The position numbers and the translations under genes are program-made. A stretch of 64,000 nucleotides of DNA, taken from NCBI GenBank assembly GCA_018822885.1, contig JAHJJA010000047.1, positions 5,384-69,383 on the forward strand, in the 5' to 3' direction. This document shows, in pieces, positions 1-64,000 of the stretch. How positions within the stretch are numbered: position 1 is the first letter of the stretch; every line of letters starts with the position of its first letter. This DNA is from Candidatus Omnitrophota bacterium. GTDB lineage: Bacteria > Omnitrophota > Gorgyraeia > Gygaellales > Profunditerraquicolaceae. The notes beneath the pieces are model-generated. The model did not search any database. It was given only the letters and a program-made list of their open reading frames with translations, and was not told where the DNA came from.

Positions 1-88
1 TATTCTCTCCTGGGGGTTTATTTTATCGTTGTTAATATTTTGTTTTATCAGGGTTTTTTCCAAGAAAAAATTTGACTAGGAGCTCAAG

Positions 89-793
89 ATGATGAATTTC
101 TTTGCGAATTGCCTTACTACTTTAAGCCTTTTGTTCGGGTTTATCTCGATAATCTTTTCTCTTGAGAGCCATTTTACCTTTGCATCCTGGGCGATCATCC
201 TTTCGGTTATCTTTGACGGCCTTGACGGGCATGTCGCGCGTATGAATCCAGTGCCCAGCGAATTCGGCAAGGAGCTTGATTCGCTTGTGGATGTTGTTGC
301 TTTTGGGGTTGCCCCGGTTGTCTTAGGGTATATTTTTGTTTATAGCGAGTTTCATTTCTGGCCTACGGTAGTATTATTTATTTATTTACTTTGTTCTATC
401 CTTCGCCTGGCAAAGTACAATATTACTCCTAAAGAAAAGATGCAAAACTACTTTTACGGTCTGCCTACTACAATGAGCGGGGGCACACTTGCTTCCTTTA
501 TTTTGATCTACAGAAGGTTCACCCAATCCCCTCCTCCGGTACTGTTCTTTTTGTTATTGGCGGCTGTCCTTGCTTTTCTCATGGTTTCCAGGGTCAAATA
601 TGCTAATTTAGACGGCATGAAGCAGATGTTTGGGAAATCGAAGTTTTTGTTATTGCTTGTGCTCTTGATTATCGCGGCCACCTTGTTCTCTTTTTATTGT
701 TTCACGTCGGTATTTTTACCTGAACTGATAGTTCTTGCGATTTTTGCGATTTATTTGATATTTTTCCCTTTCTTTCTGCGGAAATTTGTGTAG
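89..793 (+). CDS. CDP-alcohol phosphatidyltransferase (phosphatidylserine synthase-like)
   Basis: 234-aa multi-TM ORF carrying the CDP-alcohol phosphatidyltransferase signature (DGLDGHVAR...FGKELDSLVD). Exact lipid product not determinable. Confidence 0.65.
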   Translation: MMNFFANCLTTLSLLFGFISIIFSLESHFTFASWAIILSVIFDGLDGHVARMNPVPSEFGKELDSLVDVVAFGVAPVVLGYIFVYSEFHFWPTVVLFIYLLCSILRLAKYNITPKEKMQNYFYGLPTTMSGGTLASFILIYRRFTQSPPPVLFFLLLAAVLAFLMVSRVKYANLDGMKQMFGKSKFLLLLVLLIIAATLFSFYCFTSVFLPELIVLAIFAIYLIFFPFFLRKFV

Positions 794-914
794 AATATTA
801 CAAGTCGCTAGCAATAGCGAACGAGGTGTTTTTAAGTCAAGTTGTTCATAAATTCAAGACCCGATCTTAGGATGAGGTATAGATGGAGTAAGATCGGGTC
901 TTGTAAGCATAGCT

Positions 915-989
915 GCCGAGGTAGCTCAGTGGTAGAGCGCGGCCCTGAAAAGGCCGGCGTGGGAAGTCCGATTCTTCTCCTCGGCACCA
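915..989 (+). tRNA. tRNA-Phe (anticodon GAA)
   Basis: Hand-folded cloverleaf: acceptor GCCGAGG/CCTCGGC, D arm GCTC-AGTGGTA-GAGC, anticodon stem CGGCC/GGCCG with loop CTGAAAA, T arm GGAAG-TCCGATT-CTTCT, discriminator A, CCA encoded. Confidence 0.85.
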
Positions 990-995
990 TTACAT

Positions 996-1030
996 AAAGG
1001 GCAGTCATTATGACTGCCCTTTATGTTTTT
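996..1030 (+). terminator. Rho-independent terminator after tRNA-Phe
   Basis: AAAGGGCAGTCA-tta-TGACTGCCCTTT hairpin followed by ATGTTTTT. Confidence 0.6.
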
Positions 1031-1099
1031 AGTTAAGGGGCGCAGGAAATAAAAAGAAAAAATATCTCTGTTGTGATATAATCAATTACGGAGAAGAAG

Positions 1100-4000
1100 A
1101 TGAAAATAGCTATTCTGACAAATGAATACCCGCCGAATGTATATGGCGGCGCCGGAGTCCATGTTGAATATTTGACCCGCGAACTTTCCAGGCTGGAGAA
1201 CGGCGCGCACGTGGTAAAAGTCTTTTGTTTTGGAGCTCAGAAGGCTGAAAGCGCAAATTTAAGAGTTGAAGGGGTAAGCGCGCAGTATGATTTTCCGGTT
1301 AAAGACGCTCGGCATAAAAAGTTCCTGGATACCATGCTCAAAGACATCATCATTTCAGGTGAGCTTGATGATGTCGATATAGTGCATTGTCATACCTGGT
1401 ACAGCCACTTTGCGGGGCTTATGGTAAAACAGCTGTTAAACATTCCGCTTGTCCTGACAACCCACTCCCTGGAGCCGCACCGGCCGTGGAAAGCCGAACA
1501 GCTCGGTACCGCTTATAACGCGAGTTCCTGGATTGAAAGGACCGCTTATGAAAACGCGGATGGTGTCATAGCGGTCTCTAAAGCAATGAGAAAAGATATC
1601 AAGGACCTCTATAACGTGCCTTCCGAAAGGATCAAAGTAATTTATAACGGCATTGACCTAAATCAATATAAGCCGGTTAAGGACAAGGCAGTCCTTAATA
1701 AATACAAAATAGACCCGAAAATCCCGTATATACTTTTTGTCGGCAGGATCACCAGGCAAAAAGGGATCATCCACCTCGTGAACGCGATCAAGCACATTAA
1801 AGCGGGGCATCAGGTGGTTTTATGCGCGGGCGCTCCTGACACAAAAGAAATAGTGGAGGAAATGAAAGTCAAAGTTGAGAAGGTCAGAAAAGAAACAAAG
1901 AATAAAGTCATCTGGATAGAGGAAATGGTTTCTAAAGAAGATATCATAGCGCTTTATTCACAGGCAGCACTTTTTGTCTGTCCCTCGGTTTATGAGCCTT
2001 TTGGCATAATCAATATTGAGGCAATGGCGTGCGAGACCCCGGTAGTCGCGACAAAAGTAGGAGGCATCCCTGAAATAGTCGTGCCAAATGAAACAGGGTT
2101 ACTGGTGCCGATCCAGCACAAAGGCGCCAATGACTTCGAGCCGGTTGAGCCGGAAAAATTCTCAGAGGATTTAGCTTGCGCGATCAATTCTATCATAGAC
2201 GATGCCGGTAAACTTAGAGATATGGGGCTTAAGTCAAGGCAGCGGGTAGTGGAGCTTTTCAGCTGGAAGAGTATAGCCGAGGAGACCCTTGATTTTTATA
2301 AGCACCTTATTGAAAAGAAGGGTGCGCTAGACGTCAAAGGTAAACAGCGTGTGACTATTGAAAAGGTCCTGCCTGAGGTGGACAATGGAAAATATCCGAT
2401 AAAAAGGGTGCCCGGACAGCGCGTGAAAGTCATGGCCCATATTATTTCAGATGGGCACGATGAGAAGACGGCTTTTCTTCATTATTCTCATGCTTCGGAT
2501 AAGACATGGCAGGAAAAAGAACTGCTCCTGCAATATAACGACGAATATCTCGGGGATTTTGAGATTGAAAAAGAAGGTACCTATTTTTACACGGTGCGTT
2601 CCTGGATCGACCACTTTAAGACCTGGCGCAGCGAACTCGAGAAAAAGATCGCGGTAAAACAGGATGTTGCTGTAGATCTTTTAATAGGCGTTTCTTTGAT
2701 AGAGGAAGCATTGGGAAGGGCAGGGAAGAAAGATGGGGAGAAATTATCCGGATATATTGAAAAAATTAAACGTAAGGGTAAGGATCAGATAAAAGCAGCT
2801 TTGAGTAAAGAGCTCCTTGAGCTTATGAAAAAATATCCTGAAAAGGCCCTTATCTCGCAATATCACAACGAACTTGAAGTGAAAGTGGAGAGGGACAGGG
2901 CATCTTTTAGCAGCTGGTACGAGATGTTTCCTCGTTCAACTTCCAGGGTGATAGGTAAGCATGGGACCTTTAAGGATTGTGAGAAACTGCTTCCGGAAAT
3001 CGCAGGTATGGGTTTTGATGTTCTATATTTTCCACCCATCCACCCAATAGGGGTAAAAAACAGGAAGGGCAAGAATAATTCTATAAAAGCCACAGCTTCA
3101 GATCCGGGTAGCCCTTGGGCAATAGGTGGGAAGGAGGGCGGGCATAAAGCAATACATCCAGAGCTGGGGAGTTTTGAGGATTTTGCTTCGCTGGTTGCCA
3201 AGGCCAAAAAACACGGGATGGAGATAGCTCTTGATATTGCTTTTCAGTGTTCAAATGACCATCCGTATATCAAAGAGCATCCCGAGTGGTTCTCCTGGAG
3301 GCCGGATAGGACTATCCAGCACGCTGAAAACCCACCGAAAAAATATGAAGATATCGTCCCTTTTAATTTTAGAACAGACAACTGGAAAGAGTTGTGGGAA
3401 GAGTTAAAATCAATTTTCATCTTCTGGGCACAAAAGGGGGTAAGGATATTCAGGGTAGACAATCCTCACACAAAGCCGGTCGCCTTCTGGGAATGGCTAA
3501 TAGCCGAGGTAAAAAAAGAATATCCTGACACACTCTTTCTTTCCGAGGCTTTTACCAGGCCGAAGATGATGAACATGCTTGCAAAAGTTGGTTTTTCACA
3601 GTCATATACTTACTTCACCTGGAGAAATACAAAGCATGAGCTTGTCGAATATATTAATGACTTGACCAAGACCGCAGCTGCTGAGTTTTTCAGGCCGAAT
3701 TTCTGGCCGAATACTCCTGATATCCTGCACGAATACCTGCAGAAAGGAGGCAGGCCCGCTTTTATCATACGGCTTGTGCTTGCAGGCACGATTTCTTCTA
3801 ATTACGGGATATATGGGGGCGCCTACATAACCTGCCAGAACGAGCCCTATCCGGGTAAAGAAGAGTATGTAAACAACGAAAAGTATGAATTAAAAAACTG
3901 GAATCTAAACGCGCCGGGCAATATTAAGAAAGAAGTCACCCTAATAAACAAGATCAGGAAGGAAAACCCGGCGTTTCAGGAAACAAACAATATAAGCCTC

Positions 4001-4267
4001 AGGGAAACGAATAACCCCAACATAATTTCTTATGTAAAAGCCACTAGAGATCTGTCCAGCGTAATTTTGACCGTTGTAAATCTTGACCCGCGCAACACGC
4101 ATGCGGGCCTGGTAAGTGTGCCTTTAGGCGAACTTGGCTTGCCGGACGACGAAGATTATGAAGTCGAGGATTTATTGAACAATGAAACTTATATCTGGAA
4201 TGGCGAGTGGAACTATGTTGAACTTGATCCTGCCATAACCCCTGCTCATATATTTCGGATCAAGTGA
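1100..4267 (+). CDS. glgE: Bifunctional GT4 glycosyltransferase (glycogen synthase/GlgM-like) fused to alpha-1,4-glucan:maltose-1-phosphate maltosyltransferase (GlgE)
   Basis: The N-terminal ~400 aa has a GT4/glycogen-synthase fold (KIAILTNEYPP..GGAGVHV..., EPFGIINIEAMACETPVVAT..GGIPEIV). Residues ~410-560 match the GlgE N-terminal domain (VTIEKVLPEVDNGKYPIKRVPGQRVKVMAHIISDGHD). The rest is the GlgE GH13_3 catalytic core (FDVLYFPPIHPIG..., RIFRVDNPHTKP, FLSEAFTRPK). Confidence 0.75.
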   Translation: MKIAILTNEYPPNVYGGAGVHVEYLTRELSRLENGAHVVKVFCFGAQKAESANLRVEGVSAQYDFPVKDARHKKFLDTMLKDIIISGELDDVDIVHCHTWYSHFAGLMVKQLLNIPLVLTTHSLEPHRPWKAEQLGTAYNASSWIERTAYENADGVIAVSKAMRKDIKDLYNVPSERIKVIYNGIDLNQYKPVKDKAVLNKYKIDPKIPYILFVGRITRQKGIIHLVNAIKHIKAGHQVVLCAGAPDTKEIVEEMKVKVEKVRKETKNKVIWIEEMVSKEDIIALYSQAALFVCPSVYEPFGIINIEAMACETPVVATKVGGIPEIVVPNETGLLVPIQHKGANDFEPVEPEKFSEDLACAINSIIDDAGKLRDMGLKSRQRVVELFSWKSIAEETLDFYKHLIEKKGALDVKGKQRVTIEKVLPEVDNGKYPIKRVPGQRVKVMAHIISDGHDEKTAFLHYSHASDKTWQEKELLLQYNDEYLGDFEIEKEGTYFYTVRSWIDHFKTWRSELEKKIAVKQDVAVDLLIGVSLIEEALGRAGKKDGEKLSGYIEKIKRKGKDQIKAALSKELLELMKKYPEKALISQYHNELEVKVERDRASFSSWYEMFPRSTSRVIGKHGTFKDCEKLLPEIAGMGFDVLYFPPIHPIGVKNRKGKNNSIKATASDPGSPWAIGGKEGGHKAIHPELGSFEDFASLVAKAKKHGMEIALDIAFQCSNDHPYIKEHPEWFSWRPDRTIQHAENPPKKYEDIVPFNFRTDNWKELWEELKSIFIFWAQKGVRIFRVDNPHTKPVAFWEWLIAEVKKEYPDTLFLSEAFTRPKMMNMLAKVGFSQSYTYFTWRNTKHELVEYINDLTKTAAAEFFRPNFWPNTPDILHEYLQKGGRPAFIIRLVLAGTISSNYGIYGGAYITCQNEPYPGKEEYVNNEKYELKNWNLNAPGNIKKEVTLINKIRKENPAFQETNNISLRETNNPNIISYVKATRDLSSVILTVVNLDPRNTHAGLVSVPLGELGLPDDEDYEVEDLLNNETYIWNGEWNYVELDPAITPAHIFRIK

Positions 4268-4299
4268 ACAGACAGCTAAATTAGGTATTTTCTGCATCC

Positions 4300-4340
4300 A
4301 AAAAGAAAAACCCCGCAGCCAGATTTCTCTGCGGGGTTTT
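4300..4340. terminator. Bidirectional intrinsic terminator between glgE fusion (+) and csp (-)
   Basis: A-run, then CCCCGCAG-N10-CTGCGGGG, then TTTT. Gives a U-tract on either strand. Confidence 0.7.
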
Positions 4341-4360
4341 GTGTGTCAGAATGCTTTAGC

Positions 4361-4561
4361 TTATATTTTCGAAACGTTGGTTGCCTGGTCGCCCTTAGGC
4401 CCCTGGGTAACTTCGTATTCGACTGCGTCGCCTTCTGCTAAGGATTTATAGCCTTCTGACTTGATCGCGCTGTAGTGTACAAAGACGTCTTTTCCATCCT
4501 CGCCAGTGACAAAGCCGTAACCCTTTTGGTTCGAGAACCACTTTACTTTGCCTTTTGCCAT
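4361..4561 (-). CDS. csp: Cold-shock protein (CspA family)
   Basis: 66 aa, [18 protein letters not shown]...VFVHYSAI with RNP1/RNP2 motifs. Confidence 0.9.
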
Positions 4562-4682
4562 TTATTTCTGTTCACCCCCTTTACAACAAAAAAACCGTAA
4601 AGCGTTTTGTTTAGTTCTTTGCTTTTACGGTTTCGTCCATGTTACTAATCGCTATGCTCCTTTGTTTCTGTAGCTTGAAAAT

Positions 4683-4710
4683 AATATAACACATTTTTTT
4701 ATATTGTCAA
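4683..4710 (-). promoter_or_regulatory. Sigma70-type promoter for csp with ~115-nt 5'UTR
   Basis: Minus strand reads TTGACA-N16-TATATT (plus 4705-4710 and 4683-4688). A long 5'UTR is typical of cspA-like genes. Confidence 0.5.
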
Positions 4711-4752
4711 TCTAAACTTTATGCTATAATTACATAAATATTTTAGCAGTTT

Positions 4753-4985
4753 GCCGATGTAGCTTAAGCCCCGAAAGGCGCTTCGTGCATTCGGGTCCCG
4801 ACTTACGACATTAGATGTCGTTTGGTCGGAACGTCGGGATTGGTAGATTGGTGGTAGGATTATCATATGCCGATGTAGCTCAGCCCCGACGCTCGCTTAC
4901 GCTCGGTCGGGGTCCCGACTTCCGACACTAGATGTCGTTTGGTCGGAACGTCGGGATTGGTAGATTGGTGGTAGGATTATCATAT
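4753..4985 (+). repeat. Two tandem ~116-nt structured repeat units abutting tRNA-Thr, each starting with a copy of the tRNA's first 15 nt
   Basis: Unit 1 is 4753-4868 and unit 2 is 4869-4985. Both begin GCCGATGTAGCT(T/C)A, matching the tRNA-Thr 5' end. Each has a GC-clamped hairpin (CCCGAA-N14-TTCGGG in unit 1, CCCCGAC-GCTCGCTTACGCTCG-GTCGGGG in unit 2) whose stem changes are compensatory. A second hairpin TCCCGAC-N30-GTCGGGA follows in both. Confidence 0.7.
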
Positions 4986-5058
4986 GCCGATGTAGCTCAG
5001 TTGGTAGAGCAGCGCTTTCGTAAAGCGCGGGCCGGAGGTTCGATCCCTCTCATCGGCT
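4986..5058 (+). tRNA. tRNA-Thr (anticodon CGT)
   Basis: Acceptor GCCGATG/CATCGGC, D arm GCTC-AGTTGGTA-GAGC, anticodon stem GCGCT/AGCGC with loop TTCGTAA, T arm GGAGG-TTCGATC-CCTCT. CCA not encoded. Confidence 0.85.
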
Positions 5059-5071
5059 AAATTTTGTCTTT

Positions 5072-6328
5072 ATGCCCAAAATAAGAGAAGTATTAAAGAA
5101 CCGCGATTTCTTTTTGTTGTGGGTCGGCCAGATAATCTCCCAACTTGGTGACAGGTTGGGGTTTATGGCCCTGATCGGTTTTGCCTATTCTAAAAAAGAC
5201 CAAGGTTCGCCCGCCGAAATATTCAAGATCCTCCTGTTTACGATAATCCCGGTTTTTCTTATCGGCCCGATAGCCGGGGCTTATGTGGACAGGTGGGACA
5301 GGCGCAGGACGATGTATCTTTGCGACCTTCTGCGGATGCTCTTGGTTTTGATCATCCCGTTTTTTTTATTTTATCAGAGGAATCTGCCCATAGCTTATTG
5401 TATCATATTCCTGATCTTCTGTCTGGCGCGTTTCTTTGTGCCTGCGAAGTTAGCTATTGTTCCTGATCTGGTGGAGAAGAAACATCTTTTAATGGCTAAT
5501 TCGCTGGTGAATGTGACAGGGATGATCGCTTTTGTCATCGGCTCTGGAGTCGGAGGTGTCTTGGTAGAATGGGTGGGGGCTGAAAAGGGGTTCTATCTGG
5601 ATGCCTTGAGTTTTCTTGTCTCCGCATTGCTAATATTCTCTATTTCGACCCGCTGGGCAGTGAAAATGAACTTTAAGAGGATAAGCGGAGAGATAGTCGA
5701 GGTGATCAAGAAGTCAGTTGCGCAGGAAATAAAAGAGGGGTTTATTTATTTTGTAAGCAAAAAGGATATAAGATTTACTTCCTGGATTCTCTTTGTAGTA
5801 GCTTCTGCTTTAGGCATTCTATCGGTTGTCTCTATCGTATTTATCCAAAATACCCTGCACTCTGCGACTAAAGACCTTGGGCTTTTGATCATGTTTTTAG
5901 GGGCAGGGCTGTTTGTGGGGACGCTTGCTTACGGGAAATTCTGCCAAAGGGTCTCTCATTATAAGGCGATCTTTGTGGCATTTATCTTAAGCGGCGGCCT
6001 GATCATCTGCTTTACCTTAAGTTTAAGCAGGTATCCTCATTTTGGCATTGCCATGGCCCTTGCGTTGATGTTCGGGTTGTTGGTCTCGCCGATCATGTCT
6101 GTGGTCAATACTATTATCCATAAGACCAGCGATAATGATATGCGGGGCAAGATCTTTAGCTCCTTAGAAATCGTAATGCATTTTGGATTTTTATTATTCA
6201 TGTGGATAAGCAGTATCCTCGCGGAGCGTTTTTCAAATTCGCTAATACTTGTAATCGTCGGGTGTGTTTTTATCGCGCTGGGTATTATTAATCTTATTTT
6301 TCATCGTAGGATTCCATGGTTAGATTAG
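5072..6328 (+). CDS. MFS transporter
   Basis: 418 aa, 12 predicted TM segments, MFS-like N-terminus with conserved GxxxDRxGRR-like motif (YVDRWDRRRT). Confidence 0.65.
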   Translation: MPKIREVLKNRDFFLLWVGQIISQLGDRLGFMALIGFAYSKKDQGSPAEIFKILLFTIIPVFLIGPIAGAYVDRWDRRRTMYLCDLLRMLLVLIIPFFLFYQRNLPIAYCIIFLIFCLARFFVPAKLAIVPDLVEKKHLLMANSLVNVTGMIAFVIGSGVGGVLVEWVGAEKGFYLDALSFLVSALLIFSISTRWAVKMNFKRISGEIVEVIKKSVAQEIKEGFIYFVSKKDIRFTSWILFVVASALGILSVVSIVFIQNTLHSATKDLGLLIMFLGAGLFVGTLAYGKFCQRVSHYKAIFVAFILSGGLIICFTLSLSRYPHFGIAMALALMFGLLVSPIMSVVNTIIHKTSDNDMRGKIFSSLEIVMHFGFLLFMWISSILAERFSNSLILVIVGCVFIALGIINLIFHRRIPWLD

Positions 6329-7623
6329 AAGAGCATAAACAGCAAACAGAACATAAGGCGATAGAAAACCTTCCCATGCCGCAGAGGGTCTATATTACTT
6401 TATCCCAGCATCTGGGTAAGGTGTGCGAGCCTTTAGTTAAGGTTGGGGATCCGGTATTTTTGGGGCAGAAGATAGCCGCTGCTCAGGCGCATGTATTTTC
6501 ACTGGTATATTCTTCTGTTTCCGGCAAAGTAGGCGCGATCCAGGAGTGGCCGCATCCTGTGTTGGGGCGCTGCAAAGCAATCGTGATCGAGAATGACGGG
6601 TTAGATAAGTTACAAGTTCAGAAGGTCGCCAGGTCACAAGAAGAAGTAGGCAGATTGACTCCCGAAGTAATACGTAACATCGTATTCGAGGCCGGGATAG
6701 TCGGGATGGGCGGGGCAAGTTTCCCGTCGCATATAAAACTTAATCCTCCGAAGCCTGTGGATATATTAGTTATTAACGGCGCTGAATGCGAGCCGTATTT
6801 GACCAGTGACTCAAGGCTTATGATTGAGAAGGCAAAGGAGATTCTTCTGGGTTCAGAGCTGGTGGCTAAATGCGTCGGGGCCAAGGATGTCTATATAGGT
6901 ATTGAAGATAATAAGCCGGAAGCGATTGAGATTATAACTCACCAGGTCACAAAGTCACCCTCTGACTTCGCAAGAGGTGGGCAAAGTTACAAGTTGAAAG
7001 TGCTAAAATCCGCTTATCCGCAAGGAGGGGAGAAGCAGCTTATAAAGAATGTTTTAGGAAAAGAAGTGCCTTCAGGTAAGCTGCCTTTTGATATCGGGGT
7101 GGTGGTGCAGAATGTGGCTACTTGTTTTGCTATATATGAAGCGGTTTATTTAGGTAAGCCGTTATATGAAAGAGTGGTCACAGTGACAGGGGATTGCCTT
7201 GAAAGCCCCAAGAATCTTCTTGCGCGCATTGGCACGCCGATAAAAGAATTAATAGATTTTTGTGGCCCCCGGAGTAAAGAACCATCAAAGATAATCATGG
7301 GAGGTCCGATGATGGGGTTTGCGCAATTTACTGACCAGGTCCCGGTAATTAAAAGCACAAACGGCGTCCTGGTTTTATCCGACACCGGTTACAAGACAAT
7401 AGAAGACGCTCTTTGCATACGTTGCAGTCGCTGTGTCCAGGAGTGTCCGGTGGGCCTTATGCCTTGCCTTATTGCTATGGCTTCGCAGAAAGAAAGGTGG
7501 GATCTGGCTAATGATCACAGATGCATGGACTGTATGGAGTGTGGTGTATGCAGTTATACCTGTCCGCAGAAGATAAATCTCGTCCAGCTAATAAAGCAGG
7601 CAAAAATGAAGGTGGCAAGATGA
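6316..7623 (+). CDS. rnfC: Rnf electron transport complex subunit C
   Basis: 435 aa with GMGGASFP motif, NGAECEPYLTSD, and two 4Fe-4S CxxCxxCxxxCP motifs. Confidence 0.85.
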   Translation: MVRLEEHKQQTEHKAIENLPMPQRVYITLSQHLGKVCEPLVKVGDPVFLGQKIAAAQAHVFSLVYSSVSGKVGAIQEWPHPVLGRCKAIVIENDGLDKLQVQKVARSQEEVGRLTPEVIRNIVFEAGIVGMGGASFPSHIKLNPPKPVDILVINGAECEPYLTSDSRLMIEKAKEILLGSELVAKCVGAKDVYIGIEDNKPEAIEIITHQVTKSPSDFARGGQSYKLKVLKSAYPQGGEKQLIKNVLGKEVPSGKLPFDIGVVVQNVATCFAIYEAVYLGKPLYERVVTVTGDCLESPKNLLARIGTPIKELIDFCGPRSKEPSKIIMGGPMMGFAQFTDQVPVIKSTNGVLVLSDTGYKTIEDALCIRCSRCVQECPVGLMPCLIAMASQKERWDLANDHRCMDCMECGVCSYTCPQKINLVQLIKQAKMKVAR

Positions 7624-8156
7624 AAGAGATAGTCAGGTACAGTTTGGTGTTAGGGGTGATCTGTTTTATTTCCGGGACGCTTTTGGCTGTGGTCAATAGC
7701 GCTGCACAGCCAAAGATCGCGCTCCAGAAGGAGGAGGCAGAGAAGCTGGCGCTTAAAGAGGTAGTCCCTCAAGCGGATGATTTTAGACCGGTAAAGGAAG
7801 GCGAGAAGTTACTCTATTACAGCGCTTATAATAAATCGGGTAAACTTATGGGTTTTGCTATTAAAACCGAAGCAACAGGATACTCTTCCGACATCCAGGC
7901 CCTGACAGGGCTTGGTCTTGATTTTAATATAATCTGTGTTAAGGTATTATCTCAAAATGAGACCCCCGGGCTTGGCAGCAGGATAGAGGAGACGTCTTTT
8001 CTAGAGCAATTTAAAGGCAAGGATCTTGGGTCATTTGATAAAATAGAGGCGATAAGCGGAGCTACTATTTCTTCCTCGGCCCTGATGGATTCGATTAAAA
8101 AGAAGATCTCCGAGACTAAAGATGAATTACAAAGAGAGATAAAGAATGCAAAATAA
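7620..8156 (+). CDS. rnfG: Rnf subunit G (FMN-binding)
   Basis: Start ATG at 7620 overlaps the rnfC stop (ATGA) and follows an AAGGTGG RBS. N-terminal TM helix, ETPGLG motif and SGATISS FMN-attachment motif. The ORF-track start at 7521 is rejected. Confidence 0.8.
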   Translation: MKEIVRYSLVLGVICFISGTLLAVVNSAAQPKIALQKEEAEKLALKEVVPQADDFRPVKEGEKLLYYSAYNKSGKLMGFAIKTEATGYSSDIQALTGLGLDFNIICVKVLSQNETPGLGSRIEETSFLEQFKGKDLGSFDKIEAISGATISSSALMDSIKKKISETKDELQREIKNAK

Positions 8157-9099
8157 TCTGATAGTAAGTTCTTCGCCTCATATAGCTTCTCATGACGCAA
8201 CGCCAAAGATCATGTGGTCTGTGTTCTTTGCGCTACTTCTTTCAGGGGCCGCAGGGGTGTTTATTTTTGGCATGCGGGCGCTTATGGTGATATTGGTCTC
8301 AATCGCCTCATGTGTTGCGACGGAATACTTGATCCAGAAGTTGCGCCGTAAAAAGATCACTATTAGCGACGGTTCAGCCGCTCTTACCGGGCTTTTGCTT
8401 GCCTATAATCTTTCTTCGACTGTGCCGCTTTGGATGCCGCTTGTTGGAGGATTTTTTGCCATAGCTATCTGTAAGCAGGCCTTTGGCGGGTTGGGAAGGA
8501 ATATATTCAATCCTGCTTTGGCTGCGCGGGCGTTTTTGCTTGCCTCATGGCCAAAACATATGACTGATTTCGCAAGGCCATTTACTTTAGATGCTATTAG
8601 CAGCGCAACGCCCCTTGCCTGTTTTAAACTCGGTAAAGTAAGCGGGATGGATGAGCTGGGGCTGTCTTACTGGGATATGTTTCTTGGTAAGAGAGGGGGA
8701 TGTTTGGGCGAGGTTTGCATAGTGGCTTTGTTGATCGCAGCCGTTTATTTATTATGGAAGAAATATATCTGGTGGCAGACGCCTTTGGGTTTTATACTTA
8801 CCGTCGGAGGCCTGAGTTGGGTCTTCGGGCAACAGGGTTTCTTAAAAGGCGATTTTCTTTTTAGTATACTTTCCGGAGGATTGATCCTGGGCGCATTTTT
8901 CATGGCTACGGATTATGTGACCTCGCCGTTGACAAAGCAAGGGCAGTTGGTATTTGGCGTGGGTTGCGGCCTGATTACATTTGTGATCCGCCGCTTTGGC
9001 GGCTATCCGGAAGGGGTCTCATATTCGATCCTGATAATGAATGCTGTTGTTCCTTTGATCGACAGGTATGTGCGCCCGAGAGTCTACGGAGTAAAATGA
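8146..9099 (+). CDS. rnfD: Rnf subunit D
   Basis: 317-aa polytopic membrane protein with SSPH and NPALAARAF motifs typical of RnfD/NqrB. Confidence 0.85.
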   Translation: MQNNLIVSSSPHIASHDATPKIMWSVFFALLLSGAAGVFIFGMRALMVILVSIASCVATEYLIQKLRRKKITISDGSAALTGLLLAYNLSSTVPLWMPLVGGFFAIAICKQAFGGLGRNIFNPALAARAFLLASWPKHMTDFARPFTLDAISSATPLACFKLGKVSGMDELGLSYWDMFLGKRGGCLGEVCIVALLIAAVYLLWKKYIWWQTPLGFILTVGGLSWVFGQQGFLKGDFLFSILSGGLILGAFFMATDYVTSPLTKQGQLVFGVGCGLITFVIRRFGGYPEGVSYSILIMNAVVPLIDRYVRPRVYGVK

Positions 9100-9722
9100 A
9101 GACGCTGATAAAAGAATTTACTAAAGGCATCACTATCGAGAACCCTACCTTTGGGTTAATATTAGGATTGTGCCCTACGCTTGCGGTTTCTACATCTCTG
9201 ATCAATGCTCTAGGCATGGGGGTGGCAGCTACATTTGTGCTGGTCGGTTCAAATACAATTATTTCTTTGGTGAGGCGTCTTATTCCGGGCCGCATCCGCC
9301 TTCCGGCTTTTATTGTCATAATCGCTACTTTTGTTACCATCTGTGAATTGGCTATGAAGGCTTATTTGCCGGCGCTGGATTCGGCTTTGGGGATATTCGT
9401 TCCCCTGATCGTGGTCAACTGTATAATCCTGGCCCGGGCAGAGGCATTTGCCTCTAAGAATAAAGTCTTACCATCTATCCTCGATGGGTTAGGTATGGGG
9501 GTTGGTTTTACAATCGGTTTAAGTGTAATCGCTTTGATCCGAGAGATCTTAGGGGCTGGCAGTATTGCCGGTATAAAGATACTGCCTGGTTTTGAGCCGG
9601 TGGCCATGATGATCCTTGCTCCTGGAGCATTATTAACTCTGGGTTTATTGATCGGGCTTACTAATTTATTAAGGAATTTACGCGGTAAGCCCAATCTTAG
9701 CAGAAAAGGAGGCTGTTGTTAA
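9096..9722 (+). CDS. rnfE: Rnf subunit E
   Basis: ATG at 9096 overlaps the rnfD stop (ATGA). MKTLIKEFTKGI...NPTFGLILGLCP matches the RnfE/NqrD family. Confidence 0.85.
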   Translation: MKTLIKEFTKGITIENPTFGLILGLCPTLAVSTSLINALGMGVAATFVLVGSNTIISLVRRLIPGRIRLPAFIVIIATFVTICELAMKAYLPALDSALGIFVPLIVVNCIILARAEAFASKNKVLPSILDGLGMGVGFTIGLSVIALIREILGAGSIAGIKILPGFEPVAMMILAPGALLTLGLLIGLTNLLRNLRGKPNLSRKGGCC

Positions 9723-10330
9723 TGGACCTAGGTAAGATTATTGCTATCGCAATAAGCATGATCTTTGTCAATAACTTCATCCTTTCTAAATTTCTCGGGC
9801 TCTGCCCATTCTTAGGGGTTTCAAAGGAAAGTAAGCCAGCGCTTTCAATGGGCGCGGCTGTTATTTTTGTCATGACTTGTTCCTCGATAATGACCTGGCT
9901 GATCTATAATTATCTGCTTCTGCCGTTTAATATAGGATATTTAAGAACAATAACTTTTATCCTTGTAATAGCGGCCTTTGTGCAGTTTATAGAGATGGTC
10001 ATACGCAAATATTCCAATGTTTTATACAGGAGCCTTGGTATTTACCTTCCCCTGATTACCACTAATTGCGCTGTGCTGGGAGTCACCATACTCAATATCA
10101 ATAATTTCTATTCAGGCGGCAAGGCTGTCAAGGCGAGTTTTATTTATTCCACATTCCAGGCATTTTTCGCGGGTGTCGGTTTTCTTGTCGCGCTTATACT
10201 TATGTCAGGTATAAGAGAGCGCCTTGAATTGTCGGATGTGCCTGAAAGCCTTAAAGGAATACCGATAGCTTTTATCGTAGCATCTCTGATGAGTTTGGCG
10301 TTTATGGGATTTAGCGGATTCTCCCGCTAA
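9722..10330 (+). CDS. rnfA: Rnf subunit A
   Basis: ATG at 9722 overlaps the rnfE TAA (TAATG) and follows an AAAGGAGG RBS. RnfA/NqrE-like six-TM protein (FLGLCPFLGVS). Confidence 0.85.
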   Translation: MDLGKIIAIAISMIFVNNFILSKFLGLCPFLGVSKESKPALSMGAAVIFVMTCSSIMTWLIYNYLLLPFNIGYLRTITFILVIAAFVQFIEMVIRKYSNVLYRSLGIYLPLITTNCAVLGVTILNINNFYSGGKAVKASFIYSTFQAFFAGVGFLVALILMSGIRERLELSDVPESLKGIPIAFIVASLMSLAFMGFSGFSR

Positions 10331-10355
10331 TCTAATTAATTAGCTTAGCGGGAGA
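10320..10355 (+). promoter_or_regulatory. Inverted repeat / palindrome at the rnfA-rnfB junction overlapping the rnfB Shine-Dalgarno
   Basis: TCTCCCGCTAA (10320-10330) pairs with TTAGCGGGAGA (10345-10355) around the perfect palindrome CTAATTAATTAG. An alternative pairing TTAGCGG (10311-10317)/CCGCTAA lies inside the rnfA 3' end. The 3' arm contains GGAGA, the rnfB RBS. Confidence 0.35.
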
Positions 10356-10364
10356 ATTTTAAGT

Positions 10365-11156
10365 ATGAACATCTTAATACCGATATTGACTTTGGGTGTT
10401 TTGGGCCTGCTGTTTGGGGTCGGTCTGGCTTTGGCAGCGAAAAAATTCTGCGTTGAGACAGACCCTCGCCTGGATAAAGTCTATGCTAAGCTTCCCGGGG
10501 CTAATTGCGGCGCCTGCGGAATGCCGGGGTGTATGGGTTTTGCCGAAGGCTTGATCCAGGGCTCTTGTTCAGTCGAACACTGCGTTGTATGCAGCGAGGA
10601 GGCCCGGGAGGCGATCGCGAAGATCCTTGGCGCAGGGGCCAAAGCGAATGTAAAAAAAATAGCCGTTCTTTACTGTTACGGTGGCAATAAGAGAGTGAAG
10701 GATAAATTTGTTTACTCTGGAATCAAAAACTGCGCCGCCGCAAATATTATTATGGGGGGCCAGAAGGCATGTTTTTATGGTTGTATTGGTTTGGGCGATT
10801 GCGTCAAGGTTTGTCCTTTTGGGGCGATTACAATGTCAGAAGAGGACTTACCGATCGTAGATGAAGCTAAATGCAAAGCTTGCAATAAATGCGTTTTGAC
10901 TTGCCCAAAGAAATTATTCAGCCTCGTCCCGGTGACTGGTAAGGTTTTTGTCGCCTGCAGCTCGCATGATCCGGGCAAGGATACTAAGGCGGCCTGTTCT
11001 GTAGGATGTATTGCTTGCGGTTTGTGTGTCAAGGCCTGCAAATTTGACGCCATAAAAGTGGTTGATAATTTAGCAGTAATAGATTACCATAAATGTACGT
11101 CATGCGGGGAGTGCGTAAAGGCTTGCCCCATGAAGACAATACGTGTCAGGGCGTAG
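10365..11156 (+). CDS. rnfB: Rnf subunit B (polyferredoxin)
   Basis: N-terminal TM helix, CGACGMPGC motif and multiple CxxCxxCxxxCP ferredoxin motifs. Confidence 0.85.
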   Translation: MNILIPILTLGVLGLLFGVGLALAAKKFCVETDPRLDKVYAKLPGANCGACGMPGCMGFAEGLIQGSCSVEHCVVCSEEAREAIAKILGAGAKANVKKIAVLYCYGGNKRVKDKFVYSGIKNCAAANIIMGGQKACFYGCIGLGDCVKVCPFGAITMSEEDLPIVDEAKCKACNKCVLTCPKKLFSLVPVTGKVFVACSSHDPGKDTKAACSVGCIACGLCVKACKFDAIKVVDNLAVIDYHKCTSCGECVKACPMKTIRVRA

Positions 11157-11189
11157 TTAGCAGGGAGGCGCCCTAAGAGTGGGATAGGC

Positions 11190-11813
11190 ATGGAAAGGAA
11201 GGTCGGGGTGAATATAGCGGTAATGGCTTCAGGCCGCGGCACGAATTTCGCGGCGATTATCAGGGCGGTAAAACAAGGTAAGATCAAAGCTAATTTAGCT
11301 TTGTTAGTTTCTGATCAGCCCGGAGCAGGCGCGATCGCCAAGGCAAAGCGCGCAAATGTTAAAGTCGCGCTGGTAAAAAGAGGTGATTTCGCCGGGAAAA
11401 AAGAGTTTGAAGCCAGGATCATTCAACATTTAGAAGAAAATAAAATCGGTTTGATCGTGATGGCGGGGTTTATGCGCATGCTTAGCCCGGGATTTGTCAG
11501 GCGTTTTAAAAATAAGATCCTCAATATCCATCCGGCGCTACTTCCTTCCTTTAAAGGCGCGCACGCGATAAAGGACGCCTTTGAGTACGGCGTAAAGGCC
11601 ACAGGAGTGACTGTGCATTTTGTCGATGAAGAGATGGATCACGGCCCAATAATCTTACAGTGCCCGCTTGAAATAAAAGAGGATGATTCTTTAGAATCCT
11701 TAGAGGCAAAGATCCATAAGATCGAGCACAGGCTTTATCCGCAAGCTATCCGATTGTTTGTCGAAGGAAGGTTAAAGATATTTAAAAGGAAAGTCAAGAT
11801 CGCTAGTCGCTAG
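11190..11813 (+). CDS. purN: Phosphoribosylglycinamide formyltransferase
   Basis: NIAVMASGRGTNF...NIHPALLPSFKG...HFVDEEMDHGPII match PurN motifs. Confidence 0.85.
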   Translation: MERKVGVNIAVMASGRGTNFAAIIRAVKQGKIKANLALLVSDQPGAGAIAKAKRANVKVALVKRGDFAGKKEFEARIIQHLEENKIGLIVMAGFMRMLSPGFVRRFKNKILNIHPALLPSFKGAHAIKDAFEYGVKATGVTVHFVDEEMDHGPIILQCPLEIKEDDSLESLEAKIHKIEHRLYPQAIRLFVEGRLKIFKRKVKIASR

Positions 11814-12687
11814 ATTTCTCCCAGACTGCCGCGTTGTTTAAGATAAGTGTATTTTTGGTAAGCAGGTTCCTGAATTCAAATTCCCTAAAATCTTTAAAAC
11901 CGTAAGCCCTTATTGTAGAAGAAGCGATATTCAGTATTTCTTTATCCGTTTCCGCGTTATAATCCACTTCTGGTTTCTGAAATTTTAATTTTATCCGGTA
12001 TTCAATCTGACGCGCGATGAATTCCGGCATAGTTATTTCTTTGTAGTCGATCTTGTCGCCCGTAGTATTATCGATAAAATCAGGAGATATTTCTGTCTCT
12101 TGGATAATCCTGTGTTGATATTCGGTCACAGACATAAGAGAGTAGGAAACTTTTTTTAGGTCCTGATAATAGGTCAGTTCTTTTATGGCGAAGCCGTATT
12201 TTATATCAGCGATGATCATACATATGAACTCCGGCTCTGATCCGGGGTTTTTTTGCATACTAAAGAGCACCCGGCGAATGACATTGCGCACCTGATACAT
12301 CTTTTCGGCAGCCTTTTTATCCAGGGTTACATCCTGGGATTGCTCTTTTTCCGGGACCTTTTTGATCAGGTATTCGATAGAAATCTGATAGCCTTTAGGC
12401 GTGGATTTGTTTTCTAAGATCTGAAACTTCTCCGTGAATTTTTCCGGTTTTTCAGCCTTGGTTACGATATTCTCAAGCGGCACGTATACCCACAGAGTGT
12501 TGCCTGTAAGGCGGCAGATCGCGTCGATATTATATTCGTTTTTGCAGATATTTTTTACTGAGAAAGCAATGGAAGTCTTCTGGAAGGATGGGGAAGTAGA
12601 AGATGTGCACCCGCTTAGGATGGCAATGATGAGTAAATTAAGGCTTGCTCTTGCCGAATTCCTTAAAGATAGCCTCAATTTCATCAT
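11803..12687 (-). CDS. Hypothetical lipoprotein
   Basis: Signal peptide with lipobox (LIIAILSGC). No recognisable domain. Confidence 0.5.
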   Translation of the reverse strand: MMKLRLSLRNSARASLNLLIIAILSGCTSSTSPSFQKTSIAFSVKNICKNEYNIDAICRLTGNTLWVYVPLENIVTKAEKPEKFTEKFQILENKSTPKGYQISIEYLIKKVPEKEQSQDVTLDKKAAEKMYQVRNVIRRVLFSMQKNPGSEPEFICMIIADIKYGFAIKELTYYQDLKKVSYSLMSVTEYQHRIIQETEISPDFIDNTTGDKIDYKEITMPEFIARQIEYRIKLKFQKPEVDYNAETDKEILNIASSTIRAYGFKDFREFEFRNLLTKNTLILNNAAVWEKSSD

Positions 12688-14350
12688 AGTTTAGCTCTTC
12701 TTTCAATACGAGTTCATTGGCTAATTTGTCCATCAACGGTATATCTTTTTTTAATAGTTCCGTAACTTCGTCAAGGCAGGTCTTCATTATGTGCTGGACG
12801 TCATTATCAAGGCGCATTTTTGTCTCTTCGGAAATAAGGACATTGCCTCCGAATCGTTTGTAGAAATCTAAAGCGTGAAAATCACCGATTAATCCGGATT
12901 TGCCCATTCCTATGCGCCAAACCATATTGTGAGCCGTATAGAGGGCGTTTGCAAAATCTCCTCCTACGCCGGAAGTGGTGTAGCCGAATTTGATCTTCTC
13001 GGCCGCGTAAGAACCAAGGCTTATTTTAATATCGGTAAGCAACTGGTTTTGATTTTCAATGAAAACCTCCTCTTTTTCCGGCACCCAGGTGACTCCTCCG
13101 GTTTGGCCGCGCGGAGTGATCGTGATTTTAAAAACATCTTTACTTGGGGCTAATAGATATGTGATGATTGCATGCCCCGCTTCGTGATAAGCGATCTGTT
13201 GTTTTTCTTTTTCACTCAATTTTATTCTGCGTTTTATCCCGAGAGCGATTCTTTCGCGCGCGTCATCGATCTCTTTCATGGTCATAAAAGTTTTTCCGTT
13301 ACGCACAGAAATGAGGGCAGCTTCTCTTACAATATTAGAAATATCAGCCGGGCTGTTTCCTACGGTGATCCTTGCCAGGCGGTCTAATTTGACGCTCTCG
13401 GCGTCATATTGTACTTTTCTAAGATAGTAGGCAAACAGCCTCTCGCGTTCTTCCAGGTTTGGTTTATCAACGTAAATCTTGCGATCGAATCTTCCGGGGC
13501 GCAGAAGCGCAGAGTCAAGATAGCTTTCTGCCATGTTTGTAGCCCCGATTATGATAATGTTCAGCTCCTTTTCTTTAAGGCCGTCCATTTCAACAAGCAG
13601 CTGGTTTAAGGTAGTATTTGTTTCTGTTTGCCCGCCGAATCCCACATTAGTACTTCTCTGCGCGCCGACGGCATCGATTTCATCGATAAAGATGATGCAG
13701 CCGCCTTTTAGCTCAGCAAGGTTTCCGGCTCTCTTAAAAAGGCTGCGGATACGCCCGGCTCCTACACCCACGAACATCTCTACAAATTCAGAACCTGACA
13801 TTGAAATAAACGGCAGGCCTGCTTCAGTAGCAATGGCTTTTGCCAGGTAAGTCTTTCCGCATCCCGGGGGACCAAGCATCAATATGCCTCTTAGGATCTT
13901 TCCTCCGATTTTCTGTAGTTCTGCGCGGTCTTTGACCAGGCTTACAACCTCCAGAGCTTCCTGCTTTGCCTCATCCATGCCGATGACATCATTCCATTTA
14001 ATGCCTAATTCTTCCCCGGAAACAGATTTTTTGCTGACTTGGGTAAATGACTGGCCACCTCTTTTGTAGAACATCCAGTACATCATAAAGGTGTAAACTG
14101 CTCCCTGGATGAGCCCGACGATGATCCAGATGAATATTTGCAGGGGGTAGGTGGCTAGCTGTGATTGGCGAAGGTAGGATTCCGATTCGTTCCAGGCGCG
14201 GATGCCGTTTATGATGATGAAAATAAGGCCGATAAAAAGCCCTGAACCAAGGGTGATCAGGATTATGCGGATCCAGTATAGCCGCCAGTAGAACTTGAGA
14301 GTCTTCCAATTCATACTTAAGAAAATATCACAACCTCCCCGATTAGTCAA
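12638..14350 (-). CDS. ftsH: ATP-dependent zinc metalloprotease FtsH
   Basis: Two N-terminal TM segments, AAA+ Walker A GPPGCGKT, SRH region, HEAGHA zinc-binding motif. Confidence 0.85.
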   Translation of the reverse strand: MTNRGGCDIFLSMNWKTLKFYWRLYWIRIILITLGSGLFIGLIFIIINGIRAWNESESYLRQSQLATYPLQIFIWIIVGLIQGAVYTFMMYWMFYKRGGQSFTQVSKKSVSGEELGIKWNDVIGMDEAKQEALEVVSLVKDRAELQKIGGKILRGILMLGPPGCGKTYLAKAIATEAGLPFISMSGSEFVEMFVGVGAGRIRSLFKRAGNLAELKGGCIIFIDEIDAVGAQRSTNVGFGGQTETNTTLNQLLVEMDGLKEKELNIIIIGATNMAESYLDSALLRPGRFDRKIYVDKPNLEERERLFAYYLRKVQYDAESVKLDRLARITVGNSPADISNIVREAALISVRNGKTFMTMKEIDDARERIALGIKRRIKLSEKEKQQIAYHEAGHAIITYLLAPSKDVFKITITPRGQTGGVTWVPEKEEVFIENQNQLLTDIKISLGSYAAEKIKFGYTTSGVGGDFANALYTAHNMVWRIGMGKSGLIGDFHALDFYKRFGGNVLISEETKMRLDNDVQHIMKTCLDEVTELLKKDIPLMDKLANELVLKEELNYDEIEAIFKEFGKSKP

Positions 14351-14703
14351 ACCTTATTTGCTTTCATGCTTTTGTTTCATTTGTTTTAGGTTTTCGCTTC
14401 CGGCACAAAATTTTTTGCCGTCTGCTTCGGTTTACGCACTCGCTCTCGGATAGCCTCTCCCAACATTGGGGACCTTCGCTCGCCGTAATCCCTCGCAGAC
14501 CTGTTCCTAATAAGACGATGGCAAAAAATTCAATGTGCCGTCAGCAAAAGCGCTAAAACAAATCAAAAGAATATACCCAAAAGGCATTTCTAAGAAATAT
14601 ATTGCGACAAATAAGGTTGTTTTTCTTGACTAAATTTTTTTGGCGTGTATAATTGTATCCTATTGTTTAACTACAAATTTAAGCCCCCAATTCTATCGGA
14701 TGA

Positions 14704-15999
<1,296 letters not shown>

Positions 16000-16002
16000 T
16001 GA

Positions 16003-16290
16003 ATGCTATCGATACTAAGAAAAGCATTTTGGCTCTTTGGGATTACCGTACTTCTTCTGATCCTCTTTTTGCCGGGTTATACTAAGCTTCAGGAATTAAG
16101 AGACCGTAACCAAGATTTACAAGGAAGGATCAAGAACCTGCACGTGGAGAATGCCTTGCTGCAGGAGGAGCTCAACCGCATCCAGAATGATCCTGTTTAT
16201 CTGGAGAAACTGGCCCGTGAGAAGATGGGCGTAGTGCGCAAGGGCGAGATCCCGATAAAGATGATACCGGAAAAAAAGAAGAAGAGATAG
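16003..16290 (+). CDS. ftsB: Septum formation initiator FtsB/DivIC-like
   Basis: 95 aa with an N-terminal TM helix followed by a coiled coil (LQELRDRNQDLQGRIKNLHVENALLQEELNRIQ). The position after eno is conserved in many bacteria. Confidence 0.6.
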   Translation: MLSILRKAFWLFGITVLLLILFLPGYTKLQELRDRNQDLQGRIKNLHVENALLQEELNRIQNDPVYLEKLAREKMGVVRKGEIPIKMIPEKKKKR

Positions 16291-16400
16291 TTGAAACCAA
16301 TTGTTCTTTATCAAAATTAGGGTATAATCAGCAATAGCGAATGAAATTTTAGAGGCGAAGCCAAGGGACTGTTATAAGATTTCGCTAAGGAAAATAAATT

Positions 16401-16735
16401 CGCGGGGTGGAGCAGCCTGGTAGCTCGCAAGGCTCAATGTCTCGCCTATACATGTATGGGCGTACGATGGGCTATTCAGCCGGTAACGGCTGAAGGATAG
16501 TCGGTCAAATTCGGTGAAGCCCGAAAGGGTAATACCGAGCCAAGCCTGCGCAGTTTTGCTTTGCAAAACGAAGCAGCACAGGAAGGTGTAGAGACTAAAC
16601 GGCCGAGACCCTTCTTAAGGAAGGGCCAAGATATAGTCCAGACTACGAATTTGCCAGAGTAGCGGCAAAGCGGCGAAAGCCGAAGTAGTATGCATAACCT
16701 TGAGGTCATGCGTTCAAATCGCATCCCCGCAACCA
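16401..16735 (+). tRNA. Initiator tRNA-fMet (CAT) interrupted by a group I intron in the anticodon loop
   Basis: Exon 1 (16401-16434) is CGCGGGGTGGAGCAGCCTGGTAGCTCGCAAGGCT, with C1 mispaired against A72, A11:U24 and the D arm of bacterial initiator tRNA. Exon 2 (16693-16735) supplies CATAA, CCTTG, AGGTC, the T arm ATGCG-TTCAAAT-CGCAT, CCCCGCA, discriminator A and CCA. Mature loop would be CUCAUAA. Confidence 0.8.
16435..16692 (+). ncRNA. Group I intron (IC3-like), 258 nt, no ORF
   Basis: It follows exon U33 and ends in G. It contains P7-P8-P7'-like AGACTAAACGGCC...CCCTTCTTAAGGAAGGG...GGCCAAGATATAGTCC. It also contains GTCAAATTCGGTGAAGCC, CCGAGCCAAGC and GAAGGTGTAGAGACTA, which I recognise from the Azoarcus tRNA-Ile and cyanobacterial tRNA introns. 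Many GNRA-type hairpins are present. Confidence 0.7.
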
Positions 16736-16777
16736 ATTTAGACTCCATTAAAGATAATCAAAGCATGGAGGGGACAC

Positions 16778-17137
16778 ATGAAAATATTACTATCGCTTTT
16801 TGTTTTTTTGTTTTTGGCCGGATGCGCCACAGCTCCCAAAGAAGATAAGGGGTGCGGGGGTGTTGAGGTTAAGAAAGTCCAGGTCCAAGAGAAACGTGTA
16901 ATCGTTATTTCAGAGCAGGATAAAACAGGGCTTAGGGATTCTATTGCGGTATTTACCGAGCAAATAGAAAAAAAGCCTTTGAGCCCCGAAGCTTATTATA
17001 ACCGCGCAAAGGCGTATTTTTTCCTGAAGGAATACGATAAGAGTTGGCAGGATATTGAAAAGTCCAAGTCTTTGGGTTATGTTGTAGAGCCGGGTTTTCT
17101 TGTAAAACTGCAAGAGGCGTCGGGAACCAAGCAGTAA
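16778..17137 (+). CDS. Hypothetical lipoprotein (TPR-like C-terminus)
   Basis: Signal peptide plus lipobox (FLAGC). Short helical repeat region. Confidence 0.5.
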   Translation: MKILLSLFVFLFLAGCATAPKEDKGCGGVEVKKVQVQEKRVIVISEQDKTGLRDSIAVFTEQIEKKPLSPEAYYNRAKAYFFLKEYDKSWQDIEKSKSLGYVVEPGFLVKLQEASGTKQ

Positions 17138-17160
17138 TAATCAAGCCAAATGATTTTATG

Positions 17161-17190
17161 ATCCCGCCAATTCTCTTGGCGGGATTTTTT
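17161..17190 (+). terminator. Rho-independent terminator
   Basis: ATCCCGCCAA-ttctc-TTGGCGGGAT followed by TTTTTT. Confidence 0.75.
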
Positions 17191-17198
17191 CTATCCAT

Positions 17199-19859
17199 AT
17201 GAAAAATCTCTGGAATTTTTCCGATTCTGCCGCAAGTTTTGAGTTTAAAACCGCCCCAAATCTTAATTCGCTGTATCTGCCTTTATGCAATGATCATCTT
17301 ATGTCCTCGATCACCCCCAGTCTGCACGGAGATATTAAAAGCGGACAAAATTCATTCCTGCTTACCCCTGTTTCCCGCATTGATCTGACAGTTTCACGCT
17401 CATCCCGTAATTTCTGGATTTACATTGATAAAAATAAAATATGGTCAGCAACCGGGGTTTCTAAGGATATAAAACAACTGAAGCAGGATAAGGCTGACTT
17501 TTCCGCAGGCCTGCTTTGGCAAAAAGTCACAAGGGCCAACAAAAAAATAGGCCTTAGCGCAGAAATACTTTCTTTTGTCCCCTCGACAGGCGAGCCGGTA
17601 GAAATAATGCGGGTCAGCCTGAAAAATATTTCCTCAAAGAAAATCCAATTGACTCCAACCGCGGCGATCCCGATTTACGCGCGCAGCGCCAATAACATCC
17701 GCGACCACAGGCATGTGTCTTCATTGTTGCAACGGATCTATTTGCATAAATTCGGAGTCATTTCAAAGCCGACTCTTTCTTTTGATGAAGCAGGCCATAA
17801 GCCAAATAAGGAAAATTATTTTGTTTTAGGCTGGGATGAAGATTTTAAGGCGCCGCAATACCTGTATCCGACGCAGGAGATGTTTTGCGGTGAGGGTGGG
17901 GACTTGGAGGCGCCGCTTTCTGTCCTTAATAATCTATCTCCAGATGAAAGCCCTATTCAGGGTAAAGAGGCTATAGGCGCCCTTGGTTTTAAAAGTATCT
18001 GCCTTGCGCCCGGAGCCGCTCATTCTTACATCATTCTGATGGGAATCAGTGATGATACCGCTTCGATAAACAAGATCATCAGAAGATTTAAATCCATTTC
18101 TAAAGTCAACGCGGCATTGGAATCGACAAAAAAATCCTGGGTTAAGGTTTCAGAGAAGATAAGGCTTTCTACGGGCGACGATGATTTTGACCGGTGGTTC
18201 CGTTGGGTGAGTATCCAGCCTACATTAAGAAGGATATTCGGCTGTTCTTTTCTGCCGGACTTTGATTACGGTAAGGGGGGCAGGGGCTGGCGCGATTTAT
18301 GGCAGGATTGCCTTAGCCTTATACTTAATAACCCCAACGAGGTGCGCGCCCTCCTGATCAATAATTTTTCCGGCGTAAGGATCGACGGTTCAAATGCTAC
18401 AATTATCGGCAACAAGCCGGGTGAGTTTATAGCCGACCGTAATGATATCCCCAGGGTTTGGATGGACCATGGGGTCTGGCCGTTGATCACCCTTGATCTA
18501 TATATGAATGAGACAGGGGATTTTGAAATCCTGTTTGAAGAGACGACTTATTTTCGCGACCAGCATATTTTCCGCTCTCAAAAAACAGATAAAGAATGGA
18601 AGCCTTATTTTGAAAACAAATTAAAGACTGCTTCAGGCAAGCTTTATCGTTCGACTATCTTAGAGCATCTGTTAGTGCAGAATCTGGCGCAGTTTTTTAA
18701 TGTCGGTAAACATAACTTTGTCCGTCTTGAGGGCGGCGATTGGAATGATGGGCTTGATATGGCTAAAGATAACGGCGAGAGCGTGGCGTTTAGCGCGATG
18801 TACGCGTATAATCTTTTACGCCTATCAGAGCTCCTGTTTAAGGCCGGAAGAAAGAAGATTTTCTTTGCCAGAGAATTAAAGATCCTCTTGAAGAAGGTCG
18901 ATTACAACAATATTCAGGCAAAACATAAATTGCTGGATGAGTATTTTACGAGGACAAAAGGCACGCTTTCAGGGGCTAAGGTTGAAGTAGATGCGGTTTC
19001 GTTGGCCAAAGACCTGAAATCAAAAGCCGAATGGCTGATGGCGCGTGTGCGCAAGAACGAATGGTTAAAGGATGATTTTTTTAACGGTTATTACGATGAC
19101 AATTGCAGGCGCGTGGAAGGAAAAGTCAATGGCCTTTTAAGGATGAGCCTGACATCGCAGGTGTTTCCGATAATGAGCGGCGCCGCTACTGACAGCCAGA
19201 TAAAAGAGATCTTAAAATGCGCCGATAGATACCTTCTGGATAAAAAGCTCAACGGTTATCATCTAAATACCGATTTCAAAAAGGAACAGCATGACTTGGG
19301 GCGCGCGTTTTCCTTCGCCTATGGCGAGAAGGAGAACGGCTCGTTTTTTAACCATATGATCGTGATGTTTGCCTTTGCGCTTTACAGGCGCGGCTACAAC
19401 TTAGAGGGTTGGCGCGTTTTAAGTTCTATTTATAATATGGTTATGGATAGCGGAAAAAGCAGGATTTATCCTTGTCTGCCGGAATATTTTAATCCGGAGG
19501 GCAGAGGGATGTATTCTTATTTGACCGGCTCCGCAAGCTGGTTTGTGCTGACTATGCTCACACAGGTTTTTGGGGTAAGGGGTGAGGCAGGAGACTTGCT
19601 CATCGAGCCTAAATTATGCGCCAAGCATTTCGGCAAAAATAAGACCTTGAGCATTGAAAGGGTTTTTGCCGGGAAAAATATTAAAGTGAATTTTGTCTGT
19701 CCGCGCAAGGCCTCTAATGCTAAATTACAGATTAAAAGGGCAAGTTTGAACAACCGTAATCTATTGATAAAAGAGGATAACAGAGTTTTGATTCCCCGCA
19801 AAACCGTAATTGCTCTACCGTCTGATAAAATAAATAGTATCGAGGTAGTTTTGGGATAA
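17199..19859 (+). CDS. Putative glycoside phosphorylase/hydrolase of the (alpha/alpha)6-barrel GH94/GH65-like superfamily
   Basis: 886 aa. Motifs GGRGWRDLWQD and EGGDWNDGLDMA resemble the conserved RD..QD and DWND catalytic-region motifs of cellobiose-phosphorylase-like enzymes. Family assignment is tentative. Confidence 0.5.
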   Translation: MKNLWNFSDSAASFEFKTAPNLNSLYLPLCNDHLMSSITPSLHGDIKSGQNSFLLTPVSRIDLTVSRSSRNFWIYIDKNKIWSATGVSKDIKQLKQDKADFSAGLLWQKVTRANKKIGLSAEILSFVPSTGEPVEIMRVSLKNISSKKIQLTPTAAIPIYARSANNIRDHRHVSSLLQRIYLHKFGVISKPTLSFDEAGHKPNKENYFVLGWDEDFKAPQYLYPTQEMFCGEGGDLEAPLSVLNNLSPDESPIQGKEAIGALGFKSICLAPGAAHSYIILMGISDDTASINKIIRRFKSISKVNAALESTKKSWVKVSEKIRLSTGDDDFDRWFRWVSIQPTLRRIFGCSFLPDFDYGKGGRGWRDLWQDCLSLILNNPNEVRALLINNFSGVRIDGSNATIIGNKPGEFIADRNDIPRVWMDHGVWPLITLDLYMNETGDFEILFEETTYFRDQHIFRSQKTDKEWKPYFENKLKTASGKLYRSTILEHLLVQNLAQFFNVGKHNFVRLEGGDWNDGLDMAKDNGESVAFSAMYAYNLLRLSELLFKAGRKKIFFARELKILLKKVDYNNIQAKHKLLDEYFTRTKGTLSGAKVEVDAVSLAKDLKSKAEWLMARVRKNEWLKDDFFNGYYDDNCRRVEGKVNGLLRMSLTSQVFPIMSGAATDSQIKEILKCADRYLLDKKLNGYHLNTDFKKEQHDLGRAFSFAYGEKENGSFFNHMIVMFAFALYRRGYNLEGWRVLSSIYNMVMDSGKSRIYPCLPEYFNPEGRGMYSYLTGSASWFVLTMLTQVFGVRGEAGDLLIEPKLCAKHFGKNKTLSIERVFAGKNIKVNFVCPRKASNAKLQIKRASLNNRNLLIKEDNRVLIPRKTVIALPSDKINSIEVVLG

Positions 19860-19868
19860 TTCTTGCGA

Positions 19869-19918
19869 TCAAGACCCGGTCTTGACTTTCTATCTCAATG
19901 TTAAGACCGGGTCTTGAC
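19869..19918. repeat. Pair of 18-bp near-palindromic sites
   Basis: 19869-19886 is TCAAGACCCGGTCTTGAC and 19901-19918 is TTAAGACCGGGTCTTGAC. They are reverse complements of each other, each self-complementary, and related to the hairpin arms at 856-905. Confidence 0.6.
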
Positions 19919-19939
19919 AGCGTGAGAGGAAAACAAATC

Positions 19940-19968
19940 TTTACAAATCAATAATATATAGGTATAAT
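19940..19968 (+). promoter_or_regulatory. Sigma70-type promoter upstream of hisG
   Basis: TTTACA-N17-TATAAT, with a ~130-nt leader to the hisG ATG. Confidence 0.55.
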
Positions 19969-20100
19969 AACTCCTCGTGTTAAAGAGGCCGGTTAAAATA
20001 AGGAAAACCTGGAAGATAAACCCCCGGACGCGGGTCAAAAAGAGTAAGAAAATCTACTCCCGCAGTAAAACAAAGCTTGAAATAAAAAGGATGATCCAAA

Positions 20101-20985
20101 ATGAAAGAAAAAGTGCTTAAAATAGGTTTACCAAAGGGCAGCCTTCAGGAGGCGACCTTTAAAATATTTAAAAAGGCCGGATTCAATGTTTCGCTTCCTA
20201 ATGAGCGCTCTTATTTTCCGTCGATAAATGACCCCGAAATAAAAGCGGTATTGCTGCGCGCGCAGGAGATGTCCCGTTACGTGCAGGATGAAGCGCTTGA
20301 TTGCGGGATCACCGGCAATGACTGGATTTTAGAAAACAGGTCTGACGTGGTAAGGATCACTGATCTGGCTTACGCCAAGCAGAGCATGAACAAGGTGCGC
20401 TGGGTCCTGGCTGTACCGCAGGATTCCGGAGTAAAGTCGGTGAAGGATCTAGGTGGAAAGCGCATTGCCACGGAATTGGTTAATGTCACCAAAGATTACT
20501 TTAAAAAGCACAATGTCAAGGTCGATGTTGAATTCAGCTGGGGCGCCACAGAAGTCAAGGTAAGCGCCGGGTTAGTCGATGCTATTGTCGAGCTTACCGA
20601 GACCGGTTCAAGCCTAAGGGCAAATAAATTAAGCGAGATCGCCACTCTTTGCGAATCCACTACGCAGTTCATCTGCAATAAAAAAGCGTTTAAAGACCCT
20701 TGGAAGAAGGCGAAGATGGAGGAGATAGCACTTTTATTAAAGGGCGCCATTGCCGCCGAGGCAAAAGTAGGCCTGAAAATGAATGTGCGTAAAGGTGATC
20801 TGAAGAAAGTAACTTCTAAACTCCCCGCGCTTAGAAAACCGACTATCTCCGGACTTTCCGAAGATGGATGGTATGCGGTCGAGACTATAATAGATGAGAG
20901 TGTAGTGCGCGTGCTGATCCCGGAGTTAAAGAAGGCCGGGGCCTCGGGGATCATTGAGTATCCGTTGAATAAAGTAATTTACTAG
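20101..20985 (+). CDS. hisG: ATP phosphoribosyltransferase, long form
   Basis: 294 aa: HisG catalytic domains plus a C-terminal regulatory domain. Confidence 0.85.
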
Positions 20986-21011
20986 TAGCGGGCGATTAAA
21001 AGGAGCAAACG

Positions 21012-21113
21012 ATGCCTTGCGGTAAAAAGAGAAAAAGAAAGAAGATCAGGACTCATAAAAGAAAGAAGTTGCGTCGTCGTCTTCGCCATCTGAAGAAGAG
21101 AGCCTGGGGTTAA
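21012..21113 (+). CDS. 33-aa highly basic protein resembling ribosomal protein bS22
   Basis: MPCGKKRKRKKIRTHKRKKLRRRLRHLKKRAWG follows an AAAGGAG RBS. Composition and KRKR..HKRKKLRRR pattern resemble bS22 ([25 protein letters not shown]...). Below the ORF-track length cutoff. Confidence 0.45.
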   Translation: MPCGKKRKRKKIRTHKRKKLRRRLRHLKKRAWG

Positions 21114-21148
21114 TCCGATAACAAGTAGGTTTAGGGGCTATTCCGATA

Positions 21149-22126
21149 ATGACTTCTAACGCGAAGAAGCGCGCATGGGGCCTGTTTTTGTGCTTTTTGT
21201 TTTGTTTTAGCTTAAGAACAGACATATATTGCCTGGATAAGAAAAGTTCATCCGCACTTTCTCATTATATCATGGGAGTGATGTATGAGGATTTGGGCGA
21301 GATCGATAAGGCTATCCAGGAATATAAGAAGGCTATAGGGTTTGATTCCCAGGTAGTGCTTATGCATTTAAGCCTGGCTGCTAATTACCTGAAGAAAAAT
21401 CAGGCAGCTCAGGCAATAGATGAGCTTAAGACGGCCATCCTATTAGACCCTGATTCGGTCGAGCCGCACGCCATTTTGGCGCTGATATATACCTCTCAGA
21501 ATAAGGGCGAGCTGGCCTCCCAGGAATACGAAACAGCTTTAAAGAACGCTTCAAAACTTGACCCGGGTAATATCAATATCTACAAAGGCCTTGGGGCAGT
21601 ATATTTGAAGCAGAAGAAAACAAAAGAGGCGGAAAGTACTTTTAAGCTTATTCTGGATTTGTCTCCCGGTGATGCCGACGCGCATTTTTTTCTCGGCGGT
21701 ATTTATAACGAGGAAAATAAGTCCGCGCTGGCGGAAAAAGAACTTAAGCGCGCGATAGAGCTTAAGCCTGATTATGCCGAGGCGTTGAATTTCCTCGGCT
21801 ATCTTTATGTGGAGTCCAACAGGAACCTGGATAAAGCCGAGGGCATGATACGTAAGGCTTTAGAGAAGGACAAGGATAATGGCGCCTACATTGATAGCTT
21901 GGGCTGGCTTTATTTTCAAAAAGGGAAGATTAAAGAGGCGCTTAAGGAGCTCGAAAGAGCTAAAACTTTGATCGAAGACCCGGTTGTCTACGAACATCTC
22001 GGAGAGGCCTACTTAAAATTAAAAGATATAGATAATGCCAGGCTTAACTGGGAGAAATCACTAAAGCTTGATCCGAAACAGGAGAAGGTCAGAAAAAAAC
22101 TTGAAAATTTAAAGAATAAAAGATAG
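21149..22126 (+). CDS. Secreted TPR-repeat protein
   Basis: Signal peptide followed by ~8 tetratricopeptide repeats. Confidence 0.6.
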   Translation: MTSNAKKRAWGLFLCFLFCFSLRTDIYCLDKKSSSALSHYIMGVMYEDLGEIDKAIQEYKKAIGFDSQVVLMHLSLAANYLKKNQAAQAIDELKTAILLDPDSVEPHAILALIYTSQNKGELASQEYETALKNASKLDPGNINIYKGLGAVYLKQKKTKEAESTFKLILDLSPGDADAHFFLGGIYNEENKSALAEKELKRAIELKPDYAEALNFLGYLYVESNRNLDKAEGMIRKALEKDKDNGAYIDSLGWLYFQKGKIKEALKELERAKTLIEDPVVYEHLGEAYLKLKDIDNARLNWEKSLKLDPKQEKVRKKLENLKNKR

Positions 22127-22136
22127 AAAGCAAAAA

Positions 22137-22964
22137 TTGAAAATGGATCAATCTCAAGAAAAAATCAAAGAATTAGAAGCTAAAGCAAAAGAGATACGCT
22201 GTCTTATCGTAGAGATGCTTGCTAAGGCTGGTTCCGGGCATCCCGGGGGGAGCCTTTCGGCGACAGACCTGATCACTGCTTTGTATTTTGCGGTATTAAA
22301 GCATGACCCTAAGAATCCGCAGTGGCATGAACGCGACAGGTTTCATATGTCAAAGGGGCATTGTTGTCCGCTTTGGTATGCGGTTTTGGCTGAATCAGGC
22401 TATTTTCCTAAGGAAAAGCTGATGACTTTACGCCAGCTTGGTTCTATGCTTCAGGGGCATCCTGACAGGCGCACTCCCGGAGTAGAGGTACCCTCTGGTT
22501 CTCTGGGGCAGGGGTTGTCAGTCGCGCTGGGAATGAGTTTGGCTGCGCGGGTAGATAAAAATGATTACAGGGTGTACGTCTTGATTGGCGACGGAGAATC
22601 GCAAGAGGGTAATATCTGGGAAGCGGCAATGGCTGCCAGCCACTATAAATGCGACAATATCTGCGCTATCCTTGATTATAACGGATTCCAGATCGACGGA
22701 AAGATCTGTCAGATCATGGCATTAGAGCCTGTAGTGCTCAAGTGGCAGGCTTTCGGTTGGAATACCATAGAGATAAACGGCCACGATATGAAACAGATCC
22801 TGTCCGCATATGAAGAGGCAAAGAAAGTAAAAGAGAAGCCCACGATCATCATCGCGCACACAGTAAAGGGTAAGGGTGTTTCTTTTATGGAGCATGTCTG
22901 CGATTTTCACGGCCGCGCGCCTACGAAAGAAGAAACAGAAAAGGCATTGAAAGAATTACAATGA
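22137..22964 (+). CDS. Transketolase, N-terminal subunit
   Basis: Split-type transketolase TPP-binding half (GHPGGSLSATD, GDGESQEG). Confidence 0.85.
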   Translation: MKMDQSQEKIKELEAKAKEIRCLIVEMLAKAGSGHPGGSLSATDLITALYFAVLKHDPKNPQWHERDRFHMSKGHCCPLWYAVLAESGYFPKEKLMTLRQLGSMLQGHPDRRTPGVEVPSGSLGQGLSVALGMSLAARVDKNDYRVYVLIGDGESQEGNIWEAAMAASHYKCDNICAILDYNGFQIDGKICQIMALEPVVLKWQAFGWNTIEINGHDMKQILSAYEEAKKVKEKPTIIIAHTVKGKGVSFMEHVCDFHGRAPTKEETEKALKELQ

Positions 22965-23896
22965 GCGAACTTTTATATCAAAGGGATATCTACGGAAAGA
23001 CTCTAGTCGAACTTGGCAAGATAAATAAGGATATTATCGTCCTAGACGCGGACCTTTCCAGTTCAACACGCACAAGCCTTTTTGCCAAGGCTTATCCGGA
23101 AAGATTTTTTAACCTCGGAGTAGCAGAACAGAATATGATGGCTACCGCCGCGAGGTTTGCCTCTTGCGGCAAAACTGTGTTTGCCTCTACATTCGCGATA
23201 TTCGCTACCGGCAGGGCATGGGACCAGGTCAGAAATTCCGTCAGCTATAGTAATTTTAATATCAAAATAGTGGCTACTCACGCAGGCATCACCGTAGGCC
23301 CTGACGGGGCAACGCATCAGGCACTCGAAGATATAGCCCTTATGCGCGTGATCCCTAACATGAAGATTATTGTTCCTTGCGACGGCCCCCAGACAGGCGA
23401 AGCTATAATTGCAGCGCTAAATAATAAGGGCCCTTTTTATGTGCGGCTAGGACGGTGTAAGGTTCCTACATTAGAGAATAAGGGAGAGTTTAAATTAGGC
23501 AAGGCACAGGTCTTGACCGAAGGTAATGATGTAGCGGTTCTTGCCTGCGGTATAATGGTCGCGCAGGCGCTGGAAGCAGTCAAAAGCTTAAAAGAAAAGG
23601 GGATAAGTGCTCGGCTGATCAATATGCATACTATAAGGCCCCTTGATAGCGAGGCGATCTTAAAGGCCGCTAAAGAAACCCGCGGCATAGTGGTCTGCGA
23701 AGAACATTCGGTGATCGGAGGGCTGGCCTCCAGCATCGATGAAGTAGTGGCGGAAAATCACCCCACAAAAGTGCTGCGCGTCGGGATAAAAAACAGGTTC
23801 GGCCAATCTGGCGAGCCTGATGAATTGCTTAAAGAGTACAATCTGACGAGCGCGGATATTGAAAAAGCCGTATTAGCCTGCATATCTTCTAAGTAA
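22961..23896 (+). CDS. Transketolase, C-terminal subunit
   Basis: Pyrimidine-binding and C-terminal domains. Overlaps the N-terminal subunit stop. Confidence 0.85.
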   Translation: MSELLYQRDIYGKTLVELGKINKDIIVLDADLSSSTRTSLFAKAYPERFFNLGVAEQNMMATAARFASCGKTVFASTFAIFATGRAWDQVRNSVSYSNFNIKIVATHAGITVGPDGATHQALEDIALMRVIPNMKIIVPCDGPQTGEAIIAALNNKGPFYVRLGRCKVPTLENKGEFKLGKAQVLTEGNDVAVLACGIMVAQALEAVKSLKEKGISARLINMHTIRPLDSEAILKAAKETRGIVVCEEHSVIGGLASSIDEVVAENHPTKVLRVGIKNRFGQSGEPDELLKEYNLTSADIEKAVLACISSK

Positions 23897-23899
23897 AAA

Positions 23900-24820
23900 T
23901 TGGTCCTCAAATCCTACGCTAAATTAAACCTCTATTTAAAAGTCCTGAAGCTTCGTAAGGATAAATACCATAGCCTAAAAAGCCTGTTTGAAAGGATCGA
24001 TCTCGCTGATAGGATAATCATCAGGTCAACCCCGGATAAAAGAATCAGGATAATCTGTAAAGACGCGGCTGTACCTCAAGATAGCGCTAACCTTTGCTAT
24101 AAAAGCGCAAAATTATTGCAGGATGTTTTTGGCATTACTAAAGGCGCGGATATTACGATTGAAAAAAATATTCCTGTGGGAGCCGGGCTCGGAGGCGGTT
24201 CAAGTAACGCTGCCACAGTGCTTTTAGGCTTGAATAAAATTTGGAAACTAAATATTTCCCGGGAAAAACTGGCTAAATTAGGCGCTAAGGTCGGCAGCGA
24301 CGTGCCGTTTTTTATTTACGCTTCTCCTTTTGCCCTTGTTACTGGAAGGGGTGAGAGGATAAAGCCGTTAAAACTCCTTAATAAGGGTACTCTTTGGCAT
24401 ATTATTATTGTGCCGAAATTGCACGTTTCCACGCCTTTGATTTATAAGAAATGGGATGATTTTAGCGGGATTTCCCCTACACCAACTTTTAATAAAACTG
24501 GTTCAAGAAAGTTGGTGTGGGGGTTGACAAAGCCCAAATACGATGTTAAACTACTTCTTTCGGTGATTGAAAAAAAGGGCCTGATTTGGCCGGATGGGGT
24601 TTTATTCAACAGCTTAGAGGCTGTGACAGTAAAGCTTTATCCTGAAGTCAGGCTCATAAAAGAAAAACTCTCCGCTCTGGGTGTAAAATCAATCTTGATG
24701 TCCGGAAGCGGTCCGGCTGTATTTGGAATTGTTTCTTCGCGAAAGGAGGCCGTAGCTTTAAGGGAAAGGCTGACGTATTCTTGCAGCCGGTGGCGTGTTT
24801 TTGCCGCTAAGACTTTTTAA
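23900..24820 (+). CDS. ispE: 4-diphosphocytidyl-2-C-methyl-D-erythritol kinase
   Basis: GHMP kinase motif PVGAGLGGGSSNAA, AKLNLYLKV N-terminus. Confidence 0.8.
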   Translation: MVLKSYAKLNLYLKVLKLRKDKYHSLKSLFERIDLADRIIIRSTPDKRIRIICKDAAVPQDSANLCYKSAKLLQDVFGITKGADITIEKNIPVGAGLGGGSSNAATVLLGLNKIWKLNISREKLAKLGAKVGSDVPFFIYASPFALVTGRGERIKPLKLLNKGTLWHIIIVPKLHVSTPLIYKKWDDFSGISPTPTFNKTGSRKLVWGLTKPKYDVKLLLSVIEKKGLIWPDGVLFNSLEAVTVKLYPEVRLIKEKLSALGVKSILMSGSGPAVFGIVSSRKEAVALRERLTYSCSRWRVFAAKTF

Positions 24821-24838
24821 GCAGAGTAACAGGAGGTA

Positions 24839-25240
24839 ATGGCCATGGAAATCACCGAAGTAAGGGTAACTCTTAAGGATTCTCCCGATAAAAAACTAAA
24901 GGCATACGCGACTGTTACTTTTGACAATGCCTTTGTCGTCAGGAATATAAAAGTAATAGAGGGCTCTACGGGGCTTTTTATCGCAATGCCTTCTAGAAAA
25001 ATAAAACAGCCCTGTCCGAAATGTAATTTTAAGAACGAATTACGCAGTAAATATTGCAACCAGTGCGGCGCGACTTTGCCTGTGACTAGCCGTCCTATGC
25101 CGGAAGAGACTCAAGGTAGTTCGCAGTTGGAGCACAAAGATATAGCTCATCCTATCACCCAGCAGTTCAGGGAGCTTCTGCAGAAGAAAGTCCTGGAAGC
25201 GTATGAGCAGGAAAAGCTAAAGAGCCCAGCCGGTTTTTAA
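24839..25240 (+). CDS. spoVG: SpoVG-family protein with an inserted zinc-ribbon
   Basis: The N-terminus matches SpoVG (ITEVRVTLKDSPDKKLKAYATVTFDNAFVVRNIKVIEGSTGLFIAMPSRK), and the C-terminus has DIAHPI. About 40 aa are inserted containing CPKC-N13-CNQC. Confidence 0.7.
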   Translation: MAMEITEVRVTLKDSPDKKLKAYATVTFDNAFVVRNIKVIEGSTGLFIAMPSRKIKQPCPKCNFKNELRSKYCNQCGATLPVTSRPMPEETQGSSQLEHKDIAHPITQQFRELLQKKVLEAYEQEKLKSPAGF

Positions 25241-25269
25241 GGCAGGATGACCGCAAGTTCATATTTGCC

Positions 25270-25389
25270 CGGTAGTGTCCCGCCGTAGTATTGGGTAGCA
25301 AGCGGGATCCCGACCGAGCGTAAGCGAGCGTCGGGATAATGGTAGCACAGGGCGGCCTCGCAAAGTATGAGGAACTTAGAATTTAGATT
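25270..25389 (+). repeat. tRNA-Gln-flanking structured repeat, copy A (upstream)
   Basis: It contains CCCGC-N18-GCGGG, then a TCCCGAC-CGAGCGTAAGCGAGC-GTCGGGA hairpin. The loop is the reverse complement of the unit-2 loop at 4891-4905. Confidence 0.65.
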
Positions 25390-25460
25390 TGGGATGTCGT
25401 CCAATGGGAGGACACGAGAATTTGGGTCTCGCTATCATGGTTCGAATCCATGCGTCCCAA
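25390..25460 (+). tRNA. tRNA-Gln (anticodon TTG)
   Basis: U1-A72 acceptor TGGGATG/CGTCCCA, D arm GTCC-AATGGGA-GGAC, anticodon stem CGAGA/TCTCG with loop ATTTGGG, T arm CATGG-TTCGAAT-CCATG. G37 is slightly unusual. Confidence 0.75.
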
Positions 25461-25486
25461 TTTGATAAGATGATTGTCAAGGTTCT

Positions 25487-25590
25487 CCCGCCGTAGTATT
25501 AGGTAGCAAGCGGGATCCCAACTGAACGCAATAGAAGTTGGGAATCCTTGCCGGGCAACGGTCGATTTCAGACGTCCCAACTAACACAGA
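25487..25590 (+). repeat. tRNA-Gln-flanking structured repeat, copy B (downstream)
   Basis: Same CCCGCCGTAGTATT(A/G)GGTAGCAAGCGGGAT head as copy A. The hairpin is TCCCAAC-TGAACGCAATAGAA-GTTGGGA, covarying with copy A. It ends GGTCGATTTCAGACGTCCCAA, a degenerate copy of the tRNA-Gln T-arm and acceptor 3' end. Confidence 0.65.
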
Positions 25591-25596
25591 AAAACT

Positions 25597-26850
25597 ATGA
25601 AAAAAAATATCGCGGTTATAATTTTAGCTGCTGGTAAGGGCACGAGGATGAAATCCGACTTGCCTAAAGTTCTTCATCCTGTTTGCGGCAGGCCTATGCT
25701 TGATTATGTGCTTGATCTGGTTAAAGAATTAAAAGTCAAAGAGACGGTTTTAGTGCTGGGGTACAAACACGAGCAGATCGCCAAACACATAGGGCCGGGC
25801 ATAAAGGTGGCAGTCCAGAATAAGCTTCTTGGGACAGCCGATGCCATAAAGGCAGGTCTGTCAAAGCTTAAAAGTTTTAAAGGCACAATACTTGTTCTTT
25901 ACGGGGATATTCCGCTGTTAAAGAAAGACACGGTCAAGAAATTACTTGATCATCAAACAAAGAATGAGATCGATGCGACTATCCTGACCGCGGAATTGGC
26001 CAAGCCCTCGGGTTACGGCAGGATACTTAGGGACAAATGCGCGGCGATACGCGGTATCATCGAAGAGAAGGATGCCGATGATGTGGATAAACAGATAAAG
26101 GAGATCAATACCGGCATCATCTGTTTTGATAAAACAAAGTTAGCCGGCTGTCTGAATTTAGTCAAGCCGAACAACCGCAAAAAAGAATTTTACCTCACCG
26201 ATATAATCGGGATATTCTATAAGAAAGGCTACGTGATAGAGAGCGAGAAGGCGGCGGATATCGATGAGGCCTTAGGTATCAACTCTAGGGTAGACCTTGC
26301 AAGGGCAAATGCGTTTATGCAGAAGAGGATCAATGAAAAATTCATGAATGACGGGGTGAGTATTGTCGATCCCAATTCGGCTATTATAAACTACGGGGTA
26401 AAAATCGGCCGGGAGACCACGATTTATCCCTTTACATTCATCGAAAAAAATGTTAATATTGGCAAGCGCTGCTCAGTCGGCCCTTTTGTACATCTTAGGG
26501 AGGGCACAGAGCTAAAAGACGAAGTTTTAATAGGTAATTTCCTCGAGATTACCCGTTCGAAGATCGGCAGCAAAACAATTGCCAAACATTTTTCATATAT
26601 CGGAGATTCCCGCGTGGGTAAGCTTGTCAACATCGGCGCAGGGACGGTGACCGCTAACTTTGACGGCCAAAACAAGAATGTCACTGTGATCAAAGACGGG
26701 GCATTTATCGGGTCTCACACTGTTTTAGTCGCTCCGGTAAAAATCGGCAAGCGCGCCGTGACAGGCGCTGGCTCGGTCGTGCTTAAAAACAGGGATGTTG
26801 CAGACGCAGAGGTAGTCTGCGGAGTGCCGGCAAGAAGCATAAAAAAATAA
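25597..26850 (+). CDS. glmU: Bifunctional UDP-GlcNAc pyrophosphorylase / GlcN-1-P acetyltransferase
   Basis: LAAGKGTRMKS nucleotidyltransferase N-terminus plus C-terminal left-handed beta-helix hexapeptide repeats. Confidence 0.85.
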   Translation: MKKNIAVIILAAGKGTRMKSDLPKVLHPVCGRPMLDYVLDLVKELKVKETVLVLGYKHEQIAKHIGPGIKVAVQNKLLGTADAIKAGLSKLKSFKGTILVLYGDIPLLKKDTVKKLLDHQTKNEIDATILTAELAKPSGYGRILRDKCAAIRGIIEEKDADDVDKQIKEINTGIICFDKTKLAGCLNLVKPNNRKKEFYLTDIIGIFYKKGYVIESEKAADIDEALGINSRVDLARANAFMQKRINEKFMNDGVSIVDPNSAIINYGVKIGRETTIYPFTFIEKNVNIGKRCSVGPFVHLREGTELKDEVLIGNFLEITRSKIGSKTIAKHFSYIGDSRVGKLVNIGAGTVTANFDGQNKNVTVIKDGAFIGSHTVLVAPVKIGKRAVTGAGSVVLKNRDVADAEVVCGVPARSIKK

Positions 26851-26863
26851 GAGGGCTAAAATT

Positions 26864-27802
26864 ATGGATAAGTTAGCGATTTTCAGCGGAAACGCGCATC
26901 CGGAGTTGGCAAAAAACATAGGTAAATATTTAAGGGTCGGCCTGTCTTCTGCTTTAGTATCCAGATTTAGCGAAGGAGAGATCCGTGTTAAGATCGATGA
27001 TAACGTGCGCGGTAAAGACGTCTTTATAATACAACCTACTTGTCCTCCCACAAACGATAATCTGATGGAGCTTTTGATCATGATCGACGCTGTGCGCAGG
27101 TCTTCTGCCCAGCGTATCACAGCTGTCATCCCATATTTTGGCTATGCGCGCCAGGACAGGAAGGATCAGCCGCGCGTCCCCATCACTGCCAAATTAGTGG
27201 CCAACATCTTGACTACCGCCGGAGCCAGCAGGGTCCTGACCGTAGATCTGCATGCGGGACAGATTCAAGGGTTCTTTGATATTCCGCTCGATCATCTTTT
27301 TTCCGTAGGGGTCTTTTTTGATTATTTTCAGAAACTAAAACTAGAGGATGTGGTGGTGGTCTCCCCCGACGTGGGCGGGATCAAAATGGCGCGCGCCTAC
27401 GCCAAAAGAATGTCTGCGGGGCTGGCGATCATTGATAAGAGGCGGGAGTCTCCTGAAAAAACAGAAGTAATGCATATTTTAGGAAACGTTGAAGGCAAAA
27501 ACGCCATTATCGTGGATGATTTGATCGCCACCGGCAGCTCTCTATTTGAGGCCGTCGAGACTTTGAAGAAGGCAGGCTCAAAGAGGGTCTTTGCCGCGAT
27601 CGCACACGGGGTCTTATCTGGCCCTGCGATAGAGAGGCTTGAAGCGTGCAAGAGCCTTGAGAAGTTATTGATCACAGACAGCATCCCGCTTTCCGAGGAT
27701 AAAAAACATCCCCGGCTTGAAGTATTGACATTATCCAATCTTTTGGGAGAGGCGATAAAGAGGATCCACAACGAAGAATCGGTGAGTTCGTTATTCGATT
27801 AA
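26864..27802 (+). CDS. prs: Ribose-phosphate pyrophosphokinase
   Basis: Canonical PRPP synthetase motifs (DLHAGQIQGFF, VVSPDVGG, DDLIATGSS). Confidence 0.9.
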   Translation: MDKLAIFSGNAHPELAKNIGKYLRVGLSSALVSRFSEGEIRVKIDDNVRGKDVFIIQPTCPPTNDNLMELLIMIDAVRRSSAQRITAVIPYFGYARQDRKDQPRVPITAKLVANILTTAGASRVLTVDLHAGQIQGFFDIPLDHLFSVGVFFDYFQKLKLEDVVVVSPDVGGIKMARAYAKRMSAGLAIIDKRRESPEKTEVMHILGNVEGKNAIIVDDLIATGSSLFEAVETLKKAGSKRVFAAIAHGVLSGPAIERLEACKSLEKLLITDSIPLSEDKKHPRLEVLTLSNLLGEAIKRIHNEESVSSLFD

Positions 27803-27844
27803 AAATAAAAACAGCTAAGCACGATCGGCGAAGGAGCAATTAAA

Positions 27845-28537
27845 ATGGAAGAGATACTGTTAAACGCGGAGTTGAGGGAAGAATTAGGAAGAGGCAAGGT
27901 CAAAGACTTAAAAGATAAAGGGTTTATACCTGCGGTGATCTATTCCGAGGGTAAAAATGCCCAGGCCCTTAAAGTCTCTAAAGGCGAATTGATAAGGTTG
28001 ATCCATCATCATCGCATCGAAGGTGTGGTCATCTCCCTTAAAGTAAAAGAAGACGATAAGGAGAAGGCCAGAAGTTGTCTTATTAAAGAAATACAGTATG
28101 ATCCGGTGCACGATGATATCCTTCATGTTGATTTTAACGAGATCTCCCTGACTAAGGAGATCAAAGTCAATATCCCCATTGAGGCGGTCGGCGAACCTAT
28201 AGGCGTAAAGCAGGAAGGCGGGTCTCTTGAGCATATACTTTGGGAAGTCGAAGTCGAATGTTTGCCTACGAATATACCGAAAAACATACAAATTGATGTC
28301 AGTCAGCTGAAGATGGGCGAAGCTATTCATGTCAAGGATATCCCGTTTCCTGCCGGCGTAAAGGTATTAAATGATTTAGGAGCGATCATCTTACAGGTTG
28401 CCGCACCGATGAAAGAGGAGGTCCCTGTCGAGGCTGTTGAAGGTGAAGAGGCCAAGGAGCCGGAAGTAATCAAGGAAAAGAAAGAAGTCCCGGGTGAAGG
28501 CGAAGCCGAGCCAGAAGAAGGTAAAGAAAAGAAATAA
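27845..28537 (+). CDS. rplY: 50S ribosomal protein L25 / general stress protein Ctc
   Basis: L25/Ctc N-terminal domain plus an extended acidic C-terminal tail. Confidence 0.85.
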   Translation: MEEILLNAELREELGRGKVKDLKDKGFIPAVIYSEGKNAQALKVSKGELIRLIHHHRIEGVVISLKVKEDDKEKARSCLIKEIQYDPVHDDILHVDFNEISLTKEIKVNIPIEAVGEPIGVKQEGGSLEHILWEVEVECLPTNIPKNIQIDVSQLKMGEAIHVKDIPFPAGVKVLNDLGAIILQVAAPMKEEVPVEAVEGEEAKEPEVIKEKKEVPGEGEAEPEEGKEKK

Positions 28538-28546
28538 TCTTTCTAG

Positions 28547-29122
28547 ATGAAGCTCATTGTGGGTTTAGGGAATCCGGGAAGAGATTATGCCGAATCAAGG
28601 CATAACATCGGTTTCTCTGTTGCCAAGGCGCTGATCAAGGAGCGCGGGTTTGTTCTTAAAAAAGATAACGGCACGTTTTCTTTAAGTGCCAAAGGCAGGA
28701 TCTGCGGCCAGGTCGTGATAGTAGCGCTTCCGCTTACTTACATGAACCTGTCCGGAAACGCGGTAGCGGCCCTGGTCAGGAAGTATAAAATAGAGCCCGT
28801 AGACCTGCTTGTGATCATGGATGATCTGGATTTGGAGTTTGGCAGGATCAAGATAAGGCCAAGCGGTTCCTCCGGCGGGCATCGCGGAGCGGAGTCGATA
28901 ATCGAATCGCTGGGCATTCAGGAATTTGCTCGACTGCGAGTCGGGATCGGAAGGCCCCACCAAAAGGCAGATGCGGCGGAATTCGTGTTAAGCGAGTTCA
29001 CAAAAAAAGAAAAAGCGCTCTTCAAAGAAGAGATAGATACAGCAGTCGAGTGTTGCGAGTATTGGGCGGCAAAGGGTATTGTAGAGACTATGAACAAGTT
29101 TAATCGAAAGGACGAAAAATGA
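28547..29122 (+). CDS. pth: Peptidyl-tRNA hydrolase
   Basis: MKLIVGLGNPGRDYAESRHNIGF. Confidence 0.9.
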   Translation: MKLIVGLGNPGRDYAESRHNIGFSVAKALIKERGFVLKKDNGTFSLSAKGRICGQVVIVALPLTYMNLSGNAVAALVRKYKIEPVDLLVIMDDLDLEFGRIKIRPSGSSGGHRGAESIIESLGIQEFARLRVGIGRPHQKADAAEFVLSEFTKKEKALFKEEIDTAVECCEYWAAKGIVETMNKFNRKDEK

Positions 29123-29406
29123 ACAAGTACGAAGCGATGTTTATTGTAAAGCCGGATCTGTCTGAGGAAGAAAGAAAAAATCTTTTTAACCAGATCGCGG
29201 AAGCAGTGACAAAGAACAACGGAGCTATCATAAACTCTTGCGTCTGGGCCGATAGGAGAAAGCTTTATTTCCCTATAAAGAAGCACCACGAAGGTATGTA
29301 TTACCTTTTGAATTTTAATCTCCCCCCTCTGGCGGTAAAGGAAATAAGGAATGTCTATAAACTTAATGAAAATATTTTACGCGTGTTGATTTCAAATCTG
29401 AAATAA
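29119..29406 (+). CDS. rpsF: 30S ribosomal protein S6
   Basis: MNKYEAMFIVKPDLSEEE... Confidence 0.9.
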   Translation: MNKYEAMFIVKPDLSEEERKNLFNQIAEAVTKNNGAIINSCVWADRRKLYFPIKKHHEGMYYLLNFNLPPLAVKEIRNVYKLNENILRVLISNLK

Positions 29407-29415
29407 GGAGAGATC

Positions 29416-29856
29416 ATGGCAAGTTATAATAAAGTTTTGTTAATGGGCAACCTTACCAAGGACCCTGAATTGCGCTATACGCCCCAAGGCGCTGCGGTGG
29501 CGAATCTGCGCATGGCGGTCAACCGGAAGTACCGCAACAAAAATCAGGAATTGAAAGAAGAGGTCTGTTTTATCACTGCCGTAGTCTGGAACAAGCAGGC
29601 TGAGACCTGTAATCAATATCTACATAAAGGAAGCCCGGTCTTTGTCGAAGGAAGGCTGCAATCTCGTTCTTGGGAGGATAACGCCGGGCAGAAGAGAAGC
29701 GTAATAGAAGTAAGGGCAGAGCGTGTGCAGTTTTTAGGAAGCGGCAAGAGCACCGGAGCGGCCGCGGAAGCTACGGCGGAGGGATTACCTCCGGATGAGC
29801 ATACTACTGAAGCAGCATGGTTAGAAGAAAGCGAGGGGGACTCACATGAAGGTTAA
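29416..29856 (+). CDS. ssb: Single-stranded DNA-binding protein
   Basis: OB fold ([21 protein letters not shown]) and acidic C-terminal tail. Confidence 0.9.
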
Positions 29857-30121
29857 GGTAAAGACTTTTGGAAGGTCTAAAACCAAAATAATGAAAAAGA
29901 AGCGTGATACTTTACTGATGAGAAAGAAATTCTGCCGTCTTTGCGTGGATAAATCCAAGACTGTGGATTACAAAGACGTAAAGAGGCTTGAATCATTTAT
30001 AAGGGAGGCCGGCAAAATAGTTACAAGCCGTGTAACCGGGACTTGCGCTAAACATCAGAGAGTAGTGGCTGAAGCGATAAAGAAAGCTAGATTTCTTTCG
30101 TTGATTCCTTATGCCCGCTAA
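29846..30121 (+). CDS. rpsR: 30S ribosomal protein S18
   Basis: KFCRLC...[11 protein letters not shown]...[17 protein letters not shown]. True start may be an internal Met. Confidence 0.8.
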
Positions 30122-30139
30122 AATAAGGGGGGTGTTGTT

Positions 30140-30583
30140 ATGGAAGTCATATTAAAGCAGGATGTGAAAAATATAGGTAAGGCAGGCAGCGTAGTCAAGG
30201 TAAAAGACGGATACGCGCGTAATTTCCTTGTACCTAACGGCCTTGCTGTGCTTTCAAGCTCCGGTAATCTTAAGAAGCTAGAGCAGGAGAAGCAAAAGAA
30301 AGCCGAGGTGCAGGAAAAGATCAAGGCAGAGGCAGAGGCCTTTAAAGAGAGATTAAGCGCGGTTTCTTTGACTATATCGGCTTTGTCTAAAGAAGAAGAT
30401 GAGTTATACGGCAGTATCGGACCGCATGATATTTCGGCGGCATTAAAGGATGAGGGGATAGAGCTGGATAAGGCTTTTATCTTGCTTGATGAGCCGATAA
30501 AAACCCTCGGTATTTATGAAGTCCCGATCAAGCTGCACCCGGAAGTCACTACAAAGATCAAGGTTTGGATAGTTAAAAAATAA
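30140..30583 (+). CDS. rplI: 50S ribosomal protein L9
   Basis: MEVILKQDVKNIGKAGSVVKVKDGYARNFLVP. Confidence 0.9.
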   Translation: MEVILKQDVKNIGKAGSVVKVKDGYARNFLVPNGLAVLSSSGNLKKLEQEKQKKAEVQEKIKAEAEAFKERLSAVSLTISALSKEEDELYGSIGPHDISAALKDEGIELDKAFILLDEPIKTLGIYEVPIKLHPEVTTKIKVWIVKK

Positions 30584-31923
30584 TGGCTAACGCTTTAGCG
30601 ATAGAAAAGATCCCCCCGCAGAATCTTGAGGCGGAAATGGCTGTTTTAGGTTCTATGCTTTTGGATGAAGAGGCTATTTCTGTTGCCATCGAGAAGCTCG
30701 ATGAAGATTCATTTTATAAAGACTCCCACCGAAAGATCTTTCAGGCTGTATCCGGGCTTTTTGCCGCAAATAAGGCAGTCGACCTGATCACTCTTACCGA
30801 CGAGTTAAAGAGAAGTGAAATGCTGGGTAATATCGGAGGGGTCAGCTATCTTACGGCCCTGGTCAATTCTGTGCCTTCGGCTGCCAATATCAATCATTAT
30901 GTCTCGATAGTCAAAGAAAAATACATCCTAAGGACGCTAATCAACAGCGCCAGTAAAATAATCGCTCTTAGTTATGAAAGCGAAGGCAATGTCGATGAAG
31001 TCGTAGATAACGCTGAAAAATTCATCTTTGAAGTAAGCGACAGGAAGGCACACGGCGCTTCCTATATACATTTGAAGGAGATAGTAAAAAGCAGTATTGA
31101 GACTATCGATAAGCTGTATCAGAAGAAGGCGCATGTCACCGGCATACCTACCGGTTACATTGATTTTGATATCAAGACCGCGGGGTTGCAGCCGTCGGAT
31201 CTGATCATTATTGCGGGAAGGCCATCGATGGGGAAAAGTGCTTTTGCCTTAGGCATGGCGGAGTACGCCGGAGTCGTGGAGAAGATCCCGACCGCGCTTT
31301 TTAGCCTTGAGATGTCTAAAGAGCAGTTGGTGCAGAGGATGCTCTGTTCTCATGCTAAAGTCGATGCGCACAAGGTCAGGACCGGTTATCTTGCTACCTC
31401 TGACTGGCCGAAACTTACCGCTGCCGCGGGTAAACTTTCTGAGGCCCCGATCTTTATCGATGACACACCGGGCATTTCGGTAATGGAGCTTCGGGCAAAG
31501 GCGCGCAGGCTCAAGGCGCATCATGATATCAAACTGATAATCTTAGATTACCTTCAGTTGATGCGGGGGAACCTTGGTTCAGAAAGTCGTCAACAGGAGA
31601 TCTCAGAGATCTCGCGGTCTTTGAAGGCCCTGGCCCGTGAGCTAAGCGTTCCGGTGATAGGGATCAGCCAGTTGTCCCGCGCGGTTGAATCGCGTAATGA
31701 CCATCGCCCGCAGCTTTCTGATCTAAGAGAGTCCGGGGCGATCGAACAGGATGCCGATGTAGTGGTACTTATATTAAGGGAAGAGTATTATAACCGTACT
31801 TCCGATAACGAGGGTGTAGCGGAGATAATTATTGCTAAACAGCGTAATGGCCCGGTCGGCTCTTTAAATCTCGCCTTTATTAAAGAATATACGCGATTTG
31901 AAAATATTGCCAGAGTCGAATAA
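30583..31923 (+). CDS. dnaB: Replicative DNA helicase
   Basis: DnaB N-terminal domain plus RecA-like core (GRPSMGKS Walker A, ISQLSR). Confidence 0.9.
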   Translation: MANALAIEKIPPQNLEAEMAVLGSMLLDEEAISVAIEKLDEDSFYKDSHRKIFQAVSGLFAANKAVDLITLTDELKRSEMLGNIGGVSYLTALVNSVPSAANINHYVSIVKEKYILRTLINSASKIIALSYESEGNVDEVVDNAEKFIFEVSDRKAHGASYIHLKEIVKSSIETIDKLYQKKAHVTGIPTGYIDFDIKTAGLQPSDLIIIAGRPSMGKSAFALGMAEYAGVVEKIPTALFSLEMSKEQLVQRMLCSHAKVDAHKVRTGYLATSDWPKLTAAAGKLSEAPIFIDDTPGISVMELRAKARRLKAHHDIKLIILDYLQLMRGNLGSESRQQEISEISRSLKALARELSVPVIGISQLSRAVESRNDHRPQLSDLRESGAIEQDADVVVLILREEYYNRTSDNEGVAEIIIAKQRNGPVGSLNLAFIKEYTRFENIARVE

Positions 31924-31974
31924 AATTAATAAAATTTATTGATTTTTTAATTAACTCTTGTATAATAACTAAAA

Positions 31975-34530
31975 ATGCGCATAAAACTTTTTTTCACTAT
32001 AGCCGCTTTTCTTTTCTGTAGTTTTTTCGGGGCCTTGCTTGCCGAAGAAGCCCAAATAATTTCTAACACCACTCAATCTCAAGTAGAAGAGATTCCTGCA
32101 GCAGAGACAAAAGACTTTTCGCAAGAAACAGTTACGATAAGCGAAGAAGCCGCGCCCTTGGAATCGCCAGTATCTTCTGAGGAAACCACGACTTCTGAGG
32201 AGGTCTCGGTCCCTGATCAACCGATTAATAATACTGCAAACGATACTATTGAATCCAGCCAACTAAAGCTAGAAGAGACAGGATTAGGAGAGCTGGAGGC
32301 TGCCGAACCACCTCAAAAAATAATAAAGGCTATAGAAGTAAAAGGCAATAAAGCTATCAGCACTAATACTGTAGTCTCAAAATTGAAGACCCGCATTGGC
32401 AGTCCTTATCAGGAAACAGTGATCAGCGATGATCTGAAACGCCTTTATCTTTTAGGTTTCTTTAGCGATATAAAGATCGACTCCGAGGATTACAAAGACG
32501 GCGTCAAGGTGATAATAACTGTTATCGAAAGGCCCTTGATCGAGAAGATCGCATTTACCGGCACGATGCATCTGACAATGAAGGAAGAGAAAATCAAGGA
32601 GCAGTTAAAATCAAAGGAATCACAGTACCTTGATTACCCAAATCTGTCGGAAGATGTGCGCATAATCAATAAGATCTACGAAAAGATCGGTTACAACCAG
32701 GCAAAGATCGAATATAAGGTAAATATCAACAAAGATACAAATAAGGCTACGATAGAGTTTGTCATAGATGAAGGCAAAAAAGTCAAGATCAAAGAGGTGC
32801 TTTTTGAAGGCAACAAGGCTTTTTCAGGAAAGCGCATCATCAGATTAATGAAGACGCGCCCTGCCTGGTTGTTTAATGCCGGGCTTCTTAAAGAGGAAGT
32901 CTTAAAAGAGGACATGGAGCGTATAAAAGCGTTTTACCGCAAGAACGGCTACGCTGACGCCAAAGCGGATTATCAGGTATCGCCGTATCCCAAGAAAGCC
33001 TTTTTCTTGGTCGTCACCGTCAAGATCCAGGAGGGAAAGAAATTCTTAGTGGGTAACGTGACTATCCAAGGGAATAAAGATATCCCGGAAAAAGATATTC
33101 TAAACAAGATAACTGAATGCGTCCCGGGAAAAGTCTTTAGCCAGGATGCGTTAAAACAGGACATCTCAAGTATTCAGGGCCTTTATTTTGACCGTGGCTA
33201 TATCTCTTGTCAGGTCCAGGAAACGACCTCGGTAAATAACTCGACCGGCCGGGTAGACATTACTTACAGCATCGTTGAGAATGAAGTCGCTTATGTGAAT
33301 AAAATAAAGATGCGCGGCAATGTAAAGACCAAGGATGTGGTCATCCGCAGGGAAGTCAGGATCCATCCCGGAGATAGATTTGACGGAGACAAGCTTCGCC
33401 GCAGCAAAGAGCGTCTGCAGAATTTAGGGTTTTTTGATGAGGTAAGTTATGACACCGAAGACACGGATGTACCTAATAAAAAAGACCTGATTGTAGAAGT
33501 CAAGGAATCTAAGACAGGTGCGTTCAGTTTCGGCGGCGGCTACAGCACGGTCGATCAGTTTGTGGGTTTTGTAGAGGTAGAACAGAAGAATTTTGACTGG
33601 AGGAATTGGCCTTATTTTACCGGCGGCGGGCAGGATCTAAGGTTCAGGGGTTCATTTGGAACCGTGACTTCCGGTTTTGAAATGAGTTTTACAGAACCAT
33701 GGCTTTTTGATTATCCTATTTCTTTTGGCTTTGATGCCTATCAGCGCCAGCACCAGAGGGATAGCGATGTGGGTTATGGTTATGATGAAAAGATAAATGG
33801 CGGCGACCTGCGCCTGGGGAGAGAGCTTAATGAATACTTAAGAGGCGACCTGATGTATAGGTATGATAGTATCAAGATCTCTAATATTACTGATAACGCT
33901 ACTAATGATCTTCTCCAGGAAGCAGGGACAAACAATATCAGCAGTATTACCCCCAGCCTTACCTTTGACAGCCGCGATAACGTATTTGATACAAGAAAAG
34001 GAAATTACCTGACCACTTCTTATGAGTACGCGGGCGGGCCATTAGGAGGGGATAAGGATTACTGGAAATCTTTTAACCGGGTTTCTCATTATTTCCCCAT
34101 GCCCCGCGGCGCGGTCCTTGAGGCGAGGGTGAGAGTCGGGGTGGGGCAATCGAATATTCCTATTTACGAAAGGTTCTTCGCCGGAGGTGCCAGCACCATC
34201 AGAGGTTATAAAGAAAGGCGCATCGGCCCGATTGATCCGGTATCAAAGGATCCGCTCGGAGGAAATGCCCTGTTTATCGGCAATATGGAATACACATATC
34301 CTTTGTTTAGTTTTTTAAAAGTCGCAGGGTTCTACGATTCGGGTAACGTTTGGGACAAGCTCGGTAATTTCTTTGACGGAGGTTTCAAATCAGGTTTTGG
34401 CTTAGGCGTAAGGATCAAGACGCCTATCGGCCCGATTAGCCTTGATTATGGTATTCCTATGAGTAAGGCTCCGGGCGAAGAGAAGAAGACAGGCGGCAGG
34501 TTTCATTTCAGCGCAAGCCACGGTTTCTAA
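31975..34530 (+). CDS. bamA: Outer membrane protein assembly factor BamA
   Basis: Signal peptide, low-complexity E/T/S-rich spacer, POTRA repeats and a C-terminal Omp85 beta-barrel ending ...FHFSASHGF. Confidence 0.85.
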   Translation: MRIKLFFTIAAFLFCSFFGALLAEEAQIISNTTQSQVEEIPAAETKDFSQETVTISEEAAPLESPVSSEETTTSEEVSVPDQPINNTANDTIESSQLKLEETGLGELEAAEPPQKIIKAIEVKGNKAISTNTVVSKLKTRIGSPYQETVISDDLKRLYLLGFFSDIKIDSEDYKDGVKVIITVIERPLIEKIAFTGTMHLTMKEEKIKEQLKSKESQYLDYPNLSEDVRIINKIYEKIGYNQAKIEYKVNINKDTNKATIEFVIDEGKKVKIKEVLFEGNKAFSGKRIIRLMKTRPAWLFNAGLLKEEVLKEDMERIKAFYRKNGYADAKADYQVSPYPKKAFFLVVTVKIQEGKKFLVGNVTIQGNKDIPEKDILNKITECVPGKVFSQDALKQDISSIQGLYFDRGYISCQVQETTSVNNSTGRVDITYSIVENEVAYVNKIKMRGNVKTKDVVIRREVRIHPGDRFDGDKLRRSKERLQNLGFFDEVSYDTEDTDVPNKKDLIVEVKESKTGAFSFGGGYSTVDQFVGFVEVEQKNFDWRNWPYFTGGGQDLRFRGSFGTVTSGFEMSFTEPWLFDYPISFGFDAYQRQHQRDSDVGYGYDEKINGGDLRLGRELNEYLRGDLMYRYDSIKISNITDNATNDLLQEAGTNNISSITPSLTFDSRDNVFDTRKGNYLTTSYEYAGGPLGGDKDYWKSFNRVSHYFPMPRGAVLEARVRVGVGQSNIPIYERFFAGGASTIRGYKERRIGPIDPVSKDPLGGNALFIGNMEYTYPLFSFLKVAGFYDSGNVWDKLGNFFDGGFKSGFGLGVRIKTPIGPISLDYGIPMSKAPGEEKKTGGRFHFSASHGF

Positions 34531-34638
34531 GTCTGCCCCCGCACTAATTGGAAAATCAATATTAGAGAAACCAATCGGAGCGGGGGTTTAATTCAAATAT
34601 TAACATTATAAGCAAAAACGGACAAAACAGGAGGAGAA

Positions 34639-35145
34639 ATGAAAAGGGCAGCGATAGTCTTATTTGGAGTGATTTTTGGTCTGACCATTGCCGGCAGGTG
34701 CGCGTTTGCGGCGGATAAGCTCGCATACGTCGACCTAAGCCGTCTTTTTAGCGAATACGGCAAGACAAAGGATTATGACAAGACCTTAAGCGACAAAGAA
34801 GGCTCTTACGTCAGCGAAAGAGATAAGAAGATAAACGATATTAAGAGTTTCCAGGACAAGCTGAATATCATGTCCGATCAACAAAAGGAAACCAAGAAGA
34901 GCGAACTGGAAACAAAGATCAAGAGCCTGCAGAATTTCCAGAACCAGAAAGAAACTGATCTTCGTAAAGAGCAGGATGAGAAATTAAAAGAGATCATGAA
35001 AGATATCGAAGAGGCAGTCAAGAAATTTTCGGAAAAAGAAGGATACACCCTTGTTTTTAATGACAGGGTATTGATCTATCAGACTAAGAGTTACGACATT
35101 ACAGAGAAGGTCCTTGATATTCTTAATAAGGGCTACAAGAAGTAA
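34639..35145 (+). CDS. skp: Periplasmic chaperone Skp (OmpH)
   Basis: Signal peptide plus a coiled-coil OmpH-like protein, immediately downstream of bamA as in proteobacteria. Confidence 0.75.
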   Translation: MKRAAIVLFGVIFGLTIAGRCAFAADKLAYVDLSRLFSEYGKTKDYDKTLSDKEGSYVSERDKKINDIKSFQDKLNIMSDQQKETKKSELETKIKSLQNFQNQKETDLRKEQDEKLKEIMKDIEEAVKKFSEKEGYTLVFNDRVLIYQTKSYDITEKVLDILNKGYKK

Positions 35146-35150
35146 AGCTT

Positions 35151-36188
35151 TTGATGCAAAAGACCCTCAAAGAAATAGCTAAGCTTATAGGCGGTGAGGT
35201 TGTAGGAGAGGATAACGTTGTTATAACGGGGGTTTCCGGGATCAAGGAAGCCTCAAGCGGCGACATAACATTTTTAGCAAACCCAAAGTATTTTCCTCTT
35301 ATAGATAAGACCCGGGCAGCTGCGATCATAACTTCTAAGGACGTTACCGTTTCCTCTAAGCCTATCATCCGCACAGAAAATCCATCTTTAGCTTTTATCA
35401 AAGTGGTCGAGAGTTTTTCTGCTTACGAAGTAATCCATCCTAAGGGAATACACAAGACAGCAATAATAGGCAATAATGTTTCTTTGGGCAGTGCTGTTGC
35501 GCTCGGACCTTATGCGGTCATAGGGGACAATGCGTCTATAGGAGATAACTCTGTAATTTATTCCAATAGTTTTATCGGCCATGACACAAAAATCGGAAAG
35601 AATTGCCTGGTATATCCTAATGTCTCTGTCCGCGAGCGTATATTGATCGGAAACCGCGTCATTATACATAGCGGTGCGGTCATCGGCTCTGATGGTTTTG
35701 GCTACATAAATATAGAAGGAAAATACCACAAGATCCCTCAAATTGGGACGGTTGAAATAGGGGATGATGTGGAGATAGGCGCTAATACTTGTATTGACAG
35801 GGCGCGTTTTGACAAGACTATTATAGCAAAAGGCACAAAGATAGATAATCTGGTGCATTTGGCCCACAATGTCATCGTCGGAGAGAATACGATCATCGTC
35901 GCTCAAGCCGGGATTTCAGGAAGCACGGTCATCGGCAAGAATGTCACTATCGCAGGCCAGGCCGGGCTCGTAGGCCACATCACTATAGGCGATGGCGCAG
36001 TGCTTGCGGCGCAGGCAGGTATCACAAAGTCAGTCCCCGCGAATACGATTGTTTCGGGGTATCCGGCGCGCCAGCATGATAAGGCAAAGCAGGTAAATGC
36101 CTGCGTGCAGAACCTGCCGAAACTCTATGAAACCATAGATGGGCTAAAGAAAAAAATCGCTGAATTAGAGAATAAGTTAAAGGACTAA
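35151..36188 (+). CDS. lpxD: UDP-3-O-acylglucosamine N-acyltransferase
   Basis: LpxD N-terminal domain plus hexapeptide LbH repeats, followed by lpxC/fabZ and lpxA. Confidence 0.85.
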   Translation: MMQKTLKEIAKLIGGEVVGEDNVVITGVSGIKEASSGDITFLANPKYFPLIDKTRAAAIITSKDVTVSSKPIIRTENPSLAFIKVVESFSAYEVIHPKGIHKTAIIGNNVSLGSAVALGPYAVIGDNASIGDNSVIYSNSFIGHDTKIGKNCLVYPNVSVRERILIGNRVIIHSGAVIGSDGFGYINIEGKYHKIPQIGTVEIGDDVEIGANTCIDRARFDKTIIAKGTKIDNLVHLAHNVIVGENTIIVAQAGISGSTVIGKNVTIAGQAGLVGHITIGDGAVLAAQAGITKSVPANTIVSGYPARQHDKAKQVNACVQNLPKLYETIDGLKKKIAELENKLKD

Positions 36189-36197
36189 GAGCCAAAA

Positions 36198-37511
36198 ATG
36201 AGTAAACAGCAAACGATTGCAAAAGAGATCTCTTTGAGCGGGGTGGGGTTGCACACCGCTAATAAAGTAAATGTGACCTTTAAACCCGCGCCTGTTGATT
36301 CGGGGATTAATTTTATACGGGTCGATTCTCCGGCAAAGGCTTTGATAAAGGCTTCTACGGAGAACCTATTGTCCCCTTCGCTATATCCGCGCCGCACATC
36401 CATAGGAAAAGACGGCGCAGAGATCCAGACTATCGAGCATCTTATGGCTGTGTTTTCCGGGCTTGGCATAGATAATATTATCGTAGAGGCCGACGCCAGC
36501 GAGCTCCCCGGGATGGACGGAAGCGGCCTGCTTTTTTCGCAGGAATTAAGCCGCGCCGGGATAAAAGAGCAGGAAAAAGAGCGCAAGGTTTTTAGCGTGA
36601 AGGAACCGATTTTTATTGAGCACGAAGGTTCGTCATTGATCGCGTTACCCTGCGCGGATTTTAAAGTCTCTTATACCCTGAATTATAATCACCCTTATTT
36701 AAAATCGCAGTTTTTGGAGGCCACTATAAATGCGGATTTATTTCAAAAAGAGATCTCCGGGGCAAGGACATTTTGTCTTGAGCAGGAGGTGGAATTAAAG
36801 CGCGAGGGCTTTGGGCACGGGGCAAATTATGAGAATACCCTTGTCGTCGGCAAAGACGGGGTTATTAAAAACAAGCTTCGTTTTTCAGATGAGTTCATCC
36901 GGCATAAGGTATTGGACCTGATCGGTGATCTATATTTGGCTGGGCCGATCAAAGCGCATATCATCGCGATCAAAAGCGGCCACGCGCATAATCTTGAGCT
37001 TGCGCGTAAGATCAGCCAGCAGGATCAAACTCCTTCTGCGGCTTCCGCGGGAGGCTTTGGTTACAAGCTGCAGGCAGGAGCGGTAATGGATGTGTCTACG
37101 ATAAAAGAGATCCTTCCTCACCGCGAGCCTTTTCTCTTTGTCGACAGGATCATTGAGATGGAGTACGGTAAACGCGCTCTCGGGATCAAGAATGTCACTA
37201 TTAACGATTATTTTTTTAAAGGCCATTTTCCGAACAGGCCGGTCATGCCCGGAGTTATAATCATCGAGGCCATGGCGCAGGTCGGAGGAGTCATGATGCT
37301 TGCCCCGGAAGAAAACCGTGGGAAGCTGGCGTTTTTTATGGCGATAAATAATGTCAAGTTCAGAAAACCCGTTGTTCCCGGGGATCAGTTATTTTTAGAG
37401 GTAGTTGCGGGCAAGATGAAGTCAAAGACAGGCATAGTCCACGGCAGGGCGTTGGTCGACGGCAAGGTCGTGGCAGAGGCGGACCTGATGTTTGCCATTA
37501 TTGAGAATTGA
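36198..37511 (+). CDS. lpxC: Bifunctional UDP-3-O-acyl-GlcNAc deacetylase / 3-hydroxyacyl-ACP dehydratase (LpxC-FabZ fusion)
   Basis: ~280-aa N-terminal LpxC (GVGLHTA..., HxxH zinc region), then a linker, then a FabZ hotdog domain (REPFLFVDRIIE..., HFPNRPVMPGV). Confidence 0.85.
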   Translation: MSKQQTIAKEISLSGVGLHTANKVNVTFKPAPVDSGINFIRVDSPAKALIKASTENLLSPSLYPRRTSIGKDGAEIQTIEHLMAVFSGLGIDNIIVEADASELPGMDGSGLLFSQELSRAGIKEQEKERKVFSVKEPIFIEHEGSSLIALPCADFKVSYTLNYNHPYLKSQFLEATINADLFQKEISGARTFCLEQEVELKREGFGHGANYENTLVVGKDGVIKNKLRFSDEFIRHKVLDLIGDLYLAGPIKAHIIAIKSGHAHNLELARKISQQDQTPSAASAGGFGYKLQAGAVMDVSTIKEILPHREPFLFVDRIIEMEYGKRALGIKNVTINDYFFKGHFPNRPVMPGVIIIEAMAQVGGVMMLAPEENRGKLAFFMAINNVKFRKPVVPGDQLFLEVVAGKMKSKTGIVHGRALVDGKVVAEADLMFAIIEN

Positions 37512-37529
37512 TATCTAAATAGATAAAAG

Positions 37530-38321
37530 ATGGATATACATAAGACAGCGATAGTTTCCGGTAAAGCGAAATTAGCAGTGGGCGTATCAGTCGGCCCATA
37601 TTCTGTCATTTCAGATAATGTTTGTATCGGGTCAGGGACAAAAATAGGCACGCATTGCCTGATCGAAGGCTATACGACTATCGGAAAGAATTGCGAGATA
37701 TTCACAGGGGCTGTAGTCGGCAGCAAGCCGCAAGATTTAAAATTCAGTGGAGAAAAAAGCTTTTTAGAAATAGGGGATAATAATGTCATCCGAGAATATT
37801 GTACCCTTAATCCCGGGACAGGGGAAGGGGGCAAGACTGCTGTAGGCAGCAACTGTTTGCTTATGGCTTATTCGCATGTCGCCCACGACTGCCTGATTGG
37901 TAACAAGTGCATTTTCGCGAATTGCGCTACACTTGCGGGCCACGTTACGATCGAAGATATGGCCATCATCGGCGGAATTGTCGCGGTCCATCAGTTTGTG
38001 CGCGTCGGTAAGCTTTCCATAATCGGAGGCTGCTCTAAAGTCGTCCAGGATATTCCACCGTATTCTACATGCGACGGGCATCCCGCGCGGATATATGGGC
38101 TTAATCTGCTCGGCTTAAGAAGGCATAATGTCTCAAAAGATTCCATAGGGTTACTTGATAGCGCGTTTAAGATCCTATTTAATTCTGGGGTTTCCGCGAA
38201 ACGCTCGCTCGAAAAAATAGAAAAAGAATTTATTCGCACCGAAGAAATATCCTATCTCGCAGATTTTATAAAAAAGTCAGAGCGCGGCCTATCTCGTTCA
38301 TGCCGCAAAGATAAAGTATAA
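37530..38321 (+). CDS. lpxA: Acyl-ACP:UDP-GlcNAc O-acyltransferase
   Basis: LbH hexapeptide repeats plus the LpxA C-terminal helical domain. Confidence 0.85.
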   Translation: MDIHKTAIVSGKAKLAVGVSVGPYSVISDNVCIGSGTKIGTHCLIEGYTTIGKNCEIFTGAVVGSKPQDLKFSGEKSFLEIGDNNVIREYCTLNPGTGEGGKTAVGSNCLLMAYSHVAHDCLIGNKCIFANCATLAGHVTIEDMAIIGGIVAVHQFVRVGKLSIIGGCSKVVQDIPPYSTCDGHPARIYGLNLLGLRRHNVSKDSIGLLDSAFKILFNSGVSAKRSLEKIEKEFIRTEEISYLADFIKKSERGLSRSCRKDKV

Positions 38322-38334
38322 AAACAATCGACTT

Positions 38335-39138
38335 ATGGAAAAGATCGGCCTTATCGCCGGAAACAGGAAATTTCCTATCCTTTTTTGCGAAGCAGCGAAA
38401 GATAAAGGTTATCATATCGTAGCCGTCGCTATTAAGGGCGATACTTCTTCTGCAATAAATAGATCGGCAGGTAAGACCTACTGGATCGGCCTCAATGAGT
38501 TTAGCAAGATGTTTGAGATATTTAAAGGCGAGAGGATCACTAAGGTGGTCATGGCCGGACAAGTCAGCCCTCATCGTCTTTTCAGTAAAGAGATAAATAA
38601 AGACGAAGCCCTAAGGGGCCTGCTTGAGAATATAAGAGATAAGAAGGCCGATACAATATTCGGCGCGGTAGCGGCAAAGCTTAAAGATAATGGTTTTGAG
38701 CTTTTGGATTCTACGATCTTTATAGAAGAACACCTGCCGAAAAAAGGGACGCTGACTAAATCAGAGCCGGATCAGTTTTTGCGGGAGGATATTGATTTTG
38801 GTTTTGGCCTCGCAAAGGCGATCGGGGGACTTGATATAGGCCAGACAGTAGCGGTAAAATCCAAGGCGGTTATCGCGGTAGAGGCCCTTGAGGGAACAGA
38901 TAATCTTATAAGGCGGGCCGGAAGAATAAGCCGCGGCGGATTTACTTTGATCAAGGCCAGCAAGCCTAAACAGGATATGCGTTTTGATATACCGGTAGTA
39001 GGCCTGAATACTATAAGAAATTTAGTCAGGGCAAAAGCCAGATGCCTCGCTATCGAGGCTGATAAGACGCTTTTTATCGATAGGCAGGAGAGCGTGAGGC
39101 TTGCGGATAAAAAGGGTATTGTTATTGTAGCCGTATAA
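38335..39138 (+). CDS. lpxI: UDP-2,3-diacylglucosamine hydrolase LpxI-like (DUF1009)
   Basis: MEKIGLIAGNRKFP N-terminus typical of LpxI. Position after lpxA mirrors Caulobacter-type lpx clusters. Confidence 0.6.
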   Translation: MEKIGLIAGNRKFPILFCEAAKDKGYHIVAVAIKGDTSSAINRSAGKTYWIGLNEFSKMFEIFKGERITKVVMAGQVSPHRLFSKEINKDEALRGLLENIRDKKADTIFGAVAAKLKDNGFELLDSTIFIEEHLPKKGTLTKSEPDQFLREDIDFGFGLAKAIGGLDIGQTVAVKSKAVIAVEALEGTDNLIRRAGRISRGGFTLIKASKPKQDMRFDIPVVGLNTIRNLVRAKARCLAIEADKTLFIDRQESVRLADKKGIVIVAV

Positions 39139-39152
39139 AGGAGGAGCTGACT

Positions 39153-39617
39153 ATGAGAAAGATATCGGCTTTATTGATTTTTCCCGTTTTACTTGCAGGA
39201 TGTGTTTCTACGAGGAGTCTGAATGATATCCAGTCGCGCGTAGATTCTCTGGAATCTAAAAGCCAGCAGACAGAAAGCGCCATTGTTTCATTGCGTCAGG
39301 GGCAGGAGAAGCTGCAGGCAAATTACGCGGAGCAGGCGCAGTTAGTGCAGAAGATACAGGATGAGCAGAAAAAGGCCAAAGACCTCCTTATGAAAGCCGC
39401 GCAAGCTAGGCCTAAGGCAAATATGCCGGATGCCAAAGAGATCCAGAGCGCGCTTAAGAACGCCGGTTTTTACAAGGGAGAGATTGATGGGGCTATCGGG
39501 GAAAAGACAAAAGAGGCGATCAGGAGTTTCCAGAGCGCAAATGATCTTAATCCCGACGGAGTCGTAGGCAGCAGGACATGGTCAGCCTTGACTAAGTACC
39601 TTGAGGAGAGGAACTAA
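39153..39617 (+). CDS. Lipoprotein with C-terminal peptidoglycan-binding domain
   Basis: Lipobox LLAGC, central coiled coil, and a C-terminal PG_binding_1-like repeat (LKNAGFYKGEIDGAIGEKTKEAIRSFQ). Confidence 0.6.
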   Translation: MRKISALLIFPVLLAGCVSTRSLNDIQSRVDSLESKSQQTESAIVSLRQGQEKLQANYAEQAQLVQKIQDEQKKAKDLLMKAAQARPKANMPDAKEIQSALKNAGFYKGEIDGAIGEKTKEAIRSFQSANDLNPDGVVGSRTWSALTKYLEERN

Positions 39618-39630
39618 AGAGTAATTTTTC

Positions 39631-39658
39631 TTGACACAGATTAATATTAGGGTATAAA
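39631..39658 (+). promoter_or_regulatory. Sigma70-type promoter
   Basis: TTGACA-N16-TATAAA upstream of the CBM48 gene. Confidence 0.5.
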
Positions 39659-39683
39659 ATAAGTCAAACAAGGAGGAGGATTT

Positions 39684-39962
39684 ATGGCAAGGACAGCAGC
39701 AGCAGGAAAAGCGATTCAACTTAAAATCAACGCACCTAAAGCAAAGAGGGTGAGTGTTGCCGGATCTTTTAATAATTGGGATGATAAATCTTTTAGCGCT
39801 AAGAAGAACACTAAAGGTGAGTGGGCAGTGAAATTAAATTTAAAGCCGGGAAAGTACGAATATAAGTTTGTTGTGGATGGTTCCTGGGTAACTGATCCTA
39901 AATCAAAGTGCCAGATTTTCAATTCCATGGGGACACAAAACAGCATATTGGAAGTAAAATAA
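39684..39962 (+). CDS. Stand-alone CBM48 / AMPK-beta-type glycogen-binding module protein
   Basis: 92 aa. ...KRVSVAGSFNNWDDKSFSAKKNTKGEWAVKLNLKPGKYEYKFVVDGSWVTDP matches isoamylase-N/CBM48 modules. Confidence 0.6.
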   Translation: MARTAAAGKAIQLKINAPKAKRVSVAGSFNNWDDKSFSAKKNTKGEWAVKLNLKPGKYEYKFVVDGSWVTDPKSKCQIFNSMGTQNSILEVK

Positions 39963-39994
39963 GGGTCTTTGTTTAAGATCTGATCGATTAATTT

Positions 39995-40027
39995 GGGCGC
40001 CACTGGTACTAGGGGCGCCCTTTTTAT
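39995..40027 (+). terminator. Rho-independent terminator
   Basis: GGGCGCC-N12-GGCGCCC followed by TTTTT. Confidence 0.7.
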
Positions 40028-40049
40028 TAAGAAGGGGGAGCATCAAGGT

Positions 40050-40769
40050 ATGAGGTTTGTATATGGGCCAGTAATTTCACGCAGAATCGGCGTTTCTTTG
40101 GGCATCAGCCTCACTCCTTATAAGATCTGTAATTTCGACTGTATTTATTGCCAGCTGGGCAGGACCAGAGAAAAAACAAATGTAAGGAAGGAATATATTG
40201 CATCCGGGGAGATCATCGACGAGGTAAGGGCATGGATCTCGGCTAATAAGCAGGAGGAGGCCAAGTTAAATTATCTTACTATCTCCGGTTTGGGTGAGCC
40301 TACTTTGAATACAGGGATCGGCCGGATAATCTCCGAAATAAAAAAGATCTCCGGTGTGCCTCTGGCAGTGATTACAAACGCCTCTTATTTAAACGACAAG
40401 GAGGTGCGCAGCTGCCTTTTATCCGCTGATCTGATCGTTCCTTCTTTAGATGCGGCAAGCCAAGAGGTCTTTGAGAAGATCGACCGCCCGTCGGCGGAAG
40501 TAAAATTAAATGATATAATCGAAGGGCTGGTTGATTTAAGAAAAGAATATAGTGGAAAGATCTGGCTTGAGGTGATGTTGGTTTCCGGAGTCAATGATGA
40601 TATCAGGCATATTAAGAAGCTTAAAGAAACCATCGACAGGATCGAGCCTGATAAGATCCAGCTTAATTCACCTGTACGCACGACTAGCGAGGAGAATGTT
40701 TTGCCGGTAGAGAGGGCTAAATTAGAAAAGATCAAAGAGATACTGGGAGATAGGTGTGAGATAGTCTAG
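40050..40769 (+). CDS. Radical SAM domain protein
   Basis: CNFDCIYCQ (CxxxCxxC) near the N-terminus. Start moved to the ATG at 40050 downstream of the terminator. Confidence 0.65.
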   Translation: MRFVYGPVISRRIGVSLGISLTPYKICNFDCIYCQLGRTREKTNVRKEYIASGEIIDEVRAWISANKQEEAKLNYLTISGLGEPTLNTGIGRIISEIKKISGVPLAVITNASYLNDKEVRSCLLSADLIVPSLDAASQEVFEKIDRPSAEVKLNDIIEGLVDLRKEYSGKIWLEVMLVSGVNDDIRHIKKLKETIDRIEPDKIQLNSPVRTTSEENVLPVERAKLEKIKEILGDRCEIV

Positions 40770-40773
40770 CTGC

Positions 40774-40952
40774 TGATTTGGTGCGGGACAAGCGCATCGA
40801 TTATTCGCGCCTGTAGCTTTAGTGAAGCCATAACTTATGGAGCGTAAGCGAACATAAGTTATATGGCTGAACTAATCCCGCACCAATAGGCATTAAACAT
40901 ACTTTATTGATTTGGTGCGGGACAAGCGCATCGATTATTCGCGCCTGTAGCT
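40774..40952 (+). repeat. 134-nt structured repeat unit plus partial second copy fused to the 5' end of tRNA-Arg
   Basis: TGATTTGGTGCGGGACAAGCGCATCGATTATTCGCGCCTGTAGCT occurs at 40774 and again at 40908, where it runs into the tRNA. Inside the unit, TTGGTGCGGGA (40777-40787) and TCCCGCACCAA (40876-40886) flank a hairpin GCCATAACTTATG-GAGCGTAAGCGAA-CATAAGTTATATGGC. Confidence 0.65.
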
Positions 40953-41013
40953 CAATGGATAGAGCGCTAGCCTTCGGAGCTAGGCGTTGGAGGTTCGACT
41001 CCTCCCAGGCGCA
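40941..41013 (+). tRNA. tRNA-Arg (anticodon TCG)
   Basis: Acceptor GCGCCTG/CAGGCGC, D arm GCTC-AATGGATA-GAGC, anticodon stem CTAGC/GCTAG with loop CTTCGGA, T arm GGAGG-TTCGACT-CCTCC. Confidence 0.85.
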
Positions 41014-41028
41014 AGAGGAATTCAAAAA

Positions 41029-41343
41029 ATGAAAAAGTGCCCGTTTTGCGCGGAAGAAATTCAGGATGAAGCGATAAAATGCAGGTATTGCGGCGAGTTG
41101 ATTAACGCCAAAGCCAAGACGCCGTGGTATTTAAAGACTTCTACTTTAATAGTGGCTCTGTTGTGCGTCGGGCCGCTGGCCTTGCCTTTGGTCTGGCTTA
41201 ATCCGCGCTTTTCCAAGAACCTAAAAATAATCATCACATTGATCATAATCATTATAACTTATTATTTCGCTGCCTTGACTATAAATTCAGTCAAGAAGAT
41301 CTCTGATTATTATCAGAAAATGCAGCAGCTTAACTTGTATTGA
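41029..41343 (+). CDS. Zinc-ribbon membrane protein
   Basis: N-terminal CPFC-N14-CRYC zinc ribbon followed by two TM helices. Start moved to the ATG at 41029. Confidence 0.5.
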
Positions 41344-41382
41344 TATTTTTGTGGTTTTTAAAAGCGAGGAAGGAGGGCTAAT

Positions 41383-41859
41383 ATGAGAAAAGCCGGATAT
41401 TATTTATTTTTGAGTGTTTGTCTTATATTGTTAGCTTCTATGGCATATTCCGATGACCAGGGAGACAAGAGTTTTCTTAGCCCGGACAGGATATATGGTG
41501 TTGATAAGCCAAATGCGCCGCCCTCTTTTGGGGCAAGTTCCGGTACCGGAGCTTTTTTAACCCCGGACAGGGTTTACGGTGTTGACAAACAAAGAGCGCT
41601 CTCTTATGAAGCCGGGAATCTCCGTTTTAAGACAAAGCCGACCACGGATGCGGCAAAACCTAAAATACCCAGAAAAAGCGGTTGTCAGTATGATTCTGAT
41701 TGCTCCGGAGGAAAGGTCTGCGTGAAAACAAGGTTTAGCAGTGATGGCATCTGCGCCTCAAGGGATGAAAAACAGAGCTATATCGACGGGAGTTATAAAA
41801 AGAAGAAGAAAGCCAAAGAAGATATCCATAATAAGACCTGGCAAGACTTTGATTACTAA
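41383..41859 (+). CDS. Secreted hypothetical protein with internal repeat and Cys-rich C-terminal module
   Basis: Signal peptide. Repeats LSPDRIYGVDKPNAPPSFGASSG and LTPDRVYGVDKQRA. Four-Cys motif CQYDSDCSGGKVCV...GICAS. Confidence 0.5.
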   Translation: MRKAGYYLFLSVCLILLASMAYSDDQGDKSFLSPDRIYGVDKPNAPPSFGASSGTGAFLTPDRVYGVDKQRALSYEAGNLRFKTKPTTDAAKPKIPRKSGCQYDSDCSGGKVCVKTRFSSDGICASRDEKQSYIDGSYKKKKKAKEDIHNKTWQDFDY

Positions 41860-41879
41860 AGGACAAAAGATTAATTTTC

Positions 41880-41909
41880 TTTACAATTTTGGAATGAAAG
41901 TGTTATAAT
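41880..41909 (+). promoter_or_regulatory. Sigma70-type promoter upstream of pilin gene
   Basis: TTTACA-N18-TATAAT. Confidence 0.45.
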
Positions 41910-41980
41910 TGAGGGAAGAAAAAAGTAAGCTGGTATATTAAAGAGAATTCCAGCAAAACATAGAATAAAGGAGGAGGGAA

Positions 41981-42346
41981 ATGTTCAATAGGAAAGGTTT
42001 TACGCTTATCGAGTTGGTCATGGTCATTGTCATCTTAGCTATCCTTGCTATTGTGGCGATCCCGAAGTATTTTGACCTTCAGAATGACGCCAAGGCATCG
42101 GCAGAAAAAGGCGTAGTCGGCGGTGTCAGGTCCGGTGTTTATTCTTACTATGCCCAGTACAAGACATTCCCTGCTGCTCTTGATAACGCTACCGTGGCAG
42201 CTTGTACTTCCACGAATCCGTGTTTTACCAATGTCTTAGGCCAGGGCGGCCTTTATCCGGACTGGACCAAATCAAGCTCTAACACCTATGTCGGTCCTAC
42301 AAACACTACCTATACTTACACCGCGGGTACAGGCGAGTTTAATTAA
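41981..42346 (+). CDS. Type IV pilin / pseudopilin
   Basis: Prepilin N-terminal cleavage/methylation motif GFTLIELVMVIVILAIL. Confidence 0.75.
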   Translation: MFNRKGFTLIELVMVIVILAILAIVAIPKYFDLQNDAKASAEKGVVGGVRSGVYSYYAQYKTFPAALDNATVAACTSTNPCFTNVLGQGGLYPDWTKSSSNTYVGPTNTTYTYTAGTGEFN

Positions 42347-42493
42347 AGGAGGGATGAATGCGACGCGCGCATAAACACAGAAGGCTAAAGAAGCATCATC
42401 ATAAAAAACATATGAGTCTTCTACAGGCGATCAGAATGTACGCCGGTATGCCGGTGGGTTCCTAGGAGCTTAAGGCACGACTCTAAAGCTGGA

Positions 42494-42519
42494 GTAGGGC
42501 ACACTTAAGTGTGCCCTAC
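42494..42519 (+). other. Perfect 11-bp stem / 4-nt loop hairpin downstream of pilin gene
   Basis: GTAGGGCACAC-TTAA-GTGTGCCCTAC. No U-tract follows. Confidence 0.5.
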
Positions 42520-42557
42520 CGGAAACAAGGGTTCGGGCCTTGGAGGGGGGATAAATC

Positions 42558-43037
42558 ATGAAAGCACTATTAATGTTTATTGCGTTTATTGCTGTTTTGT
42601 CGATGATTGCGATAGCCTATGGGCAGGGACCGGCTCCGTCTATGATAAATTTTCTCAACAGTTATAACAACCCGAGATTTGAAGCTGAACACCAGCAGGA
42701 CGCCGATAGCGCTTTTATAAAAAGTATGAATGCCCAGACTTACCGCTATTATTATGATTCTCCGGTCAGCAAGGCAAGCGACGGGTTTATTAACACCACG
42801 ACTTCTTGGGCGGATATATTTTATGAGGTCGGCAAGACTTCCGCTGATGATAATATCTTAAGCGGGATAACCTTTGGGTTAGGTAAAGGGCTTGCATCGA
42901 GCATTACGCGCGGGGTTGCTGGAGTTGCCGATATAACGACTTCGGCGTTTCCTCCTTATGATAAACCTTTAGTCGCTACAGAGTATAAGGTCGTCGCTCC
43001 GCAGAAGGAGTTTAAAGTAAATATACTCGAGTGGTAG
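42558..43037 (+). CDS. Secreted hypothetical protein
   Basis: Signal peptide. No recognisable domain. Confidence 0.5.
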   Translation: MKALLMFIAFIAVLSMIAIAYGQGPAPSMINFLNSYNNPRFEAEHQQDADSAFIKSMNAQTYRYYYDSPVSKASDGFINTTTSWADIFYEVGKTSADDNILSGITFGLGKGLASSITRGVAGVADITTSAFPPYDKPLVATEYKVVAPQKEFKVNILEW

Positions 43038-43047
43038 AGGTACAGGG

Positions 43048-44928
43048 TTAGTTTTCCCTGAGTTGTTTTTCCGCGTCGACCACATCGCGGTTTATAACGC
43101 GTATGGTCTCGCGGATTTTGTCTTTTAAGAGATAGGAAGCCACTCTGGCATCGGATATTTCACGCAGGGTTTGAATGCTCATGCGAAAATAGCGCACTAC
43201 CTCACCTTCATCGACATCTGTAAAGCGTAACATTTTCTCAAAATTAGTTCCGCGCAGCCATGCTTCCATGGCGACACTTAAATGAAAATAAGGGAGCTTG
43301 CTGAAAGGATATATTCTGTAGCGTTCTTCTTTATGCTTGATGCGGTCGTAAGTTTCTTCGCAGACGCGTTTAATACTTCTGGTACCTTTTGAAATCCCCA
43401 CAGGCATGCGTTGGTTTTTGCGCGGTTCAAATACTACTCCGGCAGCAATCACGCCTAAACCAAATTCATCTAATTGTTCCAGAACATTATCTTCGTAAAG
43501 TTCGGATAAGATCAATTCATAGCCGTAAACGCTTTTTGCGAACTGTCCCTTTTGGCTTAATACTCCGTCATGGATATATCCAAGTTCTTTCAGGAGCCTT
43601 AATTTTGCATCAATAAGGCGCAGGGCTTCTTTCTGCTCATTTTTGCGCGACTGAAAATAGTGCAAAGAGAGTGGGTAAACCTTAAAAAGTTCCTCTTGGT
43701 ATTTTTCGTAAAGATTGAGTATTGTGGCATAAGAAGTATTTAGTTGGCTTCTGACTTCTTCAGGTTTTCCGAATATTACGCGTTTTGCGTCTTCTAACTC
43801 TATTCGGTGTAAATTCACTCTGCAATAAACAAAACCTTCTTTATCAATTCCGCGCCTGCCTGCGCGTCCTGCCATTTGATAAAAATCGCGCGTTTTTAAA
43901 TTACGCACATATTTACCGTAGAATTTACGCAGGTCATCAAACATCACTGAACGGCTAGGCATATTTATGCCAAGGGCAAAAGTCTCGGTAGTAAAAATGA
44001 CTTTGAGCAGACGGCTGGTAAAAAGGCGCTCAATCACTTCTTTTAAAGTGGGAAGCATTCCTGCGTGATGATAGGCAATTCCGCGCTGGATCAAGGGAAA
44101 CATATCTTGTGCGGTGCGGTCGGTTTTGACATCAAAACGCTCGCACAGATTATTGTATATTTCAACGATTTGCTGTTTTTCTTTGCCATTAAGAAAATTA
44201 TGGTGCATGGACTCAAAGGCAAGCTCTTCTGCGCGCCTCCTGCCAAAGACAAAGTAAATCGCAGGCAGACCGTCTTTTTGATTAAGGTAGCTGATCAGGG
44301 TGCTTAGTTTATTAGGCCTGCCGTATTTAAGGCGCTTTAAGTGGTCGATCTTATCTACGATTTCATTGCCGCACTGGAAAAAGAAATGTAAGGGCACAGG
44401 GCGCTTATCTTCAATGACCACTTGGACCGGTTTATTGTGGATGGATTCGATCCAGGCTGCAAATTGTTTGATATTAGGAATAGTCGCGGACAGGCCCAGG
44501 ATTTTCATATGTTTGGGCAGGAAAATCAGTGACTCTTCCCAGACAGTTCCGCGTTCAGGATTATCTATGTAGTGGATCTCATCGAAAATGATCCATGTAT
44601 ATTTGTCCAAGCTGGTAGGTTCATCAAGGATTTTATTGCGGAAAATCTCTGTGGTCATGATCAGCACAGGTGCTGCCGGATTAATAGATACGTCTCCGGT
44701 AAGAATGCCGATCTGGTCGCCGAATTGACTTTGGAAATCGCGGAACTTCTGGTTAGAAAGGGCTTTAATAGGGGCGGTGTAGATGACCCCGAATCGATTC
44801 TGGATAGAAGTGGAGAGGATGTGCTCTGCTATCGCGGTCTTTCCGGCTCCGGTGGGAGCCGAAACAATCACCGAATGCCCCTGATTGATGTGGCCTATGG
44901 CTTCTTGTTGGAATTTGTCGTAAACCAT
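43048..44928 (-). CDS. Ski2-like DEAD/DEAH-box helicase
   Basis: Walker A APTGAGKT, DEIH box, helicase C domain. ATG at 44928 preferred over the track's GTG at 44967. Confidence 0.75.
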   Translation of the reverse strand: MVYDKFQQEAIGHINQGHSVIVSAPTGAGKTAIAEHILSTSIQNRFGVIYTAPIKALSNQKFRDFQSQFGDQIGILTGDVSINPAAPVLIMTTEIFRNKILDEPTSLDKYTWIIFDEIHYIDNPERGTVWEESLIFLPKHMKILGLSATIPNIKQFAAWIESIHNKPVQVVIEDKRPVPLHFFFQCGNEIVDKIDHLKRLKYGRPNKLSTLISYLNQKDGLPAIYFVFGRRRAEELAFESMHHNFLNGKEKQQIVEIYNNLCERFDVKTDRTAQDMFPLIQRGIAYHHAGMLPTLKEVIERLFTSRLLKVIFTTETFALGINMPSRSVMFDDLRKFYGKYVRNLKTRDFYQMAGRAGRRGIDKEGFVYCRVNLHRIELEDAKRVIFGKPEEVRSQLNTSYATILNLYEKYQEELFKVYPLSLHYFQSRKNEQKEALRLIDAKLRLLKELGYIHDGVLSQKGQFAKSVYGYELILSELYEDNVLEQLDEFGLGVIAAGVVFEPRKNQRMPVGISKGTRSIKRVCEETYDRIKHKEERYRIYPFSKLPYFHLSVAMEAWLRGTNFEKMLRFTDVDEGEVVRYFRMSIQTLREISDARVASYLLKDKIRETIRVINRDVVDAEKQLREN

Positions 44929-44957
44929 TGATGAACTCCGTTTTTGCTTAGAAACGT

Positions 44958-45083
44958 CACCCCGCACCTTTTAATTATTCATGTTTTTAAGATTAATAAA
45001 TGAATATTAAAAAGGTGCGGGGTAAGTTCGCACAATAAGTTATGTCGCTTAGATTCTCAAATAGCTGCTCCATAACTTATGTG
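44958..45083. repeat. Long perfect inverted repeat plus a CATAACTTATG-stem hairpin related to the tRNA-Arg-proximal element
   Basis: 44958-45022 is CACCCCGCACCTTTTAATTATTCAT-N16-ATGAATATTAAAAAGGTGCGGGGT. 45031-45083 is CACAATAAGTTATG-TCGCTTAGATTCTCAAATAGCTGCTC-CATAACTTATGTG, whose stem and TCGCTTA loop match the 40828-40865 hairpin in the opposite orientation. Confidence 0.6.
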
Positions 45084-45107
45084 CTCACTTATTATAATCT
45101 AATTTTG

Positions 45108-45135
45108 TTGATTTATCTAATAAAAATAGTACAAT
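45108..45135 (+). promoter_or_regulatory. Sigma70-type promoter, possibly giving a leaderless mRNA
   Basis: TTGATT-N16-TACAAT ends 6 nt before the ATG at 45142. No RBS is visible. Confidence 0.35.
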
Positions 45136-45141
45136 GATGGC

Positions 45142-45693
45142 ATGAGTTATAGCGTGGCAATTAATAAGGCCTGGGAGGAGTTTGTAAAGTTAAATCCCCC
45201 AAAGGAACTGGCTGTAAAATTCCTTGCCGATGAATATTCTGTTAATATTATAGGTAAGCAGGTGCTTTCACTTTCCTGCAATGTCCCGGCCAAGGAGTAT
45301 GTAGCGATAATTATTTTGCATTTTTTGGCTAAAAAACTAAAGGGCTTGCCTGCTTTGACAGGCGAGTGGTTGCCCTTTCGTGAATTCTCCGGGATTGAGG
45401 GCTATTTTGATGCCTTTAAGAAACGCTCTATTGAGCCGATCCTAAGAAAATACGGTAAAAATCCTGAGGCGATCTTAGCCGGCCTTGATAAGCTGCCTGT
45501 GAAAAAAGCTGAAGGCGGCGATGTAGGGATTGTCGTGCAGGCATTTGAACAGGTGCCGGTTTTAGTCAAGCTCTGGAAGGCGGATGAGGAATTTGGCCCA
45601 GACGCTAACATTTATTTTGATAGAAGCGTTACGTCCATATTTTGCACCGAAGATATCGTTGTCCTGGCAGGTATAGTCGCAAGTCAATTATAG
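45142..45693 (+). CDS. Hypothetical protein
   Basis: 183 aa, no signal peptide, no recognised motif. Confidence 0.5.
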   Translation: MSYSVAINKAWEEFVKLNPPKELAVKFLADEYSVNIIGKQVLSLSCNVPAKEYVAIIILHFLAKKLKGLPALTGEWLPFREFSGIEGYFDAFKKRSIEPILRKYGKNPEAILAGLDKLPVKKAEGGDVGIVVQAFEQVPVLVKLWKADEEFGPDANIYFDRSVTSIFCTEDIVVLAGIVASQL

Positions 45694-45703
45694 GAGGGTT
45701 AAA

Positions 45704-46273
45704 ATGAGAAAGCTGTATTTGTTTCTGTCTTTATTTTGTTTCTTGATGATTTCGCTGGTTTCCCTGCACGCAATTGATACAGATAACCAGGGTAAGGCCT
45801 CGGAAGATTTTAAGTTCAGTATCCCCTTTGGCAGAAGCTATGATTACTCCGATATTTTGGTGAAGAGGGCTGTTGACGGGGATACGCTGGTGTTAGCAAA
45901 TGGAGAGAGGGTGCGTTTGATCGGTATTGATACTCCGGAGATGCATGAGTCCAGTAAACTTAACCGAGATGCTAGTCGCTCTAATCAGGATGTCGAATCA
46001 ATTAAGGCGATGGGAAGAGAGTCATATGAATTTACAAAGGGCCTGGTGGAAGGCAAGCGCGTGAGTTTAGAGTTTGATGTTGAGCGCAAGGATAGGTATG
46101 ATAGGCTGCTCGCTTATGTTTATTTGAAAGACAGCGGGTTATTCGTGAATGCGGAGATAGTCAAGCAGGGCTACGCTTCTTTGATGACAATCCCCCCGAA
46201 TGTCAAATACGCGGATCTATTTAAGGAATTATATACAGAGGCTAGGGAGAATAACCGAGGTCTTTGGAAATAG
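45704..46273 (+). CDS. Secreted thermonuclease (staphylococcal nuclease-like)
   Basis: Signal peptide. SNase fold motifs VKRAVDGDTLVL...RVRLIGIDTPE...RYDRLLAYVY... Confidence 0.75.
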   Translation: MRKLYLFLSLFCFLMISLVSLHAIDTDNQGKASEDFKFSIPFGRSYDYSDILVKRAVDGDTLVLANGERVRLIGIDTPEMHESSKLNRDASRSNQDVESIKAMGRESYEFTKGLVEGKRVSLEFDVERKDRYDRLLAYVYLKDSGLFVNAEIVKQGYASLMTIPPNVKYADLFKELYTEARENNRGLWK

Positions 46274-46274
46274 C

Positions 46275-46601
46275 ATGAGTGATTTGTGGTATTGGAATAA
46301 AGAGCGCTTTATTTCCCTGATTATTGTTTGTGCATATTTAGTTATAGCGCTATTTTTTATTAAGTTTTCATTAATAGCTACTTGGATAAGTATTTTACTT
46401 TATTTAGGGCTTGCACTTTTATGCATATGGTTTCCTGAGGGGATGGGTAGTTTAGAGTATCCCAGTGGACCGGAATGGGTAAGACAGGGATTGTCTAGGT
46501 GTTTAAGGCCAACCCCATGCTTTTTTGTAAGAATCGGAGGCTGGGTTTTGTTGCTGTTACCCATTGTTATGGGGGTAGTAAATTTCTTAACAAATATATA
46601 G
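46275..46601 (+). CDS. Small membrane protein
   Basis: Start placed at the ATG at 46275. Three predicted TM segments. Confidence 0.4.
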   Translation: MSDLWYWNKERFISLIIVCAYLVIALFFIKFSLIATWISILLYLGLALLCIWFPEGMGSLEYPSGPEWVRQGLSRCLRPTPCFFVRIGGWVLLLLPIVMGVVNFLTNI

Positions 46602-46615
46602 AGTGGAGGTTTATT

Positions 46616-47656
46616 ATGTTGCGTTATTTAACTGCAGGTGAATCGCACGGAAAGGCGTTGGTCGCTATCTTAGAAGGGATGCCGGCCGGATTAAAATTGG
46701 ATGTGCGTAAGATAAATTACGAGTTAAAGCGCAGGCAGTCTGGTTTTGGCCGCGGCGCGCGCATGCAAATTGAGAAGGATACTGTACAGATAGTTTCCGG
46801 AATGAGAAAAGGTGTGAGTCTGGGGAGTCCGATTGCGCTTTTGATTGAAAATAAAGATTGCAGTATTGAAAGTAAGCCGAGTGTGTTGAGTCCTCGCCCG
46901 GGCCACGCAGATTTATCAGGCATATTAAAATACGGATTTAAGGATGCGCGGGATGTTTTAGAGCGCGCTTCGGCAAGAGAGACAGCTTCGCGCGTCGCAG
47001 TGGGCGCGGTTTGTAAATTATTTTTGGATGAGTTTGATATTGATATATCAAGTAAGGTCTTAATGATTGGCGGGGAATGTTCCCCTCAATCCATGATGAA
47101 GAAGATCATGGGGGCAAAAGAAAATAAGGATACCGTGGGAGGTATTTTTGAGGTATTAGCTGAAGGTGTACCTGCCGGGCTCGGCAGCTATGTCCAGGCT
47201 GACAGGCGGTTGGATGCACGTTTGGCGAAAAGCATAATTTCGATTCCGGGTATTAAGGCAATTGGTTTTGGACTTGGGTTTGGATATGCCTACAGATTTG
47301 GTTCGCAAAGCCACGATGCGATTTATTATGCAAAAGACAAAGGGTATTTTCGTAAGACTAATAACGCAGGCGGAATAGAGGGGGGAGTTTCTAACGGAGA
47401 GGATATAATAATCCATGCCTCTATGAAGCCGATCTGCACATTAATGAAGCCGCTAGATTCAGTAAGCATCAATTCAAAGAAGAAATCCAAGGCAAGCACT
47501 GAGCGCTCTGATATCTGTGTGGTTGAGGCCGCAGGTGTTGTGGGAGAGAATGCCTGCGCTTTTGTTTTGGCGGACGCGATTTTGGAGAAATTCGGCTCAG
47601 ATAATCTCATTGATATTAAGAAGTCATTTCAGCAATACGTAAAAAGAATTAAGTAA
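46616..47656 (+). CDS. aroC: Chorismate synthase
   Basis: MLRYLTAGESHGKALVAILEGMPAGL follows a GGAGG RBS. The track start at 46499 is rejected. Confidence 0.85.
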   Translation: MLRYLTAGESHGKALVAILEGMPAGLKLDVRKINYELKRRQSGFGRGARMQIEKDTVQIVSGMRKGVSLGSPIALLIENKDCSIESKPSVLSPRPGHADLSGILKYGFKDARDVLERASARETASRVAVGAVCKLFLDEFDIDISSKVLMIGGECSPQSMMKKIMGAKENKDTVGGIFEVLAEGVPAGLGSYVQADRRLDARLAKSIISIPGIKAIGFGLGFGYAYRFGSQSHDAIYYAKDKGYFRKTNNAGGIEGGVSNGEDIIIHASMKPICTLMKPLDSVSINSKKKSKASTERSDICVVEAAGVVGENACAFVLADAILEKFGSDNLIDIKKSFQQYVKRIK

Positions 47657-47673
47657 GTCAGGAGGGTTTTAAA

Positions 47674-47961
47674 ATGTCAATGCTTGATTTCTATAATATC
47701 ACTTTTGAAAAAGCGGATAATTCAAAGCAGATGGTGATTAAAGGAGAAGTAAAAAATAACTCCGGAAGAAATTATAATGCCGTTGCGATCAGGGTGGTCC
47801 TGTTTAACAAAAATATTCCTGTTGTAAGTACTGTCGTTGTGGTAAATGGAGTACCTAATGGTTCGACCAAAAGTTTTGAGAAGTTCGTCGAGGAAATCGA
47901 ATATGAAGAGGTAGCTAAGTCAATAAACAGGCAGGAAGCTTATATTGAGAGCGCCTATTAA
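47674..47961 (+). CDS. Hypothetical small protein
   Basis: 95 aa, no recognisable domain. Confidence 0.4.
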   Translation: MSMLDFYNITFEKADNSKQMVIKGEVKNNSGRNYNAVAIRVVLFNKNIPVVSTVVVVNGVPNGSTKSFEKFVEEIEYEEVAKSINRQEAYIESAY

Positions 47962-47987
47962 TCGCCTTTTTAGAAAATATTTGTGTT

Positions 47988-48032
47988 AGAAAATCACCTC
48001 CTTTACGTCAATTAATATTAGAGGAGGTGATT
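47988..48032 (+). promoter_or_regulatory. 13-bp hairpin pairing an anti-SD (16S 3'-end mimic) with the spoVG Shine-Dalgarno
   Basis: AAAATCACCTCCT (47988-48000), then a 19-nt loop, then AGGAGGTGATTTT (48020-48032), ending 2 nt before the ATG at 48035. Confidence 0.6.
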
Positions 48033-48034
48033 TT

Positions 48035-48292
48035 ATGGATAACGGTTTAGAAGTAAAGGTAGTGCGGCTGCATCGCTTTGAAGGTGATTCGAAACTGAAG
48101 GCCTTTGTGGATATCGCGATAGGCGATTTCGTGATCAAGGGTTTTCGGATTGTCGAGGGCAAGAATGGCCTGTTTTTAGGCCTGCCGCGGGAAAAGGCAA
48201 AGGATGGAAAGTATTACGGCGCCTTTTTCCCAGTGACTGACGAAGCGCGCAAAAGTTTAAGCGATGTGGTTTTAGCGGCGTATCAGGAGTAA
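48035..48292 (+). CDS. spoVG: Septation protein SpoVG (canonical)
   Basis: MDNGLEVKVVRLHRFEGDSKLKAFVDIAIGDFVIKGFRIVEGKNGLFLGLPREKAKDGKYYGAFFPV. Confidence 0.85.
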   Translation: MDNGLEVKVVRLHRFEGDSKLKAFVDIAIGDFVIKGFRIVEGKNGLFLGLPREKAKDGKYYGAFFPVTDEARKSLSDVVLAAYQE

Positions 48293-48300
48293 AACACGGA

Positions 48301-48373
48301 GGGACGTTTTCGAATCCAAAGCTAAGAGTGTCCCCGGTGGGGACACTCTCCCGATTGGGTTTGAAAGCGTCCC
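48301..48373 (+). other. Nested stem-loop between spoVG and aroK
   Basis: Outer GGGACGTTTTCGAA / TTTGAAAGCGTCCC arms enclose a perfect AGAGTGTCCCC-GGT-GGGGACACTCT hairpin. Only a weak U-tract follows. Confidence 0.45.
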
Positions 48374-48398
48374 TGCTAAACTGCTAAAAGAGAGCAAC

Positions 48399-48896
48399 AT
48401 GGCTAATATTTATTTAGTGGGATTTATGGGTACGGGTAAAAGCGCGGTAGGCCAGGAGCTGGCTAAAAAGAAGAAGTGGAAGTTTGTGGATTTAGACCAG
48501 TTGATCGAGTTTAAAGAAAAAATGCTTATTGCGGATATCTTTGTCAATAAAGGAGAGCCGTATTTTCGTAGGTCAGAAAAGAAAACCCTTAAAGAAGTAG
48601 CGCGTGAGAAAAAATTCGTCGTTGCCTGCGGCGGCGGTATTGTTATGGATGAAGAGAATATCAAGCTGATGAAAGAAAGCGGTTCAATAGTCTGCCTTTG
48701 CGCTTCTCCTGAATCGATACTCAAAAGGACATCCGGGTATTCCCATCGTCCGCTGTTGAATGTCAAGGACCCTAAAAAGCAGATTGAATTTTTACTCAAA
48801 ATGCGCGCACCTTTTTATGCCAAGGCTGACAAGACAATCGATACCTCAAAACTTTGCGTAAAAGAGGTGGTTTCCAGGATCTTAAAATTAGTTTAA
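48399..48896 (+). CDS. aroK: Shikimate kinase
   Basis: MANIYLVGFMGTGKSAVG P-loop. Confidence 0.85.
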   Translation: MANIYLVGFMGTGKSAVGQELAKKKKWKFVDLDQLIEFKEKMLIADIFVNKGEPYFRRSEKKTLKEVAREKKFVVACGGGIVMDEENIKLMKESGSIVCLCASPESILKRTSGYSHRPLLNVKDPKKQIEFLLKMRAPFYAKADKTIDTSKLCVKEVVSRILKLV

Positions 48897-49789
48897 TGTT
48901 AAAGAAAACCTCCATCATTTTCCTGTTGGTTTTTTTCTCTCAAGGTATCGCTTTAACTAAACAGCCAAGCCGAAAAGAAATAGCATCTTTTACTAAATCT
49001 ACCCTTAAAGAGAGGAACGAAGAGGCAGCAAGGAAATATTTTGACCTCGCAAACGATCTTTCTAATAAACAAGATAGTGAGCAGGCGATCTTCAATCTTA
49101 GCGAAGCTATCAGACTCAATCCTCAATATGCAGAAGCTTACAATAACCGCGGTTTGCTTTATTCAGCCAAGGGAGAATTCGAAAAAGCAATTTCAGATTT
49201 TAACCGGGCAATAGAGTTAAAGTCAGATTACGCCATTGCCTATGATAACAGGGGGTTTGTTTATGCTTCAAAAGCTGACCCTACGCGCGCGATCTCAGAT
49301 TTTACCAGGGCAGCTCAGATAAACCCGAAGTTCTCGGAAGCATACAATAATAGGGGCTGCGCTTATCTCAATATTAATGATTGCGACATGGCGATAAAGG
49401 ATTTTGATAAAGCTATAGATATCGAACCTAAATACTCTTCTGCTTACTATAATCGCGGGCTAGCCTTTGCCATTAAGAATGATTTAGACAAAGCGATCGC
49501 TGACTTTACAAAATCTATAGAATTCAACCCTCTTACCGCAACCTTTGTAAACAGGGGCACAGCCTACAGCCATAAAGGGGATCTTGATAAAGCCATTAAT
49601 GATTTTAGCAAGGCATTAGAGCTTGAGCCTGCCTCGGCAGAGGTGCTTTATAATCGCGCCATTGTTTATTGTGATAAAAGAGATTATGATCTAGCTTGGA
49701 ATGATCTGCATAAGGCGGCCGCATTAGGTTGTAAAATCGACCCCGCGTTCTTAGAACAGTTAAAGAGGGAGTCCGGGAGAGAGGGATGA
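48896..49789 (+). CDS. TPR-repeat lipoprotein/secreted protein
   Basis: Start at the ATG at 48896 (TAATG overlap with aroK). Signal peptide and seven or more TPR units. Confidence 0.6.
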   Translation: MLKKTSIIFLLVFFSQGIALTKQPSRKEIASFTKSTLKERNEEAARKYFDLANDLSNKQDSEQAIFNLSEAIRLNPQYAEAYNNRGLLYSAKGEFEKAISDFNRAIELKSDYAIAYDNRGFVYASKADPTRAISDFTRAAQINPKFSEAYNNRGCAYLNINDCDMAIKDFDKAIDIEPKYSSAYYNRGLAFAIKNDLDKAIADFTKSIEFNPLTATFVNRGTAYSHKGDLDKAINDFSKALELEPASAEVLYNRAIVYCDKRDYDLAWNDLHKAAALGCKIDPAFLEQLKRESGREG

Positions 49790-50901
49790 CAGATTTAGAG
49801 GCATTGGTCAGCTTAAACCTGGTTCAGGATCTCGGCACGATACGCCTTAAAAAACTGCTTGAGATCTTTGGAAAACCGCAAAATATCCTGAGAGCTTCTT
49901 CGCAAGATTTGATGCGCGCCTCCGGCATAGGGCAAAAAATATCCTTGAATATCCGGTCTTTTAAAAAAGAAGACCTGGAGCGTGAACTTGCCTTGTCAAA
50001 TAAGCTAGGGCTTAAGATTGTCACCTTTGAGGATCAGGATTACCCCGAGATTCTAAAACAGATCTCCGATCCTCCGATTGTGCTTTATATAAAAGGCAGT
50101 ATCATCAAAGAAGATAAACTTAGTATTGGTATTGTCGGTTCGCGTCGTGCTTCTTTGTATGGCCTGAATAACGCTGAGACTTTTGCAGCGGATTTATCGG
50201 AAAAGGGATTTACTGTGATTTCCGGGATGGCCCGCGGAATAGATACATCTGCGCATCGCGGAGCTATCAGGGCGGGCGGACGTACGATTGCAGTTATAGG
50301 CAGCGGTTTTAATCGGTTGTATCCTCCTGAAAATAAGGAGTTAGCCGAAGAGATCGCTAATTGTGGGGCTGTTGTTTCGGAGTTTCCGGTTGATATGGAG
50401 CCCTTTAAGCAGAATTTTCCCCGCAGGAACCGCCTGATCAGCGGTTTGAGCCTTGGGGTGTTAGTGGTCGAGGCGGCGCGCAACAGCGGCGCGCTTATTA
50501 CTGCCGATTTTGCGTTAGAGCAAGGAAGGGACGTTTTTGCTATCCCTGGGAAGATTGATTCTTCCAGCTCTTTCGGCACAAATGAGCTGATTAAGCAAGG
50601 AGCGAAGCTGGTTTGTTGCGCTGAAGATATTTTGGAGGAGTTTGATTCTGCCGGATTTGACGCAAGGGATAAAAGAGGAAAGAAAAAATTAGATAAGGAT
50701 CCTGATAACGCTTTGTCGGACTCCGAAGAGAGGCGCATTTTTAGTTTTATTACCGAAGATTCTATTCAGCTCGATGATCTAGTCAGAAAATCAAGCCTGG
50801 ACGTTTCCAGATTATCTGGTATACTTTTGAAGTTGCAGCTTAGGGATTTGATCAGGCAGTTGCCGGGAAAACAATTTGTAAGGAGAGTCAATGAAAGATA
50901 A
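49786..50901 (+). CDS. dprA: DNA processing protein DprA (Smf)
   Basis: Rossmann-like DprA core (GMARGIDTSAHRGAI...) upstream of topA, as in many bacteria. Confidence 0.85.
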   Translation: MTDLEALVSLNLVQDLGTIRLKKLLEIFGKPQNILRASSQDLMRASGIGQKISLNIRSFKKEDLERELALSNKLGLKIVTFEDQDYPEILKQISDPPIVLYIKGSIIKEDKLSIGIVGSRRASLYGLNNAETFAADLSEKGFTVISGMARGIDTSAHRGAIRAGGRTIAVIGSGFNRLYPPENKELAEEIANCGAVVSEFPVDMEPFKQNFPRRNRLISGLSLGVLVVEAARNSGALITADFALEQGRDVFAIPGKIDSSSSFGTNELIKQGAKLVCCAEDILEEFDSAGFDARDKRGKKKLDKDPDNALSDSEERRIFSFITEDSIQLDDLVRKSSLDVSRLSGILLKLQLRDLIRQLPGKQFVRRVNER

Positions 50902-52849
50902 AAGTTTGGTAATAGTTGAGTCACCGACAAAGGCAAAGACGATCAGCAAGATATTGGGAAGCGAATTTACTGTGGTTTCTTCTATGGGGCATTTGATAGA
51001 CCTCCCGCAAAAAAAACTGGGAGTGGATATTGAGAAGGATTTTGATCCGGATTACGTGATCATCCCCGGAAGGCAGAAGATCCTGGCTGCGATAAAAAAA
51101 GAGGCCAAGGGCAAAAGCGCGATTTACATCGCAACCGACCCTGACCGCGAAGGTGAGGCGATTGGCTGGCAGATAAAGGAACGTTTGCTCAAAGGCAAGA
51201 ATGTCTTGCGTGTTACATTCCACGAGATCACTCCCGCGGCTGTGAGCGTTGCTTTTAAGAATGCGCGTGATTTTGATAAGAATATGGTCGAGGCCCAGAC
51301 AAGCAGGCGTGTCCTGGATAGGATCGTGGGTTATTTCTTAAGCCCATTACTATGGAAGAAGATCGTGCGCGGCTTAAGCGCCGGCAGGGTGCAATCAGTA
51401 GCCCTTAGGTTGGTAATTGATAGAGAGAGGGAGATCCAGAAATTCGTGCCTAAGGAGTACTGGGAGATCGAGGCGGAACTTAAGAAATCCGCAAGTCAGT
51501 TCACGGCAAAATTAGATAAAATTGAGGAAGTAAAAGCTGAGATAAAGAATAAGGAGCAGGCCGAGAAGATAGTAGCTGATTTAAATGGAAGGCAGTTTAA
51601 GGTTTCTCAGGTTAAGGAGTCTGAGAAGAAGCGTTACTCCGACGCCCCTTTTATCACCAGTACTTTACAGCAGGAGGCATTCAATAAGTTGCGATATAAT
51701 GCCAATAAGACTATGATCGTGGCACAGCAGCTTTATGAAGGCATTGATATTGGCGAAGAGGCCCCGGCCGGGCTTATTACATACATGCGTACGGATTCTC
51801 CGCGCGTGGCTCCAGAGGCGATACAAGAAGTAAGAAGCTGTATTGCCAAGAATTTCGGTAAAGATTACCTGCCTGCTGAACCGAATGTCTTCAAGGTGAA
51901 GAAGCAGGCCCAGGAGGCCCACGAGGCCATAAGGCCGACGCTTATTTCTCGTCCTCCGGAGAGCCTTGAGAAGTTTTTGACTCCGGAGCAGTATAAATTA
52001 TACGAGCTTATTTATAAGCGTTTTCTGGCAAGCCAGATGTCTCCTGCCCGCTATAAAGCCGTATCCGTCACCATCAATGCGGATAAATATCAATTTGGCG
52101 CTTCAGGAAGCACATTGATCTTCGATGGATTCACAGCTGTTTATAGTAAGGGTGAAGATGATAAGGAAAAAAATAAAATCCCAGCAATGAAGAAGGATGA
52201 GGTTTTAGAGCTGTTGAAGTTGCTACCGTCGCAACATTTCACCAAGCCTCCGGCAAGATTCTCTGATAGCTCTCTGGTAAAGGCGCTGGAGGAGGAGGGT
52301 ATCGGTAGGCCATCAACATACGCCCCGATCATCCAGACTTTGATTTTACGCGATTACATACGAAGGCTTAAAGGGTATTTAAATCCTACGGAATTAGGGT
52401 TTAAAGTCTGCGACATGCTGGTTGAATATTTTCCCAAGATCATGGACGTAAAATTCACTGCCGCCATGGAAGAGGAACTTGATGAAGTAGAAGAGGGCAG
52501 GCTCAAAAGAAAAAAGGTTTTGGAAGATTTTTACGCCCCTTTTAAGGTGAACCTTGATTTTGCCCAGGCTAATATCAAGAAGGAAGTCATTACTTCTAAT
52601 GAGGTTTGCGAGCTTTGCGGTAAACCTATGATCGTCAAATGGGGCAGGCGCGGCAAGTTTTTGAGCTGTTCAGGTTTTCCCGCGTGTAAAAGCTCCAAAT
52701 CCATCACTAGCGGCGTCAAGTGTCCGCAGGAGGGCTGCGGCGGGGAATTGATCGAGCGCCGCTCCAGCCGCGGATTCTTTTATGGTTGCTCCAATTTTCC
52801 TAAGTGTACATTTACTTCCCGGACACTACCGGAAGATAAAGAGGAGTAA
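50891..52849 (+). CDS. topA: DNA topoisomerase I
   Basis: TOPRIM (VIVESPTKAKTI), catalytic Tyr region, two C-terminal Cys4 zinc ribbons. Confidence 0.9.
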   Translation: MKDKSLVIVESPTKAKTISKILGSEFTVVSSMGHLIDLPQKKLGVDIEKDFDPDYVIIPGRQKILAAIKKEAKGKSAIYIATDPDREGEAIGWQIKERLLKGKNVLRVTFHEITPAAVSVAFKNARDFDKNMVEAQTSRRVLDRIVGYFLSPLLWKKIVRGLSAGRVQSVALRLVIDREREIQKFVPKEYWEIEAELKKSASQFTAKLDKIEEVKAEIKNKEQAEKIVADLNGRQFKVSQVKESEKKRYSDAPFITSTLQQEAFNKLRYNANKTMIVAQQLYEGIDIGEEAPAGLITYMRTDSPRVAPEAIQEVRSCIAKNFGKDYLPAEPNVFKVKKQAQEAHEAIRPTLISRPPESLEKFLTPEQYKLYELIYKRFLASQMSPARYKAVSVTINADKYQFGASGSTLIFDGFTAVYSKGEDDKEKNKIPAMKKDEVLELLKLLPSQHFTKPPARFSDSSLVKALEEEGIGRPSTYAPIIQTLILRDYIRRLKGYLNPTELGFKVCDMLVEYFPKIMDVKFTAAMEEELDEVEEGRLKRKKVLEDFYAPFKVNLDFAQANIKKEVITSNEVCELCGKPMIVKWGRRGKFLSCSGFPACKSSKSITSGVKCPQEGCGGELIERRSSRGFFYGCSNFPKCTFTSRTLPEDKEE

Positions 52850-53718
52850 TGCAGCGCCATATCGAGAAGTTTATACGTTATCTTGAGATCGAGAAGAATT
52901 ATTCCCCTCATACTATTCTGAATTATAAACTTGATCTGGAAGATTTTAGCAAATTCCTCGCAGATACAGAGGTCGAGAAAGTAGATTATCTGACTCTAAG
53001 GAAGTATCTGGCCGCATTAAAAGAAAAGACCCTCGGCAACCGCAGTATCGGCCGCAGGCTTTCTGCCTTGCGCAGTTTTTTCAAGTTTCTTACCCGTGAA
53101 GGACTTTTAAAAACAAATCCGATCTTGATCCTTTCCAGCCCGAAACTGGATAAGCACCTGCCAAGTTTTATGACAGAGGATGAAACGGGCTCGCTTATTG
53201 AGTCTGCGCATGCCTTGGATGAGGATGATGAGCGCGGGTTGAGGGATAGGGCAATCCTTGAGACTTTTTATTCCGCAGGCCTTAGAATCTCTGAGTTGGT
53301 CGGTCTAGACGCGGATGATATTGATTTTATAGGCTGTATTTTAAAGGTAAGGGGAAAGGGTAAAAAGGAGCGCATCGTGCCGATAGGCGATACCGCGCTT
53401 GTTGCGATACGCAAATATTTGGATAAGAGAAAGAAGAAATCAGAGGCGGTATTTTTGAATAAAAACGGCCGCCGCATCACTACCCGCGGCGTGCGCGGGA
53501 TCGTTGAAAAGTACCTGAAATTAGCGGGTATAAAACACGGTGTTTCTCCGCATACCCTAAGGCATTCCTTTGCGACGCATTTATTAAACCGCGGGGCGGA
53601 TCTTAGGACAGTGCAGGAACTTTTAGGCCATGCGAATTTATCGACTACGCAGATCTATACGCATTTAACCACAGAAAGATTGAAGAATATCTACGACAAG
53701 GCGCACCCGAGGGCTTAA
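52849..53718 (+). CDS. xerC: Tyrosine recombinase XerC/XerD family
   Basis: Phage-integrase-family catalytic residues in RHSFATHLL...LGHANLSTTQIYTH. Confidence 0.85.
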   Translation: MQRHIEKFIRYLEIEKNYSPHTILNYKLDLEDFSKFLADTEVEKVDYLTLRKYLAALKEKTLGNRSIGRRLSALRSFFKFLTREGLLKTNPILILSSPKLDKHLPSFMTEDETGSLIESAHALDEDDERGLRDRAILETFYSAGLRISELVGLDADDIDFIGCILKVRGKGKKERIVPIGDTALVAIRKYLDKRKKKSEAVFLNKNGRRITTRGVRGIVEKYLKLAGIKHGVSPHTLRHSFATHLLNRGADLRTVQELLGHANLSTTQIYTHLTTERLKNIYDKAHPRA

Positions 53719-53720
53719 TT

Positions 53721-55013
53721 ATGTTTATATTCTACGATTTAATATTTTTATTGGTTGCAATTATCCTTTTACCTAAGTATTTATTGAAAAGGAAATTCCG
53801 CAGCGCTTTTCTTTCGCGGCTTGGGCAGCTGCCTGAAGGATTGTCATTAGATAGGCCGATATGGATCCATGCGGTAAGCGTTGGGGAAGTGATGGCGGTG
53901 CGGGGGCTTATCGATGAACTTAGAAAGGCTTACCCTCAAAAGAAATTTGTGATTTCCACGGTGACTGCGACCGGCAATAAGATCGCAAACAGCCTTGCAA
54001 AGCCGGGTGACCTTGTGACTTATCTGCCTCTTGATTTAAGTTTTATCGTAAAAGGCCTGATCAATAAGATAGATCCGATTGCCTTTGTGGTAGTTGAGAC
54101 GGAGATCTGGCCAAATCTGTTCAGCTGTCTATATAAAAAAGGAATCCCGGTAGTAACTGTAAACGGGAGGATCTCCGATTCCTCCTTTAGGGGCTATTCC
54201 AGGATAAAATTTTTGCTTAAGCCTATTTTAAACAGGGTGAGCGTTTTTTGCGTACAAACAACAGCTGATGCCCAAAGGCTTAAGAGTTTAGGGGTAGCTG
54301 AAGATAAGATCCGCGTTACAGGAAACGTAAAATTTGATATACGGCCTTATTCCGGGGTCGATTCTTCAAGCGTAAGAAAAAGACTGGGGATTACCGTTGG
54401 ATATAAACTTTTGGTTGCAGGAAGCACACATCAGGGGGAAGAGGAAATAATCTTAGCTGTTTACAAGCAGCTGTTAAAGGTGCATCCGGATCTAAGGCTT
54501 TTACTTGCGCCTCGCCATCCGGAACGCGCGCAGGAGGTGGGGAGGCTGGTTCTATCTTGTGGTTTTGAGCCGGTTTTTATCTCTAAATTATCCCAGTTGC
54601 CTAACACTTATCGTTTGCCTCCTGTATTTATTCTTGATACTATCGGCCAATTAATGGATTATTATGCTGCCGCTGATATTGTTTTTGTGGGGGGCAGCCT
54701 TATTGAGAAAGGCGGGCATAATATTCTTGAGCCGGCCAGCCTTAATAAACCGATTCTCTTTGGGCCGCATATGTTCAACTTCCGTGAGATCACAGAGCTG
54801 TTTCTTGAGAATAAATCCGCTGTTATGGTGCGTAATGGCCAGGAGTTAAGTGGTCAATTAGAGGTTTTGTTGGTGGATCCTTTTAAGCGGGAGGATCTTG
54901 GCAGCCGTTCAAGCCGGCTTTTGCGCCAAAATCAGGGCGCAACCAAACGTAACCTGGAGTTTATAAAAAGCGCATTAACCATAAATCAAGATATAAAGGG
55001 CAAAAAAGGATAA
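53721..55013 (+). CDS. waaA: 3-deoxy-D-manno-octulosonic acid (Kdo) transferase
   Basis: N-terminal TM anchor plus the KdtA glycosyltransferase family pattern. Confidence 0.8.
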   Translation: MFIFYDLIFLLVAIILLPKYLLKRKFRSAFLSRLGQLPEGLSLDRPIWIHAVSVGEVMAVRGLIDELRKAYPQKKFVISTVTATGNKIANSLAKPGDLVTYLPLDLSFIVKGLINKIDPIAFVVVETEIWPNLFSCLYKKGIPVVTVNGRISDSSFRGYSRIKFLLKPILNRVSVFCVQTTADAQRLKSLGVAEDKIRVTGNVKFDIRPYSGVDSSSVRKRLGITVGYKLLVAGSTHQGEEEIILAVYKQLLKVHPDLRLLLAPRHPERAQEVGRLVLSCGFEPVFISKLSQLPNTYRLPPVFILDTIGQLMDYYAAADIVFVGGSLIEKGGHNILEPASLNKPILFGPHMFNFREITELFLENKSAVMVRNGQELSGQLEVLLVDPFKREDLGSRSSRLLRQNQGATKRNLEFIKSALTINQDIKGKKG

Positions 55014-55019
55014 TTCCGG

Positions 55020-55047
55020 TTGACAAAAAGGAAATTAGTGTTATACT
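55020..55047 (+). promoter_or_regulatory. Sigma70-type promoter in the csp leader region
   Basis: TTGACA-N16-TATACT. Confidence 0.5.
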
Positions 55048-55082
55048 TAAATCCGTAGTAAATGAAGATTAGAAATCTTGGA

Positions 55083-55117
55083 CCGAAAGGTAAAGAACAC
55101 TATCTTTCGGTTTTTTT
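55083..55117 (+). terminator. Intrinsic terminator (terminator of waaA and/or attenuator in the csp leader)
   Basis: CCGAAAG-N14-CTTTCGG followed by TTTTTTT. Confidence 0.6.
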
Positions 55118-55221
55118 GTGTATGTCATTGTTTACCCCGTTAGAAAAACTAGTGTGCGGTAAAGGTGATAAAGGTTTCTAACGGGATTTACTATAATTTT
55201 AGTGAGAGGAGGTAGTAAACA

Positions 55222-55422
55222 ATGGCAAGAGGCAAAGTAAAGTGGTTCTCTAATCAGAAAGGTTATGGTTTTATCACACCTGAATCCGGTAGCGATGTAT
55301 TTGTTCATCACAGCGCTATACAGGGTGAAGGTTATAAAACCTTGACTGATGGGCAGGAAGTAGAGTTTGATATTGAGAAAGGCCCAAAGGGAGATCAGGC
55401 AGTTAACGTGGTTAAGCTTTAA
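55222..55422 (+). CDS. csp: Cold-shock protein (CspA family)
   Basis: [33 protein letters not shown]. Confidence 0.9.
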
Positions 55423-55435
55423 CCCGTAAAAACAA

Positions 55436-55472
55436 GAGCCCGGCTTTCCTTCCGGAAAAGCCGGGCTTTTTT
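55436..55472 (+). terminator. Rho-independent terminator
   Basis: GAGCCCGGCTTT-N9-AAAGCCGGGCT followed by TTTTTT. Confidence 0.8.
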
Positions 55473-55506
55473 GTTTGTAGGCTTAGAAAACAAAAAGGAG
55501 CATTAA

Positions 55507-55713
55507 ATGCATACAGGTAAAATCAAGAAGTTAGTTCGTGAAAGAGGATTTGGTTTCATTAGCGATACAGACGGAAGAGAAGTGTTTTTTCACCAGTCGA
55601 GCTTGATTGATGTGAAATTTGATTCATTGAATGAAGAAGCAAATGTGGAATTTGACATTGAGAAATCAGATAAAGGCCCGCGTGCAGTCAATGTGAAGGT
55701 TATGGCTGCCTAA
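55507..55713 (+). CDS. Cold-shock domain protein (divergent)
   Basis: 68 aa. RNP1-like RGFGFI and RNP2-like VFFHQ. Confidence 0.75.
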   Translation: MHTGKIKKLVRERGFGFISDTDGREVFFHQSSLIDVKFDSLNEEANVEFDIEKSDKGPRAVNVKVMAA

Positions 55714-55727
55714 CAAAGCAGGTAATT

Positions 55728-57020
55728 ATGAAAATAGTCCTGATAGAGCCGGCTTGCTCCGAGGCAAATGTCTATAGCAGGTTGCATATGCCCTTATTGG
55801 GGCCGGTATACCTTGGAACGATTTTAAGGGATAGAGGGCATGAGGTAGAGGTTTATAATGAGGATATCCTCCGGCCTGACTATTCTGGACTTGATGCCGA
55901 TATTATAGGCATCTCGATCCTGACTTCCACTGCCAAGCGCGGGTATGAGATCGCCCGCAGGTTCCCTAAAGAAAAAGTGATTATGGGGGGTGTGCACGCA
56001 AGCCTCCTGCCGGAAGAGGCACTTGAGGTTTGCCGGCAGGTGGTTGTCGGCGAGGCCGAAGAGGTGATTGCCGGGATAGTCGAAGGGACTATAACAGAAA
56101 GGATCGTTCAAGGTAAGGCAGTGCAAAATCTGGACAGCCTGCCGTATCCTGATTTCTCTTTGATCAAAGGCTATAAGCAGAGTTCTTTTATCTCGCCTAT
56201 TTCGACTTCCCGCGGATGCCCTTTTGATTGCACATTTTGTTCTGTGACAAAGATGTTTGGCCGCAAATACCGTTTTCGCAGCGCCCAGAATGTAATGAAA
56301 GAACTGACTTCCCGCAACGCCGGAACGCTTTTTTTCGTGGATGATAATTTTACAGCCAGCCCTTCGCGCACGCGCACTCTTTTAGAGATGATGTTAGAAC
56401 ATAAGCTTCCCACTAAATGGAGTTGTCAGGTGCGCTGTGATGTGACAAATAACGAGCACCTGCTTTCTTTAATGTCACGTGCAGGATGCACTGTTGCTTG
56501 CGTAGGTTTTGAGTCGGTAAACCAAAAAACCCTCGAGGCCTTTGACAAAAAGCAGGGGTTAGAGGATATTATCAGGGCAATAAAGTGTTTTCATAAAAAG
56601 AAGATCAAGGTCCACGGCATGTTTGTTTTGGGCGGAGATGATGACAGCGAGCATACAGTGTGGGAGACTCTTAAATTCGCTCTTAAGCAGAAAATAGATA
56701 CTATTCAGATGTCTATCCTTACTCCTTTTCCCGGCACCAAGGTCCATGATGATTTAAAGAAGGAAGGCAGGATCTTTAGCCGCGATTGGAGCCTTTATGA
56801 CGGCCAGCATATAGTTTTTAAGCCAAAAATGCTTTCTTCAAAGCAGCTGCAGTTAAGCGTATTGCAAGCCTACCGCAAGTTTTATTCACTTTCCAGGTCA
56901 GTTTCACTCTTAATCAGGCTGAAATTCCACAATGCAATGTTCCGCCTGATGGGTTATAAGATCGTCAGGGAGTGGATCGGGCATAATCGTAAATTGCACT
57001 GGATCCCGCAGGGGCAATAA
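55728..57020 (+). CDS. B12-binding domain radical SAM protein
   Basis: N-terminal cobalamin-binding-like Rossmann domain, then CPFDCTFC (CxxxCxxC) radical SAM core. Confidence 0.7.
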   Translation: MKIVLIEPACSEANVYSRLHMPLLGPVYLGTILRDRGHEVEVYNEDILRPDYSGLDADIIGISILTSTAKRGYEIARRFPKEKVIMGGVHASLLPEEALEVCRQVVVGEAEEVIAGIVEGTITERIVQGKAVQNLDSLPYPDFSLIKGYKQSSFISPISTSRGCPFDCTFCSVTKMFGRKYRFRSAQNVMKELTSRNAGTLFFVDDNFTASPSRTRTLLEMMLEHKLPTKWSCQVRCDVTNNEHLLSLMSRAGCTVACVGFESVNQKTLEAFDKKQGLEDIIRAIKCFHKKKIKVHGMFVLGGDDDSEHTVWETLKFALKQKIDTIQMSILTPFPGTKVHDDLKKEGRIFSRDWSLYDGQHIVFKPKMLSSKQLQLSVLQAYRKFYSLSRSVSLLIRLKFHNAMFRLMGYKIVREWIGHNRKLHWIPQGQ

Positions 57021-57114
57021 CTTCCCAATATTTTCTAAATTAATTCCATTTTCTTTAATATATGATAAGATATATCTATCAGTTATGAAGGATATATTCT
57101 ATCTTATGAGGATT

Positions 57115-57172
57115 AAAAGACGTTTCTAGTTTTTTAGCTAAAGTGTTAAAAACTTAGATGCGTCTTTTTTTT
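57115..57172 (+). terminator. Stem-loop with 8-nt U-tract
   Basis: AAAAGACG-N38-CGTCTTTT followed by TTTT. Confidence 0.4.
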
Positions 57173-57188
57173 AAGAAAGGGGGCCACT

Positions 57189-58310
57189 ATGGCAAAGAAA
57201 GTCACTGTTTTAGGTGCGGGAAACGCAGGGCATGCGGCTGCTTTTGAGATTTCACTAAACGGCCAGGAGGTCATGCTTTTTGAACACCCTAATTTTGCCA
57301 AAAGTTTAGACGGGATCAGGCAGAAAGGCGGTATCGAGGCGGTCAAAGAGTTGACTACAGAAGGAAAGATCGTCCCCGCTATGATGTCTGGGTTTGCTAA
57401 GATAACCGGCTTGACTACAGACCCTAAAGAGGCGATGGATTTTGCTGATATAGTAGTGATGCTTGTGCCGCAATTCGCGCAGGAGACGATCTTTAAATTA
57501 ATGATGCCCTATCTTCGCGACGGACAGATTTTTGTGGTACTGCCGGGTAACTTCGGTTCAATGATCTTTAGAAAATTGATGAAAGAAGGGGGGATCAACA
57601 AAAAAGTCACCTTTGTTGAGACGACCTCGATCCCTTACGCGGTTAGAGTCATCGCTCCGGGGACAATTTATATAGAAGGAAAAAAGTCGGCTTTCTCGGC
57701 GGCTTCTTTGCCTGCTTCAGAGATCAATAATGTGATAGAAGCGCTTAAGGATGTTTTATTTTTAAAGATCATCCCTCTTAAAAATGTGCTGGAGGTCTGG
57801 TTGTCAAACCCCAATATGATCATGCATGTGGCTACCGCCACTCTTGGGATGGGGCCGATGGAATCGAGGCAGGGAAAGATCCAGTTTTACGCGGAAGGAT
57901 GCTCGCCTTCAGTAGCAAAGGTCCTGGAAAAAGAGGATGAGGAAAGGCTTGCCGTAGGCAAGGCCTATGGTTTAGACTTGATGTCATTTGTGGATGTTGT
58001 TAATAATTTTTACGAGCTGAACATGAAGAGCATCCGTGATTTTGCCGAGCATACCCCGATTCATAACCGCATGCCTAATGATTCTCCGAAGAGCCCAAAG
58101 GAAAGATACATCAGTGAAGACTGTCCTTGCGGGCTGGTGCCTGTTTATGATTTCGGTAAGGCAGCGGGTGTAGCCTGTCCTACTATGGAGGCGATCATCA
58201 GAATAGATAATATTTACAACGATGCCGACTATTTTAAAAGCGGCATCACTTTGCAGAAACTCGGGTTATCGGGAATGAGCAAGGAGCAGATACTGGATGT
58301 TTTAAAGTGA
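57189..58310 (+). CDS. NAD(P)-dependent opine (octopine/nopaline-type) dehydrogenase family protein
   Basis: VTVLGAGNAGHAAAFE Rossmann N-terminus and a helical C-terminal domain. Family assignment by pattern recall. Confidence 0.55.
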   Translation: MAKKVTVLGAGNAGHAAAFEISLNGQEVMLFEHPNFAKSLDGIRQKGGIEAVKELTTEGKIVPAMMSGFAKITGLTTDPKEAMDFADIVVMLVPQFAQETIFKLMMPYLRDGQIFVVLPGNFGSMIFRKLMKEGGINKKVTFVETTSIPYAVRVIAPGTIYIEGKKSAFSAASLPASEINNVIEALKDVLFLKIIPLKNVLEVWLSNPNMIMHVATATLGMGPMESRQGKIQFYAEGCSPSVAKVLEKEDEERLAVGKAYGLDLMSFVDVVNNFYELNMKSIRDFAEHTPIHNRMPNDSPKSPKERYISEDCPCGLVPVYDFGKAAGVACPTMEAIIRIDNIYNDADYFKSGITLQKLGLSGMSKEQILDVLK

Positions 58311-58325
58311 AAATCGGGAGGAACG

Positions 58326-59342
58326 ATGAAGGCGGCATTTTTTGATTTAGAAGGGTGGGAGTTACCAGTAATCACGGAAGTTTTTAAGGGCAAGGGGATA
58401 GAAATAATCAGGGCAGAGAATGATCTGTTGAATAAGAATACTCTTCCTCAAATAAAAGAAGCAGAGGTTCTTTCAATCGCTTATTCCTTAGCTGATAGGG
58501 CAGTGATCGAGGCATTGCCGAATTTAAAATTGATAAGCACGCGCACTACCGGTTTTGACAATGTGGACACTGTTTTTGCCAAAGAGAAGGGGATCGGGGT
58601 TATAAATGTTCCTTCTTACGGAGAAGAGACGGTGGCAGAATATGCTATGGCTTTGATCCTGAATTTATCCCGCAGAATGAGCATGACCTTTTTAAGAAGC
58701 CTGTTCGGAGTATTCGACCAGAAAATGGTGCGCGGTAATGACCTGGAAGGAAAAACTTTAGGAGTAATCGGAACCGGCAAAATAGGCAGGAAACTGATCA
58801 AAATGGCCAGCGGTTTTGATATGAATATTATCTGTTATGATGTCTATCCGAATCAGGAGGTGGTTGATAAATATAAGGCCAAGTATGTCAGCCTCGAAGA
58901 GTTATTTAAGGCCTCGGATGTGATCTCGATCCACTCTCCTTATACGAAAGAGACGCACCACTTGATTAATTTCGATACATTAAAATCATTAAAGAAGGGT
59001 GTGCTTTTGGTGAATACCGCGCGCGGCCCGATTGTGGATACTTCGGCTATCTTGCAGGGGGTCAAAGACGGTATTTTTGGCGGTGTGGCTTTGGATACTT
59101 TTGAAGGAGAGCAGGTCTGGGTAAAAGAAGAAAGTATCATCGGTAATAAGGCCGAGCTTCCGGCGGGCGAGGTCTTTAAAAAAGGCCTGGAGTCATTCTA
59201 TCTTTTGCGCTTTAGAAATGTCATCCTTACTCCGCATAATGCATTTAACAGTCATGAGGCAGTAAGAAGGATACTTGATACCTCTGTTTCTGATATCGGC
59301 GCTTTTTGCCAAAAGGGCAATTGCGAGCATCGCGTAGTTTAA
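58326..59342 (+). CDS. D-isomer-specific 2-hydroxyacid dehydrogenase
   Basis: GxGxxG NAD site (GVIGTGKIGR) and catalytic R/E/H in the conserved order. Confidence 0.8.
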   Translation: MKAAFFDLEGWELPVITEVFKGKGIEIIRAENDLLNKNTLPQIKEAEVLSIAYSLADRAVIEALPNLKLISTRTTGFDNVDTVFAKEKGIGVINVPSYGEETVAEYAMALILNLSRRMSMTFLRSLFGVFDQKMVRGNDLEGKTLGVIGTGKIGRKLIKMASGFDMNIICYDVYPNQEVVDKYKAKYVSLEELFKASDVISIHSPYTKETHHLINFDTLKSLKKGVLLVNTARGPIVDTSAILQGVKDGIFGGVALDTFEGEQVWVKEESIIGNKAELPAGEVFKKGLESFYLLRFRNVILTPHNAFNSHEAVRRILDTSVSDIGAFCQKGNCEHRVV

Positions 59343-59353
59343 GAGGGCAGTTT

Positions 59354-60781
59354 ATGGAAGAGTTTGTTATAAAGGAAAAAGCAAGGCAAAGGTGGTTGAT
59401 CGCGCTTACTTGTGCGGTATCTCTGATGATCACCTTTGATTATAGCAGTTTGAATATTTCTATTTCTGCTATCGCGCAATATTTTGGAGTAAAAGTCGGC
59501 GTTGCAGCTTGGCTTCCGACAGTCTACCTCTTGATTATCACAAGTTCGCTTCTTGGGTTCGGAAAGCTCGGGGATATTATAGGGTATAAGAAAGTCTATG
59601 TTATGGGTTTGAGCGTATTCTGTTTAGGGGGCTTTTTATGCGCGGTCTCCCCGAGTTTTAATTTGCTTTTAGCCGCTCGTTCATTACAGTCTTTTGGCCA
59701 GGCTATGTACAGCCCGATTTGCATTGCCATGCTTACTACTTTCCTGCCCGCGGATATGAAAGGAAAGGCCCTTGGCCTTTATGCTACTTTTCAAGGGTTA
59801 GGGCTTGCCATAGGTCCTGCGGCAGGCGGTTTTATCAACAGTTATTTTAGCTGGCGAGGTAATTTTCTTATTGCTGTGCCGGTTTCCCTGTTGATCATCT
59901 TCGGGGCGGCCAAGATCATTCCATCAAGGCAGGCTAAGGCCGAGGATAAGCGTTTTGATTTTTTTGGAGCAGTTTTATTATTTATCGCTTTAGCGGCTTT
60001 GCTTTATGCTGTCAATTCCGGGGTTAAAATGGGGTGGAGCAACCCTTTGATCATTTCTTGCGGAGTCATTTCTCTGGCATCTTTCATAATATTTTTTCTT
60101 CTTGAGAAGAGGATCAGCTATCCTTTACTTGACTTGAAGTTATTTCAGAACCGCGATTTTACTTTTTCTGTCAGCGCTTCTTTTCTCGGGCTTCTTTTAA
60201 ACATGGGCATGATTTTTCTTTTTCCTTTTTACCTGCAGATGTTAAAGGGGCTGGATATTACAAAGGCAGGGCTTGTGATGGTTTGTCCTTCGATAATGAT
60301 GATGCTTTTGGCTCCTTTCTCCGGCAGTCTTTCTGACCGTATTGGCTCGCGCAAGGTGTGTTCATTCGGGATGGTCTTGGTGATTGTTGCATTTGGGCTT
60401 TTTTCTTTTTTGACGCTTAATTCAAGCCTGCTGTTTATTGTTTTGGCTTTGTTGTGTTTGGGCACCGGAATGGGTTTTTTTATAGCGCCCAATAATAAAC
60501 AGGTCATGGTGCATGCCCCTCAAGGTAAGCAGGGGGTTGCTTCCGGTGTTTATAAGATTTGTTTGAATGCCGGCTCATCGATCGGCATCGCGGTATTTAT
60601 GCTGGTGCTTGCCCAAGTCGTGCTTTTTGACGTGGCAAAAATGAATCTGATGCTTAGTGATGTGCGTAGCCATTCGGATGTTATAATGTCTGGTTTTCGC
60701 GGCGCTTTTATCTTCGGTCTCATTATTGCGGTGATAAATCTGATATTCTGCGTCCTCTCGAAGGATAAGAGGTTGGAATAG
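59354..60781 (+). CDS. MFS transporter (14-TM, DHA2-like exporter)
   Basis: Start at the ATG at 59354. About 14 TM segments and MFS motif A-like loops. Confidence 0.7.
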   Translation: MEEFVIKEKARQRWLIALTCAVSLMITFDYSSLNISISAIAQYFGVKVGVAAWLPTVYLLIITSSLLGFGKLGDIIGYKKVYVMGLSVFCLGGFLCAVSPSFNLLLAARSLQSFGQAMYSPICIAMLTTFLPADMKGKALGLYATFQGLGLAIGPAAGGFINSYFSWRGNFLIAVPVSLLIIFGAAKIIPSRQAKAEDKRFDFFGAVLLFIALAALLYAVNSGVKMGWSNPLIISCGVISLASFIIFFLLEKRISYPLLDLKLFQNRDFTFSVSASFLGLLLNMGMIFLFPFYLQMLKGLDITKAGLVMVCPSIMMMLLAPFSGSLSDRIGSRKVCSFGMVLVIVAFGLFSFLTLNSSLLFIVLALLCLGTGMGFFIAPNNKQVMVHAPQGKQGVASGVYKICLNAGSSIGIAVFMLVLAQVVLFDVAKMNLMLSDVRSHSDVIMSGFRGAFIFGLIIAVINLIFCVLSKDKRLE

Positions 60782-60871
60782 GATTTGCGTTTAGAGGAGA
60801 GATTAAAAGCTGTTGCCCGTAAAAGGAAACTGTGATAGTATCAACAATACACTGTAATTAAAGGGAATAAT

Positions 60872-61591
60872 ATGGAGATAAAAGGCAGACAAAGAGAAAG
60901 TGTTATAATCCTTGATTTGGCCGGTAAGATCGATGTAAATTCCGGCCCGTTTGTCGAAGCAGTAGGCCAGTGCCTGCGCGACGGCTACACCGATATCCTT
61001 TGTAATTTTGAAGAGGTGGATCTGGTGGATTACATGGGTATCTCTGTAATCGTGATCGCCTATAAAGAAGTGGTCAATTATCACGGCAGGATGAAGTTTG
61101 TGAATGTGCCGGCTCATGTCAGGAGTGCTCTTTCTATATGCGGCCTTGATAAAGCCATTGAGATATACGCCGATGAGGATATGGCGGTAAACACCTTTAA
61201 AGAAGACAAGATCATAGAAGATATTAAGAAAATGCAGCTTCGCCGCAGGTTTAAGCGCCTGCCTATAGATATAAAGATCGAGTTAAAGGCTAAGCGCCCA
61301 AGGGCCCCGGAGTGCTATAAATTAGACATACTTGATTTAAGCGCGATAGGCGCCTATATTTATGGCTGCGATAAATTCAAACTGGGAGATGAAGTTCTGA
61401 TAAAAATGAAACTGCCTCCCGAAAATGAAGAGATGGAGCTTGATGCTAAGGTAGTCTGGCTTCCCGATAAACAGGTCCAGCATCAGGTATATCCGGGGAT
61501 GGGGGTTGAATTTTATAATATCTCGACTTCTGCCCAAGCCAAACTCCTTAAGTTTATCGAAAGAAACCTTTCTTCTTCCCTCGCAGAGTAA
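60872..61591 (+). CDS. STAS (anti-sigma antagonist-like) domain fused to a PilZ c-di-GMP-binding domain
   Basis: N-terminal SpoIIAA-like STAS. C-terminal PilZ signatures RRRFKR (RxxxR) and DLSAIGAYIYG (DxSxxG). Confidence 0.55.
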   Translation: MEIKGRQRESVIILDLAGKIDVNSGPFVEAVGQCLRDGYTDILCNFEEVDLVDYMGISVIVIAYKEVVNYHGRMKFVNVPAHVRSALSICGLDKAIEIYADEDMAVNTFKEDKIIEDIKKMQLRRRFKRLPIDIKIELKAKRPRAPECYKLDILDLSAIGAYIYGCDKFKLGDEVLIKMKLPPENEEMELDAKVVWLPDKQVQHQVYPGMGVEFYNISTSAQAKLLKFIERNLSSSLAE

Positions 61592-61713
61592 TCTTCTTAC
61601 CTGTTTTGATTTTTACCTATCCTTTTGTGTTTCTTAGGCTTGTTTGCCTGATAAAACGATTGCGCTAGTTTAGCGATTGTGATAAAATATTAGTTTAAAA
61701 TAGGGGGTGATCC

Positions 61714-61986
61714 ATGGATTGGAAGGTGTTTTTTATGACTTTCGGGGCGGTGTTTTTTGCGGAGCTGGCGGATAAGACCCAGCTGGTAGGAATAGGCATG
61801 ACTTCTAAGACCGGTAAACCTCTATCTGTCTGGTTTGGTTCAGTTTGCGCGTATATGATAGTAACCCTTTTGTCGGTATTAATAGGAATGGTTTTAAGTA
61901 AGCACCTTAATCCCGATCTTATTAGATACTCCGGGGCAGCGCTTTTTATAATCATCGGGGTGTTGATGATTTTTAAAATATTGTAA
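61714..61986 (+). CDS. Single-repeat UPF0016 (GDT1/TMEM165-type) membrane protein
   Basis: 90 aa, 3 TM. FFAELADKTQL resembles the E-x-G-D-(K/R)-(T/S) family motif, with A replacing G. Confidence 0.5.
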   Translation: MDWKVFFMTFGAVFFAELADKTQLVGIGMTSKTGKPLSVWFGSVCAYMIVTLLSVLIGMVLSKHLNPDLIRYSGAALFIIIGVLMIFKIL

Positions 61987-61999
61987 CTAGGAGGGATCA

Positions 62000-62590
62000 A
62001 TGAAAAGAATTGAACGCTATCTAATAACGGGTTTAGCTGTTGTAGGGCCGGTTTTCTTAAGCGTTTATCTTTTGATTGTTGTTTTCCAGTTTATTGACGG
62101 CATATTGGGCAGGCTAGTAAACTCCTTATTGAAAAATCACCTGGGGTTTACTATTCCCGGGCTTGGTTTTGTGCTGTTTTTCTTGGTGTTAATCTTTGTA
62201 GGCTTTTTGGCAAATCGTTTTCTTGGCCGCAGGATGGGACAGCAGATTGAGAAATGGTTTTCCGGCCTTCCTTTGATCAATTTGGTATATCCGACTATAA
62301 AGCAGATCATCCTATTTATCTCTGCCCAAAAGGAGTTTGGTTTTAAAAGAGTTGTTTTAGTGGAGTACCCCTCTAAAGGAATCTGGTCTTTAGGTTTTAT
62401 AACTAATGAGCAATTCTATAAGATAAATACAGCTTTAAGCAGGGACATGATCGCAGTTTTTATCCCTAGTACTCCCGGGCCCTTATCCGGGTTTTTTATC
62501 TTTGTGCCCAGAGAGGAGCTTAAGTTTCCCGATATTTCCGTGGGGGAAGCCCTGAAAATAATTATTTCCGGGGGGGTATTTAAACCTTAA
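62000..62590 (+). CDS. DUF502-family membrane protein
   Basis: Two N-terminal TM helices plus a conserved C-terminal domain. Confidence 0.5.
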   Translation: MKRIERYLITGLAVVGPVFLSVYLLIVVFQFIDGILGRLVNSLLKNHLGFTIPGLGFVLFFLVLIFVGFLANRFLGRRMGQQIEKWFSGLPLINLVYPTIKQIILFISAQKEFGFKRVVLVEYPSKGIWSLGFITNEQFYKINTALSRDMIAVFIPSTPGPLSGFFIFVPREELKFPDISVGEALKIIISGGVFKP

Positions 62591-62594
62591 CGGT

Positions 62595-63641
62595 ATGAAA
62601 AACTATCTTTTTAGTCTAGCTACTGACAAGAACAAAAACGTTATAGCCGGGGTTTTGAAGTTTCTTTTATTCTTGCTGTCTGTTGCCTATGGCGGTATAG
62701 TCCGGATCCTGATTTACGTTAATCAAAAAAGAGCAGTTACCTTAAATTGTAAAGTAATCAGCGTTGGGAATATAACTTTAGGAGGCACCGGAAAGACTTC
62801 TTTAGTAGAATTTATTGCCCGGTTTTTAAAGCAAAAAGGGAAAAAAATAGCGGTTCTAAGCAGGGGGTATAAGAGGGTTATGATGTCGCAGGATGGGGAT
62901 TGTCGCCAGATGGGGGATGAGCCTTATATGCTGCAGCGTAACTTAAAGGATGTCCCGGTCATTGTGGATGCTGACAGAGTTCGTGGAGCTGCCAAGGCGA
63001 TAAAGGATTTCGGCGCAGACACTGTTATTCTTGATGATGGTTTTCAGCAGTGGAAAATCAGAAAAGATCTGGAGATCGTCTCTATCGACGCTACCTGCCC
63101 CTTTGGCAATAGAAACATGCTTCCGCGGGGGATTTTGCGTGAGCCGTTATCCTCGCTAAGGCGCGCAGACATTTTTGTTTTAACCAAATCCAATCTTAAG
63201 CGGGATGTCGGCGGTATTAAATCTGTCTTAAATAAACTTAATCCTAAGGCTTTGATTTTTGAATCTGTCCATGAGCCGGTAGGCTTTTACGAGGCTAATG
63301 ATCTAGGCAAGGGGCTTGCTCTTGATTCTTTTAGGGGAAAAAGAGTAATTTTATTTTCCGGTATAGGCGATCCGGATTCTTTTGAGAATCTGGTCAGAAG
63401 TTTAGAGATAAAAGTCGTATCACACTTTAGATTTGGCGACCACCACTATTATTCGCAGGAAGATTTGAATAATATCACTAAGGCCGCTCAAGAGAATGGG
63501 GCAGAAGCGGTTATAACTACGGAAAAGGATGCAGTGAGATTAGGGGCAGGTAAGTCGCAAGTGCTAGTGTTTAAGATAGAGGTAAAGATAAAAGATGAAG
63601 AAAGATTTTTTAATAGATTACTCAAGTTATATTCTGTTTAG
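62595..63641 (+). CDS. lpxK: Tetraacyldisaccharide 4'-kinase
   Basis: VISVGNITLGGTGKTSLV P-loop after an N-terminal TM anchor. Confidence 0.8.
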   Translation: MKNYLFSLATDKNKNVIAGVLKFLLFLLSVAYGGIVRILIYVNQKRAVTLNCKVISVGNITLGGTGKTSLVEFIARFLKQKGKKIAVLSRGYKRVMMSQDGDCRQMGDEPYMLQRNLKDVPVIVDADRVRGAAKAIKDFGADTVILDDGFQQWKIRKDLEIVSIDATCPFGNRNMLPRGILREPLSSLRRADIFVLTKSNLKRDVGGIKSVLNKLNPKALIFESVHEPVGFYEANDLGKGLALDSFRGKRVILFSGIGDPDSFENLVRSLEIKVVSHFRFGDHHYYSQEDLNNITKAAQENGAEAVITTEKDAVRLGAGKSQVLVFKIEVKIKDEERFFNRLLKLYSV

Positions 63642-64000
63642 GGCGGTTGCTTTTATCATCGGTTTTCTTCCTATCAGAGTAGGTCTTTTTCTTGGAGAGC
63701 GCATAGGGGACCTTCTTTACGCCTTGGATGTAAAACATAAGGCGATTGTTTACGCTAATCTAAAAGTCGCTTTCGGCAAGTCGAGGTCTCCTTCGCAATT
63801 AAAGAAGCTGGCAAGGGGGTTTTATCGTAATTTCGGCCAAAGCCTTGTCGAGATCTTTTTTATTCCCTTTGCCGACGAGAAATATATTAAAAAATATGTT
63901 TCTTTTGAAGGTTATGGACATATCGATGAGGCGTTTAAAAAGGGAAGAGGCGTAATCCTGCTTGGAGTGCATGCCGGAAGCTGGGAATTGTCTAATATTA
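63595..64000 (+). CDS. lpxL: Lipid A biosynthesis acyltransferase (LpxL/HtrB family), 5' partial at window end
   Basis: Open frame from ATG 63595 to the window end (MKKDFLIDYSSYILFRAVAFIIGFLPIRVG...GVHAGSWELSNI). Overlaps the lpxK 3' end. Not in the ORF track because no stop is reached. Confidence 0.6.
   Translation, partial: MKKDFLIDYSSYILFRAVAFIIGFLPIRVGLFLGERIGDLLYALDVKHKAIVYANLKVAFGKSRSPSQLKKLARGFYRNFGQSLVEIFFIPFADEKYIKKYVSFEGYGHIDEAFKKGRGVILLGVHAGSWELSNI

What the first reader, a model, noticed from the sequence alone, without database searches (positions are those of the whole stretch)
1100..4267. Single 1055-aa polypeptide fusing a GT4 glycogen-synthase/GlgM-like glycosyltransferase to a complete GlgE maltosyltransferase
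Residues 1-~400 are a GT4 retaining glycosyltransferase of the glycogen synthase / maltose-1-phosphate synthase (GlgM) type. Residues ~410-1055 are a full GlgE with its N-terminal domain and GH13 core. In the characterised GlgE pathway, maltose-1-phosphate is made by separate enzymes (TreS plus Pep2, or GlgM) and then polymerised by GlgE. A GlgM-like-GlgE fusion would channel sugar-nucleotide plus glucose-1-phosphate directly into alpha-1,4-glucan in one protein. I do not recall this architecture being described. A separate stand-alone CBM48 glycogen-binding module gene (39684-39962) and a GH94/GH65-like phosphorylase (17199-19859) elsewhere in the window suggest an elaborated glucan metabolism. 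No glgA/glgB/glgC/glgP is present in the window.
Basis: partly seen in the sequence, partly recalled or inferred. Interest (0 to 1): 0.55.

Follow-up and report, generated by a model that had tools for sequence, protein, structure and literature searches.

The report
Fused GlgM–GlgE alpha-glucan synthase gene
One intact gene in this Candidatus Omnitrophota genome joins the enzyme that makes maltose-1-phosphate (GlgM) to the enzyme that polymerises it into alpha-1,4-glucan (GlgE); this is a real, conserved and apparently undescribed fusion of two consecutive steps of a known glycogen pathway.

Summary
Window 1100-4267 (+) is one uninterrupted 1055-aa ORF. Residues 1-405 are a GlgM-type GT4 enzyme: TIGR02149 scores 506 bits against a 302 cut-off, and the best PDB hit is M. 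smegmatis GlgM 6TVP. Residues 416-1055 are a complete GlgE, with 596 bits to S. coelicolor GlgE over its whole length. All catalytic and substrate-binding residues I checked are conserved in both halves.

It is not an artefact. A second assembly carries the identical ORF. Nine further 90%-identity clusters of full-length fusions (49-85% identity) come from JGI, ENA, NCBI and Logan, in unrelated gene neighbourhoods. dN/dS is about 0.1 in both halves.

NJ trees of both halves place each of two fused clades next to relatives with separate, adjacent glgM-glgE genes, so the fusion probably arose twice from an operon.

GenBank annotates this gene only as a 681-aa GlgE, so the fusion is hidden there. 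No searched paper describes the architecture, including a 2024 review (first 300,000 characters held) that lists other glucan-enzyme fusions.

The likely function is one polypeptide that makes alpha-1,4-glucan from NDP-glucose plus glucose-1-phosphate. Channelling of maltose-1-phosphate is inferred, not shown. This is a new variant of a known kind, of moderate interest.

The parts
915..989 (+). tRNA-Phe(GAA) upstream of the fusion gene
   Evidence: ARAGORN
992..1026 (+). Terminator-like hairpin (16 bp, T-tail) that ends the tRNA-Phe transcript, so the fusion gene must have its own promoter
   Evidence: Terminator scan
1074..1082 (+). Possible extended -10 promoter element, TGaTATAAT. Read by eye; the consensus scan did not call it because there is no good -35
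   Evidence: Sequence; inference only
1090..1096 (+). Shine-Dalgarno-like GGAGAAG; its GGAG core (1090-1093) lies 6 nt before the ATG at 1100
   Evidence: Sequence
1100..4267 (+). Whole glgM-glgE fusion ORF, 1055 codons plus stop
   Evidence: Identical ORF in GCA_018824265.1
1100..2314 (+). GlgM-like GT4 (GT-B) domain, aa 1-405. The eight ADP-glucose contacts of M. smegmatis GlgM are conserved: H122, V159, N183, R216, K221, E299, G302, I303
   Evidence: TIGR02149 at 506 bits. PDB 6TVP at 333 bits over aa 1-402. Residue list from PMC7137382, positions. Seven are invariant and I303 is nearly invariant across 10 fusions
2315..2344 (+). Short junction, aa 406-415 (KGALDVKGKQ). Its length is fixed in clade A but its sequence varies. 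It corresponds to the first residues (MEIDGKK) of the separate GlgE in the unfused relative L004
   Evidence: Elevated non-synonymous divergence (pN 0.255)
2345..2893 (+). GlgE domains N and S, aa 416-598
   Evidence: Pfam PF11896 at 168 bits. Aligned to S. coelicolor GlgE from residue 20
2894..4003 (+). GlgE GH13_3 catalytic core, aa 599-968. Nucleophile D787 (nt 3458-3460), acid/base E816 (3545-3547) and D874 (3719-3721). Donor-site Q716, N744, K747, Y749. Acceptor-site H790, W841, R842
   Evidence: Alignment to 5VSJ. Residue roles from PMC7805345. Positions. All are invariant in the 10 fusions
4004..4264 (+). GlgE C-terminal beta-sandwich domain, aa 969-1055
   Evidence: Pfam PF21702 at 92 bits

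Best explanation
This is a genuine, expressed-as-one-piece bifunctional enzyme. The N-terminal GT4 domain (GlgM, EC 2.4.1.342) transfers glucose from ADP-glucose, or less well UDP-glucose, to glucose-1-phosphate and gives alpha-maltose-1-phosphate. The C-terminal GH13_3 domain (GlgE, EC 2.4.99.16) transfers that maltosyl unit to the non-reducing end of an alpha-1,4-glucan and releases phosphate. The gene arose by loss of the stop codon, spacer and start codon between adjacent glgM and glgE genes of an operon, probably twice within Candidatus Omnitrophota. Shown here: the ORF is intact, both domains belong to these families, all checked active-site residues are conserved, and the fusion is conserved under purifying selection. 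Inferred: the enzyme activities and the donor preference. Also inferred is the selective benefit, namely 1:1 stoichiometry and local hand-over of maltose-1-phosphate, whose accumulation is toxic in mycobacteria.
For: The ORF is intact and has its own RBS, after an upstream terminator. The N half matches TIGR02149 at 506 bits against a 302 cut-off, and other GT4 equivalogs fall far below their cut-offs. The best PDB hit for the N half is M. smegmatis GlgM 6TVP (E 3e-98), and the next hit scores only 126 bits. All eight ADP-glucose-contacting residues named in PMC7137382 are present. The C half aligns end to end with S. coelicolor GlgE (E 1e-177) and keeps D787, E816 and D874 plus the donor and acceptor residues. 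All of these columns are invariant or nearly invariant across 10 fusions that are only 49-85% identical. An independent assembly has the identical ORF. Fusion orthologues sit in unrelated neighbourhoods. dN/dS against the P0001 orthologue is 0.10 for GlgM, 0.14 for GlgE N/S and 0.09 for the GlgE core, at dS 0.73-0.83. The sister lineage L004 has separate glgM (71% identical) and glgE (67% identical) genes 57 nt apart, and its GlgE N-terminus, MEIDGKKRV, matches the window linker ALDVKGKQRV. The NJ trees of the two halves agree with each other. Eleven of 80 GlgE loci from other phyla have a GlgM-like gene within 10 kb. M1P toxicity is described in PMC4663749 (abstract shown).
Against: No biochemical data exist for any member. 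The acceptor site that makes a GT4 enzyme a GlgM rather than a glycogen synthase has not been defined structurally (PMC7137382), so glucose-1-phosphate specificity cannot be read from the sequence. No glgC, galU or glgB is present in the 64-kb window, so the donor supply and any branching are unknown. The AlphaFold model was too poor to say whether the two active sites face each other (mean pLDDT 59.8, pTM 0.40). GenBank annotates only a 681-aa GlgE starting at M375, although the upstream 374 codons are open, conserved and under selection.
Confidence: 0.8

Rival explanations
1. The N-terminal GT4 domain is a true glycogen or primer synthase that elongates or initiates glucan directly from NDP-glucose. 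On this view the protein combines two polymerising activities rather than a synthase-then-polymerase relay.
For: TIGR02149 is still named 'glycogen synthase'. M. tuberculosis GlgM has trace glycogen synthase activity. The determinants of acceptor specificity are unknown.
Against: The N half aligns with M. smegmatis GlgM over its whole length (333 bits). That enzyme has no detectable glycogen synthase activity. The review notes that GT4 'GlgA' proteins co-occurring with GlgE are taken to be GlgM. Fusion to, or adjacency with, the M1P-consuming enzyme in many lineages is what a GlgM role predicts.
Confidence: 0.08
2. One of the two domains is catalytically dead and serves only as a scaffold or regulatory module. 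The branching-enzyme half of the chlamydial GlgA-GlgB fusion is an example of this.
For: A precedent exists: the GlgA-GlgB fusion of Waddlia has an inactive GlgB domain (PMC7935935).
Against: All checked catalytic and substrate-binding residues of both halves are invariant or nearly invariant in 10 fusions as divergent as 49% identity. dN/dS is equally low in both halves.
Confidence: 0.05
3. The gene is functionally two products. Translation also, or only, starts internally, for example at M375 as in the GenBank annotation, and gives a stand-alone GlgE.
For: NCBI annotates a 681-aa protein from M375 in two assemblies.
Against: No Shine-Dalgarno-like sequence precedes M375. M375 lies inside the last helices of the GT4 fold. 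The 1.4 kb upstream is left without any gene call in that record, yet it is an open, conserved GlgM sequence. Other pipelines call the full-length protein for orthologues.
Confidence: 0.04
4. The fusion is an artefact: a sequencing frameshift, a lost stop codon or a chimeric assembly joining two neighbouring genes.
For: Two high-GC hits, P0016 and P0033, do look like frameshift-garbled pseudo-fusions. tblastn also made three stop-separated in-frame gene pairs look fused.
Against: An independent assembly has the identical ORF with only one SNP in 5 kb, and that SNP lies outside the gene. Five clade-A clusters share the same junction length at 79-85% identity. Four clade-B clusters come from other sources. 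Purifying selection acts across the whole ORF.
Confidence: 0.02

Closest known systems
Mycobacterial GlgC-GlgM-GlgE route to alpha-glucan (Koliwer-Brandl et al. 2016, PMC4981310; review PMC11046441)
   Same: It uses the same two enzyme families in the same pathway order. GT4 GlgM makes maltose-1-phosphate and GH13_3 GlgE polymerises it. The active-site residues are conserved.
   Different: In mycobacteria the two are separate proteins. From my own recollection, not checked here, they are encoded at separate loci (glgM beside glgC, glgE beside glgB). Here they form one polypeptide, in a non-actinobacterial phylum, with no glgC or glgB nearby. The review states that GlgM is mostly actinobacterial and that other GlgE-bearing bacteria use only TreS-Pep2.
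TreS-Mak (TreS-Pep2) fusion proteins of the GlgE pathway (Chlamydiae, Pseudomonas; PMC7935935, PMC11046441)
   Same: They are also a fusion of consecutive GlgE-pathway enzymes, and one partner produces maltose-1-phosphate.
   Different: TreS-Mak fuses the two steps upstream of M1P and releases M1P. The present fusion joins the M1P producer to the M1P consumer, so the toxic intermediate need never leave the protein.
GlgA-GlgB fusion of Waddlia and Estrella (PMC7935935)
   Same: It is a fusion of a glucan-chain-forming glycosyltransferase with a GH13 glucan enzyme.
   Different: It joins a GT5 synthase to a branching enzyme. The GH13 half is inactive and the fusion looks like pathway decay. Here both halves are conserved under selection.
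Unfused adjacent glgM-glgE gene pairs in relatives (L004; Nitrospirota MAGs L005 and L006; Chloroflexi L007, L038 and L073; Ca. Thiosymbion L041, L042 and L049)
   Same: They have the same gene order, 50-71% identity, and gaps of 39 to about 800 nt between the genes. Their two gene trees agree with each other.
   Different: A stop codon and a start codon separate the two genes.

Membership tests
[quoted passage not shown] | Full-length match to the family model above its curated cut-off, and better than to any other GT4 family | tested here: met
   TIGR02149 scores 506 bits against a cut-off of 302 over aa 1-403. The next family, MshA, scores 135 bits against its cut-off of 462.
[quoted passage not shown] | Closest solved structure is GlgM, and the ADP-glucose-binding residues are conserved (His109, Val146, Asn171, Arg207, Lys212, Glu289, Gly292, Ile293 of the M. 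smegmatis enzyme) | tested here: met
   6TVP matches at E 3e-98 over aa 1-402. All eight residues are present as H122, V159, N183, R216, K221, E299, G302 and I303.
[quoted passage not shown] | Uses glucose-1-phosphate, not glucan, as acceptor | not testable with these tools
   The acceptor site is undefined even in the crystal structure. Only indirect support is available, from fusion or adjacency to GlgE.
[quoted passage not shown] | Complete GlgE domain set: N/S domains, GH13 core and C domain | tested here: met
   PF11896 scores 168 bits, PF00128 30 bits and PF21702 92 bits. The C half aligns to S. coelicolor GlgE residues 20-659 at 596 bits.
[quoted passage not shown] | Catalytic Asp394, Glu423 and Asp480; M1P-site Gln324 and Asn352 (plus Lys355 and Tyr357, from memory); acceptor-site His397, Trp448 and Arg449 (S. 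coelicolor numbering) | tested here: met
   They are present as D787, E816, D874, Q716, N744, K747, Y749, H790, W841 and R842. All are invariant in the fusion alignment.
[quoted passage not shown] | Maltosyl transfer from M1P to alpha-1,4-glucan, demonstrated | not testable with these tools
   This needs an enzyme assay.
Complete GlgE pathway (M1P source, GlgE and branching enzyme GlgB) | A glgB gene and a sugar-nucleotide source (glgC or galU) are present in the genome | tested here: inconclusive
   None is present among the window ORFs of 370 aa or more, nor in the flanks of fusion orthologues. The rest of the genome could not be reached.

The most novel reading that the evidence does not exclude
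The fusion is a self-contained, one-polypeptide alpha-1,4-glucan synthase. It evolved at least twice independently in Omnitrophota because tethering GlgM to GlgE channels, or at least stoichiometrically couples, the toxic intermediate maltose-1-phosphate. The unfused glgM-glgE operons found in labelled Nitrospirota, Chloroflexi, Deltaproteobacteria, Elusimicrobia and Ca. Thiosymbion genomes would then mean that the sugar-nucleotide-fed GlgM-GlgE route is a widespread primary glycogen pathway outside the Actinobacteria, contrary to the current review-level view.
Probability: 0.3. Interest if true: 0.6.

Novelty: new variant of a known kind. Interest (0 to 1): 0.45.

Why it matters
A fusion of the M1P producer with the M1P consumer is natural 'Rosetta-stone' evidence that GT4 'glycogen synthases' of this family feed GlgE outside the Actinobacteria. 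The 2024 review still treats GlgM as largely confined to Actinobacteria.

It offers a compact test system for several questions:
- whether M1P, whose build-up kills M. tuberculosis, is channelled between the two enzymes;
- how GlgM binds glucose-1-phosphate, since no ligand-bound structure exists;
- whether a single gene is enough to make amylose-like glucan from NDP-glucose plus G1P.

It also exposes an annotation problem. GenBank records this gene as a 681-aa GlgE with 1.4 kb of 'empty' DNA upstream, so pathway surveys of Omnitrophota would miss the GlgM step.

Tried and rejected
1. An exhaustive HMMER search of 1.84 billion 50%-identity representatives gave no representative carrying both domains among the best 150. 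The known fusions are evidently hidden behind single-domain representatives, so this search could not measure how common the fusion is. The many hits of 1000-1150 aa turned out to be GlgE with a different N-terminal extension (a GH13-like domain, or GH57+DUF3536) and not GT4.

It did not return the window's own lineage, so it is a biased sample and not a census.

3. Three loci (L005-L007) looked like fusions in tblastn, with a single HSP over residues 1-1054. ORF listing showed in-frame stop codons between two genes, so I rejected them as fusions.

4. P0016 and P0033, which are high-GC, contain frameshift-like garbled stretches. I did not count them.

5. AlphaFold2 on the 10-sequence fusion alignment gave mean pLDDT 59.8 and pTM 0.40. 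That is unusable for inter-domain geometry, so I ran no fold search.

6. I looked for conserved neighbours. The MFS gene next to the fusion in the window and the one in L004 are not homologous, and the neighbourhoods of orthologues differ. There is therefore no conserved operon partner.

7. A second profile search with the fusion alignment returned the same nine fusion clusters and nothing new.
Full report
**1. The observation**

Window 1100-4267 (+) is a single 1055-codon ORF with an ATG start. It follows tRNA-Phe (915-989) and a strong terminator-like hairpin (992-1026). A GGAGAAG ribosome-binding sequence lies just upstream of the ATG, with its GGAG core 6 nt before it. By eye there is also a TGaTATAAT extended -10 element at 1074-1082. 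Downstream lie a convergent 66-aa cold-shock-like gene and tRNA-Thr. The gene is therefore monocistronic.

Pfam finds both halves of a GT4 GT-B fold at residues 15-338, GlgE domain N/S at 416-598, a GH13 core from 622, and the GlgE C domain at 969-1054.

**2. Identity of the two halves**

*N-terminal half.*
- It matches NCBIfam TIGR02149 at 506 bits against a cut-off of 302. Every other GT4 family falls far below its own cut-off.
[quoted passage not shown] The next hit scores 126 bits.
- The GlgM structure paper lists eight side chains that contact ADP-glucose (PMC7137382). All eight are present here as H122, V159, N183, R216, K221, E299, G302 and I303.

*C-terminal half.*
- It aligns end to end with S. 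coelicolor GlgE isoform I (5VSJ, E 1e-177, residues 20-659 of the chain).
- The nucleophile, the acid/base and the third carboxylate are D787, E816 and D874.
- The M1P-site residues are Q716 and N744. K747 and Y749 also belong to this site, but their role is from my memory only.
- The acceptor-site residues are H790, W841 and R842 (roles from PMC7805345; positions).
- All of these are invariant across ten fusion proteins that are only 49-85% identical; I303 is nearly invariant.

**3. Is the fusion real?**

The evidence says yes.
- A second GenBank assembly (GCA_018824265.1, contig JAHJGW010000147.1) is 99.98% identical to window 1-5000. Its single SNP lies outside the gene, and the whole 1055-aa ORF is identical.
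- A search of 5.8 billion protein clusters found nine further 90%-identity clusters of full-length fusions. Five are 79-85% identical (clade A, 1059-1081 aa). Four are 49-51% identical (clade B, 1068-1075 aa). They come from JGI, ENA, NCBI and Logan assemblies.
- Their gene neighbourhoods are unrelated to each other and to the window. The fusion therefore does not come from one misassembled region.
- dN/dS between the window gene and the P0001 orthologue is 0.10 for GlgM, 0.14 for GlgE N/S and 0.09 for the GlgE core, at dS 0.73-0.83. Only the 10-residue junction is fast-evolving.

GenBank annotates this gene in two assemblies as a 681-aa GlgE that starts at M375, and leaves 1.4 kb upstream with no gene call. 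No ribosome-binding sequence precedes M375. I regard that annotation as a truncation that hides the fusion.

**4. Origin**

A relative (L004, GCA_964453675.1) has separate glgM (405 aa, 71% identical) and glgE (647 aa, 67% identical) genes 57 nt apart. Its GlgE starts MEIDGKKRV, which corresponds to the window junction ALDVKGKQRV. The clade-A fusion thus looks like a simple deletion of the stop codon, spacer and start codon.

A partial scan of GTDB species genomes found more adjacent glgM-glgE pairs. They occur in MAGs labelled Nitrospirota, Chloroflexi and Ca. Thiosymbion. Overall, 11 of 80 fetched GlgE loci carry a GlgM-like gene (above 420 bits) within 10 kb, including loci labelled Deltaproteobacteria and Elusimicrobia. 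That sample is biased, because one of the two search patterns came from GlgM.

NJ trees of the two halves agree with each other. They place clade A beside L004 (split genes) and clade B beside L005-L007 (split genes). Clade A has a junction of fixed length, about 8-10 residues. Clade B has variable linkers of 21-36 poorly conserved residues. Two independent fusions is the simplest reading. It rests on distance trees without support values.

**5. Mechanism**

By homology the protein should carry out two consecutive reactions:
- ADP-glucose (or UDP-glucose) + glucose-1-phosphate -> maltose-1-phosphate + NDP;
- maltose-1-phosphate + glucan(n) -> glucan(n+2) + Pi.

The family assignments and the intact active sites are shown here. 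The activities themselves, the donor preference and the glucose-1-phosphate acceptor specificity are inferred. The acceptor site of GlgM is not structurally defined.

The selective advantage I propose is fixed 1:1 stoichiometry and local transfer of M1P, whose accumulation is lethal in M. tuberculosis (PMC4663749 abstract). This is inference. The AlphaFold model was too poor to show how the two active sites are arranged (mean pLDDT 59.8, pTM 0.40).

The sources of NDP-glucose and G1P, and any branching enzyme, are not in the window. All ORFs of 370 aa or more were scanned, and the only nucleotidyltransferase is GlmU. The GH94-like protein at 17199-19859 could in principle supply alpha-G1P, and the 92-aa CBM48 protein could bind glucan. 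Neither is linked to the fusion by synteny.

**6. Comparison with what is known**

The enzymes and the pathway are those of the mycobacterial GlgC-GlgM-GlgE route. The new element is the architecture: producer and consumer of M1P sit in one chain. The taxonomic setting is also new.

The 2024 Chemical Reviews survey of prokaryotic alpha-glucan enzymes lists TreS-Mak, GlgA-GlgB and GlgB-MalQ fusions but no GlgM-GlgE fusion; only its first 300,000 of 445,374 characters were held and searched. It states that GlgM is mostly actinobacterial and that other GlgE-bearing bacteria use only TreS-Pep2. Five full-text searches found no description of the fusion. None of the fusion clusters is listed as present in UniRef. 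InterPro itself could not be queried.

**7. Verdict**

The finding is real and correctly interpreted. It is a new domain architecture built from two known enzymes, that is, a new variant of a known kind. Fusions of consecutive pathway steps are common, so a specialist would find it useful rather than startling. The likely recurrence of the fusion and the wide non-actinobacterial spread of glgM-glgE pairs add some weight. Interest is 0.45.

Noticed in passing
window 1100-2222, and L001 4572-6001: GenBank annotates this gene as a 681-aa GlgE starting at M375 (P0006, two assemblies). The 1.4 kb that encodes the GlgM domain has no gene call there, so the fusion is invisible in the public annotation.
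   Followed up: yes
window 4752-5004: A tandem repeat with a ~117-nt period lies just upstream of tRNA-Thr (4986-5058). It has two 91-nt copies that are 98% identical, plus a third partial unit. Each unit ends with the first ~15 nt of the tRNA (GCCGATGTAGCTCAG). It looks like repeated duplication of the tRNA leader or promoter region together with the tRNA's 5' end.
   Followed up: partly
L005 4541-6736 and L006 13250-15405: In two MAGs labelled Nitrospirota, the unfused glgM-glgE pair is followed directly by an ABC-2 permease and a Wzt-type ATPase with a Wzt_C carbohydrate-binding domain. This arrangement is typical of polysaccharide export and hints that the GlgM-GlgE glucan might be exported there.
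   Followed up: partly
Proteins P0013/P0014, P0035-P0037, P0045/P0049/P0053, P0057/P0060/P0061, P0043: GlgM-like GT4 domains occur in several other pathway fusions in metagenomes. Partners include inorganic pyrophosphatase, a GlgC-like nucleotidyltransferase, UDP-glucose pyrophosphorylase (PF01704), a maltokinase-like APH domain, and a CBM48+GH13 enzyme. Some may be gene-calling artefacts; I did not check them individually.
   Followed up: partly
Proteins P0122-P0165: Many GlgE proteins of 1000-1150 aa carry a different N-terminal extension. P0123, the one scanned, has a second GH13-like (hDGE_amylase/Alpha-amylase) domain, and the N-terminal sequences of many others look similar by eye. P0122 has GH57+DUF3536 fused to GlgE.
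   Followed up: partly
window 39684-39962: A stand-alone 92-aa CBM48/AMPK-type glycogen-binding module with no obvious signal peptide. It sits between a peptidoglycan-binding-domain protein and a radical SAM protein.
   Followed up: partly
window 17199-19859: An 886-aa GH94-like protein, with supersandwich and catalytic domains at modest scores (40 and 89 bits), and no NCBIfam family match. It may be a divergent glycoside phosphorylase that could yield glucose-1-phosphate.
   Followed up: partly
window 6316-9722; L003 1-6543: The window carries Rnf complex genes (RnfC, an FMN-binding protein and RnfD confirmed by Pfam; the further downstream ORFs were not scanned). The closest fusion orthologue, P0001 from JGI sample 3300035659, lies beside Wood-Ljungdahl genes (FTHFS, MTHFR, CODH/ACS). 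This fits the Rnf-bearing, glycogen-synthesising Omnitrophota described from Ace Lake (PMC8542988).
   Followed up: no

Follow-up and report, generated by a model that had tools for sequence, protein, structure and literature searches.

The tRNA-Thr gene of an uncultured Candidatus Omnitrophota bacterium is immediately preceded by two head-to-tail, hairpin-rich units, each opening with a copy of the 5' end of the tRNA itself, raising the question as to what these units are and how they came to lie there. The window (the whole 64,000-nt stretch of DNA that was analyzed) is core chromosome, with housekeeping genes for a cold-shock protein, the Rnf complex, SpoVG, GlmU, Prs, enolase, FtsH, HisG, and chorismate synthase as neighbors, and its source is a metagenome-assembled genome (MAG). 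ARAGORN calls tRNA-Phe, tRNA-Thr, tRNA-Gln, and tRNA-Arg genes within the window, and a further Rfam match is a group I intron within a tRNA-fMet gene. We found five hairpin modules at three tRNA loci in these 64 kb; the two at tRNA-Thr lie between the cold-shock gene (csp) and an MFS transporter gene. No recombinase gene was found near the Thr, Gln, or Arg loci or among the 10 window open reading frames (ORFs) tested, and no transposase gene was found among the window ORFs tested. A k-mer census of the window (k=11) was dominated by noise.

The initial annotation described tandem head-to-tail units with hairpins before tRNA-Thr, and inspection of the sequence together with a repeat search confirms both the arrangement and its coordinates (Table 1). 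The repeat search identified a 91-nt direct repeat with 98% identity and a spacing of 117; hairpin 2 and the tail are identical at 74/76 positions between the units, and hairpin 1 is very different. Tandem Repeats Finder did not report the array. Each unit was also said to open with the first 15 nt of the tRNA, which is correct for unit 2 but not for unit 1, where the match ends at nt 12 and decays into TAAG. Between one 5' copy and the next are 101 to 102 nt of hairpins with no ORF, and the GTAG of the tRNA lies 2 to 5 nt 5' of the hairpin. The array was rightly judged not to be CRISPR, as it has three 12- to 15-nt tRNA segments with near-identical 101-nt inserts between them and no unique spacers. 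The Rfam search that had been proposed as a check matched the tRNA alone in 4600-5150 (E values up to 10) and no family for the units. The first reading overlooked that TTGGTAGA, the 8 nt 3' of the two-hairpin module, corresponds to tRNA-Thr nt 16-23, so that each unit may be read as tRNA nt 1-23 carrying a 73-nt D-loop module; this reading is uncertain, because the spacer of a metagenomic tRNA-Thr locus described below (L120) has the similar GTAGATTG.

Table 1. Positions of features at the tRNA-Thr, tRNA-Gln, and tRNA-Arg loci of the window
Feature	Coordinates	Strand	Remarks
Putative promoter for leader and tRNA-Thr	4704-4730	+	TTGTCA, 15-nt spacer, TGcTATAAT (extended -10); read from sequence
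Unit 1	4753-4868	+	116 nt
Unit 1, tRNA-Thr 5' copy	4753-4764	+	nt 1-12 exact, then TAAG (decayed)
Unit 1, hairpin 1	4769-4795	+	CCCGAA-N14-TTCGGG
Unit 1, hairpin 2	4796-4839	+	TCCCGAC-N30-GTCGGGA
Unit 1, tail	4840-4868	+	TTGGTAGATTGGTGGTAGGATTATCATAT; 29 nt
Unit 2	4869-4985	+	117 nt
Unit 2, tRNA-Thr 5' copy	4869-4883	+	nt 1-15 exact
Unit 2, hairpin 1	4884-4912	+	CCCCGAC-GCTCGCTTACGCTCG-GTCGGGG
Unit 2, hairpin 2	4913-4956	+	TCCCGAC-N30-GTCGGGA
Unit 2, tail	4957-4985	+	first 8 nt = tRNA nt 16-23
Intact tRNA-Thr(CGU), putative regenerated target	4986-5058	+	ARAGORN; Rfam tRNA, 67.7 bits
MFS transporter gene	5072-6328		downstream of tRNA-Thr
Displaced 5' fragment of resident tRNA-Gln	25266-25349	+	by comparison with the intact gene of L086, L087, and L090
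Gln 5' fragment, nt 1-12	25266-25277	+
Gln D-loop module	25278-25336	+	two hairpins, 59 nt; hairpin B carries GAGCGTAAGCGA
Gln 5' fragment, nt 13-26	25337-25349	+
Intact tRNA-Gln(UUG), second sequence type	25389-25461	+	type as in L088 and L089; between the displaced fragments
Displaced 3' fragment of resident tRNA-Gln	25478-25580	+	by comparison with relatives
Gln 3' fragment, CAAGGTTC	25478-25485	+
Gln T-loop module	25486-25541	+	two hairpins, 56 nt; splits TTC/GAAT
Gln 3' fragment, GAATCCTTGCCGGGCAA	25542-25558	+
Degenerate 3' fragment of the other tRNA-Gln type	25559-25580	+
tRNA-Arg insert locus	40774-40952	+	45-nt exact direct repeat flanks 89-nt insert
Arg 45-nt repeat	40774-40818, 40908-40952	+	33 nt leader plus tRNA nt 1-12
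Arg insert	40819-40907	+	89 nt; first 57 nt = hairpin tipped with GAGCGTAAGCGA
Intact tRNA-Arg(UCG)	40941-41013	+	ARAGORN, Rfam

The sole convincing promoter-like site at the Thr locus is 5' of unit 1 (4704-4730; missed by a consensus promoter scan because of its 15-nt spacer), and the unit tail contains only weak hexamers as candidates for an internal promoter. The units are thus probably transcribed from this promoter, and would form a leader of ~245 nt. Their position between the sole promoter and the tRNA also accords with a different explanation, which we regard as unlikely, namely that they are a functional structured leader or the source of a leader-derived small RNA, with the 5'-strand copy and the hairpins under selection; through competition for the 3' acceptor strand, such an RNA might influence how the precursor folds or is processed by RNase P, or, once cleaved off, it might work as an RNA in its own right. 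Folding of the two units gave sense-strand z scores of -2.6 and -2.8, only moderately beyond shuffles, with -2.9 and -3.9 on the antisense strand.

Comparison with relatives is informative in this regard. The csp, tRNA-Thr, MFS synteny is conserved in 80 species-representative genomes, and in more than 70 of them a TTGACT-N17-TATAAT promoter is followed by a leader of ~12 to 17 nt and then directly by the tRNA; the window modules are present in none of the same-locus relatives compared (80 genomes). A conserved co-transcribed structured leader or small RNA, one of the candidates put forward initially, is therefore unlikely for the Thr units, since more than 70 same-locus relatives have a short, plain leader without them. 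The decay of the unit 1 tRNA copy past nt 12 also argues against a leader RNA. In two further loci (L075 and L079) a tyrosine-integrase gene abuts a 3' fragment of tRNA-Thr directly upstream of the MFS gene, which indicates that tRNA-Thr is a genuine integration site in the phylum. Eighteen of the 80 metagenome-assembled contigs terminate within ~350 nt upstream of the MFS gene, which fits the presence of repeats or population heterogeneity there. Because the source is a MAG and many MAG contigs break at this locus, the doublet could in principle be an assembly artifact, produced by stringing together strain variants of the leader. We consider this highly improbable, as the units differ internally in their first hairpins, unique sequence flanks the 91-nt repeated core, and similar tandem doublets were obtained independently, from different samples and with different assemblers (L024, L109, L115, and L121).

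The tRNA-Gln locus provides a second example of hairpin modules at displaced tRNA segments. In three relatives (L086, L087, and L090), the interval between spoVG and glmU contains one intact tRNA-Gln(UUG) gene, with the sequence TGCCCGGTAGTGTAATGGTAGCACA..GGTTCGAATCC..CCGGGCAA, and it is from comparison with relatives that the outer pieces in the window are recognized as fragments of this resident gene, now on either side of an intact gene of the second sequence type. The modules are positioned exactly in the D-loop and the T-loop of these fragments, and are therefore precise loop insertions in displaced tRNA segments beside a functional copy. Removal of the T-loop module restores the canonical T-loop TTCGAAT, and the T-loop and D-loop modules are homologous (89% over 46 nt). 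We also considered that the outer pieces might form an intron-containing tRNA-Gln; an ARAGORN intron search of the module-deleted sequence returned the inner gene alone.

Hairpins related to those at tRNA-Thr are present at both tRNA-Gln and tRNA-Arg, as first reported: GAGCGTAAGCGA occurs exactly three times, at 4893-4904 (-), 25316-25327 (+), and 40840-40851 (+), each time adjoining a tRNA, with a chance expectation of 0.29 (allowing ≤1 mismatch). The motif CCGAC-N-GTCGG has five matches in the window compared with 0.43 expected, and 0/100 shuffles reach five. The tip GAGCGUAAGCGA, for which we suggest a structure of tandem G-A pairs, two G-C pairs, and a GNRA loop, is on the sense strand at Gln and Arg and on the antisense strand in unit 2. 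Two TCCC..GGGA hairpins, at 10320 and 17162, precede T-runs, as is usual for terminators, and do not belong to the family, and an extra GCCGATGTAG at 31752 is a chance match inside a coding region.

The stem differences between the two Thr units had been taken as compensatory changes reflecting selection on structure, which we do not sustain. Only two copies are available, and at 27/29 positions unit 2 hairpin 1 matches the reverse complement of hairpin B at tRNA-Gln, so it is a swapped or inverted cassette and not the product of covariation in situ; this inversion relative to its twin at tRNA-Gln also speaks against a leader RNA. In palindromic DNA, the arms stay matched without selection at the RNA level.

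The initial proposal of one dispersed, tRNA-targeting family is upheld insofar as the hairpins are related across the three loci, but not in its tRNA specificity, as the Arg-type hairpin is a member of a dispersed family (ACTTATG-tip-CATAAGT) that occurs in both orientations, off tRNA fragments, in L001 and L047. Nor does it extend further: the Thr and Gln modules, seen at tRNA fragments only, have no homologue in the ~150 other loci compared. The exact Gln hairpin-A sequence has no match in a metagenome scan, and the window hairpin was not found in the viral collection. This lack of homologues in other genomes weakens the case for mobility of the Thr and Gln modules.

At the tRNA-Arg insert locus, the fold z score is -4.4. 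We note that the 45-nt repeat at tRNA-Arg and a 29-nt repeat in L115 contain native leader and look like local duplications, an observation that counts against element-borne tRNA copies. It is consistent with there being no dedicated element at all, an explanation that we think improbable overall. On this account, slipped-strand or template-switch events would duplicate tRNA genes with a breakpoint in the D-loop, and REP-like hairpins would subsequently enter the dead copies; tRNA genes would be prone to this as highly transcribed, cloverleaf-forming sequences, and the survivors would be those events that leave an intact gene. In its favor, the two Arg copies match at 100% over 45 nt, of which 33 nt are native leader, the 29-nt repeat in L115 likewise includes leader, the Arg-type hairpin is dispersed off tRNA fragments, and hairpins are nested within hairpins in L148. 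Template-switch correction of palindromes is also expected to produce compensatory arm changes.

To search for recurrence, all tRNAs in the loci compared were scanned for copies of their own ends. A 5' type, consisting of tRNA nt 1-13, a TCCNCC..GGNGGA hairpin, TTCGC, an AT-rich spacer, and the full tRNA, is present at tRNA-Thr in L056 and at tRNA-Phe in L069 and L034, and a multi-hairpin 5' type similar to the window units is present in L057 and L074. There is also a 3' type (L007, L013, and L060, and in tandem in L024), in which a full tRNA-Thr is followed by a structured insert of ~125 nt, after which the T-arm and the 3' strand of the acceptor recur exactly; when the viral collection was searched for this pattern, the 15 matches were all unrelated hairpins without a nearby tRNA.

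A metagenome scan with the pattern GTAGCTCTCCNCC-N(6-36)-GGNGGATTCGC returned 47 loci, two of which are chance matches in GC-rich coding DNA, and the remaining 45 were kept. These all have the 5' layout (the tRNA's own nt 1-13, the TCCNCC..GGNGGA hairpin, TTCGC, spacer, full tRNA), and precede tRNA-Phe (most), Thr(CGU), Thr(UGU), Met, Ala, Arg(CCU), and Gly. Their hairpins are either short (7-7-7) or long (~45 nt with a TTC/TTC internal loop), and the stem position left free by the pattern is complementary in every member (G-C, T-A, C-G, A-T). Tandem doublets like that in the window are present in L109, L115, L121, and L127. The elements in nine related loci were tested against Rfam and matched no family, and the viral collection contains no members. 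In L120, a tRNA-Thr member, the spacer resembles the window tail (GTAGATTG .. GGTAG(A/G)ATTA .. ATAT); this links the units to the 45-locus family, although the automated alignment is poor. In L152, the tRNA-Phe D-loop contains a 1.25-kb insert, which has copied nt 1-22 on one side and the regenerated gene on the other, with three small ORFs (one PemK/MazF toxin-like by sequence inspection), TGTGG(C/T)T repeats near both ends, and no integrase; it bridges the size gap to genomic islands. Across all cases the repeat lengths are 12+33 (Arg), 13, 15, 22, and 29 nt (L115).

Two observations on this family bear on its origin. First, filled sites (L034 and L142) can be compared with empty sites (L043 and L035), and the insert is the sole difference, the promoter, native leader, and downstream flank being common. 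Second, the repeat always starts at tRNA position +1 and ends at +13 (the upstream extension is 0 nt in 13/37 events, 1 nt in 9/37, and 2 nt in 6/37), and the spacer 5' of the intact tRNA (for example, CAACAAAAAGATTTA for Phe) is common to lineages with unrelated native leaders, with identity across lineages of 54% for the spacer and 32% for the native leader (over 15 nt); part of the spacer is even common to different tRNA types. Because the spacer is conserved and the native leader is not, the element is likely to carry its own tRNA 5' copy, and the spacer and boundary pattern argues against both staggered-cut target duplication and simple local duplication. A casposase-like staggered cut was rejected for the family on the grounds that the flanks of the two copies differ from -1 onward. 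The pattern fits an inherited unit that, like tRNA-integrating islands, brings the copied end of the tRNA (here the 5' end) with it.

These findings also help in weighing the alternatives. The absence of any dedicated element accounts for the Arg and L115 cases but not for the element-specific spacer: in the 45 loci the spacer is distinct from the native leader, and its conservation extends to different lineages and tRNA types, which local duplication does not predict, and the same hairpin plus TTCGC is always at +13 of seven tRNA species. For a leader RNA the family offers evidence in both directions. The first 6 nt of the 5' copy, which the search did not force, are intact in 12/13 tRNA-Phe lineages with the native leader at 32%, the pattern-free stem position is always complementary with four pair types, the hairpin plus TTCG has no copy apart from ..TAGCTC in 0.92 Mb, and T-G wobbles outnumber G-T pairs by 15 to 1 on the sense strand. 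Against it, close relatives have both filled and empty sites; in L150, tRNA G6 has changed to A with a compensating change in the 3' strand and the upstream copy is unchanged; most pairs of the 45-nt hairpin subclass are invariant, with little real covariation; and the antisense folds are often equally or more stable.

We lean towards reading the 233-nt feature as a tandem pair of miniature, cargo-less D-arm insertions that regenerate tRNA-Thr and are tolerated as leader. Each insertion would leave a displaced 5' copy of the tRNA, next to which come the GC-rich module of two hairpins and then a short spacer that runs into a fresh 5' copy, such that an intact tRNA gene would be regenerated downstream; this would be the logic of tRNA-gene-integrating islands shrunk to ~100 nt, without genes, and at the 5' side. 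Unit 2 could result from reinsertion into the regenerated target or from unequal crossing-over, and its hairpin 1 would have been exchanged or inverted afterwards. RNase P would remove the units together with the rest of the leader, and they would be tolerated passengers rather than a conserved regulator. Our leading guess as to the mover is that the units recombine by means of the conserved sequence of the tRNA, perhaps through a recombinase supplied in trans (as for integrase-less remnants) or through homology-anchored illegitimate recombination after DNA uptake. We note that, at 40 to 120 bp, the elements fall below the size of ordinary circular substrates for an integrase, which counts against this reading, as does the lack of a recombinase gene near the three loci. 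A separate observation, unfavorable to the units being passengers, is that in the related family the 5' copy is intact and the neighboring leader is randomized, which could mean purifying selection and thus function.

The D-arm insertions that we prefer share features with several known systems. It is an established principle that islands restore the tRNA gene that they split and leave a displaced fragment (PMC4383910). In the catalogued set, 159/3919 islands (~4%) leave a 5' fragment, the crossover sites are confined to the anticodon and T regions and do not include the D-arm, and candidates of <2 kb were discarded in the survey (PMC4383910). The Thr units have the same-strand cognate fragment upstream of the full tRNA that the Islander definition calls for (fragments at 4753 and 4869, tRNA-Thr at 4986), and depart from that definition in having no tyrosine integrase between fragment and tRNA, in being 116 and 117 nt rather than 2 to 200 kb, and in having the junction after nt 12-15, in the D-arm, instead of a crossover in the anticodon loop, T-loop, or T/acceptor junction. 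Thus, like tRNA islands and their integrase-less remnants, they have a regenerated tRNA beside a same-orientation cognate fragment and form tandem arrays at the regenerated target, and in the 45-locus family the part of the gene that is replaced comes from the element, along with the element's own flank; unlike islands, they are 40 to 120 nt and not kilobases, have no integrase or ORF, displace the 5' end, and have a hairpin-dominated insert.

The inserts also resemble REP/REPIN and MITE-like elements (such as the gene-inserting Rickettsia palindromic elements) in being short, GC-rich, hairpin-forming, noncoding, and dispersed in either orientation. Their module ends form 7-nt inverted repeats (TCCCGNC..GNCGGGA), and a GTAG, which is that of the tRNA, stands just 5' of the hairpin and may correspond to the GTAG of REPs. 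They differ from these elements in inserting at a tRNA loop, in bringing along a copy of the target 5' end, and in showing no fixed-length duplication of the target. The earlier suggestion of a tRNA-targeting MITE-like element comes close to the D-arm insertions that we favor, but the fixed-length target-site duplication of MITEs is lacking, as the repeat lengths vary and the second-copy flank is element-specific in the 45-locus family. The ends of the Thr and Gln modules, (T/C)CCCG.C .. G.CGGGA, are the outer arms of two hairpins, and no terminal inverted repeats were found in the 45-locus family.

Fungal mitochondrial double-hairpin elements and GC clusters consist of two adjacent short hairpins, are found in intergenic regions and in variable loops of structural RNA genes, and are associated with local rearrangements. 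The window modules are similar in their two-hairpin unit, their insertion in intergenic regions and structural-RNA loops, and their local rearrangements, but belong to another domain of life and have no sequence relationship; to our knowledge, regeneration of the target gene has not been described for the fungal elements. Insertion by casposon or CRISPR integrases can target tRNA genes and give flanking repeats of ~14 to 15 bp, and both features are seen here; unlike in casposons, the repeat starts at tRNA +1 with an element-specific adjacent flank, terminal inverted repeats are absent from the 45-locus family, and there is no cas1 nearby. The SINE-like origin raised initially finds no support, as only tRNA nt 1-15 are present, with no part of the B-box and no poly-A, and the tRNA segment always equals that of the adjacent gene; tRNA-derived SINEs have a head with internal promoter boxes, a tail that is A-rich or LINE-like, and target duplications of variable length. 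Two other candidates were rejected: the flanks share no common target tetranucleotide (CAG/, GTG/, TTC/) as for an IS200/IS605-like two-hairpin module, and the arms do not fit the RYYYAAC/GTTRRRY of an integron attC site.

A more tentative proposal, in which we place limited confidence, is that these sequences constitute an undescribed class of tRNA-gene-specific mini-elements, each composed of the exact first 13 to 15 nt of the following tRNA, one or more hairpins, and a spacer, that are either propagated by dedicated machinery or retained as a leader controlling maturation. The machinery might be a recombinase that works in trans and is specific for the D-arm, or else a process that copies the mature tRNA 5' end from an RNA template. 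The +1/+13 boundaries, the linkage of the hairpin to ..TAGCTC, and the occurrence at seven tRNA species are compatible with the machinery and leader versions alike.

tRNA genes are classic landing pads for mobile DNA. The islands known so far measure kilobases, recombine at the anticodon or T region, and have 3' fragments as their remains. At the loci described here, the same split-and-regenerate logic appears at the 5' side and in the D-arm, with inserts of 40 to 120 nt, and such small 5'-end insertions in tRNA genes of related bacteria appear to be undescribed so far. They are common, with 45 metagenome loci recovered from a single pattern, and coincide with metagenome contig breaks; they give rise to long structured leaders, pseudo-tRNA fragments, and tandem repeats, by which assemblers, tRNA annotation, and island finders (in which candidates of <2 kb are discarded) can be misled. 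If mobile, they would be among the smallest target-regenerating elements known, hinting at new machinery, and if selected, they would represent a new kind of tRNA leader motif.

The 5'-copy family, in which a displaced copy of the tRNA 5' end and a hairpin precede an intact tRNA gene, is widespread, and it has no entry in Rfam. Its members share a layout in which an exact copy of tRNA nucleotides 1-13 leads into the hairpin TCCNCC..GGNGGA and TTCGC, and a spacer separates these from the intact tRNA; seven tRNA species are preceded in this way, and tandem doublets are present at four of the metagenome comparison loci (L109, L115, L121, and L127). Some loci have additional structure. The upstream unit of L148 contains short 7-7-7 hairpins nested within the arm of an older hairpin, and both L149 and L151 carry a snap-back hairpin, GGGCCTGAAAGGCCC, that is formed on the first 6 to 7 nt of the tRNA copy, with another insert of ∼240 nt lying 3' of it.

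Larger insertions are also found at these tRNA genes. The D-loop insert in L152, which is preceded by a 5'-copy hairpin unit, contains three small open reading frames (one with a PemK/MazF-like N-terminus) and no integrase, and TGTGG(C/T)T motifs are repeated close to both of its ends. We also note that in L122, L139, L110/L112, and L147, longer insertions 3' of the 5'-copy unit truncate the tRNA gene, either past the D-loop or past the anticodon loop (after ..TTCGTAA or ..TTCGCAA).

Elsewhere in the window, the intron-split tRNA-fMet gene was not called by ARAGORN. One copy of AGCAATAGCGAA is located just 3' of the −10 region of tRNA-Phe and the other just 3' of that of tRNA-fMet; at tRNA-Phe the 12-mer belongs to a hairpin, TCGCTA-GCAA-TAGCGA. 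Of the two 45-nt hairpins, one is inside the tRNA-Phe leader and the other is upstream of hisG (start at 20101). The 1,055-residue product appears from its translation to be a fusion of an N-terminal, glycogen-synthase-like glycosyltransferase with a C-terminal part resembling an alpha-amylase or maltosyltransferase.

Features in the window and at the comparison loci (L-numbers)
Feature	Location	Strand	Remarks
1055-aa ORF	window 1100-4267	+	judged from translation only
tRNA-fMet with group I intron in anticodon loop	window 16391-16735	+	Rfam Intron_gpI 16438-16657, 58 bits
Exact 12-mer AGCAATAGCGAA, two copies	window 810-821 and 16330-16341	+	
Two related 45-nt hairpins AGACCCGNTCTT..AAGANCGGGTCT	window 857-901 and 19872-19914	+	
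5'-copy family	L107-L153 (metagenome loci), plus L034, L056, L069		
1.25-kb insert in tRNA-Phe D-loop	L152 2144-3432		flanks are copies of tRNA nt 1-22
3' type, conserved structured ∼125-nt insert after tRNA-Thr	L007 2325-2480; L013 2297-2480; L060 2286-2460; L024 1-240		
Tyrosine integrase gene C-terminus, then tRNA-Thr 3' fragment ATTCCACTCATCGGCT	L075 2081-2500; L079 334-640		

Assemblies repeatedly break at the tRNA-Thr/MFS and GlmU-side tRNA loci: about one-fifth of the metagenome-assembled contigs with the MFS transporter gene (L006-L085) end at tRNA-Thr or just upstream, and many GlmU homologues are on very short contigs. In the 3' type, the ∼125-nt insert leads into a sequence that exactly repeats the T-arm and the 3' strand of the acceptor; this arrangement is in tandem in L024, and in L013 part of it was called by ARAGORN as an 88-nt 'tRNA-Arg'. 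In L075 and L079, the tRNA-Thr 3' fragment that follows the integrase gene is immediately upstream of the MFS gene. The same tRNA-Thr locus is occupied by an integrative element in other Omnitrophota.

Follow-up and report, generated by a model that had tools for sequence, protein, structure and literature searches.

The window (i.e., the whole 64,000-nt stretch of DNA that was analyzed) very probably carries an Omnitrophota initiator tRNA gene (tRNA-fMet) that is split between U33 and C34 by a 258-nt ORF-less group I intron belonging to the classical "tRNA-fMet 33/34" family. This family is that of the Synechocystis intron encoding I-Ssp6803I. The core of this identification is supported by a covariance-model match, by intron-aware tRNA detection, by covariation within the intron family, and by uninterrupted orthologues of the gene.

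The 5' exon (positions 16401 to 16434, + strand) reads CGCGGGGTGGAGCAGCCTGGTAGCTCGCAAGGCT and comprises the acceptor 5' strand, the D arm, the anticodon-stem 5' strand, C32, and U33. The 3' exon (16693 to 16735, + strand) reads CATAACCTTGAGGTCATGCGTTCAAATCGCATCCCCGCAACCA and comprises the anticodon CAU, A37, A38, the anticodon-stem 3' strand, the variable loop, the T arm, the acceptor 3' strand, A73, and an encoded CCA. When joined, the exons form a 77-nt cloverleaf that was identified as tRNA-Met(cat) by ARAGORN and that exhibits a C1xA72 mismatch, an A11:U24 pair, the anticodon loop CUCAUAA, and the encoded CCA. A first-pass annotation of the same DNA had placed the two pieces of an initiator tRNA at these positions and had pointed out the C1xA72 mispair and A11:U24; the positions were confirmed to the base, and both features are present in the ARAGORN cloverleaf. 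Applied in its intron mode to the unspliced DNA, ARAGORN returned the same boundaries, reporting tRNA-Met(cat) with "i(35,258)" (i.e., a 258-nt intron starting at position 35). This position corresponds to the site after U33 because the D loop has one extra nucleotide (17a). U33|C34 is also the sole boundary that combines U at position -1 with G at omega. Thus, the insertion lies exactly between nucleotides 33 and 34 of tRNA-fMet. The split gene was missed by ARAGORN in its default mode, which called only four other tRNAs in the 64-kb window, and by the Rfam tRNA model searched over the whole window.

In a scan of metagenome contigs, the ligated junction GCTCGCAAGGCT|CATAACCTTGAGGTCATGCG was found uninterrupted in 40 contigs. 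At least 18 of them match the predicted spliced product over the entire tRNA gene (77/77), and the 5' exon of the window has the same sequence as the 5' part of these uninterrupted orthologues. The orthologues therefore fix the exon boundaries without any assumption about an intron. Uninterrupted contigs with flanking sequence exhibit the synteny FtsH-enolase-DivIC-tRNA...GH94, with enolase identities of approximately 80 to 83%. The corresponding order in the window is an FtsH-like protease, enolase, DivIC/FtsB, the tRNA, a small lipoprotein, and a GH94 phosphorylase, and the window enolase shares 83% identity with its counterpart in "Candidatus Omnitrophica bacterium UBA6233." These flanking genes place the window in the Omnitrophota, and the "Bacillus-synteny lineage" proposed in the first-pass annotation is not retained. 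Twelve metagenome-assembled genomes (MAGs) labelled Omnitrophota and a few labelled Planctomycetales share the order enolase-DivIC-interrupted tRNA-fMet; both GCA_018824265.1 and run SRR2540949 contain the same DNA as the window. Some close relatives have the intron and others lack it, as is expected of spread by homing followed by loss. Upstream of the tRNA, at a distance of 73 nt, there is a perfect TATAAT hexamer (16323 to 16328, + strand), which on sequence grounds alone is a possible -10 element. A consensus scan around the gene returned no full + strand sigma-70 promoter and no intrinsic terminator.

Bacterial initiator tRNAs are marked by the C1xA72 mismatch, A11:U24, G30:C40, and G31:C39, and three consecutive G:C pairs in the anticodon stem are typical of them. 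The anticodon stem of the joined exons is 5 bp long (CAAGG/CCUUG), its strands are complementary at all five positions, and it contains two of the three initiator G:C pairs (i.e., G30:C40 and G31:C39), with A29:U41 replacing G29:C41. A stem with two G:C pairs is atypical for an initiator tRNA, yet it also occurs in the uninterrupted orthologues and in other Omnitrophota and Patescibacteria copies. Given this incomplete set of G:C pairs and a CAU anticodon that is common to three tRNA species, the host gene might be an elongator tRNA-Met or a tRNA-Ile2 (CAU modified to lysidine). For an Omnitrophota gene, the alternative software call entered in the supplementary table of PMC13011429 is indeed "Ile2 (CAT)," and tFind is reported to call such genes of Omnitrophota and Bacteroidota "Ile2." However, the entry in PMC13011429 assigns the Omnitrophota homologue to fMet by its best intron-less match, and the initiator determinants C1xA72, A11:U24, G30:C40, and G31:C39 are all present in the window gene, so we consider an elongator or Ile2 identity very improbable. 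The host gene of the intron is an initiator tRNA with the anticodon CAU.

The intron spans positions 16435 to 16692 on the + strand (258 nt), starts with CAAUGU, and ends with the omega-G at 16692. The first-pass annotation had described a 258-nt group I intron with a U33/C34 splice site, U at -1, and an omega-G, and it had named the Rfam group I model as a suitable check. That model (RF00028, Intron_gpI) matches positions 16438 to 16657 and, at 58.0 bits, exceeds its gathering score of 50 (E = 4e-12 when the whole window is searched, 3.4e-14 when the search is confined to the region), and this match at tRNA-fMet is the only group I match in the 64 kb. Together with the ARAGORN boundaries, the covariation described below, and the 77/77 orthologues, the match bears out the earlier description. 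The score lies just 8 bits over the gathering score; RF00028 is a model without bacterial seed sequences (10.1101/2020.01.27.920355).

A P1-to-P9 structure of the intron was drawn by hand, and every pair was checked with a script; the model contains no non-standard pairs. RNAfold predicted a free energy of -104 kcal/mol for positions 16427 to 16700 (z = -5.6), and none of 200 shuffled sequences folded as well. Given only the sequence, RNAfold recovered P1, the P1 extension, P2, P3, P4, P5, P6, P6a, P6b, P8, P9, P9a, and P9b of the hand model. All of the elements described in the following are on the + strand.

The 5' strand of P1 (16431 to 16440) consists of the exon sequence GGCU, the splice site, and the intron sequence CAAUGU, and its 3' strand is the internal guide sequence ACGAUGGGCU (16464 to 16473); both strands are found in the hand model and the RNAfold structure. 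At the splice site, U16434 (tRNA U33) forms a wobble pair with G16470, and P1 includes one AxA mismatch. As read from the sequence, the AUG at 16467 to 16469 may form a 3-bp P10 with the CAU of the 3' exon (16693 to 16695). The hand model and RNAfold also agree on a 20-nt hairpin extension in the P1 loop (CGCCUAUA/UAUGGGCG; 16443 to 16462) and on the P2 hairpin (UUCAGCCG/CGGCUGAA; 16475 to 16494), which is closed by a GUAA (GNRA) loop. The site of the P1-loop extension is where relatives have their endonuclease ORF.

In the core, covariation identifies the 5' strand of P3 (UCGGUC; 16501 to 16506), the partner of which is at 16601 to 16606, and J3/4, between P3 and P4, reads AAU. P4 (16511 to 16516/16533 to 16538) and P5 with its GAAA loop (16519 to 16522/16527 to 16530) are supported by the RF00028 match, the hand model, covariation, and RNAfold. 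P6 (16539 to 16540/16586 to 16587), P6a (16545 to 16548/16579 to 16582), and the lineage-specific P6b (16553 to 16559/16563 to 16569) follow in the hand model and in the RNAfold structure. The 5' strand of P7 (GACUA; 16593 to 16597), identified by covariation, pairs with 16634 to 16638 and forms a pseudoknot with P3; by analogy, the guanosine-binding pair is probably G16593:C16638 within this helix. The 3' strand of P3 (GGCCGA; 16601 to 16606; hand model and covariation) is followed by the P8 hairpin CCCUUC/GAAGGG (16609 to 16614/16620 to 16625, spanning 16609 to 16625; hand model and RNAfold) and then by J8/7, CCAAGAUA, and the P7 3' strand UAGUC, which together occupy 16626 to 16638 (RF00028 match, hand model, and covariation). 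The P7/P8/P7' arrangement sketched in the first-pass annotation is therefore present, except that the GGCCGA at 16601 to 16606 is the P3 3' strand pairing with UCGGUC at 16501 to 16506 and is not part of P8. Toward the 3' end, P9 (ACUAC/GUAGU; 16642 to 16646/16685 to 16689, spanning 16642 to 16689) encloses P9a (16650 to 16655/16664 to 16669) and P9b (16671 to 16674/16679 to 16682), the latter with a conserved GAAA loop; these three helices are found in the hand model and by RNAfold.

For a comparison across the family, 36 non-redundant ORF-less introns (the window copy and 35 others, including cyanobacterial ones) were aligned with MAFFT, and pairs were counted on this alignment for the structure of the window copy. 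The paired cells amounted to 87.3%, compared with 73.0% in shuffled alignments (none of 500 shuffles reached the observed value), and sliding the 3' partners by 1 to 3 columns as a control left 30 to 43% of cells paired. Changes on both sides were observed in 52 of the 77 pairs, and the U33·G wobble occurs in all 36 introns. P3 and P7 were paired in 99.5% and 100% of cells, respectively, with compensation in five of the six P3 pairs and a UA/AU swap in P7 that divides the sequences 18 versus 16. P4/P5 (92%), P6 (100%), and P6a (91%; 4/4 pairs covarying) were similarly well paired, and P8 was paired in 75% of cells with covariation in all six pairs. Among the peripheral helices, P2 (90.5%; 8/8 pairs), P9a (82%; 6/6), and P9b (99%; 4/4) covary throughout, and P9 was paired in 89% of cells. 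The P1 extension and P6b showed low pairing because lineage-specific insertions in these places defeat the MAFFT alignment; their values are not counter-evidence, and RNAfold supports both elements in the window copy.

The U·G wobble, the omega-G, J3/4, J8/7, and the P7 sequence of the window copy match invariant or near-invariant columns of the alignment. The intron contains the strings GTCAAATTCGG, CCGAGCCAAGC, GAAGGTGTAGAGACTA, and AAGATATAGTCC, which the first-pass annotation had quoted, and most or all bases of each are likewise invariant or near-invariant. Alignment had also been proposed there as the means of defining P1 to P9, and the 36 homologous introns resolve the core with strong covariation. 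The conserved core P3 to P8, with its P3/P7 pseudoknot, is thus supported by covariation. On the basis of the covariation and pairing statistics, selection maintains the group I fold in this family, and the window copy is one of its structurally intact members.

These results bear on whether the gene is alive. The intron might be a decayed, splicing-incompetent relic in a pseudogene, with a second intact tRNA-fMet serving initiation elsewhere in the genome: the endonuclease gene has been lost from the window copy, 64 kb of the genome is in view, and relatives have uninterrupted alleles. Against such decay, all of the core helices are intact and the model holds no non-standard pair, the wobble, omega-G, J3/4, J8/7, and P7 all agree with the invariant or near-invariant columns, both exons are identical to those of functional-looking orthologues, and the gene occupies the conserved enolase-DivIC position at which relatives keep tRNA-fMet. 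Given the intact core and the identity of the exons to their counterparts in the orthologues, we regard a dead intron in a pseudogene as unlikely.

To find relatives with the same interruption, we scanned one genome per species for a tRNA-fMet 3' half preceded by G in place of U33. Since G replaces the normal U33, this query finds any G-ending intron at the 33/34 site whatever its sequence, and the terminal G of the scanned relatives is true by construction, as it was required by the search pattern. The scan returned at least 119 loci. A locus was counted as split when a tRNA-fMet 5' half ending in ...CU was located 191 to 997 nt upstream and the anticodon-stem strands were complementary. By this definition, the same U33|C34 interruption is present in at least 87 species-level genomes (87 of the 119 listed loci); approximately 30 of the 119 were left out of the counts, as they had no 5' half nearby, and some of these are at contig ends. 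According to the record titles, the hosts represent about a dozen phyla (i.e., Nitrospirota, Acidobacteriota, Omnitrophota, Patescibacteria, Pseudomonadota, Methylomirabilota, Eremiobacterota, Elusimicrobiota, Chloroflexota, Planctomycetota, Bacillota, Cyanobacteriota, and Melainabacteria), and at least 12 species among the split loci are labelled Omnitrophota. RF00028 passed the gathering score in 13 of the 19 loci tested, including two cyanobacterial loci and one from Melainabacteria, and the homologous loci L017, L040, L108, and L119 scored below the threshold. The first-pass annotation had considered an intron at this place to be unusual for the lineage. This view does not hold given the at least 87 species genomes in about a dozen phyla and the at least 12 Omnitrophota species, nor does it agree with the literature, in which fMet 33/34 is a classical type (10.1101/2020.01.27.920355) and an Omnitrophota entry is present in the PMC13011429 table.

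The same scan provides a measure of whether unrelated tRNA fragments (e.g., an att-site duplicate of the 3' half that an integrative element left behind) could flank a free-standing ribozyme-like sequence by chance. Lone tRNA-fMet 3' parts starting exactly at C34 do exist: approximately 30 of the 119 listed genome loci have no 5' half nearby, and the three matches obtained from a scan of viral contigs are all tRNA-fMet 3' parts that lack both the 5' half and an intron. The viral-contig scan yielded no evidence of a phage vector. In the window, however, the 5' half is located exactly 258 nt upstream, the anticodon-stem strands are complementary at 5/5 positions, the guide sequence pairs with both exon ends, and the same arrangement recurs in at least 87 species. 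This recurrence and the guide pairing effectively exclude a chance juxtaposition of fragments.

Among the matches listed, the introns fall into distinct size classes. Fifty-six introns of 191 to 379 nt have no ORF. The class of 624 to 660 nt contains 22 introns, 20 of which have an intact ORF of 109 to 178 amino acids (most of them 147 to 178) that starts in the P1 loop; the PD-(D/E)XK ORFs of the relatives are 147 to 178 amino acids long. Three introns of 981 to 997 nt carry LAGLIDADG ORFs (226 to 248 amino acids). The ORFs tested, those of L034 and L087, are homologues of I-Ssp6803I, as indicated by matches to PDB 2OST (E = 2.6e-65 and 1.9e-47, respectively) and to Pfam PF11645; 2OST is I-Ssp6803I itself, the homing endonuclease encoded by the tRNA-fMet intron that was described from Synechocystis in 1994.

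The nearest introns to the window copy by blastn (69 to 71% identical) are L045, L076, L087, and L047, all in Omnitrophota tRNA-fMet genes. L045 and L076 are 70 to 71% identical to it, and the endonuclease-bearing L047 and L087 are approximately 69% identical. In the ORF-less Omnitrophota introns L017, L045, and L076, the opening sequence is still ATGGAYACNAA (M-D-T-K), the start of the endonuclease. This remnant start shows that the endonuclease gene was lost by deletion from these introns. The window copy has no M-D-T-K remnant, and an endonuclease gene is absent from it, as no + strand ORF of at least 60 amino acids occurs within 16435 to 16692. Because there is no endonuclease ORF, the window intron is not autonomously mobile by homing. 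Most likely, it descends from an endonuclease-carrying mobile ancestor whose endonuclease gene was later lost.

The closest well-known counterpart is the tRNA-fMet intron of Synechocystis sp. PCC 6803, which is described as a 655-nt intron encoding I-Ssp6803I in the passages on it in PMC1995217 and PMC11622646; in its passage, the latter cites Biniszkiewicz et al. 1994 and Bonocora & Shub 2001. The window intron shares with it the host gene (i.e., the initiator tRNA), the anticodon-loop site, which is named fMet.2Ug by Williams and 33/34 in PMC13011429, and the group I core; representatives L063 and L088, as well as L072 from Melainabacteria, were used for this cyanobacterial comparison. Like Synechocystis, the Omnitrophota introns L047 and L087 encode clear homologues of I-Ssp6803I. 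Unlike the Synechocystis intron, the window copy is 258 nt long, has no endonuclease ORF, carries only the 20-nt hairpin in its P1 loop, and resides in an Omnitrophota host rather than a cyanobacterium.

In the survey by Williams, which reported 5292 split tRNA genes across phyla, fMet.2Ug denotes an insertion that follows loop nucleotide 2 and has U at -1 and G at omega. It belongs to the four classical types of bacterial tRNA intron, every one of them IC3 (10.1101/2020.01.27.920355). The 33/34 position in tRNA-fMet was also called a common and well-characterised site (PMC13011429, mSystems 2026), and the supplementary table of that study lists an fMet 33/34 IC3 intron of 252 nt in GCF_004102945.1, an Omnitrophota genome. 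The type of the window intron would accordingly belong to IC3, a subgroup that we take over from 10.1101/2020.01.27.920355 and the PMC13011429 supplementary table. By its table entry, the GCF_004102945.1 intron resembles the window copy in phylum, tRNA, site, and approximate length and is also without an endonuclease-sized insert. It belongs to another species.

The Azoarcus intron presumably shares the core strings GUCAAAUUCGG, CCGAGCCAAGC, and GAAGGUGUAGAGACUA with the window copy. These strings are also conserved within the 36-intron alignment. Found in tRNA-Ile(CAU) of Azoarcus sp. BH72, this IC3 intron of 205 nt is a model ribozyme (PMC13168695), and the window copy is likewise a compact group I intron of a tRNA anticodon loop. 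The two differ in that the Azoarcus intron is inserted after U36 (Ile2.5Ug; Williams 2020), not U33, of a different tRNA. In addition, P7 and J8/7 of the window copy read GACUA...AAGAUAUAGUC, its P1 has a hairpin extension, and a three-way junction joins its P9 to the enclosed P9a and P9b. The kind, the site, and the host phylum of the window intron are thus already on record, and it is an ordinary member of a classical family.

From these sequence features, we infer self-splicing of the window copy by the usual two-step transesterification, initiated by guanosine. The pre-tRNA would fold so that the guide sequence at 16464 to 16473 pairs with exon GGCU and intron CAAUGU to form P1, and an exogenous guanosine bound in P7 would attack the bond after U33. 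The omega-G at 16692 would then take over the guanosine's site, with the CAU of the 3' exon and the AUG of the guide forming P10. The 3'-OH of U33 would next attack the bond after G16692, yielding the ligated ...GGCU|CAUAACC... and releasing the intron. RNase P and 3' trimming would finish the tRNA, whose CCA end is already encoded.

The first-pass annotation had made translation initiation dependent on self-splicing, a claim that a 64-kb window does not support. One may further suppose that the genome has no other initiator tRNA gene, that all initiation is ribozyme-dependent, and that the intron has been retained after the loss of its endonuclease because it benefits the host. We consider this proposal improbable. 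If true, an example of such a benefit would be a link between the initiator tRNA supply and either the guanosine nucleotide pool or temperature and Mg2+, as opposed to neutral persistence of the intron.

The current understanding of group I introns and of translation initiation is unchanged by these data, and their main value is practical. Because default annotation misses the split gene, in both ARAGORN and the Rfam tRNA model, this MAG and many genomes of Omnitrophota, Nitrospirota, Acidobacteriota, and Patescibacteria would appear to be without an initiator tRNA. Additionally, the homing cycle is visible at one conserved locus in one phylum, with stages that comprise the empty site, an intron with an I-Ssp6803I-type endonuclease, introns with remnants of the endonuclease start, and the clean ORF-less intron of the window copy.

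The anticodon stem of the window initiator tRNA (16427-16431 paired with 16698-16702) departs from the bacterial norm at the sequence level. Three consecutive G:C pairs in this stem are normally taken as a hallmark of bacterial initiator tRNAs; the window tRNA-fMet has two of the three, because A29:U41 replaces G29:C41. Sequence comparison showed that the A29:U41 stem is common to uninterrupted Omnitrophota orthologues, and similar stems (i.e., CCAGG, TCAGG, and TTAGG) occur in several Patescibacteria copies. The loci listed together with the window for an atypical anticodon stem are L028, L040, L047, L064, L076, L087, and L110. A 110-nt spacer (16291-16400) separates the DivIC stop codon from the tRNA gene. 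Within it, a perfect TATAAT lies at 16323-16328, followed by an inverted repeat with imperfect arms (AGCGAA...TTTCGCT) at about 16337-16387. Since neither a full promoter nor a terminator was called in this spacer, the tRNA-fMet may be cotranscribed with the upstream enolase and DivIC genes or be driven by its own promoter.

Three IMG/VR viral contigs (L122, L123, and L124) carry the 3' part of tRNA-fMet alone, beginning exactly at C34 (G/CATAACC...CCCCGCAACCA). About 30 genome loci among the matches listed (e.g., L021, L026, L027, L049, and L066) likewise carry only the 3' part from C34, and neither a 5' half nor a group I intron was found near any of these viral or genomic stretches. Some of the stretches are located at contig ends. 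They are probably att sites for phages or integrative elements whose target is the tRNA-fMet anticodon loop.

The introns inserted between U33 and C34 are of more than one kind. Five introns of Terriglobia/Acidobacteriota metagenome-assembled genomes (L013, L018, L023, L092, and L104; 238 to 260 nt) represent a second, distinct lineage at this site and are excluded from the family alignment. Their 5' ends read CATAACC, which duplicates the initial 7 nt of the 3' exon, and their 3' ends read TGAGTCAGATCG. The two of the five that were tested narrowly exceeded the Rfam group I gathering score of 50 bits (L013, 52.5 bits; L018, 51.3 bits).

In many of the 624- to 660-nt introns (L012, L014, L034, L039, L067, L081, L087, and others), the endonuclease open reading frame (ORF) extends 25 to 30 codons past the I-Ssp6803I end and enters the ribozyme core (e.g., the segment ...PVKFGEA... 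is translated from the P3/J3/4/P4 sequence CCTGTCAAATTCGGGGAAGCC); thus, coding sequence and catalytic RNA overlap. Four ORF-less introns (L017, L045, L076, and L116) retain, within their first 40 nt, the start of an I-Ssp6803I-type endonuclease gene in the P1 loop (ATGGAYACNAA, encoding M-D-T-K). The remnant is longer in L076 (MDTKLKADI), and in L017 and L045 it forms a P1 extension hairpin (GGACAC...GTGTCC). These remnants document that the endonuclease gene was lost through an internal deletion.

In three further 33/34 introns (L108, L109, and L119; 981 to 997 nt), the ORF belongs to the LAGLIDADG_2 family (Pfam E values, 2.7e-10 for L108 and 3.5e-17 for L119) rather than to the PD-(D/E)XK endonucleases. 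L108 and L109 have almost the same ORF, and the near-identity of these two loci across their labels ("Clostridia" and "Acidobacteriota," respectively) suggests a binning error or a recent transfer. With LAGLIDADG_2 in place of PD-(D/E)XK, a single intron site is therefore armed with two unrelated endonuclease families.

Follow-up and report, generated by a model that had tools for sequence, protein, structure and literature searches.

The spoVG-glmU gap and its tRNA pieces

In the 64-kb window, by which we mean the whole stretch of DNA that was analyzed, spoVG (24839-25240) and glmU (25597-26850) are separated by a 357-nt gap (25241-25596). Inspection of the whole gap revealed tRNA pieces and hairpin modules alone, grouped around a single tRNA-Gln(UUG) that was called by ARAGORN and by Rfam (RF00005, 54.1 bits) (Table 1). 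The intact gene is separated from the tRNA pieces by 39 nt on the 5' side and by about 10 nt on the 3' side. A search of Rfam at E values up to 10 across the gap, which had been proposed for finding tRNA-like structure in the flanks, matched the intact tRNA-Gln alone and returned nothing for the flanks. Folding of the whole region gave a z score of -2.65, and its long-range structure carried no information. An exact-protein look-up of the 133-aa SpoVG ORF returned no record, probably owing to a difference in start codon. Because the first tRNA piece begins 25 nt after the spoVG stop codon and no promoter-like site was found 5' of the pieces, these are almost certainly co-transcribed; the one promoter-like match lay inside the intact tRNA gene.

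Table 1. Positions of the tRNA pieces, modules and related features in the window.
Feature	Position	Strand	Content or context	Basis
Two tandem units: tRNA-Thr nt 1-15, two-hairpin module, TTGGTAGA and 21-nt linker	4753-4985	+	5' of intact tRNA-Thr(CGU), 4986-5058	Direct-repeat analysis
5' piece of disrupted type-1 tRNA-Gln(UUG), nt 1-13, TGCCCGGTAGTGT	25266-25278	+	Acceptor 5' strand, U8/A9, D-stem 5' strand	Match to intact type-1 genes
Module copy A, 59 nt, in D-loop between nt 13 and 14	25279-25337	.	Hairpin 1, CCCGC..GCGGG (25279-25306); hairpin 2, TCCCGAC-CGAGCGTAAGCGAGC-GTCGGGA (25308-25336); boundary ambiguous by 1 nt	Repeat/hairpin analysis
Type-1 tRNA-Gln nt 14-25, AATGGTAGCACA	25338-25349	+	D-loop and D-stem 3' strand	Match to type 1
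Filler and leader of the intact tRNA, 3' end ..TTAGAATTTAGATT	25350-25389	+		Alignment with L135
Intact type-2 tRNA-Gln(UUG)	25390-25460	+		ARAGORN; RF00005; same gene in L135, L140, L002 and L003
Native trailer of type-2 tRNA, TTTGATAAGA	25461-25470	+		Common to L135
Type-1 tRNA-Gln positions 40-54, TGATTGTCAAGGTTC	25471-25485	+	Anticodon-stem end, variable loop, T-stem 5' strand, T-loop TTC	Match to L099 and L001 type-1 genes
Module copy B, about 56 nt, in T-loop between C56 and G57	25486-25541	.	Hairpin 1, CCCGC..GCGGG (25487-25514); hairpin 2, TCCCAAC..GTTGGGA (25516-25543), last 2 nt overlapping the resumed tRNA sequence	Repeat/hairpin analysis
Type-1 tRNA-Gln 3' end, GAATCCTTGCCGGGCAA	25542-25558	+	T-loop GAAT, T-stem 3' strand, acceptor 3' strand, discriminator	Match to type 1
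Degenerate 3' remnant of type-2 tRNA-Gln, GGTCGATTTCAGACGTCCCAAC	25560-25581	+	Immediately 5' of glmU	Counterparts in relatives
45-nt perfect direct repeat (33-nt leader and tRNA-Arg nt 1-12) around 89-nt palindrome-bearing insert	40774-40940	+	5' of intact tRNA-Arg(UCG), 40941-41013	Repeat analysis

By its GlmU sequence, the window belongs to Candidatus Omnitrophota. Comparison of the gap with that of relatives (loci of relatives and metagenomes that we collected carry L-numbers) revealed that tRNA-Gln(UUG) is present there as one gene in two clearly distinct sequence types. Type 1 (TGCCCGG..CCGGGCA) was found in L005, L136, L142 and L143, and type 2 (TGGGAYG..CGTCCCA) in L002, L003, L135 and L140; depending on the relative, one or the other is the sole occupant of the gap. 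When the two upstream pieces of the window were joined, the resulting nt 1-25 were identical at 25/25 positions to the intact type 1 of L099, L136, L142 and L143, and the last 32 nt, joined from the two downstream pieces, agreed at 31/32 positions with the type-1 genes of L099 and L001. Against the resident type-2 gene, the same joined pieces agreed at only 16/25 and 22/32 positions. In the type-1 gene of the window the anticodon arm lacks 14 nt, and one half of the gene lies on either side of the intact type-2 gene. Judged by its sequence, the second tRNA-Gln(UUG) gene of the locus, of type 1, is dead, and the functional tRNA-Gln is presumably encoded by the intact type-2 gene. Since the flanks of both module copies are type-1 sequence, copy A is an insert in the D-loop (13|14) and copy B an insert in the T-loop (56|57).

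These assignments modify what the sequence-only reading had proposed for the flanks, namely that they mimic halves of the tRNA. Sequence of tRNA halves is present, but it belongs to the type-1 paralogue and not to the resident gene. The head shared by the two copies, which had been taken for a collapsed acceptor and D arm, turned out to be hairpin 1 of the inserted module, with the true tRNA pieces lying just outside the modules. The sequence at 25560-25581 was correctly recognized as a degenerate copy of the T-arm and 3' acceptor end of tRNA-Gln. A type-2 3' remnant also stands directly before glmU in L001, L143 and L099, and in the latter two its T-loop still carries a large insert; L135 has no counterpart. 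This remnant is a third, older layer of the locus. The origin of the filler upstream of the intact gene is ambiguous from the sequence: its 3' end is similar to the leader of the clean L135 locus and weakly similar to the lost type-1 anticodon arm. As a captured spoVG 3' end of an incoming allele, the filler (25350-25388) was rejected, local alignments being no better than those of shuffled sequences (p = 0.45 and 0.24).

Two further contigs of the same species (L133 and L134) showed an arrangement identical to that of the window. The empty site that was sought in related genomes was found in L135, the closest other relative found (GlmU 84% identical), where the spoVG stop codon is followed by 14 nt, the type-2 tRNA, 17 nt and glmU. 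Clean loci were also present in L136, L140 and L142; the decoration is therefore dispensable, which argues against the earlier suggestion of a decorated tRNA precursor. L099 showed the mirror image of the window: an intact type-1 gene is preceded by two type-2 5' pieces whose D-loops each carry a module and is followed by a type-2 3' piece with a T-loop insert.

Partial tRNA copies beside an intact tRNA are the classical signature of integrase-mediated elements. A phage, an integrative and conjugative element or an island might have duplicated part of tRNA-Gln as attL and attR and later been lost, and the degenerate 3' tRNA-Gln end at 25560-25581 fits such a history. The short distances between the pieces and the intact gene do not, and the housekeeping order dxs/transketolase-ispE-spoVG-tRNA-glmU-prs-rplY-pth was kept in all relatives, with no integrase. 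Furthermore, the D- and T-loops of the second tRNA-Gln contain the repeats, which are not at tRNA ends or at the edge of an island, the fragments are of another tRNA-Gln type than the intact gene, and the same 60-nt module occurs in-frame in UvrA, RpoC, FtsK and ComM. The integrase account is thus already largely refuted, and we consider it very improbable. What stands of the element footprint proposed earlier is that a repeated hairpin element is involved; an integrative element, and with it a duplication of the attB type, does not agree with the kept synteny and with the lack of anything foreign between the tRNA pieces.

A family of two-hairpin palindromic modules

Copies A and B are two-hairpin palindromic modules of about 56-59 nt. 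Their shared head, CCCGCCGTAGTATT(G/A)GGTAGCAAGCGGGAT, was found at two places in the 64 kb and nowhere else, namely 25279-25308 and 25487-25516 (0.00 expected from shuffles), and lies in a 46-nt direct repeat that is 89% identical, confirming that the copies form a repeat. The covariation noted earlier for the stems of hairpin 2 was also confirmed, TCCCGAC..GTCGGGA in copy A and TCCCAAC..GTTGGGA in copy B being related by a compensatory G-C to A-T change. The pattern TCCCRAC..GTYGGGA was found at four places in the window, each adjoining a tRNA (0.00 expected), and the 64 kb contain five copies of the module and one variant. All three further decorated places in the window are tRNA loci. The hairpin of copy A, whose loop had been matched to the tRNA-Thr locus before, recurs there in inverted orientation at 4885-4917 (33 nt, 97% reverse-complementary), and the hairpin loop of the tRNA-Arg insert, GAGCGTAAGCGA, equals the loop of copy A. 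The same hairpin or loop is thus common to the Gln, Thr and Arg loci.

A metagenome scan with the two-hairpin module pattern matched at least 120 stretches, and the collected loci contain at least 74 double modules. The location statistics below refer to 71 double modules on low-GC contigs, where the module is unmistakable, among the matches listed. With the same pattern, viral contigs gave three matches, which were chance hits in GC-rich coding DNA. The modules have a median length of 63 nt (range 44-86 nt) and a common plan, in which arms of the form (T/C)CCCGAY..RTCGGG(A/G) are followed by TCCCGAC..GTCGGGA. The dominant arms are TCCCGAC/GTCGGGA (88/148 arms), CCCCGAC/GTCGGGG and TCCCGAT/ATCGGGA. 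The inner stems are variable yet complementary, the caps are often loops of the GNRA or UUCG type, and folding energies range from about -21 to -50 kcal/mol. While the stems vary, a loop motif is conserved: the asymmetric CGAGCG.AAGCGAGC was oriented in the same way with respect to the module centre in 12/12 occurrences (11 modules, one of which has the motif in both hairpins). The module is therefore an inverted (head-to-head) doublet of a polar unit, and some modules, such as those in L084, L037 and L115, are fully self-complementary. GGGATCCCGA palindrome arrays were observed in L105, L129 and L095, with no transposase seen beside them; L129 resembles a eukaryotic retroelement contig.

Twenty-nine of the 71 double modules (41%) lay within 200 nt of an intact tRNA, compared with 5.6% expected (p = 4e-18); 22/71 (31%) were within open frames 150 codons or more in length, and 20/71 elsewhere. 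The tRNA-linked modules were nearly always located within a partial copy of the adjoining tRNA. In an upstream class, 19 modules sit in the D-arm of a 5' piece that stands 5' of the intact tRNA, and the piece ends with a D-loop remainder of 6-25 nt after the module, followed by a short linker. In a downstream class, 13 modules sit in the T-loop of a 3' piece that stands 3' of the intact tRNA. The Gln locus of the window follows the same plan on both flanks. Dead copies of full or nearly full length, adjoining an intact gene of the same anticodon and amino-acid identity, were found for tRNA-Met (L100), tRNA-Ala (L020) and tRNA-Gln (L001); each of the Met and Ala copies has both D- and T-loop modules. 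The relation of the palindromes to tRNA genes is unusual and regular.

Insertion junctions were clean (10|11, 12-14, 15|16, 18|19 and 56|57), with an ambiguity of 0-1 nt, and there is therefore no target-site duplication. When 87 tRNAs in the module contigs were examined by a stringent test, a 5' copy was present upstream of 13 and a 3' copy downstream of 10. All but one of these fragments were interrupted by a palindrome, either the module or a member of another small hairpin family, for example TCCGCC..GGCGGA. Identity between fragment and intact gene usually ended at the ends of the mature tRNA and reached into the leader in a few cases (33 nt for Arg, about 49 nt in L003). The 5' pieces were often identical to the intact gene.

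Inside ORFs the frame is kept, and the module is translated mostly as ..PTPxGVGVPT..VGK. Compared with the Geobacillus structure of UvrA (PDB 2r6f), the module adds 20 residues as a clean insertion; RpoC, FtsK (in a linker) and ComM are further in-frame hosts. Among 120 close ComM orthologues, the module peptide was present in some and absent from others. The ComM contig belongs to Patescibacteria, and its protein is 100% identical to an NCBI protein of 'Candidatus Paceibacterota'. Across at least two phyla of tiny groundwater bacteria, members of the family interrupt tRNA genes and are carried in-frame by essential proteins.

A probable palindromic DNA element rather than an RNA part or a recombination site

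The modules and partial tRNA copies could instead be functional parts of the tRNA precursor that act at the RNA level in processing, stability or regulation, with decoy 5' halves competing for the acceptor 3' strand or with GNRA- or UUCG-capped hairpins shielding the transcript. Consistent with this, the architecture recurs across many tRNAs and lineages, hairpin stability is very high, the loop motif is conserved despite variable stems, 5' pieces often match the intact gene exactly, and the pieces share a transcript almost certainly. Against it, hairpin stability on the tRNA sense and antisense strands was higher in 14 and 17 cases, respectively (p = 0.86), G-U pairs numbered 29 and 21, with no excess on the sense strand, and modules were present in both orientations as well as in-frame inside ORFs. 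Together with the clean loci of relatives and the lack of an Rfam match in the flanks, these results make a functional precursor improbable.

The type-1 gene might also be a functional split, intron-containing or permuted tRNA, whose modules are removed or whose halves are joined in trans, since palindromic modules could bring the ends together. Splicing out the modules does give a full tRNA for tRNA-Gln type 2 of L001 and tRNA-Met of L100, but these are only 2/71 clusters in which removal restored a predicted tRNA. At the locus of the window, the anticodon arm is short of 14 nt, and the two halves are separated by an entire tRNA gene. Signals of a ribozyme or a bulge-helix-bulge were not found, and translation of the modules in-frame in ORFs indicates that they are not removed from mRNAs. 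We therefore give very little credence to such a gene.

The resemblance of the copy B stem, TCCCAAC/GTTGGGA, to the attC consensus RYYYAAC/GTTRRRY, and the position of the intact tRNA between two direct module copies, raise the idea that the hairpins are attC-like or other tyrosine-recombinase sites with the tRNA as their cassette. The dominant arms of the family, TCCCGAC/GTCGGGA, miss the attC core at two positions, the conserved housekeeping neighbourhood has neither a cassette array nor intI, and modules lie inside tRNA loops and ORFs. The caution of the sequence-only reading in not calling these hairpins attC was thus justified, and recombination sites of this kind are barely conceivable here.

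The absence of strand asymmetry, the in-frame occurrence in ORFs and the fixed polarity indicate a selfish DNA palindrome of the REP/REPIN/RPE kind and argue against RNA motifs, introns and recombination sites. We conclude that copies A and B are probably (a probability of about 0.78) a small non-autonomous REP/RPE-like palindromic DNA element that inserted in a displaced tRNA-Gln paralogue.

Proposed mechanism and relation to known elements

We propose that the palindromic element moves as DNA and that an enzyme acting in trans mobilises it. Both the hairpin structure of the units and the absence of target duplications hint at a single-strand mechanism like that of IS200/IS605 elements or RAYTs. 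In a weak test with phmmer, an E. coli RayT query gave no match among 3944 stop-to-stop segments, drawn from about 0.75 Mb of collected loci. The element may preferentially target tRNA genes in their D- and T-arm DNA. Insertion would kill the tRNA copy that is hit, and hence only insertions beside an intact copy of the same tRNA would survive. The dead copy may then lose the half that faces the intact gene, which would leave a 5' piece with its module upstream or a module with its 3' piece downstream.

The erosion of the inner side is a step that we infer from these arrangements, and some observations do not favor a passive process. Dead 5' pieces stop 6-25 nt past the module, which is suspiciously regular, and identity that stops at mature tRNA ends is not predicted by plain tandem duplication with random deletion. 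Pre-existing tandem tRNA duplicates should also be rare in such small genomes, which counts against the model. Where 5' pieces are identical to the intact gene, function or gene conversion could be responsible as well. Several models could account for the partial tRNA duplications: a tandem duplication that was then hit by an insertion and eroded, a Campbell-type or partial 'patch' duplication, template switching provoked by hairpins, and RNA-templated or retro-copy rescue.

Because identity usually stops at the mature tRNA ends, the bracket architecture might reflect a mechanism that couples palindrome insertion to the re-creation of a tRNA-sized intact copy, and not passive decay; we put this forward as a rather doubtful proposal. 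Such coupling could come from target duplication during insertion by a single-strand transposase that recognizes D-/T-arm hairpins of tDNA, or from repair of the broken gene on a mature-tRNA or retro-copy template. If true, it would be a previously undescribed way for tiny-genome bacteria (Omnitrophota and Patescibacteria) to preserve essential single-copy tRNA genes that a selfish palindrome attacks.

REP sequences fall into superfamilies tagged by GTAG or CGTC (Di Nocera et al. 2013, PMC3733652). The Rickettsia RPEs belong to the CGTC class, whose members dimerize head to head, are also located in ORFs and have no dedicated transposase (PMC3733652). Like REPs, REPINs and BIMEs, the present modules are short, dispersed, multicopy stem-loop units that form inverted doublets with a fixed polarity, make no target duplication and have copies inside ORFs. 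Unlike REPs and REPINs, they show no enrichment of a tag: 74/286 hairpins had CGTC at the 3' foot and 74/286 had GACG at the 5' foot, where about 25% is expected per extra base, and GTAG was not enriched either. Their arms and loops are unrelated to those of published families, as judged by the descriptions of these, and the modules are not mainly extragenic, given the shares that are tied to tRNAs or lie in ORFs. The hosts, Omnitrophota and Patescibacteria, are phyla absent from the list of the 2013 survey (PMC3733652).

The modules resemble RPEs in being palindromic selfish DNA that sits in-frame in conserved protein genes and adds a peptide segment; RPEs are classed with the CGTC repeats (PMC3733652). 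They differ from RPEs in their phyla and in being shorter, and the dominant, regular tie to partial tRNA copies observed here has no mention in the RPE account (PMC3733652).

Fragments of tRNA beside an intact tRNA of the same identity are described for prokaryotes (PMC9897764). As in att duplication, the fragments of the present loci adjoin an intact tRNA of the same amino-acid identity. In contrast to it, there is no integrated island, a 60-nt palindrome lies inside the D- or T-loop of the fragment, and the intact gene has 5' fragments on its upstream side and 3' fragments on its downstream side. A keyword search of the open-access literature yielded no description of palindromes in tRNA D- or T-loops with bracketing fragments. 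In the same literature, keywords for Omnitrophota tRNA introns, palindromes or MITEs in tRNA genes and REPINs with tRNA likewise did not lead to a description of this phenomenon, and no such element was found for Omnitrophota or Patescibacteria.

If our interpretation is correct, a widespread REP/RPE-like palindrome family exists in Omnitrophota and Patescibacteria, which are very small and mostly uncultured bacteria. It would account for tRNA pseudo-fragments in these genomes and for tRNA genes that standard annotation misses, and it would add to the essential proteins RpoC, UvrA, FtsK and ComM short peptide inserts that matter for alignments, phylogeny and structure prediction. The modules would provide natural presence/absence markers for strain-level evolution, and they would raise the questions of how tRNA D- and T-loops come to be targeted by a palindrome and how essential tRNA genes present in a single copy survive it.

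Intron-containing and split tRNA genes, with bacterial group I introns or the archaeal bulge-helix-bulge (BHB), are similar to the present loci in that tRNA genes are interrupted at defined loop positions. The modules differ from these in being neither ribozymes nor BHB elements, in lying in D- and T-loops and in interrupting genes that are mostly incomplete. A true group I intron is present elsewhere in the window, within a tRNA(CAT) gene at 16438-16657.

Duplications and inserts at tRNA loci

The tRNA-Arg(UCG) locus is the cleanest long case resembling a 'target duplication'. Its 45-nt perfect direct repeat consists of a 33-nt leader followed by tRNA nt 1-12, and the junction of the insert with the second repeat copy is spanned by a TCCCGCACCAA/TTGGTGCGGGA hairpin. 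The tandem units upstream of tRNA-Thr(CGU) share 98% identity over 91 nt; in each, tRNA nt 1-15 are followed by a two-hairpin module, then by TTGGTAGA and finally by a linker of 21 nt, TTGGTGGTAGGA, which is D-loop-like in appearance.

Two Omnitrophota MAGs (L002 and L003) carry tRNA-Gln loci with an architecture identical to that of the module-bearing loci, whereas the insert belongs to a different family: it contains a pair of TTGAGCAC..ATAGCGAAA repeats together with a CCTTG..CAAGG hairpin whose arms covary. In three collected loci (L119, L043, and L132), palindromes with TCCGCC..GGCGGA arms make up a second small family, which likewise occurs as doublets; in partial tRNA copies these palindromes occupy T- and D-loop positions identical to those of the module.

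Features of the window and of collected loci (L)
Feature	Sequence	Position	Strand	Remark
tRNA-Thr(CGU) locus	window	4753-5058		two tandem 117-nt units upstream of tRNA
tRNA-Arg(UCG) locus	window	40774-41013		89-nt insert between copies of 45-nt direct repeat
Initiator-like tRNA(CAT) gene, CGCGGGG...CCCCGCAACCA	window	16401-16735	+	anticodon loop split by group I intron
Long hairpin CAAGACCCGATCTTA..TAAGATCGGGTCTTG	window	855-903		just upstream of tRNA-Phe
Long hairpin TCAAGACCCGGTCTTGA..TCAAGACCGGGTCTTGA	window	19869-19917
5' tRNA piece (nt 1-17), then AT-rich insert	L002	3375-3490		upstream of type-2 tRNA-Gln
5' tRNA piece (nt 1-17), then AT-rich insert	L003	3707-3810		upstream of type-2 tRNA-Gln
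Module in-frame within ComM/YifB	L016	463-518		Patescibacteria contig
Module in-frame within UvrA	L111	268-321
Module in-frame within RpoC	L120	5367-5426
Module in-frame within FtsK linker	L104	6961-7023

Further palindromes and module copies in protein genes

The two long hairpins of the window may represent another small palindrome family. Closely spaced GGGATCCCGA-type palindromes form arrays in six collected loci (L013, L118, L129, L095, L105, and L038). Because L129 contains a reverse-transcriptase-like ORF with a YADD motif and may be eukaryotic in origin, some of these arrays may be unrelated satellites.

Among the protein genes with in-frame copies, the module-derived peptide of ComM was present in only some of 120 close orthologues.

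Sequence variants at spoVG-tRNA-Gln and an intron-split tRNA

The D-loop of the intact tRNA-Gln (~25411) reads AATGGGAGGAC in the window and AATGGTAGGAC in both the same-species contig L133 and L135, the closest other relative. A second difference between the window and the same-species contigs L133 and L134, in the 3' remnant, is GATTTC versus GAGTTC. In this lineage, SpoVG (24839-25240 in the window, and also in L133 and the relatives L142 and L143) has an internal insert resembling a zinc ribbon, CPKCNFKNELRSKYCNQCG, with a weak Pfam match to Zn_ribbon_RanBP.

The intron-split tRNA(CAT) gene received no ARAGORN call; its intron matched Rfam RF00028 with 58 bits at 16438-16657.
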